Notes under the pieces: generated by a model | Database searches by the model: none | What the model was told of the DNA's origin: nothing | What the model saw: the letters and a program-made list of their open reading frames with translations, nothing else | Source: a virus | Taxonomy: Duplodnaviria; Heunggongvirae; Uroviricota; Caudoviricetes | DNA: 8,931 nt | Strand: one strand, 5' to 3' | IMG/VR virus record: IMGVR_UViG_2695420699_000009 | Location: 1 to 8,931 of that record | Translations under genes and position numbers: made by a program | Part shown: positions 1 to 8,931 of the stretch, in pieces | How the letters are laid out: every line of letters starts with the position of its first letter | How positions within the stretch are numbered: the stretch's first letter is position 1

Positions 1-127
1 AGAAGCCACTGGAGCACCTCAAAAACACCATCATACACTAAATCAGTAAGTTGGCAGCATCACCGATAGCCTCAAGCACCCGCAGCAATTCTACTTAACT
101 CTCGCTTTACCGCAAACCGTTTTTACC

Positions 128-149
128 CGATATGGGAATTCCCATATCG
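128..149. repeat. Perfect 22-bp palindrome CGATATGGGAATTCCCATATCG (11-bp arms, centred on GAATTC)
   Basis: Read directly: the reverse complement of the first 11 nt equals the last 11 nt. Sits 8 nt downstream of the 158..262 small ORF stop. No U-tract follows on either strand, so it is not a canonical intrinsic terminator. Confidence 0.6.
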
Positions 150-157
150 TAATGAAT

Positions 158-262
158 TCAGTTCCCTAGTCGATCCATCAAAAACACAACCAGGCAGTAA
201 ACGCCCACAACAGCAACAACAGCCAGCGCACCTTCCATTGCCAGTGATATATCATCCGACAT
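158..262 (-). CDS. Candidate small hydrophobic peptide, 34 aa (MSDDISLAMEGALAVVAVVGVYCLVVFLMDRLGN)
   Basis: Below the ORF-track length cutoff; found by hand. ATG at 262 preceded by AAGGAGG with ~4-nt spacing; TGA stop at 158-160; one transmembrane-like hydrophobic stretch. No homology evidence. Confidence 0.3.
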   Translation of the reverse strand: MSDDISLAMEGALAVVAVVGVYCLVVFLMDRLGN

Positions 263-297
263 ATTCCCTCCTTTGGTGTTAATCCCGGCGAACGTTT

Positions 298-381
298 TTA
301 CCCCCACCGACAAATAACATATACTAAAAAAGCGATAGCCATAGCAACGCCTGTAATTGCAAATGCTTCAGGCCAGTTCAT
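298..381 (-). CDS. Candidate small hydrophobic peptide, 27 aa (MNWPEAFAITGVAMAIAFLVYVICRWG)
   Basis: ATG at 381..379 overlaps the TGA stop (380..378) of the upstream 300-aa gene in an ATGA arrangement, suggesting translational coupling; the upstream codons GGAGGTG act as SD; TAA stop at 298-300. Hydrophobic core. Confidence 0.3.
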   Translation of the reverse strand: MNWPEAFAITGVAMAIAFLVYVICRWG

Positions 382-1280
382 TGGCGCACCTCCTGCGGCG
401 GTTCTGGTAGAGGCATCCAGTGTGATGGTATCCACGACGCACCAGGTATTATCCACCCATCATTAGCGTCAGGATGCCCCGGGATGTAAGTCGCCCATTT
501 CATTCGCCAGTCACCTTTCCTGCCAAAATCCCTGGCAACAAGAACGGCTGTTTTGGTATCCGGCATTCGCTCACTACAGCTTATCCAACTATCCGGAGTT
601 ACCGGATAGTTGCCCGATAGTGCATTCTGCTCCAGTGATGCTTTTACAAACCACGCTGCCTGAACTATAACGCCATGAATCCAGCGCAAATCAGCATCGC
701 GATCTTTCTTTTTCATCTTTTCGCCACTTAAGGCCTTGCTTATGTGGCTGCGTACCAGGTCTTCATGTAATTCCTTCGCCTCCTCAATGGTGAAACCACC
801 AGGCAGAAGAGCCGGAGTTACCGGAGAGCTGGTTGACGCTTCCGGGATTTCCCGAAAATTATTGGTTGACGAATTCTTGCTTTCCCGAAAGTTTCCGGAC
901 TGAAGCATGGCGGTGCGGCAGGCGTTCCATATTTCGGCAGCAATATCGCGCTCGCTATCGGTTAATTTGTACGTGGAAACATAGCCAGAGAGCATTTCTA
1001 CGTTTTCCGGAGTTGCTTCTTCCGGCACTACCGGCGCTGGCGGGGCGATGCGTCCAAGCAACTTATTTACCTCTTTCGCCATCGCGTCATATTTATCTAA
1101 ATGGCGATTAGCTTCTAAGCAGACTCGGCGCATCTGATCTGAGTTAACTCGTTTAACTGGATCTGCTTCCAGCGATGCCAGCGCAATCCGTGCCAGTTCC
1201 ATTTGTTCACCACGGGTAAGCCCGTTTTCAAGCGGATTTTTAATGAACAATTCAATACGTTCTTTGGTAATAGTGGTCAT
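378..1280 (-). CDS. Phage protein, 300 aa, with a Trp/Pro-rich C-terminal region resembling the DUF551 family
   Basis: Long ORF; ATG at 1280 preceded by AAGGAG at 6-nt spacing. C-terminus (WISCSERMPD...WIIPGASWIPSHWMPLPEPP) recalled as DUF551-like; not searched. Confidence 0.7.
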   Translation of the reverse strand: MTTITKERIELFIKNPLENGLTRGEQMELARIALASLEADPVKRVNSDQMRRVCLEANRHLDKYDAMAKEVNKLLGRIAPPAPVVPEEATPENVEMLSGYVSTYKLTDSERDIAAEIWNACRTAMLQSGNFRESKNSSTNNFREIPEASTSSPVTPALLPGGFTIEEAKELHEDLVRSHISKALSGEKMKKKDRDADLRWIHGVIVQAAWFVKASLEQNALSGNYPVTPDSWISCSERMPDTKTAVLVARDFGRKGDWRMKWATYIPGHPDANDGWIIPGASWIPSHWMPLPEPPQEVRQ

Positions 1281-1290
1281 GTGTTACTCC

Positions 1291-1554
1291 TTAACCCGCA
1301 GTGCTTTCAACTGATGAGGGGAACAAAATCTTTTCATCAAACCCTGCATTCATATCATGAACAGCAACACACCAATCCATCGACGAACGATTATCAAGAG
1401 CCTCCATGATTTCATCCATGCGGCGTAGGTCATACAGGTAAATGCTTTTATCGCCAATGGTGTAAAAGCCAATTTTTTTCGGTGATGGACAGCGATCAAG
1501 AACTTCCTGTAATTCGTTCAACCATGCCCGTTCTTTTTTTGTCAAAGTTGCCAT
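1291..1554 (-). CDS. Hypothetical phage protein, 87 aa (MATLTKKERAWLNELQEVL...)
   Basis: ATG at 1554 preceded by AAGGAAA; the ORF-track N-terminal extension to 1644 lacks an SD. TAA stop at 1291-1293, 10 nt before the next gene start. Confidence 0.6.
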   Translation of the reverse strand: MATLTKKERAWLNELQEVLDRCPSPKKIGFYTIGDKSIYLYDLRRMDEIMEALDNRSSMDWCVAVHDMNAGFDEKILFPSSVESTAG

Positions 1555-1555
1555 A

Positions 1556-1693
1556 TCAGTTTTCCTTATACGGATTAATTTTATTGTGCAGTGTGTTGAA
1601 TGACGCCCATACCACGTCGTTATACAATTCAATAACTGGCTCAATTATTTTTCCGATTATCCAGACTAGGATTAACGGGGATATCGGTATCAT
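1556..1693 (-). CDS. Possible small membrane protein, 45 aa (MIPISPLILVWIIGKIIEPVIELYNDVVWASFNTLHNKINPYKEN)
   Basis: Hand-found ORF in the 250-bp gap between two genes. Strongly hydrophobic N-terminus; TGA stop lies immediately upstream of the 1554 ATG and its last codons form that gene's SD. No SD of its own (in-frame GTG/TTG alternatives just upstream). Weak call. Confidence 0.2.
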   Translation of the reverse strand: MIPISPLILVWIIGKIIEPVIELYNDVVWASFNTLHNKINPYKEN

Positions 1694-1779
1694 CAACACG
1701 ATAAACAGAATGAGAAACAGAAATTCTGTTGTTCTACTCTTTCGCGGATATTTTTTCTAAATAATGTGACCATTCATTA

Positions 1780-1795
1780 CCGCCCTTTCGGGCGG
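1780..1795 (-). terminator. GC-rich hairpin CCGCCC-TTTC-GGGCGG downstream of the 70-aa gene
   Basis: Perfect 6-bp GC stem with a 4-nt loop, about 10 nt after the TAA stop at 1806-1808. No U-run follows on the minus-strand RNA, so at most a weak terminator or stabilising hairpin. Confidence 0.3.
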
Positions 1796-1805
1796 CCTCC
1801 TGACA

Positions 1806-2018
1806 TTAATCGTTGTAATAACTCATAGCTTCATTTGCAGCATCAACTGGATCAACCTCCCTCCAGCAATAATTTGAATCGGCTCCTTCAGGCGTCCACG
1901 GTTCTAATTCATTTTTTGCCGCATTCTCATCGCCAGTAATTTTAAAAATCTGCTCAGAGAATTTTCTTGCCCACTCGTTATATTTTTCCGCATTAATGGC
2001 TTTCTGTGTATTTAACAT
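1806..2018 (-). CDS. Hypothetical small acidic phage protein, 70 aa
   Basis: ATG at 2018 preceded by GGAGGT at ~7-nt spacing; sits in the co-directional operon. Confidence 0.6.
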   Translation of the reverse strand: MLNTQKAINAEKYNEWARKFSEQIFKITGDENAAKNELEPWTPEGADSNYCWREVDPVDAANEAMSYYND

Positions 2019-2068
2019 AAATATACCTCCAGTTAAGGATTAGATTTTATTTACAGCTCTAAATTTAT

Positions 2069-2425
2069 TTATTCAGTTCTGGATTTTGTCGCCCTGCGTA
2101 TCCGCGCTTTCGCGTTACGCTCAATCTGAATTAACTTTTCTATATTTTTCCGCCTTTCCTGTTCCTCCTGGCGCAATAGCCTTACATCATCTGCCAGTCT
2201 GGTTTCTCTTTTCGCCACAGAGAGCATCCAGTCAAACGGCTCCACAACTGCACCGCAGATTTTACAGCGGACCTGACGCTCTTTTTCGTCAACCCGAACA
2301 GAGGCGTGATGGCAATATGGTCTTTCCGATGGCTCATAAAGAAAATTAACCTGATTACGAGGGTCATCCTCTTTTACCGGAAATAAAACGATATTGCTTA
2401 ACTCATCCTCTGGTTTTATTTCCAT
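2069..2425 (-). CDS. Phage protein with a putative zinc-finger (CHH...CKIC) and a basic coiled C-terminal tail, 118 aa
   Basis: ATG at 2425 preceded by AAAGGAGAGGAGC. An alternative GTG start at 2482 (GTGA overlap with the upstream stop, also with an AGGAG) would add 19 aa. Confidence 0.6.
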   Translation of the reverse strand: MEIKPEDELSNIVLFPVKEDDPRNQVNFLYEPSERPYCHHASVRVDEKERQVRCKICGAVVEPFDWMLSVAKRETRLADDVRLLRQEEQERRKNIEKLIQIERNAKARIRRATKSRTE

Positions 2426-2482
2426 GCTCCTCTCCTTTGATGCGAATGCCAGCGGTAATTGAAGCCTGATAGCTAATTTCAC

Positions 2483-2878
2483 TCACAGTACCGTCTCCTG
2501 AAAATTACCCTGATAGAAAGCCAGTACACGCTGCATAGCTTCACTCTTCCGGCACTCGCCACAGATTATGTTCTGTTGTCTGTCGTAGCGGCGTATTTCT
2601 CCGTCTGGTAACTTTCGAATCAATGTCTGGTCGGTTGCTTTCTCCGCTGCCTTACGCCATACGCGATACACCTGTTCTGATGTAAAAACACCGTATTTAC
2701 CGGGCATGTATAAATCGCCACAAGCCAGTACATCCACAAGGCAACGTCTGACTGAATGCCAGCCTGCTCCCGTCGCTCTCTCCAGTTGTGATATCGTCAT
2801 GCGTTCATTTTTGCGTACCAGCCCGATAATTCGGGCCTTCAGTTCTTCACGCTGTTCGTGTGTAAAAGGTTTCGCCAT
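2483..2878 (-). CDS. Hypothetical phage protein, 131 aa, possible winged-helix N-terminus
   Basis: ATG at 2878 preceded by GGAGG at 6-nt spacing; TGA stop at 2483-2485; tight spacing with neighbours. Confidence 0.7.
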   Translation of the reverse strand: MAKPFTHEQREELKARIIGLVRKNERMTISQLERATGAGWHSVRRCLVDVLACGDLYMPGKYGVFTSEQVYRVWRKAAEKATDQTLIRKLPDGEIRRYDRQQNIICGECRKSEAMQRVLAFYQGNFQETVL

Positions 2879-2893
2879 AAGCGCCTCCGGCTA

Positions 2894-3664
2894 TCACTTT
2901 TCCGATACAACACGGCGGGAAGAATCAGTAATCTGTCGAACAATATCCCGGTGCTTGTTCAGCTCCCGCAGCGCGGCGCAGACTCGCTCCCACTTCTGAA
3001 CATCACTTTTCGCCCTGCGCAGCGCCAGGTTTGCCCTGCGCAGGGACGGAAAAATCAGCTCATCTGCTTGCGTTTCGGTAAACGATGGCAACGGCTGCAC
3101 AATGTCCGCCACAGTTTCTGTTTTAATTTCTTCCTGTGTTGCGGCTTCCCGGACTGGTAACGAAGCACCTGCTGGCTGAGGAAAGGCCTTACCATCACTT
3201 TCCGTTACCAGCGCGGCTTTCGGCTCTGCTGGTAAATTATCGCCCGGCATGCAGTAACGAAATTTACCGTTCTGATTAACGCGTGCCAGCCGCCCCGTTG
3301 CGGTTACCACCGCCAGCGTGGAAGCAACCTTGCGAGTACTGACACCGAACTTACCCGCCAGTTCCTCACACGTTTTAGCCCCATCCTGACCGATAAACTC
3401 AATCATCATGTCTGCGGTAACTTTTTGTTCGACCTCCCCGGTCAGCATATCCTGTGCTTCAGATTTTACTGGCCGCTCTTCGGTTACCCGGGATTCACCT
3501 TCGCCAGCCAGAAACCAGGTGTGACCAGTTTTATCAACGACGCCATTTCTTTTGAGTTCCCACAGCTCGTTGACAGCCTCTTCACGACTGATTCCAAGGC
3601 GAGCTGCCACCACATGTGAAGAGGCTTTTTTCAGTGCTTTCAGTGCGTCAGATACGGTTTCCAT
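2894..3664 (-). CDS. Phage protein, 256 aa, with two tandem winged-helix-like repeats (DUF1627-like by recollection)
   Basis: ATG at 3664 preceded by GGAGG at 8-nt spacing. Two similar segments (VAARLGISREEAVNELWELKRNG and ELAGKFGVSTRKVASTLAVVTATG). Lies directly downstream of the helicase-loader gene, as is usual in lambdoid prophages. Confidence 0.7.
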   Translation of the reverse strand: METVSDALKALKKASSHVVAARLGISREEAVNELWELKRNGVVDKTGHTWFLAGEGESRVTEERPVKSEAQDMLTGEVEQKVTADMMIEFIGQDGAKTCEELAGKFGVSTRKVASTLAVVTATGRLARVNQNGKFRYCMPGDNLPAEPKAALVTESDGKAFPQPAGASLPVREAATQEEIKTETVADIVQPLPSFTETQADELIFPSLRRANLALRRAKSDVQKWERVCAALRELNKHRDIVRQITDSSRRVVSEK

Positions 3665-3685
3665 TAAAATTTCCTCCGGACAAAA

Positions 3686-4432
3686 TTACTTCACAACCCT
3701 CATATTGCTGACATTTGGACGCCAGCTATCCCAGTTAAACGTCACCCATCGACCACCGTTCATGGTCATGCGATCCATAATCCGCTCGCCGAGCAATGTT
3801 TTCATGGCCTCATAGTTCAGGTTTGTCAGCATCCCCACGCTGCGCATCGACGCTGTCCGGCGATCAACAATCTGGTGCAGTACCACCTGCTCGTTTTTCG
3901 TCTCGCGCTGAATGCCAATTTCATCAAGAACCAGCAGATCCACTTCGCACAGTTCCCGCAAAAATTTTTCGCCTGACTGCCCATCGTCATAGCTGGCGTG
4001 CAGGGCACTCATAACATCAGCCACGGTAACCACAATCACTGTCTGACCGTCTTTCAGCAGGCGATTCCCGATAGCTGCCGCTAAGTGGTTCTTCCCGGTA
4101 CCAGGTTTTCCGCTGAACGCAAAATTTGTACACCCGGTCATCAGTTCATCAGCGATGGATTTCGCCTGACTCAACGCGTATCGCTGCCCTTCGTTCTGCA
4201 CCTGGTAATTCGAAAACGAGCATTTGCTGTGCAGAGGCTGGATGCCCGAACGATTCAGGATTTTTTCCACCCGCAACTGGTGATTCTGGCGGTTAATCTC
4301 CTCGCTGCGTTTTCGTCCTTCAGCAAGTTGCCATTCCCGCCACTCCTCCACCGTCCGGTACGGTGGAACCGACGCCTGTGGTGCAAGTCTGCGAATACGT
4401 TCAAGAACCCCGGCTGCCGCAATGTTTTTCAT
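3686..4432 (-). CDS. DnaC/IstB-family AAA+ helicase loader (lambda P functional analogue; Rac YdaV-like), 248 aa
   Basis: Walker A (GKPGTGKNHLAAAIG) and Walker B (DLLVLDEIG) read in the translation. ATG at 4432 lies 6 nt after the upstream gene stop, with a GGGGGTGA SD. Confidence 0.9.
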   Translation of the reverse strand: MKNIAAAGVLERIRRLAPQASVPPYRTVEEWREWQLAEGRKRSEEINRQNHQLRVEKILNRSGIQPLHSKCSFSNYQVQNEGQRYALSQAKSIADELMTGCTNFAFSGKPGTGKNHLAAAIGNRLLKDGQTVIVVTVADVMSALHASYDDGQSGEKFLRELCEVDLLVLDEIGIQRETKNEQVVLHQIVDRRTASMRSVGMLTNLNYEAMKTLLGERIMDRMTMNGGRWVTFNWDSWRPNVSNMRVVK

Positions 4433-4438
4433 GCCACA

Positions 4439-5521
4439 TCACCCCCTGAATCCCGGCGGTATTTCAGTGTCCGGTTCAGAAATGTGATTCACGCAACGCT
4501 GGTTGTTCGTGCCGCTTACCGGGAGCAACCAGGGGTTTTCAAAATTCCGGTCCGGCCCAAAAAACGTCTTCGCTCGCTGAACAAATTCCGTTCCCGCTTT
4601 CCCGGTCGCCGCCAGGTATCTCGCGTAACGCCTCACACCATCCAGCATGGTCTCTGGTGGCACCCCCTCGCGCAATCTGGCCTTCCAGGCACTGAATGCG
4701 GATTTCTTCGGGTTTGCTCCGGCACGCAACGGGAACTCCCGCCAGACCTGTTCGAACACATCCGGATAATCCACTCGTCCCACAGACTGCCCGGTGTTTT
4801 CCGGGACTACCCGATCGGCTTCCCGCTGAATGGCGGAATCGGCTTCGGGCTGCTGCAGTTGGTGTGATTGCTCCGGCCTTGCGGTCATCACCTGCTGCAC
4901 AGCGCCCGAATCGGCTTTCAGCGCATACGCTGAATCGGCTTCCGGTGTCGTGCCTGCTGGCTGACCAGGATTGACGGTCTGAACATCCCCTGCCTGGTTC
5001 GTGGCGTTTTTTACGCCATGGACCATAGTGTTTTGATCTTCTTGATCTGTATCTTTATCTGTATCTTTATCTGTATCTTTATCTGTCGTGACTCGTCGTG
5101 ACATGTGCGTGACATTTCGTGACGCGCCGTGACAATCGCCATTTTGTTCCCGCTTTCTTTCCCTCTCTCGCTGCGCCCTCTTGCGCTCTGCAGGAGATTT
5201 TGCGGTTTGCGAAATATTGCCGTTGTCCTCTTTAAGCACCTGGCGTTTTTCCCATCCAGTGATTAAATCACCATCAAGTACCCGCCCCTGCATCGTCTGC
5301 AAAATTGAATCAATTACCTCTTCTGTCACGTCGAGCGCACTTGCCAAATCTTCTGTCGTGACATCAATGTGACCTCGCGTGACATTTCGTGACGCGCTCA
5401 CCAGGAGGTGGATATACACTGCCATCACTGTTGCAATTGGCTGCCCTGACACCCTGGCAATTGTTCGCCACTTAGGGTCATTTGGCATGTCATGCCATAA
5501 TCTGAGCCAGGCGTTAGCCAT
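4439..5521 (-). CDS. Replication initiator / replisome organiser (lambda O-like; Rac YdaU-like), ~360 aa
   Basis: Sits immediately upstream of the DnaC-like gene. Start taken as the ATG at 5521 (SD GAGGTGA); the ORF track begins at a GTG at 5527. The coding sequence contains the iteron-like repeats and a (TDKD)n linker. Confidence 0.8.
   Translation of the reverse strand: MANAWLRLWHDMPNDPKWRTIARVSGQPIATVMAVYIHLLVSASRNVTRGHIDVTTEDLASALDVTEEVIDSILQTMQGRVLDGDLITGWEKRQVLKEDNGNISQTAKSPAERKRAQRERERKREQNGDCHGASRNVTHMSRRVTTDKDTDKDTDKDTDQEDQNTMVHGVKNATNQAGDVQTVNPGQPAGTTPEADSAYALKADSGAVQQVMTARPEQSHQLQQPEADSAIQREADRVVPENTGQSVGRVDYPDVFEQVWREFPLRAGANPKKSAFSAWKARLREGVPPETMLDGVRRYARYLAATGKAGTEFVQRAKTFFGPDRNFENPWLLPVSGTNNQRCVNHISEPDTEIPPGFRG
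5045..5080. repeat. Tandem 12-bp repeat (ATCTGTATCTTT x3, plus a partial copy) encoding a TDKDTDKDTDKD linker
   Basis: Read directly at 5045-5086; corresponds to ...TTDKDTDKDTDKDTDQ... in the minus-strand translation. Confidence 0.9.
5086..5397. other. Putative phage origin of replication: two clusters of phased GTGAC iteron-like repeats inside the initiator gene
   Basis: Cluster 1 (5086-5133) has five GTGAC copies at ~10-13 bp spacing; cluster 2 (5356-5393) has four. An exact 20-bp repeat CGTGACATTTCGTGACGCGC occurs at 5108-5127 and 5378-5397. Lambda ori lies inside O in the same way. Confidence 0.55.
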
Positions 5522-5592
5522 ACTCACCTCTTCTGATACCGAATCTTTTTACTCACGAGTTGCCGGAAGCGATTCGATATGGCTATTATCAC

Positions 5593-6018
5593 TCAATGCA
5601 CTGCCACAGCATTTCCTGCCGGGCCACCACGGTTCATCTGATTGAAACCGGCGATTGCCACCGCGACAAAATCATCAGCGTCTCTCACCAGTCGCTCCCG
5701 CGTCTCCACCAGCTCCCGAAAATAAGCTGAACTGTGGCTGCGCATTCTGGCCACCAGCAAAGGTGGCATTGCCTTTTCGATCGCTGGTAACAACGCCAGA
5801 ATTTTTTCAACTGCATCAGGGGTGTCTTTCTCTATCCAGCGGAAAATTTTCTGGGTATTGCGAGCCAGGGCTTCCGGATGGCTGTCGTCGTACAGTTCAG
5901 GAAACGTCATACCCAACTCAAAATAAGCCTGGGTTATTCCAGCTGCCGGAACTTTTTCGCCATCAGGACGCGCCCAGGCATTCATCGCCATGCGGATGTG
6001 TTCATGCTTGATTTTCAT
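5593..6018 (-). CDS. CII-like regulator (Rac YdaT-like), 141 aa
   Basis: Immediately follows the Cro-like gene on the same strand; ATG at 6018 preceded by AGGAGC at 7-nt spacing and overlapping the upstream gene's 3' end by 17 nt. Family assignment by position and recollection. Confidence 0.7.
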   Translation of the reverse strand: MKIKHEHIRMAMNAWARPDGEKVPAAGITQAYFELGMTFPELYDDSHPEALARNTQKIFRWIEKDTPDAVEKILALLPAIEKAMPPLLVARMRSHSSAYFRELVETRERLVRDADDFVAVAIAGFNQMNRGGPAGNAVAVH

Positions 6019-6283
6019 GAATCAAGCTCCTAGAAAGTGGTTGTGTTAACGTTTTGGTATCTTCCAGCTCGGGCCAAATATTCATCCAATCAAAAGGCCT
6101 TAGTTGCTGACGTGTAACTTCACCATTACTGGCTCGCTCAATAAGGACACATAACGATGCCCCTAACACTTGACCTTTACTCAATGCCTTTCTTAGATAA
6201 CCGATGCTGGTACCACACTCGCATGCAAACATACGCTGTTCATCTGACGAAAGAGAATTGAGAAATATTCTTAATTCTTCCAT
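6002..6283 (-). CDS. Cro-like HTH regulator (Rac YdaS-like), 93 aa
   Basis: First gene of the minus-strand operon, divergent from the repressor; ATG at 6283 preceded by AAGGAG at 5-nt spacing; HTH-like segment around TSIGYLRKALSKGQ. Confidence 0.75.
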   Translation of the reverse strand: MEELRIFLNSLSSDEQRMFACECGTSIGYLRKALSKGQVLGASLCVLIERASNGEVTRQQLRPFDWMNIWPELEDTKTLTQPLSRSLIHENQA

Positions 6284-6308
6284 AGCTACTCCTTAGTAAA
6301 CACAGCAA

Positions 6309-6390
6309 AGAATACCCATAGGTAAACAAAAGTCAATACCCATAGGTTGTTTACCTTGCGGTAATCGCATCTATTATTTACCTATGGATA
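6309..6390. promoter_or_regulatory. OR-like divergent promoter region with three copies of a 12-bp palindromic operator (consensus TACCyATrGGTA)
   Basis: Operators at 6313-6324 (TACCCATAGGTA), 6337-6348 (TACCCATAGGTT) and 6379-6390 (TACCTATGGATA, overlapping the repressor ATG). Candidate minus-strand promoter: -35 TTGACT (6336..6331), -10 TATTCT (6314..6309). Candidate plus-strand promoter: -10 TATTAT (6372-6377), placing the start at or near the ATG. Confidence 0.6.
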
Positions 6391-6803
6391 AATATGAATT
6401 TAGACGACAGCAACTCATCAAAATTCGTGATGAGAAATGCGATGGTAAAGCGGTTAACGTGGCCAGAAAGATCGGGCGCGAGCCTTCTTATGTATCAAGA
6501 ATGTTGTACCCAGAGGGGAAAAAGGGAAAAAAACGGATCGCTGATGATATGGTGGAGATTATCGAAGAGTCCTTTGGGTTACCCCGGGGATGGATGGATG
6601 GTATCGTTTCATCATCAACGAACACAGCCTCCAGTTATGAAACAAGGGTTCTAACGCCACGACAACGTATTTTTTTAGATCTCTTAGACGAACTGCCAGA
6701 AAGTGAAGCGGATAAATTATTAAAAACTCTTGAAGAGAAAAAACAGTATTACAATATGATCTACGAAGAAATCCGTAAAAAGAAAGCACAAAACGCATCA
6801 TAG
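6384..6803 (+). CDS. CI-type prophage repressor, 139 aa, XRE-like HTH with a DicA/RacR-like C-terminal region
   Basis: Divergent from the Cro-like gene. HTH-like segment AVNVARKIGREPSYVSRML. The C-terminal part (LTPRQRIFLDLLDELPESEADKLL...) resembles the DicA C-terminus as I recall it. No SD upstream, consistent with a leaderless transcript. Confidence 0.8.
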   Translation: MDKYEFRRQQLIKIRDEKCDGKAVNVARKIGREPSYVSRMLYPEGKKGKKRIADDMVEIIEESFGLPRGWMDGIVSSSTNTASSYETRVLTPRQRIFLDLLDELPESEADKLLKTLEEKKQYYNMIYEEIRKKKAQNAS

Positions 6804-6845
6804 CTCACCAAACAACTAGTCACCAGTTAAGACACCGCAAAAAGT

Positions 6846-6886
6846 TACCCATGGGTATTTACTTTTTAAATACCTATGGGTATCCT
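6846..6886. promoter_or_regulatory. OL-like operator pair and candidate rightward early promoter
   Basis: Same motif as in OR: TACCCATGGGTA (6846-6857, perfect palindrome) and TACCTATGGGTA (6871-6882), 25 bp centre to centre. Candidate -35 TTTACT (6858-6863) and -10 TATCCT (6881-6886) with a 17-bp spacer, firing on the plus strand. Confidence 0.5.
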
Positions 6887-7207
6887 TCTTTTCATGCCAA
6901 CCCACCCCGCCCCACAGAATGCAGGGCAATACTTTGAGTTACCAGGCAGTGGTCAGGGGTTAAGTAGCCAGCCCGAGGCGTAAGAACATGACGGCAGGGT
7001 TCAACTTTAATAACTATGCAGCAGGTTTTTGTTCCGCTACCCCGGCGTTAAGGGGAAACAGAGGATTTCTCAGTGGGCGAAGTCAAACATCAGAATGGAA
7101 GGCATCCAGGGATCAGCAAAGAAACAGCGATGGCGCTTTATATTGATATCAGCGCCATTGCCGGACAGGTAAGAATTATCAGAGCGGTAACTAAGCGGTA
7201 TGCGCCT

Positions 7208-7408
7208 TTACTTCAGAAAGTCTCTGGTGAGTGCACCGAAGATATTGTCAACGATTTCGTCATCAAACTGCGAGGACTCATCTTCAGTTACAAGGTGACC
7301 ACAATTTTTGCAGATGGCTCCCGCGAAACTGTCAGAGCCATGCGGTTTAAAGGATGTGTCAAAGACTTCGCCGCCACATTCTGGGCAAGAAAACTTGATT
7401 GTATTCAT
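7208..7408 (-). CDS. Small Cys4 zinc-ribbon protein with an acidic C-terminal tail, 66 aa
   Basis: Two CxxCG knuckles (CPECGG and CKNCGH) 20 residues apart. ATG at 7408 preceded by GAGAGGAAA at ~9-nt spacing; the ORF-track start at 7414 is a TTG. Oriented opposite to the surrounding plus-strand early operon. A plus-strand ORF (7073-7429) fully overlaps it; the zinc-ribbon motif decided the call. Confidence 0.55.
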   Translation of the reverse strand: MNTIKFSCPECGGEVFDTSFKPHGSDSFAGAICKNCGHLVTEDESSQFDDEIVDNIFGALTRDFLK

Positions 7409-7500
7409 AACCAATTTCCTCTCGAGTAACAGCCGCCTCAGAGGATACCACCTCGCCTGACGTGGTTAAAAGCAGGCAACGCTAACCACAAGGAGCCGAC

Positions 7501-7719
7501 ATGCAGAAACGAGAACCCGTCATCATCGCGCCAGACTATACCGATGATGAACTTTATGAGTGGATGCACCAGAAAATTAAGGCAGCGCAGGACCTGAAAT
7601 GGGCCAATGAAGCCAGGGCTAAGCAAGCTGAAAATCTGTCCGCTCTGGAGCAGGATATCACCAATCTGGAAAAAGCAGCGGCATTAAGCATTGCCAGAAT
7701 GATTACATACCCGCGTTAA
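7501..7719 (+). CDS. Hypothetical early-operon protein, 72 aa (same position and size as Qin YdfC, but not verified)
   Basis: ATG at 7501 preceded by AAGGAGCC at 5-6 nt spacing; TAA stop at 7717-7719; same strand as the dicF-dicB module. Confidence 0.6.
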   Translation: MQKREPVIIAPDYTDDELYEWMHQKIKAAQDLKWANEARAKQAENLSALEQDITNLEKAAALSIARMITYPR

Positions 7720-8059
7720 TAGCTAACCAACGAAGCTAAGGTTGGTAATTAAGGAGTTCTCCACGGGTGAGGTGGAGTGCGTGCGCCGGACACGGGTGAG
7801 CATCCGGCACTGACAGTTTACTGAAAGGATATTTCCCTGAAAAGTCAGGGCATAACGCGAAAGCGCACGGCGAGGTAGCTGGTTCATAGATAGCCTGTCG
7901 TTAAATTTTCGTCGACCGTGCGCTTCCGGTTGTGGCACTCCGCGAAATGGCGCGGCGGTAAGTATGGCGGGGTTATTCCTTCCCCGTTGAGGACACCGGG
8001 TTGTCAGGTTGACCATACGCTTAAGTGACAACCCCGCTGCAACGCCCTCTGTTATCAAT

Positions 8060-8117
8060 TTTCTGGTGACGTTTGGCGGTATCAGTTTTACTCCGTGGCT
8101 GCTCTGCCGCCCTTTTT
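8060..8117 (+). ncRNA. dicF: DicF-like small RNA (ftsZ-targeting sRNA of Qin-type prophages)
   Basis: TTTCTGGTGACGTTTGGCGGTATCAGTTTTACTCCGTGGCTGCTCTGCCGCCCTTTTT matches my recollection of E. coli DicF almost base for base. It ends in a GC-rich stem plus T-run and lies ~170 nt upstream of the dicB-like gene, as in the Qin dicB operon. Ends are approximate, since DicF is made by processing. Confidence 0.7.
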
Positions 8118-8286
8118 AAAGTGAATTTTGTGATGCGGTGAATGCGGCTAAGCGCACGCGGAACAGTTAAAACCAAAAACAGTGTTATGGGTGGATTCTC
8201 TGTATCCGGCGTTAATTGTTAACTGGTTAACGTCACCTGGAGGCACCAGGCACTGCATCACAAAATTCATTGTTGAGGACGCGATA

Positions 8287-8475
8287 ATGGAAAAGTTATC
8301 ACGTAATGCCAGCACGTCTGAACTTCGTTTCGAAATTGGCGTTATCACTGGAGACAAAACATTTATTGAAGACGCCATTAAGCAGAGAAAACTCGAGCAG
8401 GACCTGTTAAATGAAGTATGCATTCCTTCAATGCTGGCTCGTCTGGACCTGCTGCAAAAAGGATATAAACAATGA
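8287..8475 (+). CDS. dicB: DicB-like cell-division inhibitor, 62 aa
   Basis: Same length as E. coli DicB and shares recalled motifs (FEIGV, EDAI, KRK, LLN, SMLARL, C-terminal KG..Q). ATG at 8287 preceded by GAGGA at ~8-nt spacing; the ORF-track extension to 8182 has no support. Confidence 0.8.
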   Translation: MEKLSRNASTSELRFEIGVITGDKTFIEDAIKQRKLEQDLLNEVCIPSMLARLDLLQKGYKQ

Positions 8476-8663
8476 ATACAACATTTGCACTCGTTCTGAC
8501 AGTTTATCTTGTTTCCGGCGAATCTCTTGAGCTGGTGACTGGCTTATACGGTTCAATGAAAGAATGCATGGCTGCAGCAGCAGAACAAAAAATTCCCGGT
8601 AACTGTTATCCGGTAGATAAAACTACCCACACTAATAATAACGAAATACCGGCAGGACTTTAA
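8472..8663 (+). CDS. Small protein with a hydrophobic N-terminus, 63 aa, translationally coupled to dicB (YdfD-like by position and size)
   Basis: ATG at 8472-8474 overlaps the dicB-like TGA stop in an ATGA arrangement. N-terminal hydrophobic segment MNTTFALVLTVYLVSG. Matches the position and length of Qin YdfD; sequence identity not verified. Confidence 0.55.
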   Translation: MNTTFALVLTVYLVSGESLELVTGLYGSMKECMAAAAEQKIPGNCYPVDKTTHTNNNEIPAGL

Positions 8664-8756
8664 AACAGCACCGTAATTAATATCCGGTTTCATTTTTATA
8701 TGCCAGCAATGGCAGGGATTTGTTCACCCTTAAATCTGTAATGAGGTTAAAACAAA

Positions 8757-8931
8757 ATGAGTAAAGTCTTTATTTGCGCCGCCATTCCGGACGAACAGGC
8801 AATAAAAGAAGAGGGCGCAGTTGCTGTAGCCACTGCCATTGAAGCTGGCGACGAACGCCGTGCTCGAGCAAAATTTCACTGGCAATTCCTGGAACATTAT
8901 CCGGCTGCTCAGGACTGCGCTTATAAATTTA
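8757..8931 (+). CDS. Hypothetical protein, 5' part only (runs off the window; YdfE-like by position)
   Basis: ATG at 8757 with GAGG ~10 nt upstream; open to the end of the window (MSKVFICAAIPDEQAIKEEGAVAVATAIEAGDERRARAKFHWQFLEHYPAAQDCAYKF...). Confidence 0.55.
   Translation, partial: MSKVFICAAIPDEQAIKEEGAVAVATAIEAGDERRARAKFHWQFLEHYPAAQDCAYKF

Follow-up and report, generated by a model that had tools for sequence, protein, structure and literature searches.

Two probable genes for single-pass membrane micro-proteins next to an IS1-interrupted hok/sok locus in an Escherichia coli prophage

The window analysed here, i.e. the whole 8,931-nucleotide stretch of the IMG/VR virus record IMGVR_UViG_2695420699_000009, contains near its beginning two tandem open reading frames, ORF1 and ORF2, that would encode hydrophobic peptides of 27 and 34 aa. 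The locus raises the question of whether frames so short are genes at all and, if they are, whether their products could be the depolarizing toxins, holin-like modulators or exclusion factors that the original prediction suggested. We find that ORF1 and ORF2 are probably two genuine, separately translated genes for predicted single-pass inner-membrane micro-proteins, situated in a prophage accessory region just upstream of hok/sok. Under the same explanation the E. coli prophage would be of the Rac/lambdoid type, and the locus would be the distal end of an accessory gene run that separates its replication genes from the Q antiterminator.

Both frames were found at the positions given in the original prediction and lie on the minus strand; the features of the locus are collected in Table 1.

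Table 1. Features of the locus and their positions in the window
Feature	Positions	Strand	Basis and remarks
DUF551 gene, 300 aa	378-1280	minus	ORF list; stop codon shared with ORF1 start
ORF1 Shine-Dalgarno AGGAGG	389-394	minus	sequence; 7 nt 5′ of ATG
ORF1, 27 aa, MNWPEAFAITGVAMAIAFLVYVICRWG	298-381	minus	one predicted transmembrane helix, residues 7-24; ATGA overlap with DUF551 stop
ORF2 Shine-Dalgarno AAGGAGG	267-273	minus	sequence; 4 nt 5′ of ATG
ORF2, 34 aa, MSDDISLAMEGALAVVAVVGVYCLVVFLMDRLGN	158-262	minus	acidic N-terminal tail, then one predicted transmembrane helix, residues 13-29
Perfect 22-nt palindrome CGATATGGGAATTCCCATATCG	128-149		begins 8 nt past ORF2 stop
11-nt direct repeat CGTTTTTACCC, distal copy	118-128		with 293-303 encloses ORF2 and hairpin
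11-nt direct repeat, proximal copy	293-303		overlaps ORF1 stop codon and G5 run (TGGGGGTAA, 298-306)
hok/sok remnant	65-116	minus	alignment to relatives; promoter-like boxes and first bases of hok mRNA leader, ending at 65
IS1 end, terminal 64 nt	1-64	minus	inverted repeat and first 3 insA codons; inserted in hok leader

The ATG of ORF1 shares the TGA of the upstream gene, so that the ATGA overlap claimed for it is present. That gene had been described as DUF551-like, which is borne out by a C-terminal match to Pfam PF04448 (E=6.4e-19, residues 231-296) and by PGAP, which names a DUF551 domain-containing protein here in relatives whose sequence matches window positions 65-700 with 100% identity. 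Its final codons (…PQEVRQ-stop) double as the Shine-Dalgarno sequence of ORF1. The AAGGAGG attributed to ORF2 was located as well; ORF1's own AGGAGG had gone unmentioned. The stop codon of ORF1 and the ATG of ORF2 are separated by only 35 nt. One sequence cluster appeared to contain DUF551-ORF1 fusion proteins; this is a clustering artefact, its 121-aa members lacking ORF1.

On the other side of ORF2 the hok/sok locus is interrupted by an IS1 insertion. The IS1 segment is 100% identical to copies in at least 5000 plasmids, where it is annotated as IS1-family transposase, and occurs more than once in 5172 of 5426 E. coli genomes; the junction between IS1 and the hok leader occurs in no complete genome of the collection. 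The adjoining remnant aligns to the region 5′ of hokW in phage 933W and of hokD in three relatives (L001, L003 and L004). Within it TTTGCG (111-116) is separated by a 17-nt spacer from TAGAAT (88-93), promoter-like boxes that we read from their sequence as a putative hok promoter and that the promoter scan did not flag. L001 has the locus intact, and there the Rfam sok model RF01794 scores 121.7 bits at positions 5842-6017 on the minus strand, position 6001 corresponding to window position 65; no Rfam match is left in the window. In L001 the two ORFs are preceded by the DUF551 gene and followed by hok, DUF968, RusA and Q.

ORF1 belongs to a family with the pattern M-x-W-P-E/D-A-F...I-C-R-W-G that is present in at least 99 phage records and more than 120 IMG/VR contigs; tblastn against phages gave a full-length match in 97 of the 99 records. 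All 132 matches to the pattern in phage contigs, which represent 57 distinct DNA sequences, are open over the 55 unconstrained bases. When the same pattern arises by chance in unrelated bacteria, stops are found in six of eight cases and a hydrophobic peptide in none of the eight. Residues M1, W3, P4, A6, G11, A15, A17, C24, R25, W26 and G27 are invariant or nearly so, and both termini are conserved. Codon-position entropy is 0.56, 0.32 and 0.99 at positions 1, 2 and 3, and pN/pS is 0.42, compared with 0.65 and 1.6 in the other two frames. Counting alleles simply, 33 of 79 variants are synonymous where 27% would be expected (p=0.0035), while the other frames give p=0.54 and 0.8.

The start of ORF1 forms an ATGA overlap in 11 of 12 sampled phage loci, behind different genes, the remaining Klebsiella locus having TAATG. 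GGAGG lies 7-11 nt 5′ of ORF1 in all context classes, and the Shine-Dalgarno sequence is kept behind at least five unrelated upstream C-termini. Since a …QEVNQ-stop tail is common to different upstream genes, the Shine-Dalgarno sequence travels with ORF1. In DUF4222 and P1-like contexts ORF1 is packed closely against the gene that follows, at 3-5 nt, and ORF1 is commonly the final cistron before a module boundary, i.e. the hok promoter, a terminator or a convergent gene. Judged from sequence, ORF1 is a genuine protein-coding gene that travels from phage to phage in one piece with its AGGAGG, and its stop-start overlap is the arrangement expected for translational coupling by termination-reinitiation.

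A number of ORF1 alleles are disrupted. Of the 12 sampled loci nine have the intact 27-aa frame, two have shorter ones (24 and 22 aa), and one has TAG as codon 3. Conversion of TGG to TAG at this codon occurs in the Stx phages POCJ13, Shigella phage 75/02 Stx and phiSTEC1589-Stx1c, and in the E. coli prophage L006. Among 124 IMG/VR loci with both ORF1 and ORF2, W26 is changed to TGA in eight, and A17D, which falls within the helix, is found in 36. One prophage that also has several annotated pseudogenes carries a 14-nt deletion. Disruptive or odd alleles are thus found in a sizeable minority of loci, and constraint is therefore relaxed in resident prophages. Conservation of both frames had been put forward as a check of the original prediction, and the outcome is mixed but for the most part favourable; the frames are indeed kept in nearly all relatives, although a minority of ORF1 alleles are broken by the codon 3 TAG, the W26 stop or the deletion. 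The companion check, of synonymous against non-synonymous change, gave enrichment in the proposed frames only, for ORF1 and for ORF2.

ORF1 is almost never annotated, and is missing from the PGAP annotation at the loci examined. Common gene callers have a floor of about 90 nt; ORF1 is 84 nt long. No Ribo-seq support for ORF1 was found for an EDL933 study or a UPEC preprint, and full-text literature searches with the peptide strings returned irrelevant matches only.

ORF2 has a much narrower distribution. A word-indexed search of 5.8 billion proteins and an exhaustive HMMER search of 1.84 billion representatives found relatives in E. coli prophages only, all at least 76% identical; no distant homologue was detected by tblastn or blastn against phages, and ORF2 is absent from a collection of 50,697 phage records. 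In L001 it is annotated by PGAP as the hypothetical protein WP_001278454.1, with variants WP_001278459/60 and WP_101973867, and O157 genomes have four to five copies. ORF2 is intact in nearly all of the 124 IMG/VR loci, and its Shine-Dalgarno sequence is conserved as AAGGAGG or AGGGAGG at every ORF1-ORF2 locus listed. Variant alleles, again as simple counts, comprise 14 synonymous and 13 non-synonymous changes (14/27, with 26% synonymous expected; p=0.003), and the ratios in the other frames are 4:21 and 5:21.

The copy in E. coli O157:H7 Sakai, which differs from the peptide here by V16I, is the gene XECs145 identified by Ribo-seq (Hücker et al. 2017, PMC5597208). In LB this gene had a transcriptome RPKM of 79.1, a translatome RPKM of 346.1, a ribosomal coverage value (RCV) of 4.35 and a coverage of 0.99 (PMC5597208). 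Several near-identical prophage copies may contribute to this signal, part of which could stem from cells undergoing spontaneous induction. The authors predicted an inner-membrane protein with one transmembrane segment, and a BPROM promoter 173 bp 5′ of their start, i.e. within the DUF551 gene; their study took in only ORFs of at least 30 aa, above the 27 aa of ORF1 (PMC5597208). We note that the published start lies 20 codons too far 5′, and is a non-ATG codon without a Shine-Dalgarno sequence; the conserved start is the ATG with AAGGAGG. ORF2 is thus a genuine gene and a lineage-restricted orphan, whose Sakai copy is transcribed and efficiently translated in uninduced culture.

Together with the hairpin that follows it, ORF2 forms a 175-nt cassette between ORF1 and hok/sok, with the 11-nt repeat at both sides. 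The cassette is missing from phage 933W and about 40 IMG/VR loci, in which ORF1 runs straight into the hok promoter and the repeat occurs once. It is therefore present or absent between otherwise collinear phages, as is required of a moron. As RNA the palindrome would form a 9-bp hairpin with an AAUU loop and no U-tract, the 81-nt fold around it having a free energy of -22.4 kcal/mol (z=-3.2). Relatives that have ORF2 have kept the palindrome as well; one variant, C to T, still allows a G·U pair in the ORF2-sense RNA. The promoter scan flagged no promoter within the cassette, so this is probably not a textbook self-contained moron. On the plus strand, antisense to the ORFs, there are two sigma-70-like sites (238-265 and 297-325); promoter-like sites on that strand are not above shuffle expectation (5 found against 1.9±1.5 expected). 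By inspection, the antisense sites overlap positions that vary among relatives.

A hydrophobic core had been claimed for each peptide, and each has one segment of membrane-spanning length, at residues 7-24 of ORF1 (Kyte-Doolittle 2.48) and 13-29 of ORF2 (2.94). The C-terminal tails are short, being RWG (3 aa) in ORF1 and DRLGN (5 aa) in ORF2. Neither peptide has a match at curated thresholds in Pfam, PHROG, NCBIfam or PADLOC, or any homologue whose function is known, and PADLOC gave nothing meaningful that would place them in a defence system. Mimicry of a POT/PTR2 transporter helix by ORF1 was considered and rejected. The matches to PF00854 and TIGR00924 are all sub-threshold, and occur in eight of 25 family members, the best having E=0.0015 and 17.9 bits where the cutoff is 27. 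The PDB should contain structures of POT transporters; because a profile of the 25 ORF1 sequences finds no sequence there at E<=10, we treat the matches as compositional.

How far do these data discriminate between two genes and other readings of the same DNA? That both frames are open by chance in a non-coding spacer upstream of hok would fit their very short length, the lack of a database family match and the missing PGAP annotation of ORF1, but is largely refuted by the conservation, the frame-specific substitution, the Shine-Dalgarno sequences and the Ribo-seq evidence, and we give it hardly any credence. Translation of ORF1 might instead matter for its own sake, with reinitiation at the ATGA keeping the 3′ end of the operon translated against Rho or RNase, or insulating the hok promoter or xis, and the peptide being incidental. 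Such a translated spacer would explain a stop-start overlap and conserved Shine-Dalgarno sequence in all sampled loci, the very frequent position as last cistron before a module boundary, and the tolerance of knock-out alleles in sequenced Stx phages. It is nevertheless distinctly unlikely, as a pure spacer would not keep a hydrophobic helix, and conservation is seen at the amino-acid level, with synonymous enrichment in the ORF1 frame only, a fixed length of 27 codons, and W3, P4, A6, G11, C24, R25, W26 and G27 all but invariant although most third positions differ. Alternatively ORF1 and ORF2 might give one 74-aa product with two helices, by tRNA-Gly slipping into the -1 frame on G GGG at the ORF1 stop (UGG GGG UAA to GUA AAA…) or by slippage between G5 and G6 in the DNA, the junction peptide from a G5 allele containing …CRWGVKTFAGINTK…. 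The frame of ORF2 is the -1 frame of ORF1 and is open from ORF1 codon 4 to the ORF2 ATG, and rare G6 alleles in three independent metagenome samples, on two sequence backgrounds, encode exactly this fusion. A natural fusion was modelled from single sequence as a helical hairpin with pLDDT 71, which shows only that two helices are plausible. Yet G6 occurs in none of the 124 IMG/VR ORF1-ORF2 loci, there is no canonical X XXY YYZ heptamer or obvious downstream stimulatory structure, ORF2 has a strong Shine-Dalgarno sequence and ATG of its own, and in most of the family the ORF1 stop follows a GGA Gly codon. The changes in the linker (3 synonymous, 2 non-synonymous and one 1-nt deletion) are too few for a coding signal. 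We regard the fusion as highly improbable. A bolder scheme makes the two peptides halves of one membrane device: separate helices where the run is the common G5, and a fused 74-aa helical hairpin where it is G6 or where ribosomes occasionally slip by -1 on G GGG UAA. Lying directly before hok/sok, the pair would modulate membrane integrity or the action of Hok, as a module for phage exclusion or maintenance. In a more modest version, lambdoid, Stx and P1-like phages would share ORF1 as a widespread but overlooked micro-protein of the early operon, whose conserved WPEAF and CRWG ends direct it to a particular inner-membrane protein of the host. We consider this reading very unlikely.

If the two frames are separate genes, one or both of the products might still be depolarizing toxins of type I kind or holin-like modulators, damaging the membrane in the service of prophage maintenance, abortive infection or lysis timing. 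Ibs, TisB, DinQ and Ldr-type toxins are small, with a single hydrophobic helix and short polar tails, and both peptides resemble them in these respects. A bona fide hok/sok locus adjoins in intact relatives, the recurrent ORF1 alleles (TAG at codon 3, W26 stop, A17D) could reflect selection against a harmful product, and the two sigma-70-like sites are antisense to the ORFs. Against this, those sites fall within shuffle expectation and overlap variable positions, and Rfam gave no antitoxin or other RNA family in window positions 65-400 at E<=1; a type I architecture with a cognate antisense or overlapping RNA was consequently rejected. The Shine-Dalgarno sequences of both ORFs are strong and exposed rather than sequestered. 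Translation of a type I toxin should be off in growing cells, whereas that of Sakai ORF2 is on, and with four to five copies in O157 genomes; a potent depolarizing toxin is hard to reconcile with efficient translation in ordinary LB culture. There is no lysis cassette in the context, and the tails of 3-5 residues are unlike the charged hydrophilic domain that follows the transmembrane segment of a holin. The toxin and holin functions of the original prediction thus found no support in lysis context, in Rfam or conserved antisense RNA, in family matches or in the RCV of ORF2, and we judge them unlikely. Nothing indicates that ORF1 or ORF2 is a toxin; ORF2 was already known to be translated, and the ORF1 family is mostly unannotated.

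As two separate genes, ORF1 and ORF2 would give peptides that both insert N-out/C-in with the C-terminal Arg in the cytoplasm, a topology that we infer from the single Arg. They would probably work through binding, to a larger membrane protein or to one another, and not by killing the cell. ORF1 may be an accessory gene of the early operon, not required for the phage to be viable. ORF2 would be more like a lysogen-expressed accessory gene of the moron kind, for which exclusion or host modulation seem the most plausible roles; an exclusion factor, as had also been proposed, is possible.

The finding is an annotation correction, and not a new mechanism; it is solid but ordinary. ORF1 is a concrete case of a conserved phage gene family that standard annotation has mostly missed; Stx-converting phages, which are of medical relevance, carry it, as do many prophages of EHEC, whose genomes often have several copies. 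ORF2 illustrates that a lineage-restricted orphan, carried in a small cassette that lies between conserved modules, can nevertheless be translated in the lysogen. Should either peptide modulate a host membrane protein or exclude phages, it would add to the few phage micro-proteins that have been characterized.

The closest known relative of ORF2 is the XECs145 / WP_001278454.1 family, which is the same gene, with V16I in Sakai and a different published start. Like the type I toxins Hok, Ibs, TisB, DinQ and Ldr, both peptides are small and hydrophobic, and hok/sok is directly downstream in intact relatives; unlike them, ORF1 and ORF2 have no antisense RNA, sequestered Shine-Dalgarno sequence or similarity to Hok, and ORF2 is freely translated in growing cells. 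HK97 gp15 is a small membrane moron protein that is expressed by the lysogen and confers superinfection exclusion. Judged from sequence and Ribo-seq, ORF2 is like morons of this type in being small, predicted to span the membrane once, carried on a cassette that is present or absent, and expressed without induction; it differs from them in having no sequence relationship, no promoter flagged within its cassette and no U-tract after the hairpin. KdpF, MgtR, PmrR, AcrZ and MgtS are bacterial membrane regulators of 25-50 aa. ORF1 and ORF2 are not homologous to these and are phage-borne rather than part of the chromosomal core, but are of similar size and likewise have a single helix with very short tails and conserved interfacial residues. 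By analogy, the likeness to regulators of the KdpF and MgtR type suggests that the two peptides may act by binding to a larger membrane protein.

The coding strand of the micro-ORF region is the minus strand of the window, and the gene upstream (378-1280) encodes 300 aa with a DUF551 domain at its C-terminal end (Pfam E = 6.4e-19). The original prediction described tandem ORFs of 27 aa (ORF1) and 34 aa (ORF2) with hydrophobic cores, the first starting within an ATGA overlap with the upstream stop and the second preceded by an AAGGAGG Shine-Dalgarno (SD) sequence. This is correct in every detail, and the observation is confirmed (see table). ORF1 also has an SD of its own, AGGAGG, that had not been remarked. 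Each peptide has a single hydrophobic segment, 17-18 residues long (Kyte-Doolittle 2.5-2.9), with very short polar tails on both sides.

Features of the micro-ORF region and of related loci (window coordinates unless a contig is named)
Feature	Position	Strand	Remarks
IS1 end	1-64		at least 5000 plasmids carry IS1 copies of 100% identity, with IS1 transposase annotations
hok promoter-like TTTGCG-17-TAGAAT	111-88	minus	separated by IS1 from the remainder of the toxin locus
11-nt direct repeat CGTTTTTACCC	118-128 and 293-303		flanks the segment with ORF2 and hairpin
Perfect 22-nt palindrome	128-149		central EcoRI site; 8 nt past the ORF2 stop
ORF2	262..158	minus	encodes MSDDISLAMEGALAVVAVVGVYCLVVFLMDRLGN
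ORF2 SD, AAGGAGG	267-273	minus	sequence
ORF1	381..298	minus	encodes MNWPEAFAITGVAMAIAFLVYVICRWG; ATG overlaps the DUF551 gene TGA as ATGA
ORF1 SD, AGGAGG	389-394	minus	7 nt upstream of the ORF1 ATG
Fused 74-aa two-helix ORF (six-G allele)	L260 1501-1725; L261 1053-1277; L262 556-780		metagenome contigs

ORF1 represents a genuine family of phage micro-proteins that is widespread and for the most part unannotated. A tblastn search with the 27-aa peptide matched 99 phage records, 97 of them with at least 80% query coverage; the majority come from lambdoid and Stx-converting phages, along with P1-like phages. Twelve of these loci were sampled. The 27-aa ORF is intact in nine, shorter in two (24 aa in SJ46, and 22 aa in a phage of Klebsiella, where the match is statistically insignificant), and has TAG at codon 3 in one (phiSTEC1589-Stx1c). 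The preceding genes encode differing proteins of 86 to 295 aa, and their stop codon is overlapped by the ORF1 ATG as ATGA in 11 of 12 cases; the Klebsiella locus has TAATG. ORF1 is annotated in none of the 12 records. Common gene callers have a floor of about 90 nt, so the length of 84 nt (stop included) would account for this. The exact peptide is listed as a hypothetical protein in a few GenBank submissions (ETJ68712.1, AOM45384.1), and a form extended N-terminally by 13-18 residues is also listed (WP_250221393.1).

A degenerate pattern, fixed only at codons 1-6 and 25-28, matches more than 120 IMG/VR contigs. All 132 matches (57 distinct DNA sequences) remain open over the 55 unconstrained bases. 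Applied to one genome per species for 185,579 species, the pattern gave true matches in Escherichia and Shigella only, beyond two tiny contigs under Acinetobacter idrijaensis (L256, 369 nt) and Xanthomonas pisi (L249, 431 nt). In both of these ORF1 is of E. coli phage type, one matching the 933W peptide and the other a P1-like peptide, and the contigs are probably assembly contaminants. Eight chance matches arose in the same scan; stops interrupt six, and none is hydrophobic. The last four to five codons of unrelated upstream genes converge on …QEVNQ and stop, encoding GGAGG, which indicates that ORF1 recombines among phages along with its ribosome-binding site. On the 3′ side it is followed by a DUF4222 gene and then xis and int in about 38 matches (with a spacer of only 3-5 nt), directly by a hok promoter in about 40, by ORF2 in 17, by P1-like genes in seven, or else by terminator-like hairpins.

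Variation in both ORFs is that expected of coding sequence. In ORF1 the entropy is 0.99 at third codon positions vs 0.56 and 0.32 at the others, pN/pS is 0.42 in frame vs 0.65 and 1.6 out of frame, and 33 of 79 variant alleles are synonymous vs 27% expected (p = 0.0035), with no synonymous enrichment in the other two frames. Little or no variation is seen at M1, W3, P4, A6, G11, A15, A17, C24, R25, W26 and G27. ORF2 occurs as 17 distinct DNA sequences in 124 IMG/VR loci that carry both ORFs; 14 of its variant alleles are synonymous and 13 non-synonymous (mostly conservative) vs 26% synonymous expected (p = 0.003), the ratios in the other frames being 4:21 and 5:21. Taken with the open frames, and with ribosome profiling for ORF2, the coding interpretation of both ORFs is well supported.

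Conservation of the reading frames had been proposed as a check. The frames are kept in nearly all relatives, with a synonymous excess in both, but a minority of ORF1 alleles are broken, so that ORF1 is under less than absolute constraint. Of the 124 loci, about 86 retain the 27-aa ORF intact and 25 have an in-frame 6-nt deletion, while W26 is changed to TGA in eight and there are frameshifts in a few. The allele MIWPEAFAITGVAIAIDFLVYVICRWG, found in 36 of the 124, carries A17D, which puts Asp midway along the predicted helix. Codon 3 is changed from TGG to TAG in the Stx phages POCJ13, 75/02 Stx and phiSTEC1589-Stx1c and in an E. coli prophage (L006), and thus ORF1 appears dispensable for the phage. 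The TAG could be a recurrent or an inherited loss. We note that POCJ13, L006 and phiSTEC1589-Stx1c otherwise differ in their ORF1 DNA, and that the later codons still encode a conserved peptide.

ORF2 is a restricted orphan, already annotated and published as a translated small gene. It was not found by DNA or protein search of a 50,697-record phage collection. At least 80% of window 140-400, which includes both micro-ORFs, is present in 675 E. coli records. These come from 673 of 5426 complete genomes, chiefly of EHEC-type strains with several copies apiece. A search of 5.8 billion proteins gave 29 clusters, all from E. coli with identity of at least 76%, and exhaustive HMMER over 1.84 billion representatives gave seven matches, all close. 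XECs145 of Hücker et al. 2017 (PMC5597208), at Sakai 1550761-1550922 with peptide …KGGNMSDDISLAMEGALAVIAVVGVYCLVVFLMDRLGN, is ORF2 with V16I and 20 additional N-terminal codons. In LB its transcriptome and translatome RPKM were 79.1 and 346.1 (ribosomal coverage value, RCV, 4.35; coverage 0.99), and in BHI 121.3 and 150.1 (RCV 1.14, coverage 0.84); under cold and osmotic stress translation collapsed (RCV 0.01). Those authors predicted an inner-membrane protein with one TM, and a promoter 173 bp upstream of their start, for which they found no SD (PMC5597208). The conserved ATG preceded by AAGGAGG is clearly preferable as the start.

Prophages of E. coli O55:H7 CB9615 and of other strains match window 65-700 with 100% identity. 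The order in CB9615 is cro, a YdaT-like gene, replication genes, a DUF977 gene, the DUF551 gene, ORF2 (WP_001278454.1, hypothetical protein, PGAP), hokD, a DUF968 gene, RusA and then antitermination protein Q. This places the micro-ORFs in the accessory part of the early rightward operon, immediately 5′ of a hok/sok type I toxin-antitoxin locus. In L001, a relative with intact hokD, the Rfam sok model (RF01794) matches 5842-6017 (minus strand) with 121.7 bits. In the window the locus is interrupted by the IS1 end, with the junction (64/65) 17 nt inside the Rfam model-covered region of the hok/sok leader; in the relatives with 100% identity to window 65-700, intact hokD lies about 250 nt further on. 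The junction is present in none of the complete E. coli genomes of the collection. In E. coli K-12, too, chromosomal hok loci have reportedly often been inactivated by IS elements.

Relative to ORF1, ORF2 is read in the -1 frame, which stays open from codon 4 of ORF1 onwards. ORF1 ends TGG GGG TAA with a run of five G (298-306), and alleles with six encode a 74-aa ORF1-linker-ORF2 protein (P0008, P0009), modelled as a helical hairpin (H3-34 and H41-72, pLDDT 71). The longer run was confirmed in contigs of three independent samples with two sequence backgrounds (L260, L261 and L262), where IbrB-like and PAPS-reductase genes adjoin in place of hok. In the related L005 a 14-nt deletion also gives a fused ORF (69 aa), with the same neighbours and no hok. 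Programmed frameshifting that fuses ORF1 to ORF2 is nonetheless unlikely, since six G occur in none of the 124 loci, a strong SD precedes ORF2 itself, and no coding signal is seen in the linker. The fusion alleles give a weak hint that the two separate peptides may work together.

The toxin or holin-like roles originally suggested for the peptides are disfavoured. There is no Rfam match to an antisense RNA in the micro-ORF region of the window, and no lysis-cassette context in the CB9615 gene order. The C-terminal tails are just 3-5 residues, and ORF2 is freely translated in growing cells and present in several copies in O157-type genomes. Two sigma-70-like sites lie on the plus strand antisense to ORF2 (238-265) and ORF1 (297-325); over the whole 1.4-kb region there are five such sites, not clearly above the shuffle expectation of 1.9±1.5. 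No relative was found in Pfam, PHROG, NCBIfam, PADLOC or PDB. A relationship to POT transporters gave weak matches only, which disappeared in a profile test.

Both ORF1 and ORF2 are conserved as coding sequence and have good ribosome-binding sites, with ORF1 docked onto the upstream stop codon and ORF2 translated in uninduced Sakai cultures. ORF1 would probably be made by reinitiating or SD-recruited ribosomes each time the early operon is read. Both peptides would insert as single helices with the sole basic residue (R25 in ORF1, R31 in ORF2) facing the cytoplasm, and by analogy with other membrane proteins of 25-50 aa they may act through binding to a larger membrane protein or to one another.

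In phage 933W and about 40 IMG/VR loci ORF1 is joined straight to the hok promoter, whereas the window has an additional segment between them holding ORF2 and the palindrome. As RNA the latter is a stable 9-bp hairpin with an AAUU loop and no U-tract, and the 81-nt fold has a free energy of -22.4 kcal/mol (z = -3.2). It is a candidate 3′-end stabiliser, barrier ahead of the hok promoter, or protein site. A C to T variant in relatives retains a G·U pair on the ORF2-sense RNA only. The flanking 11-nt repeat suggests that the segment may have been gained by insertion, or lost by deletion through the repeat. 933W and many IMG/VR contigs have one repeat copy and no ORF2. In being present or absent between phages the segment resembles a moron, but it differs in having no space for a promoter of its own, the gap from the ORF1 stop to the ORF2 ATG being only 35 nt.

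Follow-up and report, generated by a model that had tools for sequence, protein, structure and literature searches.

Introduction

It is a long-known general principle that a replication origin can reside inside the gene for its own initiator protein. In the lactococcal and lactobacillus phages TP901-1, Tuc2009, and A2, the initiator ORF contains direct repeats that are required for replication, and we know of no two-array layout among these origins. Plasmid iterons measure 17–22 bp, are located outside the rep gene, and are usually accompanied by DnaA boxes; initiators of the Rep_3 type possess a winged-helix domain, and additional iteron clusters serve control. In iteron plasmids of this type (pSC101, R6K, P1, F; Rep_3-type), direct repeats bound by the initiator are positioned beside an AT-rich unwinding element (review PMC4980987).

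The origin of phage lambda is situated in the middle of gene O, at the linker between the DNA-binding and the loader-binding domains (PMC7466680). Its iterons, four 18-bp palindromes spaced 20–24 bp apart and bound by O dimers, precede an AT-rich tract whose sense strand is rich in purines, an order also found in the Stx phages 933W and P27. In the Bacillus phage SPP1, oriL lies within gene 38, the gene of its own initiator, where short direct repeats at intervals of about 11 bp (GAAACGACAC-like) occupy the linker-coding part after the N-terminal DNA-binding domain and a sense-strand A-rich tract follows directly. The initiator, the replisome organizer G38P, binds these repeats, the AT-rich region serves as unwinding element, and replication has been reconstituted in vitro (PMC6316719).

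Here we describe a locus within a window of 8,931 bp (the whole stretch of DNA that was analyzed, to which all coordinates refer) that agrees with lambda ori and SPP1 oriL in order, in polarity, and in the asymmetry of the strands, namely repeats followed by a sense-strand A-rich tract in linker-coding DNA. Judged from its sequence and that of its homologues, the segment from about 5035 to 5393 is quite likely the replication origin of a lambdoid E. coli prophage, located inside its own initiator gene. The design of this candidate origin is lambda-/SPP1-like, realized in an initiator family for which we found no origin described.

The initiator gene and its neighbors

The replication initiator gene (4439–5521, minus strand) is contained in a mechanically called ORF, 4439–5527 of the ORF list, which starts with a GTG codon at 5527 and encodes 362 amino acids; the ATG at 5521, preceded by GAGGTG, is likely the true start. 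Its product matches phrog_3729 (“replication initiation protein”) with an E value of 1e-253, and close relatives carry the NCBI label “phage replisome organizer.” Searches of Pfam, NCBIfam, and PDB sequences yielded no match above threshold. Below the cut-offs, full-length alignments were obtained with the Pfam family Phage_rep_org_N (PF09681; 16.1 bits, cut-off 23.3, E 0.012) and with TIGR01714 (15.4 bits, cut-off 49.8), the profiles of the N-terminal domain of SPP1 G38P-type replisome organizers. The likeness to DnaT is confined to the last ~24 residues of DnaT (NF002770 at E 0.0016, well under its cut-off; PDB 6aep/2ru8 against the initiator tail, E 0.017, i.e., ~0.02, below threshold), and the DnaT-like ssDNA-binding C-terminal domain PF17948 is present in several homologues. 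The protein appears to be a replisome-organizer-like initiator bearing a DnaT-like tail. In the predicted layout, a winged-helix-like domain at the N terminus is connected by a disordered linker to the C-terminal domain that ends in this tail. In the AF2 model, residues 1–95 are folded with pLDDT values of 87–96, the linker falls below 50, and the N-domain's predicted recognition helix lacks a notably basic character; Foldseek comparison of the modeled N-domain with the PDB retrieved winged-helix proteins only weakly and non-significantly (best E 0.17). Pfam profile searches gave no match to Rep_3, and none to Phage_rep_O even at E values up to 10, by which a lambda O homologue is ruled out. 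Of 5426 complete E. coli genomes, 1817 carry this initiator module, usually annotated only as “hypothetical protein” or “phage replisome organizer.”

Directly downstream of the initiator gene lies a DnaC-like helicase loader gene (3686–4432, minus strand; IstB_IS21, E 6e-19; Bac_DnaA ATPase, E 1e-8; phrog_50 “DnaC-like helicase loader,” E 4e-83), whose product is presumed to be the partner of the initiator's C-terminal domain. The order of genes in the window, cI, cro, cII, initiator, and loader, is lambda-like. Among homologous loci the downstream partner varies between a DnaC-like loader, a DnaB helicase, and a primase-helicase, while the N-domain, the arrays, and the tract described below stay constant. 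Phage POCJ13 has the C-terminal half in common with the window initiator at 82% DNA identity, but carries a different N-domain and not a single CGTGAC. Its match, like that of the 75/02 Stx phage, covers the first 479 nt of the plus-strand query (window 4439–4917; the 3′ end of the gene, encoding the C-terminal domain), which places the mosaic break between the linker and the C-terminal part. As in lambda, the N-domain travels together with the iterons, the C-domain is tied to the partner protein, and phages exchange the two halves.

Two helically phased repeat arrays within the initiator gene

On the plus strand, the pentamer GTGAC occurs at 5088, 5098, 5109, 5119, and 5129 (spacing 10, 11, 10, and 10 bp) and again at 5358, 5369, 5379, and 5389 (spacing 11, 10, and 10 bp). 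The hexamer CGTGAC is present nine times in the window, eight copies on the plus strand and one inverted, and all of them fall within the 307 bp from 5087 to 5393. Their number alone is mildly above the expectation from shuffled sequences (9 versus 3.3); what sets these copies apart is their total confinement to 307 bp together with their helical phasing. The clustering of any hexamer in shuffled sequences is uninformative as a yardstick, since low-complexity words inflate the null distribution.

Array B (5087–5133, minus strand) contains five GTCACG cores on the sense strand with start-to-start distances of 10, 10, 11, and 10 bp; it codes for part of the disordered linker (..CHGASRNVTHMSRRVTT), and we propose it as the candidate core initiator-binding site of the origin. 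Array A (5357–5393, minus strand) contains four GTCAC cores 10, 10, and 11 bp apart, of which three are full GTCACG hexamers and the one at 5369 is a GTGAC core only. It codes for a helix end and the next loop of the folded N-terminal domain in the AF2 model (ASRNVTRGHIDVT), and we propose it as a candidate auxiliary initiator-binding array. A single inverted core (5325–5330), GTCACG on the plus strand and hence CGTGAC on the sense strand, is positioned about 30 bp downstream of array A in gene direction. The window holds no repeat arrays besides A and B. The two arrays are linked by an exact duplicate, GCGTGACATTTCGTGACGCGC, which comprises two adjacent cores and an AAAT spacer and is found at 5107–5127 in array B and, 270 bp away, at 5377–5397 in array A; by our own arithmetic, the chance expectation for a repeat of this length in 8.9 kb is ~1e-5. 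All three reading frames are used for the motif GTCACG, which yields H, SR, or VT, and one DNA word that is read in three ways is not a peptide repeat.

A preliminary description of this DNA had reported nine GTGAC pentamers in two clusters with roughly helical phasing, which we confirm at a spacing of 10–11 bp, and an exact 20-bp repeat 270 bp apart, for which the distance holds and the length has to be corrected to 21 bp. It had placed both in the coding sequence of an O-like protein; both clusters do lie within the ORF 4439–5527, but the lack of a Phage_rep_O match removes the designation O-like. The segments NVTHMSRRVTT and TRGHIDVTT, in which the repeats were said to be tolerated in frame, are indeed present in the initiator.

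A tract rich in A/T and purines follows array B

Three nucleotides past the last core of array B begins an A/T- and purine-rich tract (5040–5086, minus strand), a tandem repeat of a 12-bp unit, TCTTTATCTGTA, in 3.9 copies, which reads (GATAAAGATACA) x3.9 on the sense strand. Its GC content of 27.5% is the minimum of the gene, and it harbors the least stable 45-mer of the gene, which ranks 44th among 8886 in the window. As in lambda, array B and the tract both fall in the part of the gene that encodes the disordered linker of the AF2 model. The tract is probably the DNA-unwinding element and a candidate site of helicase loading. The interval first delimited for this region, 5086–5397, stops one base short of this abutting tract, and the inverted core at 5325–5330 had gone unmentioned.

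An AT/purine-rich tract follows array B in essentially every homologous locus, and its offset from the last core is fixed at 3 nt in the GTCACG class. AT makes up 63% of the 50 nt that follow array B in 51 loci, as compared with 43% for the gene, and purines make up 69% as compared with 56% (p = 6e-10 each), although the p-values given here and below overstate independence because the loci are phylogenetically related. The reading frame through the tract varies among homologues (DKDK, DTDT, or QIREEE); the hexamer-periodic pattern AGA(T/G)A(A/C) does not change with iteron class or reading frame. At the protein level, a low-complexity charged linker could be an alternative source of part of this conservation.

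Two GATC (Dam) sites, at 5035–5038 and 5044–5047, mark the far edge of the tract. When counted from the last array-B copy, GATC follows array B in eight of nine loci from hosts of Dam-carrying orders, as opposed to eight of 40 loci (Fisher p = 2e-4). No DnaA box (TTATNCACA at ≤1 mismatch) was found within 2868–6382, and the vicinity of the arrays hence lends no DnaA-box support to a DnaA-assisted origin. When the tract is read as a series of DnaA-trios, only the first triplet (TAG) fits 3′-GAT-5′; we have discarded this reading and keep the trios as a loose functional analogy.

Conservation of the repeats at the DNA level

Relatives of the initiator occur in Gamma-, Beta-, and Alphaproteobacteria. 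Array B is found at the same position of the gene in 51 of 61 homologous loci, most of which also possess array A, and across the Proteobacteria about 50 homologues retain one layout: an array in the N-domain-coding part, an array in the linker-coding part, and then the A/purine-rich AGATAA-type tract. Absence of the repeats from homologues had been named beforehand as an observation that would speak against an origin; the opposite was found, with the arrays kept in place in Aeromonas, Pseudomonas, Serratia, Bordetella, Ralstonia, and others. Because array A is absent from four loci (L035, L037, L045, L051), in three of which (L035, L037, L045) the tract is preceded by no more than one or two weak copies, it is dispensable in some lineages. 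Within the GTCACG class, the units are spaced by 10 bp in 103 instances and by 11 bp in 31. A scan of viral contigs added 80 near-identical E. coli copies and no further diversity.

Selection on the DNA itself is seen in the synonymous positions. In 21 indel-free homologues from other genera (mean amino-acid identity 75%), codon identity amounts to 0.95 for codons with their third base in the motif and to 0.42 elsewhere (Mann-Whitney p = 7e-6). The codons GTC 47, ACG 48, GGT 50, and CAC 51, and also GTC 54, are invariant (20–21 of 20–21 sequences). The inverted core behaves likewise: all 18 of 18 homologues use GTG for codon V65, an exact CGTGAC is present at gene nt 192 in 14 of the GTCACG-class loci listed, and Ralstonia phage Hennie has a matching CGTTGC at about this position.

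Iteron classes and the N-terminal domain of the initiator

The core hexamer differs between subfamilies of the initiator (GTCACG, GAACGC, GCAACG, GTGACG, or GTAACG), and arrays A and B of each locus carry the same hexamer, with the mixed locus L057 as the exception. The hexamer class tracks the similarity of the N-domain even when the columns encoded by array A are masked: the nearest neighbor belongs to the same class in 42 of 56 cases, a value reached in none of 2000 permutations. The loop encoded by array A changes with the class, from ASRNVTRGH (GTCACG) to ASNATERG (GAACGC) and ASTATQGNADATRGN (GCAACG), and in some lineages it is enlarged by whole iteron units, up to 6–8 copies. At the level of sequence comparison, these data demonstrate that the repeats are under DNA-level selection, that the architecture is conserved, and that the iteron class co-varies with the initiator. 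The frozen synonymous sites and the co-variation of the motif with the N-domain also support the earlier suggestion of a candidate origin that, in the lambdoid manner, is embedded in the gene of its initiator.

Discussion

By analogy with lambda O/ori and SPP1 G38P/oriL, we infer how initiator binding, tract melting, and helicase loading might proceed and which role array A might play. The N-terminal winged-helix-like domain of the initiator would bind the GTCACG cores, and since these are direct repeats 10–11 bp apart, the bound proteins would all come to lie along the same side of the helix. Array B would nucleate an oligomer beside the A/T- and purine-rich tract, the tract (5040–5086) would melt, and the C-terminal domain with its DnaT-like tail would then recruit the DnaC-like loader (3686–4432) and the host DnaB. 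Array A and the inverted copy, 230–270 bp upstream, would be auxiliary sites, either for extension or looping of the nucleoprotein complex or for the initiator to throttle transcription of its own operon. The AGA(T/G)A(A/C) tract may in addition be recognized as ssDNA, be it by the helicase-loading machinery or by some conserved portion of the initiator, reminiscent of the DnaA-trios at oriC, in which case it may be more than merely easy-to-melt DNA. That array A dictates the helix-end and loop residues that it encodes and that, at the same time, the tract is such a specific, class-independent element, we put forward as a tentative and rather doubtful combination.

The likeness to SPP1 oriL extends to the origin within the initiator's own gene, the direct repeats after the N-terminal DNA-binding domain in linker-coding DNA, and the order of repeats and A-rich tract. 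However, the core sequence differs, SPP1 gene 38 shows no phased array in the part coding for the folded domain comparable to array A, SPP1 has a second origin, oriR, of which we saw no counterpart in the window, and the loading partners are G39P/G40P in SPP1 versus a DnaC-like AAA+ loader and host DnaB here. The window initiator and G38P have no significant similarity (BLASTP E 0.4; hhalign of the family profile against G38P, probability 0.13); neither hhalign nor Foldseek gave a significant match, and a homology to G38P is at best putative. Relative to lambda, the 18-bp palindromes are replaced by a 6-bp direct core every 10–11 bp, one iteron cluster by two, and the P loader by a DnaC-like protein. 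The 6-bp cores, their intragenic location, the lack of a DnaA box nearby, and the lack of Rep_3 homology set the locus apart from iteron plasmids, and TP901-1, Tuc2009, and A2 differ from it in hosts and protein families. We found no paper on this initiator family and no description of its iterons or origin; the Eru papers (PMC8044961, PMC8951638), which deal with the replication regions of Stx phages, leave the iterons and the origin of this family unmentioned.

Could the arrays serve the initiator for autoregulation only, as a roadblock or operator in the replication operon, with the origin elsewhere in the prophage? Within a transcribed gene, occupied arrays would be an obstacle to RNA polymerase; array A precedes all other parts of the operon, and its absence from some homologues is expected of a regulatory accessory. 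A roadblock, however, has no need of the AT/purine-rich tract that always follows array B (with a constant offset of 3 nt in the GTCACG class) and that is a hallmark of lambda ori and SPP1 oriL; moreover, the 8.9-kb window offers no other repeat array, and the GATC clustering fits an origin. We regard this explanation as improbable. We judge it very unlikely that a host factor or another regulator of the phage, instead of the initiator, binds the repeats. In favor of such a binder is the recognition helix predicted for the N-domain, which is not notably basic; against it, the hexamer class changes with this N-domain, which is the only constant partner of the repeats in hosts from Escherichia to Ralstonia and Sphingomonas with differing neighbor genes, and no DnaA box is nearby.

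The mosaic break relative to the POCJ13 and 75/02 Stx phages at the boundary between linker and C-terminal part, and the AGATAA tract common to otherwise diverged initiators, would also be compatible with tract and arrays being mainly a recombination joint for the swapping of initiator halves, with no role in initiation. Yet this leaves unexplained why array A resides in a folded domain, why the cores are helically phased, why synonymous sites are frozen, and why the class tracks the N-domain; module exchange at this point is more likely a by-product, and a joint as the main function seems to us a remote prospect. Hardly any credence can be given to a peptide repeat, an RNA structure, or chance. 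The peptide ASRNVT does occur twice in the initiator, but the motif is used in three frames and its synonymous sites are frozen; RNA folding in the region of array B does not stand out (z = -1.16); and chance would have to place nine copies in 307 of 8931 bp and keep the arrays in about 50 species.

A replication origin within the initiator gene, which we consider the best reading of the locus, would provide a rule for annotation (a pair of phased hexamer arrays together with an AGATAA tract within the gene), a defined fragment of ~360 bp for prophage-derived replicons, and a target for origin-based interference with prophage induction. For the initiator family as such, the switches between the iteron classes GTCACG, GAACGC, GCAACG, GTGACG, and GTAACG would constitute a natural series for the co-evolution of an initiator and its sites, and the locus offers a clean example of a cis element that constrains the synonymous sites, and apparently also the amino acids, of the protein that probably reads it.

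The repeats and their place in the prophage

Within the 8931 bp, CGTGAC occurs nine times and always between positions 5087 and 5393; eight copies are on the + strand, and the remaining one (5325-5330) has the opposite orientation to these. The nine GTGAC pentamers in two clusters announced in the preliminary description were borne out, with five in array B (5087-5133; + strand starts at 5088, 5098, 5109, 5119, and 5129) and four in array A (5357-5393; starts at 5358, 5369, 5379, and 5389). The exact 20-bp repeat described there exists as well, but extends over 21 bp (5107-5127 and 5377-5397), and the proposed origin interval of 5086-5397 holds the arrays but leaves just outside a 12-bp tandem repeat (TCTTTATCTGTA, 3.9 copies, 5040-5086; (GATAAAGATACA)n on the sense strand) that abuts array B.

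The window comes from a lambdoid prophage of E. coli, of which it represents the early-right region; positions 5020-5527 match E. coli 2013C-3264 with 100% identity. Read from 6803 down to 378, a cI-like repressor gene (6384-6803, + strand) is followed by minus-strand genes for a Cro/YdaS-like protein (6002-6283), a cII/YdaT-like protein (5593-6018), the initiator (4439-5527), a DnaC-like loader (3686-4432), and DUF1627 (2894-3664), DUF977/Ren-like (2483-2878) and DUF551 (378-1280) proteins. The initiator was assigned to phrog_3729 ('replication initiation protein'; E = 1e-253). The repeats do lie inside an initiator gene, as had been claimed, but the protein is not a homologue of lambda O (no Phage_rep_O match). 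No Pfam family scored above threshold; Phage_rep_org_N, the SPP1 G38P-type domain, aligns full-length to the initiator with 16.1 bits, below the cut-off of 23.3. About one third of the complete E. coli genomes contain the initiator module, with up to four copies per genome. Many database copies of the initiator (P0002-P0029) are labelled 'partial' and assemblies seem to break within the gene, for which the tandem tract and the multiple module copies are plausible causes.

Conservation of the arrays as DNA elements

Homologues of the N-terminal domain (N-domain) were collected by tblastn against phage genomes and by a single scan of contigs in which each species was represented by one genome. 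They were found in phages of Aeromonas, Pseudomonas, and Ralstonia, in a freshwater spring metagenome, and in 59 bacterial species (including Serratia, Rahnella, Bordetella, Aquitalea, Acidovorax, Chromobacterium, Sphingomonas, Burkholderia, and Cupriavidus). A search within the initial 800 nt of every gene for 5-mers of any sequence that recur at intervals of 9-12 bp detected two arrays at matching relative positions (nt ~129-160 and ~380-430) in almost every locus; the repeats are thus kept in homologues. The core hexamer differs: GTCACG in E. coli, Aeromonas, Pseudomonas and others; GAACGC in many Beta- and Alphaproteobacteria; GCAACG in Ralstonia phage Hennie, Cupriavidus, and Burkholderia; GTGACG in some Pseudomonas; and GTAACG in Pantoea, Enterobacter, Marinobacter, and Sphingomonas. 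Arrays A and B of a given locus share the same core, the mixed locus L057 excepted. In the GTCACG class, 104 array-A and 95 array-B units are spaced by 10 bp (103 cases) or 11 bp (31 cases). Four loci are without array A (L035, L037, L045, and L051), the first three of which retain one or two weak cores ahead of the tract. In two further loci (L048, a Serratia MAG, and L058, Pantoea), the N-domain is joined to another C-terminal part, which bears a GIY-YIG/T5orf172-like motif (..YYVY..GIS.NPWAR..DLK), and CTACGTA-type repeats (gene nt ~320-700) replace the usual arrays and tract. Phage Tritos (L002) carries an annotated DicF antisense sRNA (5988-6040) about 2.4 kb from its initiator gene of the same family.

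The sense-strand sequence of array B is CAC GGC GCG TCA CGA AAT GTC ACG CAC ATG TCA CGA CGA GTC ACG. In both arrays GTCAC is translated in three frames (H, S-R, and V-T), which marks the repeat as a DNA rather than a peptide element. For 21 homologues that lack indels and come from different genera (mean pairwise amino-acid identity 0.75, codons 1-85), we then asked how often sequences sharing an amino acid share its codon. Codon identity was 0.95 where the third base falls within an array-A core (n = 8) vs. 0.42 for other degenerate codons (n = 64; Mann-Whitney p = 7e-6, related loci being treated as independent in this and the other tests). V47 (GTC), T48 (ACG), G50 (GGT), and V54 (GTC) are invariant in 21/21 sequences and H51 (CAC) in 20/20; V65 (GTG, 18/18) marks the inverted copy. 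Conservation of the flanking codons N46 (AAT, 17/18) and D53 (GAT, 14/14) indicates that T is preferred ahead of the core.

An AlphaFold2 model of residues 1-147 (36-sequence alignment; mean pLDDT 75) predicts a confident helical domain for residues 1-95 (pLDDT 87-96) with winged-helix-like topology (helices 4-16, 18-27, 31-47, 58-65, and 69-79, then a hairpin); Foldseek matches of this model to winged-helix regulators were weak and non-significant. Array A codes for the last part of helix 31-47 together with the ensuing loop and strand (48-57), while array B and the tract code for a segment with pLDDT <50. The array-A loop varies in length, with six to eight cores and correspondingly longer loops in some homologues, and hence represents a permissive region.

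The A/T- and purine-rich tract

Across 51 loci, the 50 nt past the last array-B core are 63% A+T (gene: 43%) and 69% purine on the sense strand (gene: 56%; Wilcoxon p = 6e-10 for each). Nowhere in the window's initiator gene is GC content lower than in the tract (27.5%), which also contains the gene's least stable 45-mer, ranked 44th of 8886 across the whole window. The join between core and tract is fixed in the GTCACG class (GTCAC[G/A]N[C/T]AGATAAAGATAAAG), and the tract's period, the hexamer AGA(T/G)A(A/C), is found regardless of iteron class. Its reading frame differs (GAT AAA giving DKDK, GAT ACA giving DTDT, and cAG ATA AGA GAA giving QIREEE); presence in every iteron class together with these different frames argues that the tract is conserved, at least in part, as DNA. 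Close relatives differ in how often they repeat the 12-bp GATAAAGATACA unit (window 5040-5086; L009 and L010): three full DKDT units precede DQEDQ in the window protein and two in Shigella flexneri (L009). Query positions 33 and 45 are frequent break points in matches to E. coli genomes, which fits such differences in tract length, and the tract behaves like a VNTR.

GATC sites lie at the tract's far edge (5035-5038 and 5044-5047). A GATC within 100 nt past array B is present in 8/9 loci from orders that carry Dam, vs. 8/40 from other hosts (Fisher p = 2e-4, the loci being related); in the former, GATC density is 15.6 per kb past array B vs. 2.1 per kb elsewhere in the gene. The clusters belong to phages of Enterobacterales and Aeromonas (loci L003, L012, L014, L019, L022, L026, and L033), and hint at Dam/SeqA involvement as at oriC.

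Exchange of the C-terminal half and partner genes

The initiator's C-terminal half and the partner encoded downstream vary independently of N-domain and arrays. As partner, both the window and Aeromonas phage pAEv1818 encode a DnaC-like loader, Pseudomonas phage P7869 a primase-helicase, and Ralstonia phage Hennie DnaB. Shigella phage POCJ13 (L001, 3080-3390) shares the C-terminal domain with the window (4439-4917; ~82% DNA identity), while its N-domain is unrelated; the same holds for the 75/02 Stx phages ('Eru4' type). CGTGAC is absent from 5.5 kb of POCJ13. This corresponds to the classical lambdoid pattern, in which the N-domain travels with the origin and the C-terminal domain with the loader. 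A separate motif, AAGGGGCTTC, occurs twice in the POCJ13 N-domain region at a distance of 12 bp, and the linker carries inverted GAAGCCCCTT / GAGCCCCTTT just ahead of a purine-rich tract (CAAGAACAGGAACAGGAACAGGAAAGAGATAAAACC); motif and tract may constitute a parallel origin design.

The last ~24 residues of the initiator (window 4439-4510; ...ISEPDTEIPPGFRG) show a weak resemblance to the C-terminal end of DnaT, a primosomal protein of the host (NF002770, E = 0.0016; PDB 6aep/2ru8, E about 0.02), and PF17948, the DnaT ssDNA-binding domain, is present in some homologues. Through this DnaT-like tail the initiator may make contact with DnaB and the DnaC-like loader. The C-terminal half also contains imperfect direct repeats with AATCGGCTTC (4814-4849 vs. 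4910-4945; 75% identical) that code for repeated PEADSA peptides; POCJ13 has a similar GAATCGGCTTC family.

A probable replication origin within the initiator gene

The repeats inside the initiator gene are probably, as the preliminary description had proposed, the prophage's replication origin, to which the tract would also belong; comparative support for this reading is strong. If the arrays served merely as an autoregulatory roadblock, the obligatory tract would be left unexplained. Were they bound by a foreign protein instead of the initiator, one would not expect iteron class to follow the N-domain through hosts and gene neighbourhoods that differ widely; when the columns encoded by array A were masked, 42 of 56 sequences had a nearest N-domain neighbour of their own iteron class, a value reached in none of 2000 label permutations. 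A recombination joint formed by arrays and tract would account neither for array A nor for the phasing and the frozen synonymous sites. RNA structure as the basis of the repeats was unsupported (z = -1.16), and no DnaA box was found near the arrays in the window. Our literature search found no paper describing the origin of this initiator family, and the 'Eru' papers on Stx phages do not discuss origins.

The lambda ori, located in the middle of gene O (PMC7466680), consists of four 18-bp palindromic iterons 20-24 bp apart, followed by ACAAAAGACACTATTACAAAAGAAAAAAGAAAAGATTATT on the sense strand. In SPP1 gene 38, the repeats GAAACGACAG / GAAACGACAC / GAAAAAGACAC / GAAAAAGACAC lie ~11 bp apart past the N-domain and precede an A-rich tract; together they form oriL, to which G38P binds and from which replication has been reconstituted (PMC6316719). 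Array B, taken with the tract, shares plan, polarity, and strand asymmetry with both origins, the short, direct, helically phased cores being nearer to those of SPP1 than to those of lambda; no counterpart of array A was seen in either the lambda ori or SPP1 gene 38. Judged from these comparisons, the putative origin is of the SPP1 or lambda type, placed within the initiator gene in an initiator family for which we found no described origin, and what would set it apart is the extra array in the coding sequence of a folded domain and a tract whose conservation extends over the different iteron classes.

Follow-up and report, generated by a model that had tools for sequence, protein, structure and literature searches.

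Our analysis of an 8,931-base stretch of DNA (hereafter the window) indicates, with a probability that we place at about 0.85, that the region surrounding the gene for a 139-aa repressor belongs to a Qin/Rac/CP-933P-like lambdoid prophage of E. coli and is its immunity switch, of the lambda OR/OL type, which decides between lysis and lysogeny. We read it as a lambdoid immunity region because the gene content fits, because the putative operator sites lie on promoter-like elements, and because the site clusters recur in other genomes together with the DNA-binding domain. We observed directly the sites and their excess over expectation, their placement on promoter-like hexamers, and the conservation of both sites and positions with the DNA-binding domain. 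An earlier note on this DNA had proposed a lambda-like switch. Gene content, promoter overlap and conserved positions bear that proposal out, although the third right-operator site had been misassigned and the repressor is not of the cleavable CI type.

A palindromic motif is clustered on both sides of the repressor gene

When the window was scanned with the motif TACCYATRGGTA at up to two mismatches, five matches were found in 8931 bases, all of them within 6313-6882, where 0.49 would be expected; none of 200 shuffles reached five. Exact matches are found at 6313-6324, 6846-6857 and 6871-6882 (0.00 expected, 200 shuffles), and the only sites that the mismatches bring in are 6337-6348 (TACCCATAGGTT) and 6379-6390 (TACCTATGGATA), each with one mismatch. 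The density of the motif outside the window was scanned over 49.5 kb of near-identical prophage and chromosomal flank, which returned four exact occurrences of TACCN4GGTA, all of them at the switch region. The motif is real and non-random. Taken together with the sites of related loci, the sequences suggest a family operator consensus of TTACC-YRYR-GGTAA and putative palindromes of 12-14 bp.

The five copies in two clusters that the earlier note described are recovered at this tolerance, but only three of the five match its consensus exactly. Two of the three copies that it placed between the divergent genes, those starting at 6313 and 6337, do lie there, whereas 6379-6390 spans the repressor ATG at 6384. 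Likewise, the spacing of 24-25 bp holds for 6313/6337 (24 bp) and 6846/6871 (25 bp) but not for 6337/6379, which are 42 bp apart. Its description of the downstream pair agrees with our measurements: the first copy begins 43 bp past the repressor stop, 6846-6857 is a perfect palindrome, and the clusters, estimated at about 0.5 kb apart, flank the repressor gene (6384-6803, plus strand) at a measured distance of 533 bp. A sixth site that had been missed, TACCTTGCGGTA at 6352-6363, lies 15 bp from the 6337 site.

Right operator sites and divergent promoters

A promoter scan identified a leftward PR-like promoter for the YdaS-like/YdaT-like operon (6309-6336, minus strand), with the -35 element TTGACT (6336-6331) and the -10 element TATTCT (6314-6309), and a PRM-like promoter of the repressor gene (6350-6377, plus strand), with the -35 element TTTACC, a 16-bp spacer and the -10 element TATTAT. 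The putative operator O1 (TACCCATAGGTA, 6313-6324), an OR1-like exact copy of the motif, lies between the PR -35 and -10 and overlaps the latter by 2 bp. The putative OR2-like operator O2 (6337-6348) adjoins the PR -35 and is centred at -41.5 relative to 6384, the predicted start of PRM. The CAA that supplies the TTG of the PR -35 precedes O2 in 24/24 loci. The putative OR3-like operator O3 (6352-6363) overlaps the -35 of the repressor promoter. O2 and O3 are only 15 bp apart centre to centre and may not be bound simultaneously, a departure from the lambda scheme.

The PRM-like -10 ends 7 nt ahead of the repressor ATG, without a Shine-Dalgarno sequence, and the predicted start coincides with the A of that ATG, so that the repressor mRNA is predicted to be leaderless. 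A -10-like hexamer is present at -12/-13 relative to the repressor ATG in 23/32 related loci, and a Shine-Dalgarno-like tetramer precedes the ATG in none of the 32.

The site at 6379-6390, O4, is a candidate extra operator that spans the predicted transcription start and the repressor start codon. Its right half consists of the conserved repressor codons ATG GAT A, it is missing from relatives, and in five further copies from E. coli it has decayed to GGACA. We have therefore ruled it out as the conserved third site of the right operator, the position of which in relatives is that of 6352-6363; as a lineage-specific operator, O4 is a weakly supported candidate.

Genes flanking the switch

The repressor gene faces the gene for a 93-aa YdaS-like Cro analogue (6002-6283, minus strand), which is followed by the gene for a 141-aa YdaT-like CII analogue (5593-6018, minus strand) and the replication genes; the ydfC-dicF-dicB operon lies on the other side. 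The YdaS-like gene has AAGGAG 5 nt upstream of its ATG at 6283. Its product (phrog_35) matches Pfam YdaS_toxin PF15943 at 25.8 bits, below the gathering cut-off of 30, and is called a YdaS family HTH protein in some RefSeq records. Homologues that are 41-73% identical occur in 23 related loci. In the GC-rich loci L025, L026, L030 and L032, homologues were revealed by tblastn. For the YdaT-like protein, which belongs to the CII-like phrog_163, the match to Pfam YdaT_toxin (PF06254) reaches 38.2 bits against a cut-off of 21. At the junction of the YdaS end and the YdaT start is a perfect inverted repeat, TTGATTN6AATCAA (6008-6025), the only exact copy in the window and a probable PRE-type control site. 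Downstream of PL, a zinc-ribbon gene in the opposite orientation (7208-7414) is found where other strains have ydfA-ydfB. An Rfam search found no RNA family in 6890-7500, its only matches, DicF and a weak one to STnc100, lying further right, and there are no toxin-antitoxin genes downstream of 6803.

The repressor combines a helix-turn-helix domain with a DicA-like C-terminal domain

An AlphaFold model of the 139-aa repressor (pLDDT 85.5) shows a helical, helix-turn-helix (HTH) domain at the N terminus, up to about residue 75, and a C-terminal domain of two helices, roughly residues 88-138, that is DicA-like. The best structural matches of the model in Foldseek are a phage repressor (5d50), R-M controller proteins, HigA and the N-terminal domain of lambda repressor. 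With HTH_XRE-type domains, the target-normalised TM scores are 0.65-0.72 and the rmsd is 2.1-2.7 A, at weak E-values of 1.5e-3 or worse. The predicted structure thus indicates that the repressor carries a lambda-repressor-like HTH DNA-binding domain; the predicted recognition-helix residues S35, Y36, R39 and M40 are invariant across the family. Searches of Pfam, NCBIfam and PDB sequences assigned the N-terminal domain to no family, and with no PDB match better than E = 0.078 the likeness to lambda repressor is one of weak fold and not of sequence.

Over 46 residues, the C-terminal domain shares 33% identity with DicA (E = 2e-7). The match to the DicA family NF007257 is confined to residues 86-136, and the whole-protein score of 24.5 bits falls far short of the curated cut-off of 101. 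RefSeq annotates the protein as hypothetical. No S24 peptidase domain (PF00717) is present, whereas relatives of 221-242 aa that share the N-terminal domain have one. Because this self-cleavage domain is missing, the protein is not a cleavable CI-type repressor and RecA-mediated induction is not expected.

The sites are conserved with the DNA-binding domain

Sites of the form TACC-N4-GGTA accompany the same N-terminal domain in about 35 related loci, which span several classes of proteobacteria, and lie at -72, -47 and -32 from the repressor ATG; most of these loci also have a downstream pair of sites, 24-26 bp apart, that brackets a -35/-10 promoter. The layout is shared by mEp043 and CharmingMan, by 29 loci in genomes of Enterobacterales, Aeromonas, Betaproteobacteria and one member of the Xanthobacteraceae, and by the loci L039-L042. 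A counterpart of O1 is found at -71 to -75 (mostly -72/-73) in 32 related loci and one of O3 at -32/-33 in 30, with a less constrained centre; the O2 counterpart, at -47/-48 in 24 loci, has last bases that differ from GGTA in all but two. Of the 32 related loci examined, 27 have an OL-type pair beyond the repressor operon, and so do L039 and L040. This immunity type is found in 822 of 5426 complete E. coli genomes (about 15%), including O157:H7 and O26:H11 strains.

Both mEp043 (NC_019706, PV340537) and CharmingMan encode S24-type CI proteins, the DNA-binding domains of which are 65% identical to that of the 139-aa repressor over residues 1-86, and they share the operator motif, with sites at -72/-73, -47/-48 and -32/-33 and a downstream pair 25-26 bp apart that in mEp043 overlaps the annotated putative PL. 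Their Cro analogues belong to the same family as the YdaS-like protein (73% identity in mEp043 and 50% in CharmingMan).

These comparisons show that the motif tracks the DNA-binding domain and not the C-terminal domain, for which most relatives have an S24 peptidase and this repressor a DicA-like domain. Natural domain swaps point the same way. The CI of phage Tritos has the same C-terminal domain with a different HTH and Cro, and the motif is absent there; in five Klebsiella loci, O1, O3 and the OL pair are present along with the DNA-binding domain, and no YdaS-like gene is detectable. Since the Cro analogue co-occurs with the domain in most loci, our choice of the repressor over Cro as the protein that reads the sites depends mainly on these Klebsiella loci.

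In a comparison of six E. coli copies of the module, none of the 40 outer operator positions (TACC/GGTA) varies, versus 28 of the 197 other non-coding positions (Fisher p = 0.006), and 11 of the 20 central operator positions vary (p = 9e-5). This pattern of variation resembles a footprint.

We considered two other accounts of the sites as a whole. The first, that the repeats reflect chance or mechanical duplication and have no regulatory role, has nothing in its favor other than the shortness of the motif and is negligible in our estimation, given that no shuffle matched the observed counts and that the positions are kept across bacterial classes, with invariant half-sites and varying centres. 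We also judge it very unlikely that the YdaS-like Cro analogue or some other factor is the sole reader of the sites, with the 139-aa protein acting elsewhere or not being a DNA-binding repressor. Such an account would fit the co-occurrence of the Cro analogue with the motif in 23 loci and the absence of a Pfam match and of a RefSeq function for the 139-aa protein, but it is at odds with the Klebsiella loci, with the lambda-repressor-like fold predicted for the N-terminal domain, and with the fusion of this same domain to S24 peptidase in proteins annotated as cI/LexA-family repressors. Moreover, it is typical of autoregulation that a gene's own promoter carries one site at -41.5 and another over its -35.

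The downstream pair: operator, terminator or both

The putative operators OLa (TACCCATGGGTA, 6846-6857) and OLb (TACCTATGGGTA, 6871-6882) both match the motif exactly. OLa lies directly upstream of the -35 of a PL-like promoter (6858-6886, plus strand; -35 TTTACT at 6858-6863, 17-bp spacer, -10 TATCCT at 6881-6886), and the last two bases of OLb are the start of its -10. This promoter would read rightward to ydfC-dicF-dicB. Its hexamers are weak (8/12 consensus bases) and were not called by the promoter scan; its position is identical to that of the annotated putative PL of mEp043, and relatives have better hexamers (TTGACA/TAGACA and TATATT) in the same register. The layout of PL, OLa and OLb mirrors that of O2, O1 and PR, and the spacing of 24-26 bp between the two sites is kept in relatives.

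A terminator scan also returned this DNA (6846-6892, plus strand) as a candidate for intrinsic termination of the repressor mRNA: a hairpin with a stem of 16 bp and a loop of 5 nt precedes TCCTTCTTTT. The stem is built from both OL sites and their TTTA/TAAA flanks. A 106-nt fold over the hairpin has an energy of -25.6 kcal/mol (z = -4.1), and the hairpin alone, at -21.4 kcal/mol, is the strongest among all related OL pairs, the others ranging from -4 to -17.5 kcal/mol. Only 5 of its 16 pairs are G-C, and its tail, UCCUUCUUUU, is an interrupted U tract.

It could be argued that the downstream copies are chiefly terminator arms of the repressor gene and that their likeness to the upstream sites is incidental; taken together with a milder form, this alternative has appreciable weight but is less likely than the operator reading. 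The stem and its tail, the stability of the fold and the fact that sequence inspection reveals no other hairpin between the repressor stop at 6803 and 6846 all speak for it, and read-through into dicB would be harmful, judging from the known function of DicB. In its exclusive form, however, this account fails, as the pair in relatives sits 43 to 1875 bp past the repressor stop, often behind other genes, and always has a -35 right after the first site and a -10 that begins within the final two bases of its partner. The relatives' pair usually lacks a T tract and the extended stem, and mEp043 has a separate canonical terminator upstream of its pair. Furthermore, any two near-palindromic sites will pair, so that the stem is not evidence of selection; for the same reason, the lack of compensatory changes among the E. 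coli variants is uninformative as to covariation. A milder form, in which the OL pair serves both as operator DNA and as an RNA terminator that keeps PRM transcripts out of the dicB operon, is plausible.

Comparison with known switches

Lambda, by textbook accounts and as cited in PMC8630535, has CI and Cro, the operators OR1-3 and OL1-3, a leaderless cI mRNA and one operator centred near -42 of PRM. The switch in the window shares with it the divergent repressor and cro genes, operators about 24 bp apart on the lytic promoters, an operator near -42 of PRM, an OL on PL beyond the repressor operon and, as predicted here, a leaderless mRNA. It differs in its palindrome of 12-14 bp with an even centre (17 bp in lambda), in the 15-bp spacing of O2 and O3 (23 bp), in having two OL sites rather than three, in the distance from OR to OL (0.53 kb versus 2.3 kb), and in the absence of an S24 self-cleavage domain from the repressor. 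Relative to mEp043 and CharmingMan, the C-terminal domain is likewise what sets the repressor apart; in addition, mEp043 has lambda-type CII and N, and its OL lies 409 bp past cI, behind another gene and the separate terminator. With Qin DicA/DicC of E. coli K-12, the switch shares the flanking ydfC, dicF and dicB, a homologous repressor C-terminal domain, and the placement of palindromes, which in Qin occupy the dicC-dicA interval and recur around a TTGACC downstream of dicA. The N-terminal domain and the operator (TGTTAG..CTAACA-like in Qin) differ, and the Cro analogue is DicC in Qin and YdaS-like here.

The region is most like the PaaR2/YdaS/YdaT switch of CP-933P (Sp12, E. coli O157:H7). 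The kind of switch is known; in the literature searched, this particular site has not been described. In CP-933P, the PaaR2 mRNA has been shown to be leaderless, there are OR and OL operators, and PL is repressed by PaaR2 and YdaS (PMC8630535); a YdaT site, TTGATTN6AATCAA, has been footprinted at the end of ydaS (PMC9986795). Both systems have a short non-S24 repressor divergent from ydaS-ydaT, a leaderless repressor mRNA (predicted here), a multi-site OR over PRM and PR, a second cluster on PL beyond the repressor operon, and the YdaT site at the ydaS end, which is exact at 6008-6025 in the window. The operators of CP-933P are 18-bp palindromes with the half-site GTTTAGTAA, in contrast to TTACC-YRYR-GGTAA here, and number four inverted repeats/three operators in OR and three in OL, as compared with 3(+1) and 2. 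There is no paaA2-parE2 after the repressor here, and the likeness to CP-933P lies in the layout and in the YdaT site.

Phage 933W resembles the window in its count of 3 + 2 operators, with five natural sites (PMC3317979). We nevertheless rejected it as a system of the same operator specificity, since its site is 15 bp long with a central base pair and other conserved bases (PMC3317979); its repressor protein had no tblastn match in the phage collection at an E-value of 1e-5 or better. No operator annotation or publication was found for the mEp043 and CharmingMan sites. Full-text literature searches yielded nothing relevant on the site sequences, including TACCNNNNGGTA, or on mEp043 operators or immunity, and no binding, transcript-mapping or reporter data for this module.

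Proposed mechanism and implications

Most likely, the 139-aa repressor binds the 12-14 bp palindromes as dimers through its HTH domain. Bound at O1 and O2, which bracket the -35 and cover the -10 of PR, it would shut off the YdaS-like, YdaT-like and replication genes. O2, at -41.5 of PRM, is in a position that would allow activation, as for lambda CI at OR2, whereas occupancy of O3, over the PRM -35, would bring about negative autoregulation; the Cro analogue, too, would probably prefer O3 to the other sites. The repressor itself would be translated from a leaderless mRNA with its 5' end at the A of the ATG. OLa and OLb bracket PL in the same manner and would keep the rightward ydfC-dicF-dicB-exonuclease-integrase operon silent. 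Which protein binds, the order of occupancy and activation from O2 are inferences, as are any cooperativity and OR-OL looping, for which the geometry is that of pairs 24-25 bp apart and clusters 533 bp apart.

A further combination, which we regard as rather unlikely, is that in this E. coli lineage the OL pair, set 43 bp past the repressor stop, has been extended into the hairpin with its U tract, so that the same 37 bp are both PL operator DNA and, as RNA, a terminator shielding the dicB operon from transcription that starts at PRM, and that O2 and O3, with their conserved 15-bp spacing, form an exclusive toggle of PRM, with one dimer either at -41.5 or on the -35. If true, the O2/O3 toggle would be a simpler form of autoregulation than lambda's looping-dependent occupancy of OR3.

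The accepted picture of lambdoid regulation is unchanged by these findings. What they provide is an operator, TTACC-YRYR-GGTAA, and a promoter layout for an immunity type that is present in about 15% of complete E. coli genomes. The DNA-binding domain, Cro partner and operator layout are found from Enterobacterales to Betaproteobacteria, with an exchangeable C-terminal domain, and the prophage would be a natural example of the loss of SOS inducibility with retention of the operator code. This code predicts which prophages share immunity. The switch also has a bearing on host physiology, because it would silence the dicF-dicB cell-division inhibitors.

A probable operator motif in two clusters

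Exact matches to TACCYATRGGTA occur in the window at 6313, 6846 and 6871 (0.00 expected), and allowing up to two mismatches adds only two more, at 6337 (…GGTT) and 6379 (…GGATA). Five matches at this tolerance, against 0.49 expected, were reached in 0 of 200 shuffles, and the rest of the window contains no further match to TACCYATRGGTA with two or fewer mismatches. When 49.5 kb comprising the whole of a near-identical prophage and about 9 kb of chromosome was scanned, exact TACCN4GGTA was found four times, always inside the operator region. The excess of the motif in the window and its confinement to the operator region indicate that the motif and its two clusters are real, as the earlier note had proposed.

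The five copies counted in that note are recovered at two or fewer mismatches, but a sixth site, TACCTTGCGGTA at 6352-6363, had been overlooked and was found when the centre of the motif was loosened to TACCNNNNGGTA. Centre-to-centre distances are 24 bp from 6313 to 6337, 15 bp from 6337 to 6352, 27 bp from 6352 to 6379 and 25 bp from 6846 to 6871, and the first sites of the two clusters (6313 and 6846) lie 533 bp apart. The regular spacing of 24-25 bp thus holds for 6313/6337 and 6846/6871 but not for 6337/6379, between which the sixth site intervenes. Nor is the 6379 site an intergenic copy, as had been supposed, since it spans the predicted start of the repressor promoter, PRM, at ATG 6384. 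A separate sequence, TACTCCTTAGTA at 6283-6294, resembles the operator with two mismatches (TACT…AGTA), lies over the Shine-Dalgarno sequence and start codon of the YdaS-like gene, and is also present in the Salmonella relative; this resemblance is probably a coincidence.

Placement of the sites relative to predicted promoters

A consensus scan identified two promoter-like sites in the 100-bp intergenic region. PRM, on the plus strand, has a -35 element TTTACC at 6350-6355, a 16-bp spacer and a -10 element TATTAT at 6372-6377. PR, on the minus strand, has TTGACT at 6336-6331, a 16-bp spacer and TATTCT at 6314-6309. The PR start is predicted near 6302, giving a 19-nt leader with AAGGAG ahead of the YdaS-like ATG. 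Because the PRM -10 element ends 7 nt from the A of ATG 6384, and no Shine-Dalgarno sequence precedes this ATG, the repressor mRNA would be leaderless. Site O1 (6313-6324) falls between the PR hexamers, overlapping the -10 element by two bases, and O2 (6337-6348) adjoins the PR -35 element with its centre 41.5 bp 5' of 6384. Four of the six bases of the PRM -35 element come from O3 (6352-6363), and the 6379-6390 site covers the predicted PRM start.

At the left operator, a candidate PL on the plus strand has TTTACT at 6858-6863, immediately after OLa (6846-6857), and TATCCT at 6881-6886, beginning in the last two bases of OLb (6871-6882). This layout mirrors that of O2, -35, O1 and -10 at PR (20-nt pair, 90% complementary). 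With only 8 of 12 consensus bases, the candidate PL hexamers are absent from the consensus-scan list, and support for PL in the window comes from the layout conserved among relatives.

Conservation of the sites in related loci

The main evidence that these sites would serve as operators is comparative. In coliphage mEp043, TACCN4GGTA occurs at -72, -47 and -32 from the cI ATG, and a pair of sites 25 bp apart lies 409 bp past cI, overlapping the annotated putative PL; phage CharmingMan has the same layout. A domain-alignment scan, taking one genome per species, yielded 29 loci, to which look-ups of short-form homologues added four. The 29 include Edwardsiella, Klebsiella, Brenneria, Pantoea, Yersinia, Arsenophonus and Aeromonas, as well as Paraburkholderia, Ralstonia, Alcaligenes, Ferrovum, Stenotrophomonas and a Xanthobacteraceae genome. 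Sites at -72/-73, -47/-48 and -32/-33 are found in nearly all loci, and the downstream pair, spaced 24-26 bp, in 27 of 32 loci examined and two of the four look-up loci, 43 to 1875 bp past the repressor stop codon. A TTGACA-, TAGACA- or TTGAT-like hexamer stands immediately 3' of the first site of this pair, and a TATATT-, TAATGT- or TATTCT-like hexamer begins in the last two bases of the second.

The family consensus is TTACC-YRYR-GGTAA. The end of the -47 site differs from GGTA in all but 2 of 24 loci, most commonly as GGTT or GGTC, and in all 24 it is preceded by CAA, which gives the TTG of the PR -35 element. The centre of the -32 site is less constrained, and 6352-6363 is the window's counterpart of this conserved third site. 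A -10-like hexamer at -12/-13 in 23 of 32 loci, together with a Shine-Dalgarno-like tetramer in none of the 32, suggests that the leaderless layout is a family trait. The left half of the 6379-6390 site is missing from all non-E. coli relatives except for a degraded Salmonella version, and the site reads GGACA (two mismatches) in the other five E. coli copies, so that it appears at best to be a lineage-specific extra site.

Six E. coli copies, 93-99% identical, were also aligned. Across the five conserved sites, none of 40 outer positions (TACC, GGTA/GGTT) varies, while 11 of 20 central positions do, compared with 28 of 197 other non-coding positions (Fisher p = 0.006 and 9e-5, respectively). 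The invariant half-sites thus appear to behave like contacted bases, and the centres keep their pyrimidine-purine alternation with bases free to change. These six sequences are not independent, so this pattern is a lead only. The variable centres could reflect affinity tuning, recombination between related immunity regions, or gene conversion. One T-to-C change is common to O1 and O2 in several strains.

The repressor and the assignment of the sites

The 139-aa repressor (6384-6803, plus strand) has no Pfam family match, and PHROGs places it in a "transcriptional regulator" family. By database search and alignment, residues 1-75 share 70-82% identity with the N-terminal domains of many S24/LexA-family proteins of 221-242 aa from Salmonella, Edwardsiella, Yersinia, Klebsiella, Pantoea and others; identity to mEp043 cI over this domain is 65%. 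Residues 86-136 resemble the C-terminal domain of DicA (NF007257, E = 1.9e-5; 33% identity to K-12 DicA). The AlphaFold model (pLDDT 85.5) contains an N-terminal domain of four short helices (residues 3-63), a disordered linker (77-87) and C-terminal helices at 92-103 and 106-138. Foldseek against the PDB returned a Salmonella phage repressor (5d50), restriction-modification controller proteins, HigA and the lambda repressor N-terminal domain with weak E-values (1.5e-3 or worse); over HTH domains of roughly 75 residues, target-normalised TM-scores are 0.65-0.72 and rmsd 2.1-2.7 A. Together, the sequence and model matches indicate a modular repressor consisting of a lambda-repressor-like HTH and a short helical domain that is presumably oligomerising. 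A self-cleavage domain is absent.

The repressor is a domain mosaic. In other bacteria, this N-terminal domain is combined with S24 peptidase domains of at least three kinds, and phage Tritos joins the DicA-like C-terminal domain to another HTH. Some E. coli database entries (P0010, P0019) start at the out-of-frame ATG 6394 (region 6394-6654) and return to the repressor frame past the A-rich run GGGAAAAAGGGAAAAAAACGG (6519-6537); they look like frameshifted or mis-called repressor genes, with the homopolymer run as the likely slip site.

The sites could belong to the repressor or to its YdaS-like Cro analogue. The YdaS-like gene co-occurs with the repressor DNA-binding domain in 23 loci (41-73% identity), so most loci cannot tell the two proteins apart. 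In phage Tritos, the CI C-terminal domain is nearly identical in type to that of the window repressor, the HTH and Cro differ, and the operator motif is absent, so the sites do not track the C-terminal domain. In five Klebsiella loci the N-terminal domain (about 80% identity) is retained along with the -73 and -33 sites and the downstream pair, yet tblastn over 6 kb detected no YdaS-like gene; this indicates that the sites follow the repressor DNA-binding domain. The Cro analogue very probably uses them too, to judge from lambda and CP-933P. These Klebsiella loci lack the -47 site, and their repressor domain and operators lie upstream of a holin-like gene; they may belong to another type of element, for instance a defective prophage or tailocin-like cluster, with a common repressor code.

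The downstream pair also raises the question of termination. Together with their TTTA/TAAA flanks, OLa and OLb pair into a 16-bp stem closed by a 5-nt loop, and TCCTTCTTTT comes directly after it. The hairpin alone folds at -21.4 kcal/mol, the most stable among all related pairs, and its 106-nt context at -25.6 kcal/mol (z = -4.1). PRM transcripts must be stopped ahead of the dicB operon, and no other terminator-like structure lies between the stop codon at 6803 and 6846. Among relatives, the pair is far from the repressor gene and has neither the extended stem nor the T tract, and mEp043 has a separate canonical terminator, which argues that the OL pair is an operator first. That it doubles as a terminator in this E. 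coli lineage is possible, though less likely than not.

Proposed switch

In the lysogen, repressor dimers on O1 and O2 and on OLa and OLb would block PR and PL, whose -10 and -35 elements they cover or adjoin. Repressor bound at O2, whose centre is at -41.5, could activate its own leaderless promoter. At higher levels, O3 on the -35 element, and perhaps the 6379 site on the start, would be filled and PRM turned off; the short 15-bp spacing of O2 and O3 may make the activated and repressed states of PRM mutually exclusive. Cooperativity within the 24-25 bp pairs and OR-OL looping across 0.53 kb are only geometrically possible. After derepression, the YdaS-like protein would bind the common sites, presumably O3 first. 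At 6008-6025, where the YdaS-like gene ends, lies a perfect TTGATTN6AATCAA inverted repeat whose centre falls on the start codon of the YdaT-like gene; the window has no other exact copy. In form it is the same as OM, the YdaT operator that was footprinted in CP-933P, likewise at the end of ydaS. This repeat would be the site of action of the YdaT-like protein, which may drive establishment transcription toward the repressor gene. As the repressor has no S24 domain, induction by RecA-stimulated cleavage would not be expected, and induction would need an antirepressor or repressor loss.

Prophage setting and known systems

The window covers the early region of an E. coli lambdoid prophage. A query of 1.6 kb surrounding the operators matches, over its full length and at 99% identity, chromosomal prophages in 37 complete genomes. 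Of 5426 complete genomes, 822, among them O157:H7 and O26:H11 strains, carry the 617-bp core (6284-6900) at 93% identity or more. Leftward on the minus strand are genes for the YdaS-like protein (93 aa, 6002-6283), a YdaT-family protein (141 aa, 5593-6018), and replication-initiator-like, DnaC/IstB-like ATPase, DUF1627, DUF977 and DUF551 proteins. Rightward on the plus strand are the repressor gene, ydfC (7501-7719), the DicF sRNA (8061-8112; 75 bits, gathering score 48) and, beyond it, dicB; in the near-identical prophage this strand continues to an exonuclease and then an integrase beside a tRNA-Ser gene. The gene order matches that of Qin, Rac and CP-933P. An STnc100-like match at 8124-8264 (plus strand), just 3' of DicF, is sub-threshold (34.5 bits against 47).

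Other strains carry ydfA-ydfB on the plus strand after PL, whereas the window has an ECs_2282-type zinc-ribbon gene (7208-7414) opposite to the repressor gene, with its own promoter-like site at 7425-7398; the conserved ydfA leader sequence (about 7035-7065) is still present. Transcription from the putative PL would collide with this opposed gene.

The closest characterised system is CP-933P, in which the PaaR2 mRNA is leaderless by 5'-RACE, overlapping OR operators are footprinted by PaaR2 and YdaS, and a PL carrying OL operators is found past the repressor operon (PMC8630535). PaaR2 is an octamer in solution, as cited in that paper. The CP-933P operator sequences are unlike those of the window, and its toxin-antitoxin genes are absent here. 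Qin DicA has its C-terminal domain and flanking operon in common with the window repressor, but its DNA-binding domain is another one; 933W likewise has a 3 + 2 site count, with a different site. A literature full-text search returned no mention of the window site sequences or of mEp043 operators, and the phage records have no operators annotated. The element is of an ordinary kind that the earlier note had read correctly, with an operator specificity undescribed in the literature searched.

Follow-up and report, generated by a model that had tools for sequence, protein, structure and literature searches.

How is a prophage repressor made when no ribosome-binding site precedes its start codon, and through which operator might it limit its own synthesis? 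Both questions are raised by a 139-aa ORF in the window, as we call the whole 8,931-nt (8.9-kb) stretch of DNA that was analysed. The DNA comes from a lambdoid (Qin/Rac/Sp12-like) E. coli prophage, of which it is the early and immunity region. Its minus strand carries a DnaC-like gene and a replication-initiator gene beside genes of the ydaT and ydaS types; on the plus strand the 139-aa ORF is followed by ydfC, the DicF RNA and the dicB side. The genes and the RNA that matter here are:

5593–6018, minus strand: cII-like gene of the YdaT family (Pfam YdaT, phrog_163)
6002–6283, minus strand: cro-like gene of the YdaS family (Pfam YdaS, phrog_35)
6384–6803, plus strand: repressor gene, an ORF of 139 aa and the CI analogue (phrog_5736 'transcriptional regulator', E = 6e-70)
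8061–8112, plus strand: DicF antisense sRNA (full-length Rfam RF00039, 75 bits), lying after ydfC in the operon on the pL side

The operator region (6284–6420) is present at an identity of at least 88% in 821 of 5,426 complete E. coli genomes, the best identity among them being 97.8%, and RefSeq labels the 139-aa protein in those genomes a 'hypothetical protein'. Carriers of the module include CFT073, JJ1886 and the O157:H7 strain Z903. The module sits in defective Qin/Rac-like prophages with pseudogenes nearby, and many copies lie in cryptic prophages. Near-identical phage genomes were searched as well; the immunity module was found in none of them, and the matches covered the flanks only.

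We begin with the start codon, which is also the predicted transcription start:

6384–6386, plus strand: ATG start codon of the repressor gene, the sole possible start, with A6384 as the predicted +1

An in-frame TAA stands at 6297–6299 and neither ATG, GTG nor TTG occurs between it and 6384, so that 6384 is the only possible start. An alternative start was rejected on these grounds and because the N-terminus is conserved; homologues of the repressor align from residue 1. The original prediction had noted that this ATG lacks an SD, and it does: no purine-rich SD is found in the 20 nt before the ATG (ATCGCATCTATTATTTACCT), and the anti-SD duplex energy is +1.9 kcal/mol, compared with −8.6 kcal/mol for the cro-like gene, which has AAGGAG at 6294–6289. 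In the MFE fold of the predicted mRNA the first 9 nt are unpaired; the 5′ structure as a whole is unremarkable (z −0.56) and argues neither way.

Annotation of this N-terminus varies among homologues. Seven of them (P0036, P0040, P0059, P0064, P0082, P0009 and P0028) have been extended N-terminally by gene callers, to MLMSMDKYE, MVNDVKIAPMDKYE or MHNYHYHMDKYE, extensions that reach into the operator and promoter sequence and probably arise as artefacts of the absent SD. A second ATG, out of frame at +11 of the repressor gene, opens an 86-aa ORF (6394–6654, plus strand). One frameshifted repressor allele (P0010) begins at this +11 ATG and then rejoins the repressor frame; it is likely a pseudogene.

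Three elements upstream of the ATG resemble parts of a pRM-like promoter and, on the other strand, a pR-like promoter:

6350–6355, plus strand: −35 hexamer TTTACC of the pRM-like promoter, followed by a 16-nt spacer; its TACC is the left half of operator O3
6372–6377, plus strand: −10 hexamer TATTAT of the pRM-like promoter, followed by the 6 nt TTACCT and then the ATG
6309–6336, minus strand: pR-like promoter of the cro-like gene (−35 TTGACT at 6336–6331, 16-nt spacer, −10 TATTCT at 6314–6309)

The −10-like TATTAT had been placed 7 bp upstream of the ATG in the original prediction, and the spacing is correct, with 6 nt in between and A6384 as the seventh. Together with TTTACC and the 16-nt spacer it forms the only plus-strand promoter-like match within 5900–7100. 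Both hexamers are imperfect (−35 at 4/6 positions, −10 at 5/6), and the activity of the promoter may consequently depend on activation. Matches to the promoter pattern occur at chance level (2 sites found against 2.3 ± 1.7 in shuffles), so the weight of the promoter call comes from the comparative data. What the window itself presents is the set of features of a leaderless mRNA, namely an AUG start, an absent SD and a −10 element directly upstream of the start codon.

For the comparison, 44 loci with the same DNA-binding domain (the 'MDKYE' family) were assembled, the window included. They come from Enterobacterales, Aeromonas, Xanthomonadales, Neisseria, Burkholderiales and Nitrosomonadales and from the phages mEp043 and CharmingMan, and their intergenic sequence is otherwise well diverged. 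The gene starts with ATG, followed by codons for D/N-K-Y, in 44 of 44 loci, although related loci are not independent and these and the following counts overstate the number of independent observations. A −10-like hexamer, defined as TAnnnT with at least 4/6 matches to TATAAT, ends 7–8 nt before the ATG in 29 of the 44, against at most 4 at any other offset from 1 to 50; the 15 loci without a qualifying TAnnnT at the expected offset mostly have hexamers of the GAAAAT or TTGAAT type there. TTTACC lies 34–37 nt upstream of the ATG in 35 loci (34–35 nt in 30), and 28 of the 44 have a pyrimidine at −1. SD-like pairing is weak, with a median anti-SD energy of −2.8 kcal/mol and values of −6 or lower in 3/44; in one of these three (L007) the GGAGG lies inside the promoter spacer. 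Conserved geometry, an ATG and a weak SD are the outcome expected from selection for a promoter with its +1 at the A of the ATG. From this we infer that transcription of the repressor gene starts at or next to its ATG, as with lambda cI from pRM; the claim had been made for the window before, and it is now supported by a geometry conserved across the 44 loci, lambda and PaaR2.

The protein encoded from this ATG belongs with the phage repressors. A Pfam search returned no match and no S24 (PF00717) domain, and a sequence search of the PDB gave nothing significant. The AlphaFold (AF2) model (pLDDT 85) has an XRE-type HTH domain, a disordered linker (residues 76–87) and a helical C-terminal part; at 139 aa and with this helical C-terminus, the protein is not a LexA-type S24 CI. 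When the model was submitted to Foldseek, the best PDB matches were phage repressors. The top match, Rep of Salmonella phage SPC32H (PDB 5d4z/5d50), is marginal (E = 7e-4, TM 0.44) and shares with the window repressor an XRE-type HTH and a helical C-terminal part without a peptidase domain. SPC32H Rep is inactivated by an antirepressor, and the likeness is uninformative on the transcript start; no antirepressor gene was seen in the window. Residues 1–86 share 65% identity with the cI of coliphage mEp043 and 65–80% with the N-terminal domains found in many prophage repressors of the LexA type (S24). The C-terminal half is similar to the CI of phage Tritos (39% identity), a protein that is likewise not of the S24 type. 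That this DNA-binding domain is fused to S24 in mEp043 cI and in many Enterobacterales prophages points to a domain swap in the history of these sequences.

The repressors of the mEp043 cI type, S24-type proteins of Enterobacterales, share the operator core and the O1/O2/O3 spacing of the window, and their genes show the same arrangement, TTTACC-16-TAGAAT-6 nt-ATG. They differ from the window repressor in carrying a C-terminal LexA-type S24 domain (PF00717) where the latter has a helical, Tritos CI-like one. Among the papers listed for mEp043, as judged from titles and the openings of abstracts, no functional study of its switch was found.

Experimental evidence on the transcript start is available for PaaR2, the repressor of the cryptic prophage CP-933P (Sakai Sp12) of E. 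coli O157:H7, with its promoter PRM933P. By sequence, the window repressor is a distant homologue of PaaR2 (pairwise BLASTP E = 8e-9, 23% identity over 90 aa), and the two have the N-terminal motif M-x-K-x-E-x-R-R in common. Both are small repressors without an S24 domain, and both occupy the same slot in the prophage, within an order of replication genes, ydaT, ydaS, repressor, ECs_2282-type zinc protein, ydfC and dicB. The start region of paaR2, GATAAT-TACCAC-ATG, has the geometry of the window. Its transcript starts at the ATG, as established by 5′ RACE, N-terminal sequencing (MQKKE) and intact mass, and low levels of PaaR2 activate PRM933P (PMC8630535). The two systems also differ. In CP-933P, paaR2 is followed by the toxin-antitoxin genes paaA2-parE2, which are absent from the window, and the PaaR2 operators are four 18-bp palindromes of the GTTTAGTAA type (PMC8630535), so that CP-933P is heteroimmune to the window. 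Between the YdaS proteins of the window and of CP-933P the identity is only 36%.

Lambda offers the same spacing in unrelated sequence, TAGATT-TAACGT-ATG next to TATTAT-TTACCT-ATG in the window, each a hexamer, 6 nt and an ATG; the window repressor itself lacks an S24 autocleavage domain, and its sequence shows no detectable similarity to that of lambda CI. The pRM transcript of lambda cI is leaderless (PMC10491246). In the telomere phage PY54 the cI mRNA likewise begins with AUG, as mapped by RACE (PMC4488713), and leaderless repressor genes are thus recurrent in lambda-like switches. The proteins and operators of PY54 are unrelated to those of the window, and PY54 cro is leaderless as well, whereas the cro-like gene of the window has a short leader of 18–19 nt with AAGGAG. 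Among the 44 loci, four beta-proteobacterial ones (L033, L035, L037 and L040) have the ATG of their cro-like gene 6 nt after a TAAATT inside O1, with TTGACT 17 nt upstream of it, in a region about 76–86 nt upstream of the repressor ATG. Judging by these motifs, both switch genes may be leaderless in the four loci, like those of PY54.

A different account would have the repressor made mainly from leadered transcripts that begin upstream, at a YdaT-activated PRE-type promoter or another one. TATTAT would then not be a working −10, and initiation would occur independently of an SD on the AU-rich, unstructured sequence before the ATG. The 20 nt upstream of the ATG are 70% A+T, the promoter match on its own is at the chance level noted above, and the window YdaT is 84% identical to the CP-933P YdaT, the activator of PRE933P, a likeness that makes a leadered transcript very likely during establishment. 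As the main source of repressor mRNA it is nonetheless improbable, since it leaves unexplained both the exact positions of the −10 (7–8 nt) and TTTACC (34–35 nt) in diverged relatives and the constant distances between operators and ATG. Lambda and CP-933P use the two routes side by side, with the leaderless transcript serving for maintenance. Because a leadered PRE-type transcript is probable here too, 'leaderless' in our reading covers the maintenance transcript only.

The operators bear on the second question. Across the family the operator core is TACC-N4-GGTA, and three operators stand at fixed centres from the ATG, −66.5/−67.5, −41.5/−42.5 and −26.5/−27.5, positions that fit a promoter whose +1 is the ATG. 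The window has five matches to TACCYATRGGTA with two mismatches or fewer, against 0.49 expected; O3 is a sixth site, with 0 mismatches to TACC-N4-GGTA, and in 37 related loci a homologous site lies at −26.5/−27.5. In the intergenic region we assign:

6313–6324: operator O1, TACCCATAGGTA, centred at −65.5 and overlapping the −10 of the cro-side promoter
6337–6348: operator O2, TACCCATAGGTT, centred at −41.5 and abutting the −35 of both promoters
6352–6363: operator O3, TACCTTGCGGTA, centred at −26.5 and overlapping the −35 hexamer and the spacer of the repressor promoter

O1 to O3 (6313–6363) thus lie between the divergent genes, whose starts are at 6283 and 6384, and overlap both promoter-like sites, as in a lambdoid switch; the pR-like promoter overlaps O1 and abuts O2. 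By PWM, O1 scores 18.1 bits and O3 11.0 bits. A terminator-like hairpin at 6357–6369, within O3, was disregarded; it has 5 bp and is of a kind found at chance frequency.

Like lambda, the window has its repressor and cro genes diverging across a tripartite operator region of about 100 bp, and the middle operator is centred almost alike in the two (OR2 at −42, O2 at −41.5). CI bound at OR2 activates pRM in lambda. The sites themselves differ, being 12 bp long with the form TACC-N4-GGTA in the window and 17 bp in lambda, and so does the third operator, which is centred at −26.5, lies 15 bp from O2 and includes the −35 in the window, whereas lambda OR3 is centred at −19 and lies 23 bp from OR2. 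Since O3 contains the −35 hexamer, it is the natural counterpart of OR3, a weaker third operator over the promoter core and upstream of +1. From its position and conservation, O3 is likely where the repressor gene is negatively autoregulated and where Cro acts. The centres of O2 and O3 lie only 15 bp apart, leaving 3 bp between the two 12-mers, a spacing conserved in the family; that of O1–O2, and of the two OL sites described below, is 24–25 bp. Dimers on O2 and O3 would sit on nearly opposite faces of the helix, and the logic of cooperativity may therefore differ from that of lambda.

The original prediction had given the role of third operator to another sequence:

6379–6390: operator-like 12-mer TACCTATGGATA with its centre on the start codon, a candidate for a weak fourth site

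An operator-like sequence is indeed present there, matching TACCYATRGGTA at 11 of 12 positions. As a third operator it does not hold up: the conserved third operator is O3 (6352–6363), which had been missed. Nor is an operator over the start codon an OR3-like arrangement, as had been proposed, since lambda OR3 falls short of the ATG and the 12-mer is centred on +1.

Could the 12-mer still be a real weak operator, at which excess repressor binds across +1, alone or together with O3? Scored with a PWM built from relatives only, it reaches 11.7 bits, the fifth-best site in the window and slightly above O3, at a level of which 0.35 hits are expected per window. Its left half, TTTACCT, is the left half of O3; the homologous PaaR2 region is reported with four repeats, not three (PMC8630535); and a weak site is what an autorepression site for high repressor concentrations is expected to look like. 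We nevertheless consider this use of the 12-mer unlikely. The single mismatch puts an A at position 10, which is G in 108 of 109 family operators. Seven of the 12 bases are codons 1–3 (ATG GAT A, for M-D-K) and are fixed by coding in all 44 loci. TACC before the ATG occurs in none of the other 43 loci, nor in front of any repressor gene of the mEp043 cI type, which makes the 12-mer specific to the lineage of the window. With the right half fixed, a given lineage would have TACC at −5 to −2 by chance with a probability of about 0.4%, and over roughly 20–40 lineages one such occurrence is unremarkable. In close relatives the site decays. Codon 2 is GAC in 80 of 80 IMG/VR relatives and in E. coli FY26, giving TACCTATGGACA with a score of 6.7 bits, where the best random PWM hit in the window scores 7.0 bits, and a Salmonella relative has TACTTATGGATA (with TACT) in place of the 12-mer. 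Key positions of the 12-mer thus drift without compensation.

The 12-mer at 6379–6390 is most likely a chance by-product of a TACC just upstream of the invariant ATG-GAT-AAA. It is at best a weak auxiliary site, and that it works as an operator at all seems rather unlikely. A more far-reaching possibility, equally doubtful, is that this E. coli/Salmonella lineage has gained a genuine fourth operator here, within an MDKYE family that is an ancient leaderless switch. Codons 1–3 would then serve at once as a leaderless 5′ end, as the N-terminus of a DNA-binding domain and as a half-operator, and the rare GAT allele of the window at 6389, as an operator-up variant, would give the repressor a lower lysogenic set point.

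The window differs from its relatives at three positions, having T where they have C at 6319 (the centre of O1), 6343 (the centre of O2) and 6389 (the third base of codon 2). The 80 IMG/VR relatives all have C at 6389, and nearly all have it at 6319 and 6343, a few having T at one of these; E. coli FY26 has C at each of them. Nine differences occur in 1.2 kb, and three of these are private substitutions of the window that fall in operator-like 12-mers. We do not take these substitutions as a signal of selection, the positions being weakly constrained ones (operator centres and a synonymous third base).

A second cluster of operators, as in the lambdoid switch, lies 43 nt past the stop codon of the repressor gene, ahead of the ydfC-DicF-dicB side:

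6846–6882: OL-like operator pair, TACCCATGGGTA at 6846–6857 and TACCTATGGGTA at 6871–6882, both perfect

Lambda likewise has such a cluster downstream of its repressor gene, with three OL sites where the window has two; the window also differs in having cro and cII genes of the YdaS and YdaT types. As RNA, the pair and its flanks (6846–6892) fold into a hairpin with a 16-bp stem (−24.4 kcal/mol, z −6.1) followed by U-rich UCCUUCUUUU. The hairpin could double as the terminator of the repressor transcript. It arises automatically, because two palindromic operators stand in tandem. No ORF lies between the repressor gene and the OL pair; beyond it come a 118-aa ORF (7073–7429, plus strand), which matches phrog_21318 (E = 3e-66), a 68-aa zinc-ribbon protein of the ECs_2282 family (7208–7414, minus strand) and ydfC. 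The 118-aa ORF and the zinc-ribbon gene overlap, and it is the latter that RefSeq annotates.

Taken together, these features are probably those of a lambda-type right operator region in which a weak sigma-70 promoter starts a leaderless maintenance mRNA at A6384, with O1 to O3 as assigned. This region would be the 100 bp that separate the repressor gene from the divergent cro-like gene, and dimers of the repressor would bind the TACC-N4-GGTA sites there. In a lysogen, repressor at O1 and O2 would block the cro-side promoter, and from O2, at −41.5, it would aid RNA polymerase at the weak TTTACC/TATTAT promoter. Transcription from there would start on A6384, leaving the maintenance transcript without a 5′ UTR or an SD. 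Leaderless translation in E. coli needs a 5′-terminal AUG for ribosome binding, and it is through such an AUG that an mRNA without a leader would be translated. Excess repressor, or the Cro-like protein after induction, would fill O3 and occlude the −35 hexamer. At establishment, a YdaT-activated PRE-type promoter probably gives a leadered transcript, as in CP-933P.

All of this supposes a promoter that still works. The repressor promoter could instead be a fossil of a mostly cryptic prophage, its features inherited and inactive; the module does lie in defective Qin/Rac-like prophages among pseudogenes, and frameshifted alleles of the repressor such as P0010 exist. Set against an ORF, operators and promoter elements that are all intact in the window, and a module that is intact in the 821 genomes with its operator region at 88% identity or above, this seems highly improbable, even if regulation may have decayed in cryptic-prophage copies of the module.

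A functional promoter with a leaderless maintenance transcript stays our preferred reading. The lambda-like inference behind the original prediction is sound and now has comparative and homology evidence behind it, and its assignment of the operator is wrong in detail. The arrangement is of a kind already known, of which the window is a further example: leaderless repressor genes are known in lambda cI, PaaR2 and PY54 cI, so the finding adds a member and not a principle. For the family it has several consequences. The MDKYE family, which spans beta- and gamma-proteobacteria and has no Pfam model, gains a true start codon for a repressor that gene callers often extend at the N-terminus. Its operator, TACC-N4-GGTA, and its three-operator layout are defined and are conserved from Neisseria to E. 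coli, and the likely autoregulatory operator is moved from 6379–6390 to 6352–6363. If confirmed, these loci would provide, beside lambda, a second and widespread natural system in which leaderless translation is coupled to a bistable switch.

Follow-up and report, generated by a model that had tools for sequence, protein, structure and literature searches.

The window analysed here, a stretch of 8,931 nucleotides taken at its full length, comes from a Qin/Sp12-like prophage in which a small zinc-ribbon gene lies on the minus strand between OL-type operators and the ydfC-dicF-dicB genes (Table 1). The first-pass annotation, made from the sequence alone, had described a 66-aa minus-strand frame with two CxxCG knuckles and an acidic tail, and the ORF listing and the sequence bore this out. 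Its placing of the gene between OL-like operators and the plus-strand early genes was also correct, as two OL-type operators are followed by ydfC, the next gene on the operon strand, and the zinc-ribbon gene opposes this repressor-controlled operon. Both strands are open over the gene, as had been noted, with a plus-strand frame of 118 codons.

Table 1. Positions of genes and sequence elements around the zinc-ribbon gene in the window.
Feature	Position	Strand	Basis and details
OR	6313, 6337 and 6379		copies of TACCCATGGGTA in the repressor/cro intergenic region; palindrome search
OL-type operators	6846-6857 and 6871-6882	+	TACCCATGGGTA at 6846 and 6871; palindrome search; inverted repeat I1
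Candidate early-left (dicBp-like) promoter	6858-6863 and 6881-6886	+	TTTACT, 17-nt spacer, TATCCT; read by eye
Plus-strand ORF	7073-7429	+	118 aa from GTG 7073 with SD AGAGGA, or 99 aa from ATG 7130
Hairpin and T-tract (probable terminator)	7112..7162	-	GGCAATGGCGCT / AGCGCCATCGCT then GTTTCTTTGCTG; inverted repeat I2
Zinc-ribbon gene	7208-7408 (stop codon 7208-7210)	-	ORF listing; ATG start; 66 aa
Leader stem	7418..7444	-	CCTCT...AGAGG; holds Shine-Dalgarno GAGAGG (7418-7423), 9 nt ahead of ATG
Candidate sigma-70 promoter of the zinc-ribbon gene	7442..7469	-	-35 TTAACC 7469-7464, 16-nt spacer, extended -10 TGgTATCCT 7450-7442
ydfC	7501-7719	+	RefSeq annotation; phrog_1744, E 2e-39
DicF sRNA	8061-8112	+	Rfam RF00039, 75 bits, gathering score 48

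The plus strand was assigned to a dicB-type operon because the DicF sRNA is encoded on it, and dicB lies downstream in a near-identical locus (99% identical), the annotation of which also has ydfC. The features of a dicB-type early-left operon, repressor operators followed by ydfC, DicF and dicB, were thereby all found. The candidate early-left promoter is overlapped by the OL-type operators (element 6846..6886), and in Qin the repressor DicA is known to repress dicBp (PMC10448788). The arrangement in Sakai equals that of the window, with CI, small genes, ECs_2282 on the minus strand, ydfC and dicB.

The zinc-ribbon gene and its signals

The 66-aa protein, MNTIKFSCPECGGEVFDTSFKPHGSDSFAGAICKNCGHLVTEDESSQFDDEIVDNIFGALTRDFLK, has its knuckles at C8xxC11G and C33xxC36G and contains 12 acidic residues compared to 5 Lys/Arg. 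The profile search that the first-pass annotation had advised gave a match to NCBIfam NF047912, "ECs_2282 family putative zinc-binding protein", at 57.4 bits (cutoff 37) over profile positions 1-56 of 60, and the RefSeq CDS WP_024182289.1 coincides with the ORF in place and strand. The gene is not new but belongs to this named and catalogued family, whose namesake is ECs_2282 of the Sakai prophage Sp12; with the same length, the same four cysteines and the same genomic arrangement as in Sakai it is a full member, and taken alone it is an ordinary catalogued hypothetical gene. We collected 82 distant relatives, mostly of 60-75 aa, and the family had 257 matches in viral contigs. A scan of GTDB species representatives returned two spurious matches only, probably because these genomes do not carry this prophage. 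Pfam Zn_ribbon matches were weak, AlphaFold models built from 7-sequence and 37-sequence alignments had a pLDDT of only 56-57, and comparison of the profile with solved structures gave nothing significant (best, the TFIIE-alpha zinc ribbon, E 0.26). Literature searches for ECs2282 and for peptide fragments of the protein found nothing.

Two kinds of small prophage gene were considered and rejected as identities for the zinc-ribbon gene. Membership of the Lar/RalR family (TIGR03655) was scored at 15.9 bits against a cutoff of 39.6. A type I toxin-antitoxin system, such as RalR/RalA or Hok/Sok, does not fit an acidic, hydrophilic protein that has no hydrophobic segment, nor an opposite strand that carries a conserved ORF with an SD instead of a small RNA gene.

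Judged by its pattern of substitution, the minus-strand ORF is a true gene on which purifying selection acts. The pN/pS of its frame was 0.12-0.25 with changes piling up at codon position 3, and the polymorphisms comprised 16 synonymous, 12 nonsynonymous and 2 stop changes (53% synonymous, 21% expected). Loss of the cysteine pairs in homologues, named by the first-pass annotation as a finding that would speak against the minus strand, was not seen: C8, C11, C33 and C36 were the only invariant columns over 37 diverged relatives of 27-97% identity. This invariance is not a by-product of plus-frame coding, because it demands GCA/ACA codons on the other strand. A premature stop was present in the ORF at 19 of the 91 sampled loci. 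One distant member of the family is co-directional with its neighbouring gene.

The choice of the minus strand in the first-pass annotation is upheld by NF047912, RefSeq and pN/pS, but not for the reason it gave, namely that the knuckles are a duplicated DNA segment. The repeat search reported no repeat there, and the two knuckles, compared over 15 nt, agree at 10 positions, of which the C..CG codons force 8; with the shared positions mostly codon-forced and no repeat present, that argument is weak. Treating the strands as alternatives held for the minus-strand gene and failed for the plus-strand ORF as the loser, which is open in all subfamilies with its own SD and start and matches two PHROG families. 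Both frames probably matter.

Upstream of the gene we located a candidate promoter in which T-A-T..T of the -10 is invariant, the TGGTATCYT block is kept in most subfamilies and the -35 matches the consensus at 4/6 positions. It scored under the threshold of a consensus promoter scan, and for this reason it is regarded as inferred. An AGGA SD 8 nt upstream of the ATG is invariant in the diverged loci, and equivalents of the leader stem covary in other subfamilies; an Rfam search with the conserved 5' stem-loop gave no family. The downstream hairpin, which encloses the plus-strand ATG at 7130, probably serves the zinc-ribbon gene as its intrinsic terminator. Pairing was found in 84% of cells compared to 24-64% in slid controls, and its covariation was surpassed by just 3 of 500 shuffles. 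A terminator-like hairpin with T-tract was seen on the zinc-ribbon strand in 14/20 lineages and on the other strand in 3/20, with 30% of shuffles; the pairing itself showed no strand preference (92 vs 91 pairs).

The overlapping plus-strand reading frame

The plus-strand ORF spans the whole zinc-ribbon gene in the codon-aligned antisense register and stretches from just beyond the terminator of that gene to its ATG, which is nearly exactly the length of the cassette described below. It matched phrog_21318 at E 3e-66 and phrog_29546 weakly, and the operon-strand ORFs of distant loci matched phrog_29546 with E values down to 2e-61. The ORF is annotated in the GenBank records of the phages Evi and PPompW and is also the one chosen by metagenome gene callers. 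No similarity to Pfam families or solved structures was found, and a literature search for transcript, Ribo-seq or proteomic evidence of either ORF found none.

Several observations indicate that this frame is maintained. No stop interrupted it in any of the 7 lineages at close or intermediate distance. Of 38 distant genes, 32 faced a frame free of internal stops, and opposite 6 the frame was cut just near its C-terminus; the openness holds over at least nine deeply diverged subfamilies and includes 24-60 codons that lie outside the zinc-ribbon ORF. The chance of an open frame is 0.03-0.25 per lineage, since ordinary genes have 0.023-0.031 antisense stops per codon, and of the antisense frames it is the codon-aligned one that chance leaves open most commonly (with a probability of about 0.2 for 66 codons). 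The Ser/Leu codon states TCA, TTA and CTA, which read as stops on the opposite strand, were found only once in 38. An SD with start codon precedes the ORF in 18 of 21 lineages (background 8.3%), and its terminus is antisense to the zinc-ribbon ATG in all subfamilies. The N-terminus outside the overlap is stop-free in the frame of the plus-strand ORF alone, with a pN/pS of 0.45-0.60.

Within the overlap, the operon frame is conserved above the zinc-ribbon frame opposite zinc-ribbon codons 16-25, the linker of that protein, in two subfamilies, and the local conservation of RFPDG and of (V/I)DFG / LRYRG in the operon frame exceeds that of the zinc-ribbon frame. Radical changes in the zinc-ribbon protein, for example E to K, fall where the opposite frame keeps Phe. 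The substitution pattern was near-symmetric (1611/700/1869), and in control genes the ratio of position 3 to position 1 was 2-7. A reciprocal search with the subfamily alignment of the operon-strand ORF found only contigs that also carry the zinc-ribbon ORF.

Other measurements point the opposite way or are silent. Among E. coli-type alleles, plus-frame pN/pS in the overlap was 0.66-1.8 (about 1) and plus-frame polymorphism, with 7 synonymous to 23 nonsynonymous changes, equalled the random expectation, so that by these counts the overlap behaves as coding for the zinc ribbon only; in the 45 codons outside the overlap these alleles had no periodicity. The plus-frame dNN/dNS (OLGenie-style) was within the ordinary-gene range, and with a null of 0.5-2.5, calibrated on ordinary genes of the same loci, this measure is powerless on 66 codons. 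The N-terminal D-(T/A)-(S/T) motif of the plus-strand ORF overlies the terminator stem, and part of the N-terminal conservation may therefore be at the RNA level. A profile made from the non-overlap segments alone gave the right rank order at non-significant E values of 0.9-4. On balance of the sequence comparisons, the plus-strand ORF is probably not a mere shadow of the gene opposite, and selection seems to have preserved its frame in many temperate phages. A cassette of two strands and two proteins is the probable arrangement.

A proposed two-strand cassette and its alternatives

The cassette was found on the pL side (early-left), on the pR side (early-right) and in baseplate operons, alongside unrelated repressors, and the long ORF was co-linear with the operon in every context examined. 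The full region was present in 818 of 4358 matching genomes. The slot is occupied by ydfA/ydfB in Qin, the neighbouring slot of relatives carries TA modules, and in an Enterobacter prophage (L010) the zinc-ribbon gene immediately follows sieB and shares its strand. The plus-strand ORF family and the zinc-ribbon family have the same taxonomic range. We found no composition signature of foreign DNA, the GC content of the module (0.465-0.495) being like that of the neighbouring sequence.

The explanation we prefer, to which we give a probability of about 0.55, is a mobile cassette of ~400 bp encoding proteins on both strands, with the zinc-ribbon gene expressed in the lysogen and the long ORF translated with the operon in which it sits. 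The minus strand would be an autonomous unit in which a putative extended -10 promoter and an SD precede a C4 zinc ribbon that has a helix at its C-terminus, with a terminator of hairpin and T-tract behind it. Of the ORFs in the ydfC-dicF-dicB operon, the long one (93-118 aa, phrog_21318 / phrog_29546) would here come first behind the OL/pL-type promoter under repressor control. During lysogeny the operon strand would be silenced by the repressor, and a promoter of its own would drive the zinc-ribbon gene in the manner of a moron. Upon derepression, transcription from the early promoter would cross the cassette head-on and produce fully complementary RNA, by which the zinc-ribbon gene should be shut down, and the long ORF would now be translated. 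The benefit of this could be a functional product of the long ORF or, alternatively, ribosome traffic over the ~350-nt antisense insert that shields the downstream genes from Rho-dependent polarity. The zinc-ribbon protein probably binds a protein or nucleic-acid partner through its ribbon and amphipathic helix. A bolder form of the proposal, which we put forward only tentatively, is an ancient, family-wide and fully nested antisense gene pair with two functional and mutually exclusive products, the zinc ribbon lysogenic and the protein of the long ORF (95-118 aa) lytic, in which head-on transcription and complementary mRNAs would act as a toggle and which would move as a single unit among early and late operons.

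Part of the preferred explanation, which we regard as rather unlikely to be the whole of it, is that both ORFs are translated and translation of the plus-strand ORF matters while its product does not, the zinc-ribbon protein being the sole functional product. Rho terminates untranslated RNA within operons, and ribosomes covering the antisense insert would keep it from ending the operon before ydfC-dicF-dicB, or before the baseplate genes elsewhere. This would explain why the ORF has kept its frame, start, SD and stop position under weak amino-acid constraint (pN/pS 0.45-1), why it spans the cassette almost exactly from zinc-ribbon terminator to zinc-ribbon ATG, and why it was operon-aligned in every context examined, but a pure bridge needs no conservation of RFPDG and (V/I)DFG / LRYRG beyond that of the zinc-ribbon frame. 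It is unlikely, in our estimation, that only the zinc-ribbon gene codes and that the plus-strand ORF is a passive frame called because it is operon-aligned. Its openness would then stem from the composition of the zinc-ribbon protein (few Leu/Ser) and from codon bias, and its conserved flank would be the 3' UTR and terminator of the zinc-ribbon gene; the random polymorphism in E. coli-type alleles, the register most often open by chance, the motif over the terminator stem, the shared taxonomic range and the absence of similarity to known families agree with this. However, the frame is open over at least nine subfamilies, including 24-60 codons where zinc-ribbon coding imposes nothing, its SD and ATG keep their position in 18/21 lineages, antisense-stop Ser/Leu codons are nearly absent (1/38), and opposite the zinc-ribbon linker and at the E to K changes it is the operon frame that is retained. 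That the plus-strand ORF alone is real and the zinc-ribbon ORF spurious is very improbable. The GenBank phage records, the gene callers, the operon alignment and the SD of the plus-strand ORF would suit such a reading, but it is contradicted by the low pN/pS and the position-3 changes of the zinc-ribbon frame, by its four invariant cysteines, by its conserved ATG, SD and terminator and by the distant member that lies in line with its neighbour (L107).

A different question is the role of the zinc-ribbon protein, for which the first-pass annotation had suggested an exclusion factor or a regulator of the switch at a position equivalent to that of rex/sieB. The position and orientation do match those of sieB in Rac. 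We nevertheless consider it quite unlikely that the protein in this rex/sieB slot serves in superinfection exclusion or defence, or regulates the lysis-lysogeny switch. The slot and antisense orientation, the adjacent sieB in L010, the TA modules next to its relatives, a weak PADLOC candidate match (PDC-M14A, E 0.0015) and the lysogen-type layout predicted for its expression are in favour, whereas Pfam, NCBIfam and PADLOC gave no significant match to SieB, to Rex or to a defence model, and the ORF is broken at 19/91 loci. The switch regulator in particular is unlikely, given that the cassette accompanies unrelated repressors and is also found in early-right and baseplate operons.

Relation to known systems

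NCBIfam and RefSeq annotate the minus strand and PHROGs and the GenBank phage records the plus strand of the same DNA, and this is what is unusual at the locus. The NF047912 model is silent on an overlapping ORF, and phrog_21318 and phrog_29546 were built from the strand opposite to it; neither resource remarks on the other frame. Our comparison suggests that neither strand annotation is simply wrong. If the long ORF should be a translated bridge only, this would amount to a general rule for antisense inserts sitting inside phage operons, and either outcome bears on annotation pipelines, which now force a choice of one strand.

The sieB gene of Rac and lambda occupies the same slot between repressor and kil/dicB-type genes, in the same orientation against the operon, but there is no sequence relation and the zinc-ribbon protein has no PF14163 match. 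SieB is described as a membrane protein, and it is much longer, the PF14163 protein in L010 having 166 aa as compared to the 66-aa acidic soluble zinc ribbon. Lar/RalR proteins (TIGR03655 / PF14354), which Rac-like prophages encode in their early region, are likewise small and of the CxxC...CxxC type and gave a weak profile match (E 0.012), but differ from the zinc-ribbon protein in spacing and C-terminal helix. The term moron, a concept of Juhala and Hendrix, denotes a gene that sits in a phage operon together with a promoter and a terminator of its own, for example lambda bor. The cassette resembles morons in its autonomous layout, with a promoter that is predicted here, in its presence or absence among related prophages, in the varied operons that harbour it and in its orientation against the lytic operon. 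Its own terminator, its presence/absence pattern and its several insertion contexts are moron characters, whereas its composition is not, and the concept does not include a conserved operon-strand ORF bridging the insert as seen here.

To our knowledge, conserved overlapping genes in antiparallel orientation are rare in bacteria and phages, their existence is disputed, and most proposals concern young and narrowly distributed genes. A pair kept over several genera to about 30% identity, with constraint partitioned between the strands, would, if true, be a strong test case, and it is tractable because both Sakai Sp12 and the sequenced phage Evi carry it. The antiparallel overlapping genes nog1, ano and laoB have been reported in E. 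coli O157:H7 and are similar in that, in an EHEC genome, an annotated gene has a protein-coding ORF on its opposite strand. These three were reported as young and taxonomically narrow, whereas in the present pair both frames persist in several genera and between subfamilies that share about 30% identity.

The zinc-ribbon gene and its setting

The window belongs to a lambdoid E. coli prophage resembling Qin and Sp12 and spans its immunity and replication region. Five copies of a 12-bp palindrome, TACCCATRGGTA, are present, three of them between the repressor and cro genes and two directly past the repressor gene; judged from the sequence, this is an OR/OL layout with an OR-like trio and an OL-like pair. 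The OL-like pair additionally scores as a hairpin resembling a terminator of the repressor transcript. In the 99% identical chromosome locus (L001) dicB is present further downstream, and the dicB-type operon of Qin is repressed by DicA (PMC10448788). Based on the operators, the ydfC/DicF/dicB order and the DicA repression in Qin, the 66-aa zinc-ribbon gene (Zn gene) lies antisense within the leader of a dicB-type operon under repressor control. Past DicF, an STnc100-like match stays below threshold, at 34.5 bits where the gathering score is 47, and RefSeq has a second small hypothetical gene, of 54 aa, antisense to the operon between ydfC and dicF.

Features of the window and of the homologous loci compared (L-numbers); window coordinates unless a locus is named
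Feature	Position	Strand	Remarks
Replication genes		minus	
YdaT-like gene	5593-6018	minus	
cro/YdaS-like gene	6002-6283	minus	
OR-like trio	6313-6390		copies at 6313, 6337, 6379
DicA-like repressor	6384-6803	plus	
OL-like pair	6846-6882		copies at 6846, 6871
Long (operon-strand) ORF	7073-7429	plus	118 aa
Hairpin 3' of Zn gene	7126-7162		followed by GTTTCTTTGCTG
Zn gene	7208-7408	minus	66 aa
Leader stem 5' of Zn SD	7418-7444	minus	L004 about 5955-5990; L110 about 3955-3990
Candidate Zn promoter	7442-7469		
ydfC	7501-7719	plus	downstream of repressor
54-aa hypothetical gene	about 7723-7887	minus	L001 7924-8088 (-); Sakai ECs_5735
DicF sRNA	8061-8112	plus	Rfam, 75 bits
STnc100-like match	8124-8264	plus	sub-threshold
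Slot between repressor and cassette	L101 3057-3721; L103 3228-3705; Sakai L210 9052-9523		variable
Cassette in baseplate operon	L110 3564-4950; L115 3558-4264		
SieB gene and Zn gene of L010	5323-5823 and 6100-6300		block opposing early-left operon

The minus strand does encode the 66-aa protein of the first-pass annotation. Its two CxxCG motifs occupy residues 8-12 and 33-37, and its last third is acidic; the covering plus frame is open too, in a codon-aligned antisense register. The profile search proposed there matched the protein to NCBIfam NF047912, "ECs_2282 family putative zinc-binding protein", with 57.4 bits (cutoff 37). RefSeq has a CDS at the same place and strand, including the namesake ECs_2282 of Sakai prophage Sp12; the gene is already catalogued and is not new. 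At least 80% of a 961-bp query region with the gene was present in 818 complete E. coli genomes, the family gave 257 matches in viral contigs, and members named by NCBI are found in Pectobacterium, Brenneria, Photorhabdus and Serratia.

The Zn gene is almost certainly genuine. In comparison to Citrobacter, Klebsiella and Enterobacter homologues, which are 59-70% identical, its frame has a dN/dS of about 0.2 and codon position 3 varies most. Among intermediate E. coli-type alleles pN/pS was 0.12-0.23, and in close alleles 16 of 30 polymorphisms were synonymous in the Zn frame (21% expected). An exhaustive profile search gave 82 distant relatives with the same architecture, nearly all of 60-75 aa; over 37 of them the four cysteines are the only invariant columns. 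Coding on the plus strand cannot explain this invariance, because cysteine codons require GCA or ACA opposite. The earlier choice of the minus strand was right, but the reason given, that the knuckles are a duplicated DNA segment, is weak: a repeat search reported none there, and of the 10 bases common to the 15-nt knuckles eight are dictated by the Cys and Gly codons.

Premature stops were present in 19 of 91 sampled loci (18 with GAA to TAA at Zn codon 14, in L071-L093 from viral contigs, window about 7367-7369, and one at codon 44), so the Zn ORF is dispensable in some prophages at least. At Zn codons 31-44 (window 7280-7320) synonymous-site variation falls to roughly a third of its mean over the gene; this stretch encodes CKNCGH.VTEDE opposite LIFSY.VTT in the plus frame, and the dip is one of the signs that constraint is partitioned between the two frames.

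Probable selection on the operon-strand ORF

Our main interest is in the opposite frame, which the first reading set aside and which appears to be conserved too. Annotation of this long ORF is split; it is called in phage Evi, in PPompW phages and by metagenome gene callers, and it is phrog_21318 in PHROGs. It gave no match to any Pfam family or solved structure.

The close-range data fit a plus ORF that is only a shadow frame of the Zn gene. Among E. coli-type alleles the changes concentrate at plus-frame position 1 (e.g. 16/2/4), the pN/pS of this frame lies at 0.66-1.8, and its polymorphisms, 7 synonymous and 23 nonsynonymous, equal the random expectation. An OLGenie-style statistic is powerless here, because ordinary genes of the same loci range from 0.5 to 2.5. 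However, several independent observations argue, at the level of sequence comparison, that the ORF is maintained by selection, to which we give a probability of roughly 0.7. It is open in every lineage: over 93-134 aa in the six lineages of close or intermediate distance, over 104 aa in P0013, a lineage of roughly 50% identity, and over 96-160 aa in distant subfamilies, where 32 of 38 distinct genes have no internal stop and the other six are cut near the C-terminus only. Given the 0.023-0.031 stops per codon of ordinary genes in this antisense frame, the overlap by itself would be open in a given lineage with a probability of 0.03-0.25, and the ORF continues for 24-60 codons beyond the overlap, where Zn coding imposes nothing. 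No plus-frame stop allele was found in the 91 sampled loci. Among the 38 distinct Ser/Leu codon states of the alleles, TCA/TTA/CTA was seen once against about 6-9 expected, the single case being at Zn codon 2, at the extreme end of the plus ORF.

The borders and the substitution patterns also speak against a shadow frame. In 18 of 21 lineages an SD core lies 5-10 nt in front of a start codon that is placed 24-37 codons ahead of the overlap (GTG at 7073 with AGAGGA in the window), compared to a background of 8.3% of ATG triplets, and in all subfamilies the ORF runs up to the His antisense to the Zn ATG or a few codons further. Only the operon frame is stop-free in the non-overlap segment, where pN/pS is 0.45 in the close and 0.60 in the distant group and the third position varies most; a profile of these segments alone ranked the ORFs of the pair 1, 2 and 3 among 2,370 open stretches, with non-significant E-values. 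Two independent subfamilies show higher conservation in the operon frame than in the Zn frame (0.71-0.76 versus 0.49-0.61) opposite Zn codons 16-25, which form the variable linker joining the knuckles; elsewhere the Zn frame wins. Substitutions in the distant subfamily are near-symmetric (1611/700/1869), in contrast to a pos3/pos1 ratio of 2-7 in ordinary genes, and the reciprocal search with the operon-strand family returned only contigs that also have an intact Zn ORF. The N-terminal D-(T/A)-(S/T) motif, which is conserved in the long ORF, coincides with the terminator stem, and its conservation may therefore be partly at the RNA level.

Zn gene signals and mobility of the pair

From its flanking sequences, the Zn gene appears to be a self-contained unit. 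Diverged loci are homologous from about 65 nt upstream of its ATG to about 85 nt past its stop, and the upstream AGGA SD is invariant in them. A conserved TGGTATCYT block and a 4/6 -35 at a distance of sixteen nt make a putative promoter only, as they score under the consensus-scan threshold. The hairpin 3' of the gene had 84% of cells paired over ten lineages compared to 24-64% in slid controls, and its covariation was surpassed in just 3 of 500 shuffles. Distant subfamilies have a different GC-rich stem at the same spot, and 14 of 20 lineages have a hairpin with T-tract on the Zn strand, versus 3 of 20 on the opposite strand (shuffles 30%). Additionally, just 5' of the Zn SD lies a stem with covarying arms (CTTGG/CCAAG, CTCTGG/CCAGAG, GCTGG/CCAGC) and a conserved loop, AGTTCTCACACAA, that had no Rfam match. 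The window version differs and is predicted to sequester the SD; the predicted -10 overlaps the 5' arm.

The pair is mobile. It was found on the early-left side just past the repressor (window, Sakai, Citrobacter/Enterobacter prophages), between cro and the replication genes (Klebsiella variicola, Citrobacter amalonaticus) and, in the two distant-subfamily loci examined, in the late baseplate operon adjoining the phrog_120 wedge subunit. At each of these sites the long ORF follows the direction of the operon and the Zn gene opposes it; elsewhere, a distant Zn gene that sits on a short contig is co-directional with its neighbour. In some distant baseplate-context loci the cassette is flanked by a terminator-like hairpin on the operon strand. 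The slot between repressor and cassette holds HigB/HigA in one relative, PaaA2-ParE in others and two small genes (ECs_2280/2281) in Sakai, and is empty in the window. Qin has ydfA/ydfB in place of the pair, and Rac carries sieB at the equivalent antisense position. The Enterobacter hormaechei prophage L010 has a SieB (PF14163) gene directly upstream of its Zn gene on the same strand.

Possible functions

The comparisons show two conserved ORFs on opposite strands, a Zn gene with its own SD and terminator-like hairpin, and an operon strand under OL-type operators. In a lysogen the operon strand would be silent and the Zn gene expressed. Upon derepression, head-on transcription and the fully complementary mRNA would shut off the Zn gene, and translation of the long ORF would follow. 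Its product may act, as local motifs favour, or only its translation may matter, for example by shielding the operon from Rho over an untranslated antisense insert, as the weak amino-acid constraint favours. That the products of both ORFs are functional seems rather unlikely.

The Zn protein itself had been proposed as an exclusion factor or a regulator of the switch. Profile searches gave no membership in defence, SieB, Rex or Lar families, and structure prediction reached a pLDDT of just 56-57. A regulator is unlikely because the contexts of the cassette are so varied; the protein is possibly an exclusion factor. Its C-terminal helix is acidic in the ECs_2282 subfamily (E. coli, Citrobacter, Klebsiella) and basic in most distant relatives, and this difference in charge suggests that the partner has changed or that the helix has a part in mimicry.

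Follow-up and report, generated by a model that had tools for sequence, protein, structure and literature searches.

A conserved pseudoknotted RNA domain upstream of dicF in a Qin-type prophage and other phages of Enterobacterales

The untranslated spacer between ydfC and dicF (7720–8059) in the early-left operon of a Qin-type prophage contains a 115-nt cloverleaf-plus-pseudoknot RNA domain that is apparently previously undescribed. The spacer is read here as three RNA modules. In the reading that we favour, with confidence and doubt in about equal measure, 7929–8043 is the cis-acting folded 5' domain of a pro-sRNA and supports the processing or stability of long DicF. The 'untranslated region' before dicF becomes a defined object with this analysis: within the long precursor of DicF lies a pseudoknotted domain under strong conservation, found again in many phages next to small RNAs with differing seeds. 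DicF itself is suggested to be part of a broader phage small-RNA family, many members of which go unrecognised by current models. DicF was among the earliest bacterial small RNAs to be described, and understanding of its toxic, widespread operon is still poor. The window, that is, the whole stretch of 8,931 nt analysed here, comes from a Qin-type lambdoid prophage, of which it covers the immunity and early region; its features are listed in Table 1.

Table 1. Positions of genes, RNA elements and helices in the window (the arrow marks the cut)
Feature	Position	Strand	Remarks
Repressor gene	6384–6803	+	
ydfC	7501–7719		directly 5' of the spacer
ydfC-dicF spacer	7720–8059		340 nt, untranslated
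5' variable segment	7720–7855	+	weak constraint, mosaic
Hairpin CUCCAC/GUGGAG	7759–7777		in 5' variable segment
Hairpin GCCGGA/UCCGGC	7785–7808		in 5' variable segment
Hairpin CCCUGA/UCAGGG	7835–7850		in 5' variable segment
Long imperfect stem	7861–7870/7916–7925 (AAGCGCACGG/CCGUGCGCUU), then 7871–7873/7912–7914	+	MFE
Conserved structured module	7929–8043	+	115 nt, covariation
Closing helix	7929–7936/8036–8043		in module; 8 bp
Arm 1	7940–7944/7951–7955		in module
Short helix CGGU/ACCG	7956–7959/7995–7998		in module; carries arm 2
Arm 2	7968–7972/7982–7986		in module
Arm 3	7998–8006/8026–8034 at widest (7999–8006/8026–8033 in model)		in module; hairpin of 8–9 bp
Pseudoknot GUAUGG/CCAUAC	7962–7967/8013–8018		in module; arm 2 internal loop with arm 3 loop
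Single-stranded AU-rich linker GCCCUCUGUUAUCAAU	8044–8059	+	ends at RNase E site
RNase E site	between 8059 and 8060, CAAU↓UUUC (8056–8063)		fits RN↓WUU; motif read from sequence
DicF small RNA and intrinsic terminator	8060–8117	+	Rfam RF00039; same unit as the spacer
dicB	8288–8476		followed by ydfD

In E. coli K-12 derivatives, the 340-nt spacer has a match at 97% identity that coincides exactly with the ydfC-dicF spacer of the Qin prophage, which carries no annotation there. The dicBF operon of K-12 (Faubladier et al., 1990; Ragunathan et al., 2023) is thus the same locus, with the order ydfC, spacer, dicF, dicB and ydfD, and the long stem and linker of the window lie where the RNase III and RNase E cuts of K-12 are expected. 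Matches to the spacer were found in 4326 of 5426 complete E. coli genomes (about 80%), with at least 80% query cover in 3492 of these. Its GC content is 54%, against 48% in the window. The K-12 operon transcript begins at dicBp and the locus is without an internal promoter (Ragunathan et al., 2023; PMC10448788); a scan of the + strand of the window from 7400 to 8300 likewise found no promoter-like sites. Northern blots and primer extension, together with an rnc mutant, identified a 190-nt DicF species whose 5' end is made by RNase III, while the 53-nt DicF requires RNase E and much transcription ends at the DicF terminator as a 1146-nt transcript (PMC10448788). The original prediction of a platform from which RNase III and RNase E release DicF agrees with these published data, by which the part of the spacer in processing had already been established for K-12. 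The K-12 literature treats the spacer as an untranslated region or as the 3' UTR of ydfC (PMC10448788) and, outside Faubladier et al. (1990), describes no conserved fold, pseudoknot, optionality or presence in P1 or other genera. In Rfam 15, no family was found in 7720–8059, the best match being mascRNA-type (14 bits, E = 9).

Four hairpins and a 10-nt direct repeat had been listed from the letters of the spacer, and all are present: CCGGA-N12-TCCGG at 7786–7807 (in fact a 6-bp stem at 7785–7808), CCCTGA-AAAG-TCAGGG at 7835–7850, CCGCG-AAATGG-CGCGG at 7940–7955, CGGGG-N9-CCCCG at 7968–7986, and CACGGGTGAG at 7762–7771 and 7791–7800. The region was also rightly described as dense in hairpins, with seven perfect ones (stem of at least 5, loop of 3–12) against 2.83 ± 1.73 expected, a count reached by 14 of 500 dinucleotide shuffles. 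An exact 10-nt repeat arose in 22 of 500 shuffles, and the MFE of the whole spacer gave z = -2.8 on the + strand and -3.5 on the - strand. The hairpin signal of the single sequence is therefore modestly beyond chance (about 2.5 times the shuffles), and the strong evidence rests on the comparison of homologues. There, the listed hairpins fared unequally: those at 7940–7955 and 7968–7986 are arms of the conserved domain, whereas those at 7785–7808 and 7835–7850 fall in a weakly constrained mosaic segment. None of the four is the RNase III substrate of the supposed platform. The region is indeed folded, with main helices beyond those first listed, namely the long stem, the closing helix, the arm 3 hairpin, the short helix and the pseudoknot.

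The spacer is non-coding, as had been supposed. Distinct homologous spacers measure 340 nt about as often as 341 nt, and 338, 342, 311–312 and 256 nt also occur. A minus-strand frame of at least 100 codons is kept in only 12 of 34 distinct spacers, and the 111-aa minus-strand ORF has no match in Pfam. Because of the frame-shifting lengths and the lack of a Pfam match, the 'hypothetical protein' calls in some records are most likely spurious. One such call, the 54-aa WP_122994137.1 of RefSeq, lies on the minus strand at 7723–7887 in the identical sequence of strain 14EC001 and is probably spurious.

The module consists of the closing helix and three arms that meet at a linker-free four-way junction, giving a cloverleaf outline. 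RNAalifold, applied to 23 divergent untrimmed sequences, predicted the closing helix, arm 1, the short helix and arm 3, with double compensatory changes in 10 of 23 pairs. The pseudoknot lies outside that prediction and was added by inspection; its GUAUGG strand is invariant. In a MAFFT alignment of 23 sequences, 96.1% of cells were paired (91.0% in shuffles), double-sided changes occurred in 14 of 31 module pairs (5.4 in shuffles) and the covariation score was 0.228 (0.136 in shuffles). For all three measures, none of 500 shuffles reached the observed value and slid partners paired in only 26–55% of cells, these shuffle controls being uncorrected for shared ancestry. Covariation across homologues, which the original prediction had proposed as a check, is accordingly strong for 7929–8043. 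The variable arm 2, which MAFFT failed to align, was for that reason excluded from the formal pair counts and assessed per sequence.

Individual helices vary to different degrees. Arm 1 is nearly invariant, with one compensated variant, and arm 3 occurs in at least eight fully compensated versions, such as GGGUAACCA/UGGUUACCC, GAGCUACCA/UGGUAGCUC and GGAUCACCA/UGGUGAUCC. Arm 2 is found as dozens of differing stems with differing loop lengths. At the variable pair of the pseudoknot, 86 distinct copies have U-A (74), C-G (7) or U.G (5) and never C.A, and the C-G state is seen in P1-type, L255-type and otherwise Qin-type backgrounds. The frequent G.U pairs of the module would be A.C on the opposite strand, so the structure is placed on the + strand, in the sense of DicF. 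Unpaired nucleotides of the module (GCGGUAAG, ACACC and AGGUUGACCAU) do not vary across E. coli, Serratia, Erwinia and P1. The MFE structure of 7926–8046 exactly reproduces the model with an energy ordinary for its composition (z = -1.04), while the 196-nt long form misfolds in silico (z = -1.85). With such unremarkable thermodynamics, the evidence for the module is evolutionary rather than thermodynamic.

A tRNA or tmRNA identity of the module was considered and rejected, since ARAGORN found no tRNA or tmRNA genes in 7700–8200 and the Rfam tRNA models gave no match; the likeness is confined to the cloverleaf outline. A hammerhead-like reading of CUGANGA was dropped, as Qin-type copies have UUAAG at that place. 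The C/A-rich CCACAAC strand had suggested an anti-sRNA of the AgvB type, but AgvB sits 3' of PR' in the late region. GGCGGTA is common to the spacer and the ops consensus. An ops/RfaH site was nevertheless rejected, because the next bases differ beyond this common string and the string is engaged in covarying RNA pairing.

Downstream of the module, DicF itself (8060/8061–8112) scores 75 bits against RF00039 (E = 1e-15, gathering score 48), and this match is confined to the neighbouring RNA, no part of the RF00039 model being matched by 7720–8059. A site of the RN↓WUU type coincides with the mature DicF 5' end, 16 nt after the closing helix, and motifs of this type were found in the linkers of 100 of 135 distinct copies, with about 58 expected. 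A terminator-like site at 8095–8110 is followed by a T run. In every one of about 150 distinct copies, and whatever sequence stands upstream of the module, a run of unpaired nucleotides (median 21 nt, range 7–112) and then an intrinsic terminator come after the closing helix. The terminator is mostly of the DicF type (UUGGCGG...CCGCCCUUUUU), and the seeds differ among lineages. This constant linkage indicates that the conserved unit is the structured domain together with a variable seed and the terminator, and DicF itself seems to belong to a larger family of phage small RNAs with a common chassis.

Two further observations concern the sequences behind the module. Terminator-ended RNAs whose seeds are unrelated to that of DicF follow it in L004 (cdtI), L054, L127, L048, L001 and other loci. 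In copies from Trabulsiella, Erwinia, Izhakiella, Serratia and F1055 (L022, L024, L025, L014 and L006), a Shine-Dalgarno-like GGAG and an ATG or GTG about 60–110 nt past the module open a tiny ORF (for example, MFYRGTALFTQ followed by a stop) that crosses the 3' arm and U-tract of the terminator; its translation could interfere with termination.

Upstream of the module, the whole-spacer MFE contains the long stem as 10 bp of perfect helix followed by 3 bp. Rac-type copies have AGGCGCAUUUCC/GGGAGUGCGCCU at this position, which amounts to several compensated positions. When the 190 nt of the K-12 species are counted back from the DicF 3' end, the RNase III end falls near 7923, within the 3' arm of the stem; its place in the window is thus set by length. 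An extended double-stranded helix therefore stands at the cleavage position so derived, and from position and structure we infer that the long stem (7861–7873/7912–7925) is probably the RNase III substrate. The string AAGCGCACG occurs twice in the window, at 7861–7869 in the 5' arm of the long stem and at 8150–8158 downstream of DicF, so that the 3' arm at 7916–7925 has two possible partners. Pairing of 7916–7925 with 8150–8158 would bracket the whole long-DicF unit.

Database matches to the spacer break at recurrent points, and query positions of about 210–332 (window 7929–8051) are found again on their own, with no other spacer sequence, in cdtI, Stx2c-converting phages, Salmonella phage F1055 and P1/P7-like phages. 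About 150 distinct module copies came from pattern scans that covered species-representative genomes, viral contigs and metagenomes; they are hosted by Escherichia, Shigella, Citrobacter, Trabulsiella, Serratia symbiotica, Erwinia, Izhakiella and P1-like elements. The invariant strings are kept in genera whose flanks do not align with those of the window. Looser patterns returned chiefly chance matches, the metagenome pattern giving two new P1-like variants besides, so that the family appears confined to phages of Enterobacterales. The covariance model of the module scores 143.8 bits in the window, where it has a single copy even though about 6 kb of rightward operon are included; the cdtI, F1055 and P1 loci are also single-copy. 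Near-identical E. coli or P1 sequence was noted in metagenome bins labelled Bacillota, Veillonella and Collinsella (L017, L018 and L021) and in the phage records PP818812 and MT713136 ('Actinobacillus' and 'Aeromonas' phage), which is most likely the result of mis-binning or contamination.

When DicF-type loci were collected through the conserved sequence 3' of the terminator, whether or not they had the module, 182 showed the full module, 11 a point-mutated or truncated one and 41 none (about 17%). Interior-less loci retain the closing helix in the shape of a mini-hairpin, GGUUGUG-AAUA-ACAAC or GGUUGU-AAAUA-ACGAC, the AAUA loop being that of Rac and phiSTEC1589. This form arose at least twice independently, and locus L371 displays a precise, independent loss of the interior. 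The closing helix is thus a universal hairpin, with the interior as an optional addition inserted at its tip.

The P1 match (NC_005856, leader of the ban operon) lies directly behind the C1-controlled promoter Pban and overlaps an annotated 'dicF-like region'. This region is the same module, with 98.5 bits under the covariance model, sense orientation and a terminator 3' of it. The P1 seed and terminator are unrelated in sequence to DicF, and in P1-type copies the closing helix pairs poorly. An Rfam scan of the P1 copy, the sole locus with a non-DicF seed so scanned, gave neither DicF nor any other family. Judged by these sequence comparisons, the similarity behind the P1 annotation is to the spacer module, not to DicF itself. 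Counted from the predicted Pban start, the covariance-model match begins after about 17 nt and the module after about 20–25 nt, and a strong terminator is complete at about 180 nt; the primary transcript is therefore predicted to measure about 180 nt, matching long DicF in size.

In the favoured reading, the module belongs to the pathway that makes DicF. RNase III would cut the long stem near 7923 and so detach the roughly 190-nt long DicF from the polycistronic mRNA. The module would form the 5' body of the freed RNA, its four-way junction locked by the pseudoknot, while the closing helix would keep the AU-rich linker single-stranded and position RNase E, whose cut at 8059/8060 would yield mature DicF. 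The interior may give the long form a nuclease-resistant, specifically recognised 5' end or a docking surface, and a protected 5' end would account for the stable 190-nt pool in stationary phase. The compensated changes of the long stem between lineages and the mini-hairpin of interior-less loci support this explanation; the unremarkable stability of the module and of the 196-nt form (z of -1.0 and -1.85) counts against it. As about 17% of DicF-type loci are without the interior, the latter is not needed for making the small RNA. The invariant unpaired nucleotides imply a specific partner, which leaves an explanation by stabilising or spacing incomplete. In cdtI-type copies, the linker of just 12 nt is too short for a conventional seed to be freed by cleavage.

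Among known systems, 3'-UTR-derived and intra-operonic small RNAs such as CpxQ and SroC are similar in that the small RNA and the upstream mRNA use one terminator and RNase E frees the RNA at an RN↓WUU-type site past a helix. They differ in having no independently mobile, covarying domain of 115 nt before the small RNA and no prior RNase III step. The module, its pseudoknot, its spread, its presence in P1 and its optionality were found in neither Rfam 15 nor the searchable literature, Faubladier et al. (1990) and the P1 genome paper aside.

Alternatively, the module may represent a new class of structured regulatory RNA, in which binding of a host factor decides between stopping, with formation of a DicF-type RNA, and read-through. 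This proposal is tentative and rather unlikely. If it is true, the host factor would be RNA polymerase, a ribonuclease or a small ligand, and read-through would reach cell-division-inhibitor, recombination and replication genes. Its members would then be present in most E. coli strains and in many phages of enterobacteria, P1 among them.

The predicted RNase E cleavage would be expected to leave a folded by-product of about 137 nt (7923–8059), which corresponds to the idea of an additional sRNA in the original prediction. The operon would then give two products, and the by-product would be a stable trans-acting RNA that binds or sequesters a host protein or RNA. We regard this as unlikely. In its favour, the closing helix has one processing site only 6 nt before it and another 16 nt after it, the compact fold combines a pseudoknot with invariant loops, and the published blots used DicF probes, the fragment being outside their scope (PMC10448788). 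Moreover, the small RNAs that accompany the module have unrelated seeds, which makes conservation of the module independent of the seed. Yet the module is never found apart from a terminator-ended small RNA, and it is dispensable in about 17% of loci.

HK022 put suppresses termination via the beta-prime zinc-binding domain. A put-like, cis-acting RNA that modifies RNA polymerase by anti-pausing or antitermination could carry transcription past the DicF-type terminator and so express dicB/kil and recombination genes or, in P1, tRNAs and ban. Both are structured RNAs of an early phage operon, placed after a repressor-controlled promoter and before a terminator, in phages without N protein and with invariant unpaired nucleotides, as expected for contact with a protein or polymerase. 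The module always stands just upstream of a strong intrinsic terminator within an early operon; the P1 and L016/L076 copies follow the promoter region directly. No N-like protein was found upstream of the module copies in the window, K-12, cdtI and F1055, and phiSTEC1589, which has an N protein, is without the module interior. Two short strings (ACCAUGCG and GCGCGGCGG) are common to the module and putL. However, put is about 70 nt long, with two stem-loops and a triplex, and is present twice per phage (putL and putR, behind PL and PR), whereas the module is 115 nt long, with a four-way junction and pseudoknot, and has one copy per phage, none being in the rightward operon of the window. In blastn-short comparisons, putL and putR share with it only chance 8–11-mers in differing order, and the covariance model gives at most 10 bits on the HK022 put regions, which places the module outside the put elements. 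In addition, Rac-type loci without N and without the module have the same terminator before kil, and in K-12 much transcription stops at the DicF terminator as the 1146-nt transcript (PMC10448788). A put-like function is therefore quite unlikely, and the antitermination or Rho-loading role that had been suggested for the spacer is unsupported, with no put similarity, a single copy and no N or nut partner.

The related proposal that the module replaces N is not established, given the Rac-type loci that have neither. A lambda-type nut site was also rejected; there is no N-like ORF upstream, and the window has GUGCGCUU at the boxA-like position. Some copies have a boxA-like UGCUCU(U/C)U just 5' of the module, and phiSTEC1589 has a typical nutL elsewhere than at the module position.

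Less probable still is a riboswitch-like sensor, in which the closing helix would become more stable on binding of a metabolite, an ion or a protein, and the ligand would choose between termination, giving the small RNA, and read-through, or would control the access of RNase E. The module does have an aptamer-like fold with covariation support, and its closing helix, multi-helix junction, pseudoknot and invariant junction nucleotides are followed by a short linker and an intrinsic terminator, in P1 within the leader of an operon. The 5' strand of the closing helix can instead extend the long stem by pairing with 7851–7856, as seen in the single-sequence MFE of the whole spacer. Nevertheless, no mutually exclusive antiterminator pairing was found conserved across lineages, no Rfam riboswitch matched and the gene context suggests no ligand. 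Pairing of the module GGCGG with the 3' arm of the terminator, which appears in a single-sequence MFE of the long form, was rejected because P1-type terminators are without the complement.

Finally, it is very improbable that the spacer is a decaying, functionless remnant or encodes the annotated minus-strand protein: 'hypothetical protein' entries do exist in some RefSeq and phage records, most copies are in cryptic prophages and about 5% carry point changes at invariant positions, but frame-shifting lengths are common, the minus frame is open in 12 of 34 spacers without a Pfam match, 14 compensated pairs and strand-specific G.U pairs are incompatible with neutral decay or coding constraint, and the invariant strings persist in genera with unalignable flanks.

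The 5' third of the spacer (7720–7855) is a weakly constrained mosaic without demonstrable role. Just 37 of the 159 distinct upstream variants have the repeat CACGGGTGAG in duplicate, and in some copies a deletion of precisely the intervening 29 nt has collapsed it. The hairpin at 7785–7808 has an invariant stem and a variable loop, while that at 7835–7850 occurs in one compensated variant (CUCUGA/UCAGAG) and one common disrupted variant (UCAGAC). Both 7720–7855 and ydfC are missing in most other phages. Elsewhere, the most frequent arrangement has the long stem immediately after sequence that lies upstream of ydfC in the window, so ydfC and 7720–7855 look like an insertion.

Upstream of ydfC, the + strand at 7447–7477 reads ACCAC-CUC-GCCUG-AC-GUGGU-UAAAAG-CAGGC, for which an H-type pseudoknot is possible. 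Both stems are kept, with changes, in Rac-type and other copies (GCCCGG/CCGGGC and GCCCG/CGGGC), and in most other phages this element sits immediately before the long stem. In the dicF-dicB spacer, 8124–8264 (+) gives a sub-threshold Rfam match to STnc100 (34.5 bits, gathering score 47, E = 1e-5), a family tied to the PasD small RNAs of pathogenic E. coli in a 2026 preprint, and may be a third RNA element within the dicBF operon. The cdtI-type (L004) and Citrobacter (L019/L020) copies have a long inverted repeat, ACAAAACAGAGAAGAGCA ... GUUCUUCUCUGUUUUGU, about 5–110 nt after the terminator, which differs from the STnc100-like downstream element of Qin-type loci.

Follow-up and report, generated by a model that had tools for sequence, protein, structure and literature searches.

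Does this stretch of viral DNA carry a working copy of the division-inhibition cassette of prophage Qin, and how does a copy that sits beside a repressor unlike DicA relate to the locus of Escherichia coli K-12? The products DicF, DicB and YdfD of cryptic prophages are textbook knowledge. A reading made from the letters alone had placed a DicF-like sRNA, a DicB-like inhibitor and a coupled small protein, in this order, at positions 8060 to 8663 of the window (the whole stretch of 8,931 nucleotides analysed here), and had proposed a divergent homologue of the Qin locus on a different immunity type. Our results show that these identities and the gene order DicF, DicB, YdfD are correct at those positions. 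The window very probably carries a copy of the early-left dicBF operon segment of a Qin-like lambdoid prophage of E. coli, placed beside an immunity region that is not of the DicA/DicC type, the functions of its products being transferred from K-12. The dicF-dicB-ydfD cassette is already known and widely annotated, and hundreds of E. coli genomes, EHEC among them, contain the allele found here. What this analysis adds are refinements and not discoveries, namely a sharp mosaic boundary, allele classes, a conserved processing stem and an operator set. No experimental work on this allele was found in the searched literature.

Results

DicF and its processing elements

The upstream part of the module, from ydfC to the Shine-Dalgarno sequence of dicB, contains the following features:

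7501-7719, plus strand: ydfC, from whose 3' UTR DicF derives (97% nucleotide identity to K-12; annotated in NZ_CP024127)
7720-8059, plus strand: non-coding structured leader between ydfC and dicF, 340 nt (97% identity to K-12; fold z-score -3.3)
8060-8112, plus strand: DicF sRNA (Rfam RF00039, K-12 match, fold, terminator-like site)
8121-8271, plus strand: long-range stem of about 20 bp enclosing the dicF-dicB spacer (inverted repeat, fold, conservation)

RF00039, the sole Rfam family detected in the window, matches positions 8061-8112 of the plus strand over the complete model (1-52 of 52) with 75 bits (E 1.4e-15; gathering score 48), and 52 of the 53 bases of 8060-8112 are identical to K-12 dicF (b1574). 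The DicF-like sRNA had been proposed at 8060-8117, and this end takes in the U-tail. The minimum free energy fold left 8060-8074 single-stranded, followed by a terminator hairpin at 8075-8111, with UUUUU after it and a U-tail that extends to 8117. A terminator-like site was also called at dicF by the scan, and the pairs of the hairpin are kept across 28 sequences. The one mismatch, G8098 in place of A39 in K-12, puts U-G in place of a U-A pair in the inner stem of the terminator, and represents the rarer form of DicF, present in 3 of the 44 surveyed dicF copies.

In K-12, the 3' half of DicF pairs with the ribosome-binding site of the ftsZ mRNA, as confirmed by compensatory mutations, and expression of DicF causes Hfq-dependent repression of ftsZ translation and filamentation (PMC5069750). 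Using RNAduplex against the K-12 ftsZ leader (-60 to +30), we obtained -38.5 kcal/mol, an equal value for the window and the K-12 DicF, and the variant base G8098 falls in an unpaired loop of the predicted duplex. As many as 56 of 500 shuffled DicF sequences were as good, and the duplex energy was rejected as independent evidence of targeting. Since this energy alone is not significant, the claim that the window DicF would target ftsZ rests on its near-identity to the validated K-12 RNA.

DicF is located in the 3' UTR of ydfC and upstream of dicB, with inverted repeats at the expected 5' end of a 190-nt species and at the expected 3' end of a 72-nt species. The processing of dicBF in K-12, and its control by DicA and the antirepressor Rem, have been described, and the 190-nt DicF species was found to be RNase III-dependent (PMC10448788), while the 72-nt species is released by RNase III from read-through transcripts (PMC9438474). 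In the leader of the window, an inverted repeat (7858-7870 with 7916-7928) spans position ~7923, the expected RNase III 5' end of the 190-nt precursor. In the spacer, the arms of the stem (8122-8140 and 8251-8269) form a 19-nt inverted repeat that is 95% complementary, with a fold z-score of -5.8. The 5' arm holds position 8131 (8060+71), the expected 3' end of the 72-nt DicF, and the stem directly precedes the Shine-Dalgarno sequence of dicB. All of its 20 pairs are kept in 28 distinct homologues, the four positions that vary showing only C-G/U-G or G-C/G-U changes, and at some loci its apical part has been swapped for unrelated inserts. With the stem and the inverted repeat at the expected positions, the cis processing elements known from K-12 are therefore intact in the window. 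Minus-strand ORFs in the leader (7723-8058, where PGAP calls a 'hypothetical protein' at 7723-7887) were rejected, as the 19 variable sites split 5/9/5 over the codon positions, without a coding signal.

DicB and the YdfD-like protein

Downstream of the stem there are two overlapping genes:

8287-8475, plus strand: dicB, 62 aa and stop, of the allele class called here W, for window (PF05358, NF049927, K-12 alignment)
8472-8663, plus strand: ydfD-like gene, 63 aa and stop, DUF1482 (PF07358, phrog_1092, K-12 alignment)

The 62-aa protein had been read as DicB-like, and the profiles agree with it: the match to Pfam PF05358 reaches 127.1 bits (cut-off 27) and that to NCBIfam NF049927 reaches 121.4 bits (cut-off 100), both over residues 1-62 of 62, and the protein aligns without gaps to K-12 DicB with 55% identity. 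The gene has a Shine-Dalgarno sequence, GAGGA, at 8275-8279, and the promoter scan found no separate plus-strand promoter before dicB (8113-8286), in agreement with PMC10448788. The N-terminal 13 residues of K-12 DicB have been reported as essential, and the L5A mutant loses toxicity (PMC4967827). In the window protein the length and the register of this region are kept, 6 of the first 13 residues are those of K-12 (7 differ), and residue 5 is a serine. Position 6 is polymorphic within the class (C/R/Y). Across three allele classes, 28 of the 62 columns of DicB are invariant, including FxIGV, EDAI and RK. The K-12 protein binds MinC through the C-terminal domain of the latter, directs it to ZipA and dissolves Z rings, and via MinC it also blocks phage entry dependent on ManYZ (PMC6832061). 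No solved structure was found for DicB, nor for YdfD.

The next gene had been singled out for its overlap with dicB and likened to ydfD. The start codon does overlap the dicB stop codon in the ATGA at 8472-8475, and the product is YdfD-like by its matches to Pfam DUF1482 (PF07358, 69.2 bits; gathering score 25) and to phrog_1092 (117 bits, residues 1-63 of 63), and by 63% identity with K-12 YdfD, which is annotated as 'lysis protein'. Like the K-12 protein it starts with MN and ends with IPAGL, and the two conserved cysteines, C32 and C45, are present. In K-12 YdfD, single-residue truncations abolish lysis (PMC8835842). Among 92 dicB copies surveyed in species-representative genomes and viral contigs, a downstream ORF with such a stop/start overlap was found in 79, and ydfD is predicted to be translationally coupled to dicB through the ATGA.

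The description of this product as a small membrane protein is uncertain. The hydrophobic run exists, but it spans about 11 residues, with Glu17 and Glu20 after it, the Kyte-Doolittle mean over 19 residues reaches 1.51 at best (the usual threshold being 1.6, and the value for K-12 YdfD 2.0), and a single-sequence AlphaFold model, of low confidence (pLDDT 65.5), places residues 5-11 in a strand. The published target of K-12 YdfD is IspG, a cytoplasmic enzyme to which YdfD binds (PMC8835842). The membrane-protein label for YdfD is not established. As to its activity, K-12 YdfD lyses dividing cells, and DicB offsets this lysis (PMC8835842).

An exchanged gene pair between Qin-like blocks

The proposal of a divergent homologue of Qin stood for one part of the locus and fell for the other. 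Nucleotide identity to K-12 Qin is 97% in ydfC and in the leader, 98% in dicF and 99% in the 174-nt dicF-dicB spacer; it falls at the start codon of dicB, to 73% in dicB and 75% in ydfD, and recovers past the ydfD stop codon, to 91-93% in the region that follows. The term divergent is therefore right for the dicB and ydfD coding sequences, but not for ydfC, the leader, dicF and the spacer. Relative to K-12, dS is 0.55-0.70 in dicB and ydfD and 0.07 in ydfC, and dN/dS is 0.53 for dicB and 0.32 for ydfD. These ratios indicate purifying selection, and therefore both genes look like working genes. Since dS is high when compared with ydfC, dN/dS is low and the identity boundaries are sharp, the dicB-ydfD pair appears to be an old, functional allele set between Qin-like blocks by recombination, and the locus as a whole is a case of module exchange and not of overall divergence.

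A five-way alignment revealed conserved blocks that are common to three DicB-YdfD allele classes. In phage Evi, these blocks enclose a KilR-type FtsZ inhibitor of 73 aa (NF008465, 140 bits versus 92). The 92 surveyed dicB copies comprise 64 of the K-12 type, 23 of the W type, 3 recombinants and 2 of a third type. In all 23 W-class copies dicB is followed by a W-class ydfD, and truncated ydfD genes were seen in some homologous copies. DicF was absent within 400 nt upstream in 48 of the 92 dicB copies and present there in 44. Of the 48 loci without it, 20 were scanned with Rfam, and none of them gave a dicF match. The sRNA is therefore not an obligatory partner, and the dicB-ydfD pair also spreads without it.

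The immunity region and the putative early promoter

The region that precedes the module contains these elements:

6002-6283, minus strand: cro-like regulator in the DicC position (phrog_35 'transcriptional repressor', 83 bits; weak YdaS Pfam match)
6313-6324, 6337-6348 and 6379-6390, no strand assigned: three operator-like palindromes in the OR position (pattern search, repeat families D1/D2)
6384-6803, plus strand: CI-type prophage repressor, 139 aa (phrog_5736, public name)
6846-6857 and 6871-6882, plus strand (element 6846-6886): two operator copies in the OL position with a weak promoter-like site (pattern search, our own reading)

A different immunity type had been suspected from the N-terminus of the repressor, and our comparisons strengthen this view. 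The repressor matches phrog_5736 'transcriptional regulator' with 234 bits and is 39% identical to the annotated CI of phage Tritos. Its likeness to DicA, as seen by BLASTP, covers only the C-terminal 46 aa, with 33% identity, and against the NCBIfam DicA model PRK09706 it scores 24.5 bits, far from the cut-off of 101, and aligns to profile positions 81-131 only. The 12-bp palindrome TACCCATAGGTA occurs at five sites in the window, where 0.27 are expected, and 0 of 200 shuffles reach five. Three of these putative operators fall between the repressor gene and the divergently oriented cro-like gene, and the remaining two directly follow the repressor gene. In K-12, the DicA operator region differs in sequence, with sites of the TGTTAG... 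type, and operators of the DicA type were not found in the window. These data support an immunity type that differs from that of DicA/DicC. The cro-like gene points away from the repressor gene, and after it come ydaT/cII-like, replisome-organizer and DnaC-like genes, an order that is identical in the annotation of NZ_CP024127.

A terminator-like hairpin called by the scan at 6846-6882 was rejected as a terminator and read as two adjacent palindromic operators, because three further copies of its 12-mer are found at the divergent promoters. A promoter-like site overlaps these operators, with a -35 hexamer TTTACT at 6858-6863, a 17-nt spacer and a -10 hexamer TATCCT at 6881-6886; it agrees with the consensus at 8 of 12 positions and lies below the threshold of the scan. 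This site (6858-6886) would be the start of the leftward early operon carrying the module. In K-12, the dicBp promoter likewise has an operator between its hexamers (PMC10448788). From the location of the operators we infer that the CI-type repressor probably controls the module.

Homology to sequenced phages starts right after the downstream operator pair, at ~6895-6903, and homology to K-12 resumes at ~7031, which corresponds in K-12 to the ydfA leader. A minus-strand Zn-ribbon gene (7208-7414) sits between the promoter-like site and ydfC. In phage records a plus-strand ORF (7073-7429, phrog_21318) has been called in its place; the substitutions, at 8 sites only, favour the minus strand.

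Prevalence and related prophages

Past ydfD, the operon continues into a gene that runs off the window:

8757-8931, plus strand: 5' end of an exonuclease VIII/RecE-like gene, in the ydfE position (phrog_2082 'exonuclease', 133 bits)

In NZ_CP024127 the corresponding gene is annotated as 'exonuclease' and is followed by xis and int. The full prophage in this record ends with exonuclease-xis-int, abuts rspB (the Qin attachment region) and has kept its replication genes, and its whole 1.2-kb segment is 98.9% identical to that of the window. The same dicB-ydfD allele, with 99.5-99.7% DNA identity, is found in EHEC and other E. coli prophages (O157:H7, O145:H28, strain 14EC001), and RefSeq names these copies DicB and DUF1482.

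Of 5426 complete E. coli genomes, 4759 contain a match to the segment 7720-8931 (1.2 kb). In the 4087 matching complete-genome records, dicB-ydfD DNA of at least 99% identity was present in 502, O157:H7 among them, and the best match was of 60-80% (K-12 type) in 3546 others, with few values in between, so that the distribution is bimodal. Public data contain the exact DicB sequence on 127 contigs, under the name 'cell division inhibition protein DicB', and the exact DUF1482 protein, the repressor ('Phage repressor protein CI') and YdfC ('protein YdfC') are each found on about 1000 contigs or more. The whole 8.9-kb window was present at high identity in no record, the best coverage being 78-82% at 94-96% identity.

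Compared with the K-12 Qin dicBF operon (ydfABC-dicF-dicB-ydfD-ydfE, b1571-b1577), the window has the same order, with an ATGA-coupled ydfD and then an exonuclease, and the terminator and the two inverted repeats associated with RNase III are likewise kept. It lacks, however, ydfA and ydfB, in whose stead it has another segment with the minus-strand Zn-ribbon gene; its dicB and ydfD have 73% and 75% DNA identity and 55% and 63% protein identity with those of Qin, and the immunity type of its repressor and operators is not that of Qin. The sequenced temperate phage Tritos (OV696610) carries a 139-aa CI, ydfC, an annotated DicF, dicB, ydfD, exonuclease VIII, xis and int in the same order as the window. 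Tritos differs in that its dicB-ydfD allele is of the K-12 type, ydfA-like and ydfB-like genes are kept, and the two repressors are only 39% identical. The dicBF locus has been reported in several prophage contexts (PMC5069750), and O157:H7 carries multiple dicBF copies (PMC7873438).

Discussion

In this work, we have used sequence comparison, folding and surveys of homologous loci to place a DicF-DicB-YdfD module in its prophage context. We propose that the module would operate as its K-12 counterpart does. The steps that follow are inferred from K-12 experiments, except for the terminator, the stem and the ATGA overlap, which are seen in the window. The CI-type repressor (6384-6803), bound to the palindromic operators, would keep the leftward promoter just downstream of its gene off and the module silent. 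Derepression would yield a polycistronic RNA that runs through ydfC, and most transcripts would end at the DicF terminator, formed by the hairpin at 8075-8111 and the U-tail. RNase III and RNase E would trim the 5' side to give the 190-nt and 53-nt forms of DicF, while the read-through RNA would be cut by RNase III in the conserved stem (8122-8140 with 8251-8269), releasing a 72-nt DicF apart from the dicB-ydfD message. Together with Hfq, DicF may then use its 3' half to pair with the ribosome-binding site of ftsZ and block the synthesis of FtsZ, whereas its 5' end may act on other mRNAs, such as xylR. DicB would dissolve the Z rings and, through MinC, would also block phages that enter via ManYZ. 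YdfD, made by coupling to dicB, would lyse dividing cells, reportedly by inhibition of IspG, and the division arrest imposed by DicB would counteract this lysis.

What could the exchange of the dicB-ydfD pair mean? On one reading, which we consider unlikely, the segment just downstream of dicF is a recombination slot for host-division effectors, and its near-invariant non-coding flanks would let prophages swap at least three DicB-YdfD classes, recombinants or a KilR-type inhibitor. The W-type DicB, with its changed N-terminus, would then have a partner or phage-exclusion specificity unlike that of K-12, and competition between phages would drive the diversity.

A related view accepts the same parts but holds that the W-type DicB, and perhaps YdfD, have diverged in function, with weak or no MinC binding, another partner or other phages excluded, the exchange of cassettes downstream of dicF reflecting selection for new specificities. 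The critical N-terminus is the most diverged part of a protein that shares 55% identity with K-12 DicB, and it bears a serine at the position where L5A abolishes the toxicity of the K-12 protein. The dicB dN/dS of 0.53 is fairly relaxed, the allele classes are discrete with few intermediates, position 6 varies among C, R and Y within the class, and the dicB slot is filled in phage Evi by an unrelated FtsZ inhibitor of the KilR type. Nevertheless, the W-type protein gives a full-length, gapless match above the curated DicB cut-offs, its dN/dS is below 1, 28 of 62 columns, with FxIGV, EDAI and RK among them, do not vary in the three classes, and the allele is intact in hundreds of genomes. We consider a functional divergence of this kind quite improbable, and we favour a DicB that acts as in K-12.

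The view that a decaying prophage carries the module as inert cargo, with genes intact by inertia and an expression that is never meaningful, is extremely unlikely: Qin of K-12 is cryptic too, with a tightly repressed dicBF operon (PMC10448788), and the window has a weak promoter-like site only and some homologous ydfD copies are truncated, but the synonymous and nonsynonymous changes point to purifying selection on dicB and ydfD, the processing structures have no broken pair in 28 variants, the nearest full prophage (NZ_CP024127) keeps replication genes, exonuclease, xis and int, and sequenced phages such as Tritos share the arrangement.

Multiple dicF copies in EHEC are known to affect virulence regulation. 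DicB and YdfD have been studied functionally only in the form of their K-12 alleles. The W allele, with its 55% and 63% protein identities and its Ser5, is common, including in O157:H7, and the transfer of K-12 results on division inhibition and phage exclusion to pathogenic strains calls for a direct test of this allele.

The position of the module in the operon has parallels. KilR of prophage Rac and the early-left FtsZ inhibitors of lambdoid phages occupy the same operon place, upstream of exonuclease/recombination genes, and produce the same division block. The KilR-type gene of phage Evi sits exactly in the dicB slot, downstream of the same dicF block. KilR and DicB are unrelated in sequence and, unlike KilR, DicB works according to the literature through MinC and ZipA, and not directly on FtsZ.

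Occupants of the dicB-ydfD slot

The place held in the window by dicB and the ydfD-like gene seems to accept alternative division inhibitors. Escherichia phage Evi carries, at 2053-2274 of locus L004, a gene for a KilR-type FtsZ inhibitor (NF008465, 140 bits versus 92), which takes the exact place of the window dicB-ydfD pair (aligned to window 8287-8663) and has the same two neighbours as that pair, the dicF-spacer block on one side and the exonuclease block on the other.

The window-type DicB class is nearly invariant outside residue 6 (codon at window 8302-8304), which is polymorphic: the window has Arg at this position, one copy has Tyr and most have Cys. The 3΄ part of dicB and the middle of ydfD hold the arms of a 16-nt inverted repeat with 88% complementarity, at 8418-8433 (ATGCATTCCTTCAATG) and 8554-8569 (CAATGAAAGAATGCAT).

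The association of dicB with dicF

Within 400 nt upstream of dicB, dicF was absent from 48 of the 92 copies compared; these 48 belong to the set made up of loci L034-L092 (IMG/VR contigs) and L012. An Rfam scan covering 20 of them detected no DicF. L074, one of the dicB loci without DicF, has a C4 antisense RNA and isrK upstream instead. A K-12-type dicB that does have dicF upstream lies on a 22.9-kb scaffold among the genome contigs labelled 'MAG: Veillonella parvula' (L008); the most likely explanation is that a contig from an Escherichia prophage was put in the wrong bin when this metagenome-assembled genome was made.

In the long hairpin of the dicF-dicB spacer, the stem arms are invariant while the apex varies (apical region, columns 118-175 of alignment A5). 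At this apex, about 8170-8200 in the window, different prophages have the sequence replaced by inserts 9-23 nt long, of at least three unrelated kinds.

Opposite-strand reading frames around ydfC

Upstream of ydfC, two open reading frames overlap on opposite strands, both with family support:

7073-7429, plus strand: 118-aa ORF matching phrog_21318, called in phage records
7208-7414, minus strand: ORF for a 68-aa CxxC...CxxC Zn-ribbon protein of the NCBIfam ECs_2282 family (57 bits versus 37), a PGAP call

Across four homologues the overlap contains eight variable sites, seven of which are third codon positions in the minus-strand frame, and the Zn-ribbon gene is therefore favoured over the plus-strand ORF. 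If it is a real gene, its orientation would make it antisense within the putative leftward early operon.

A second minus-strand call, a RefSeq 'hypothetical protein' at window 7723-7887 (9004-9168 in locus L001), lies inside the conserved leader between ydfC and dicF. Its variable sites are split 5/9/5 over the three codon positions and, since they thus lack codon periodicity, the annotation is probably spurious.
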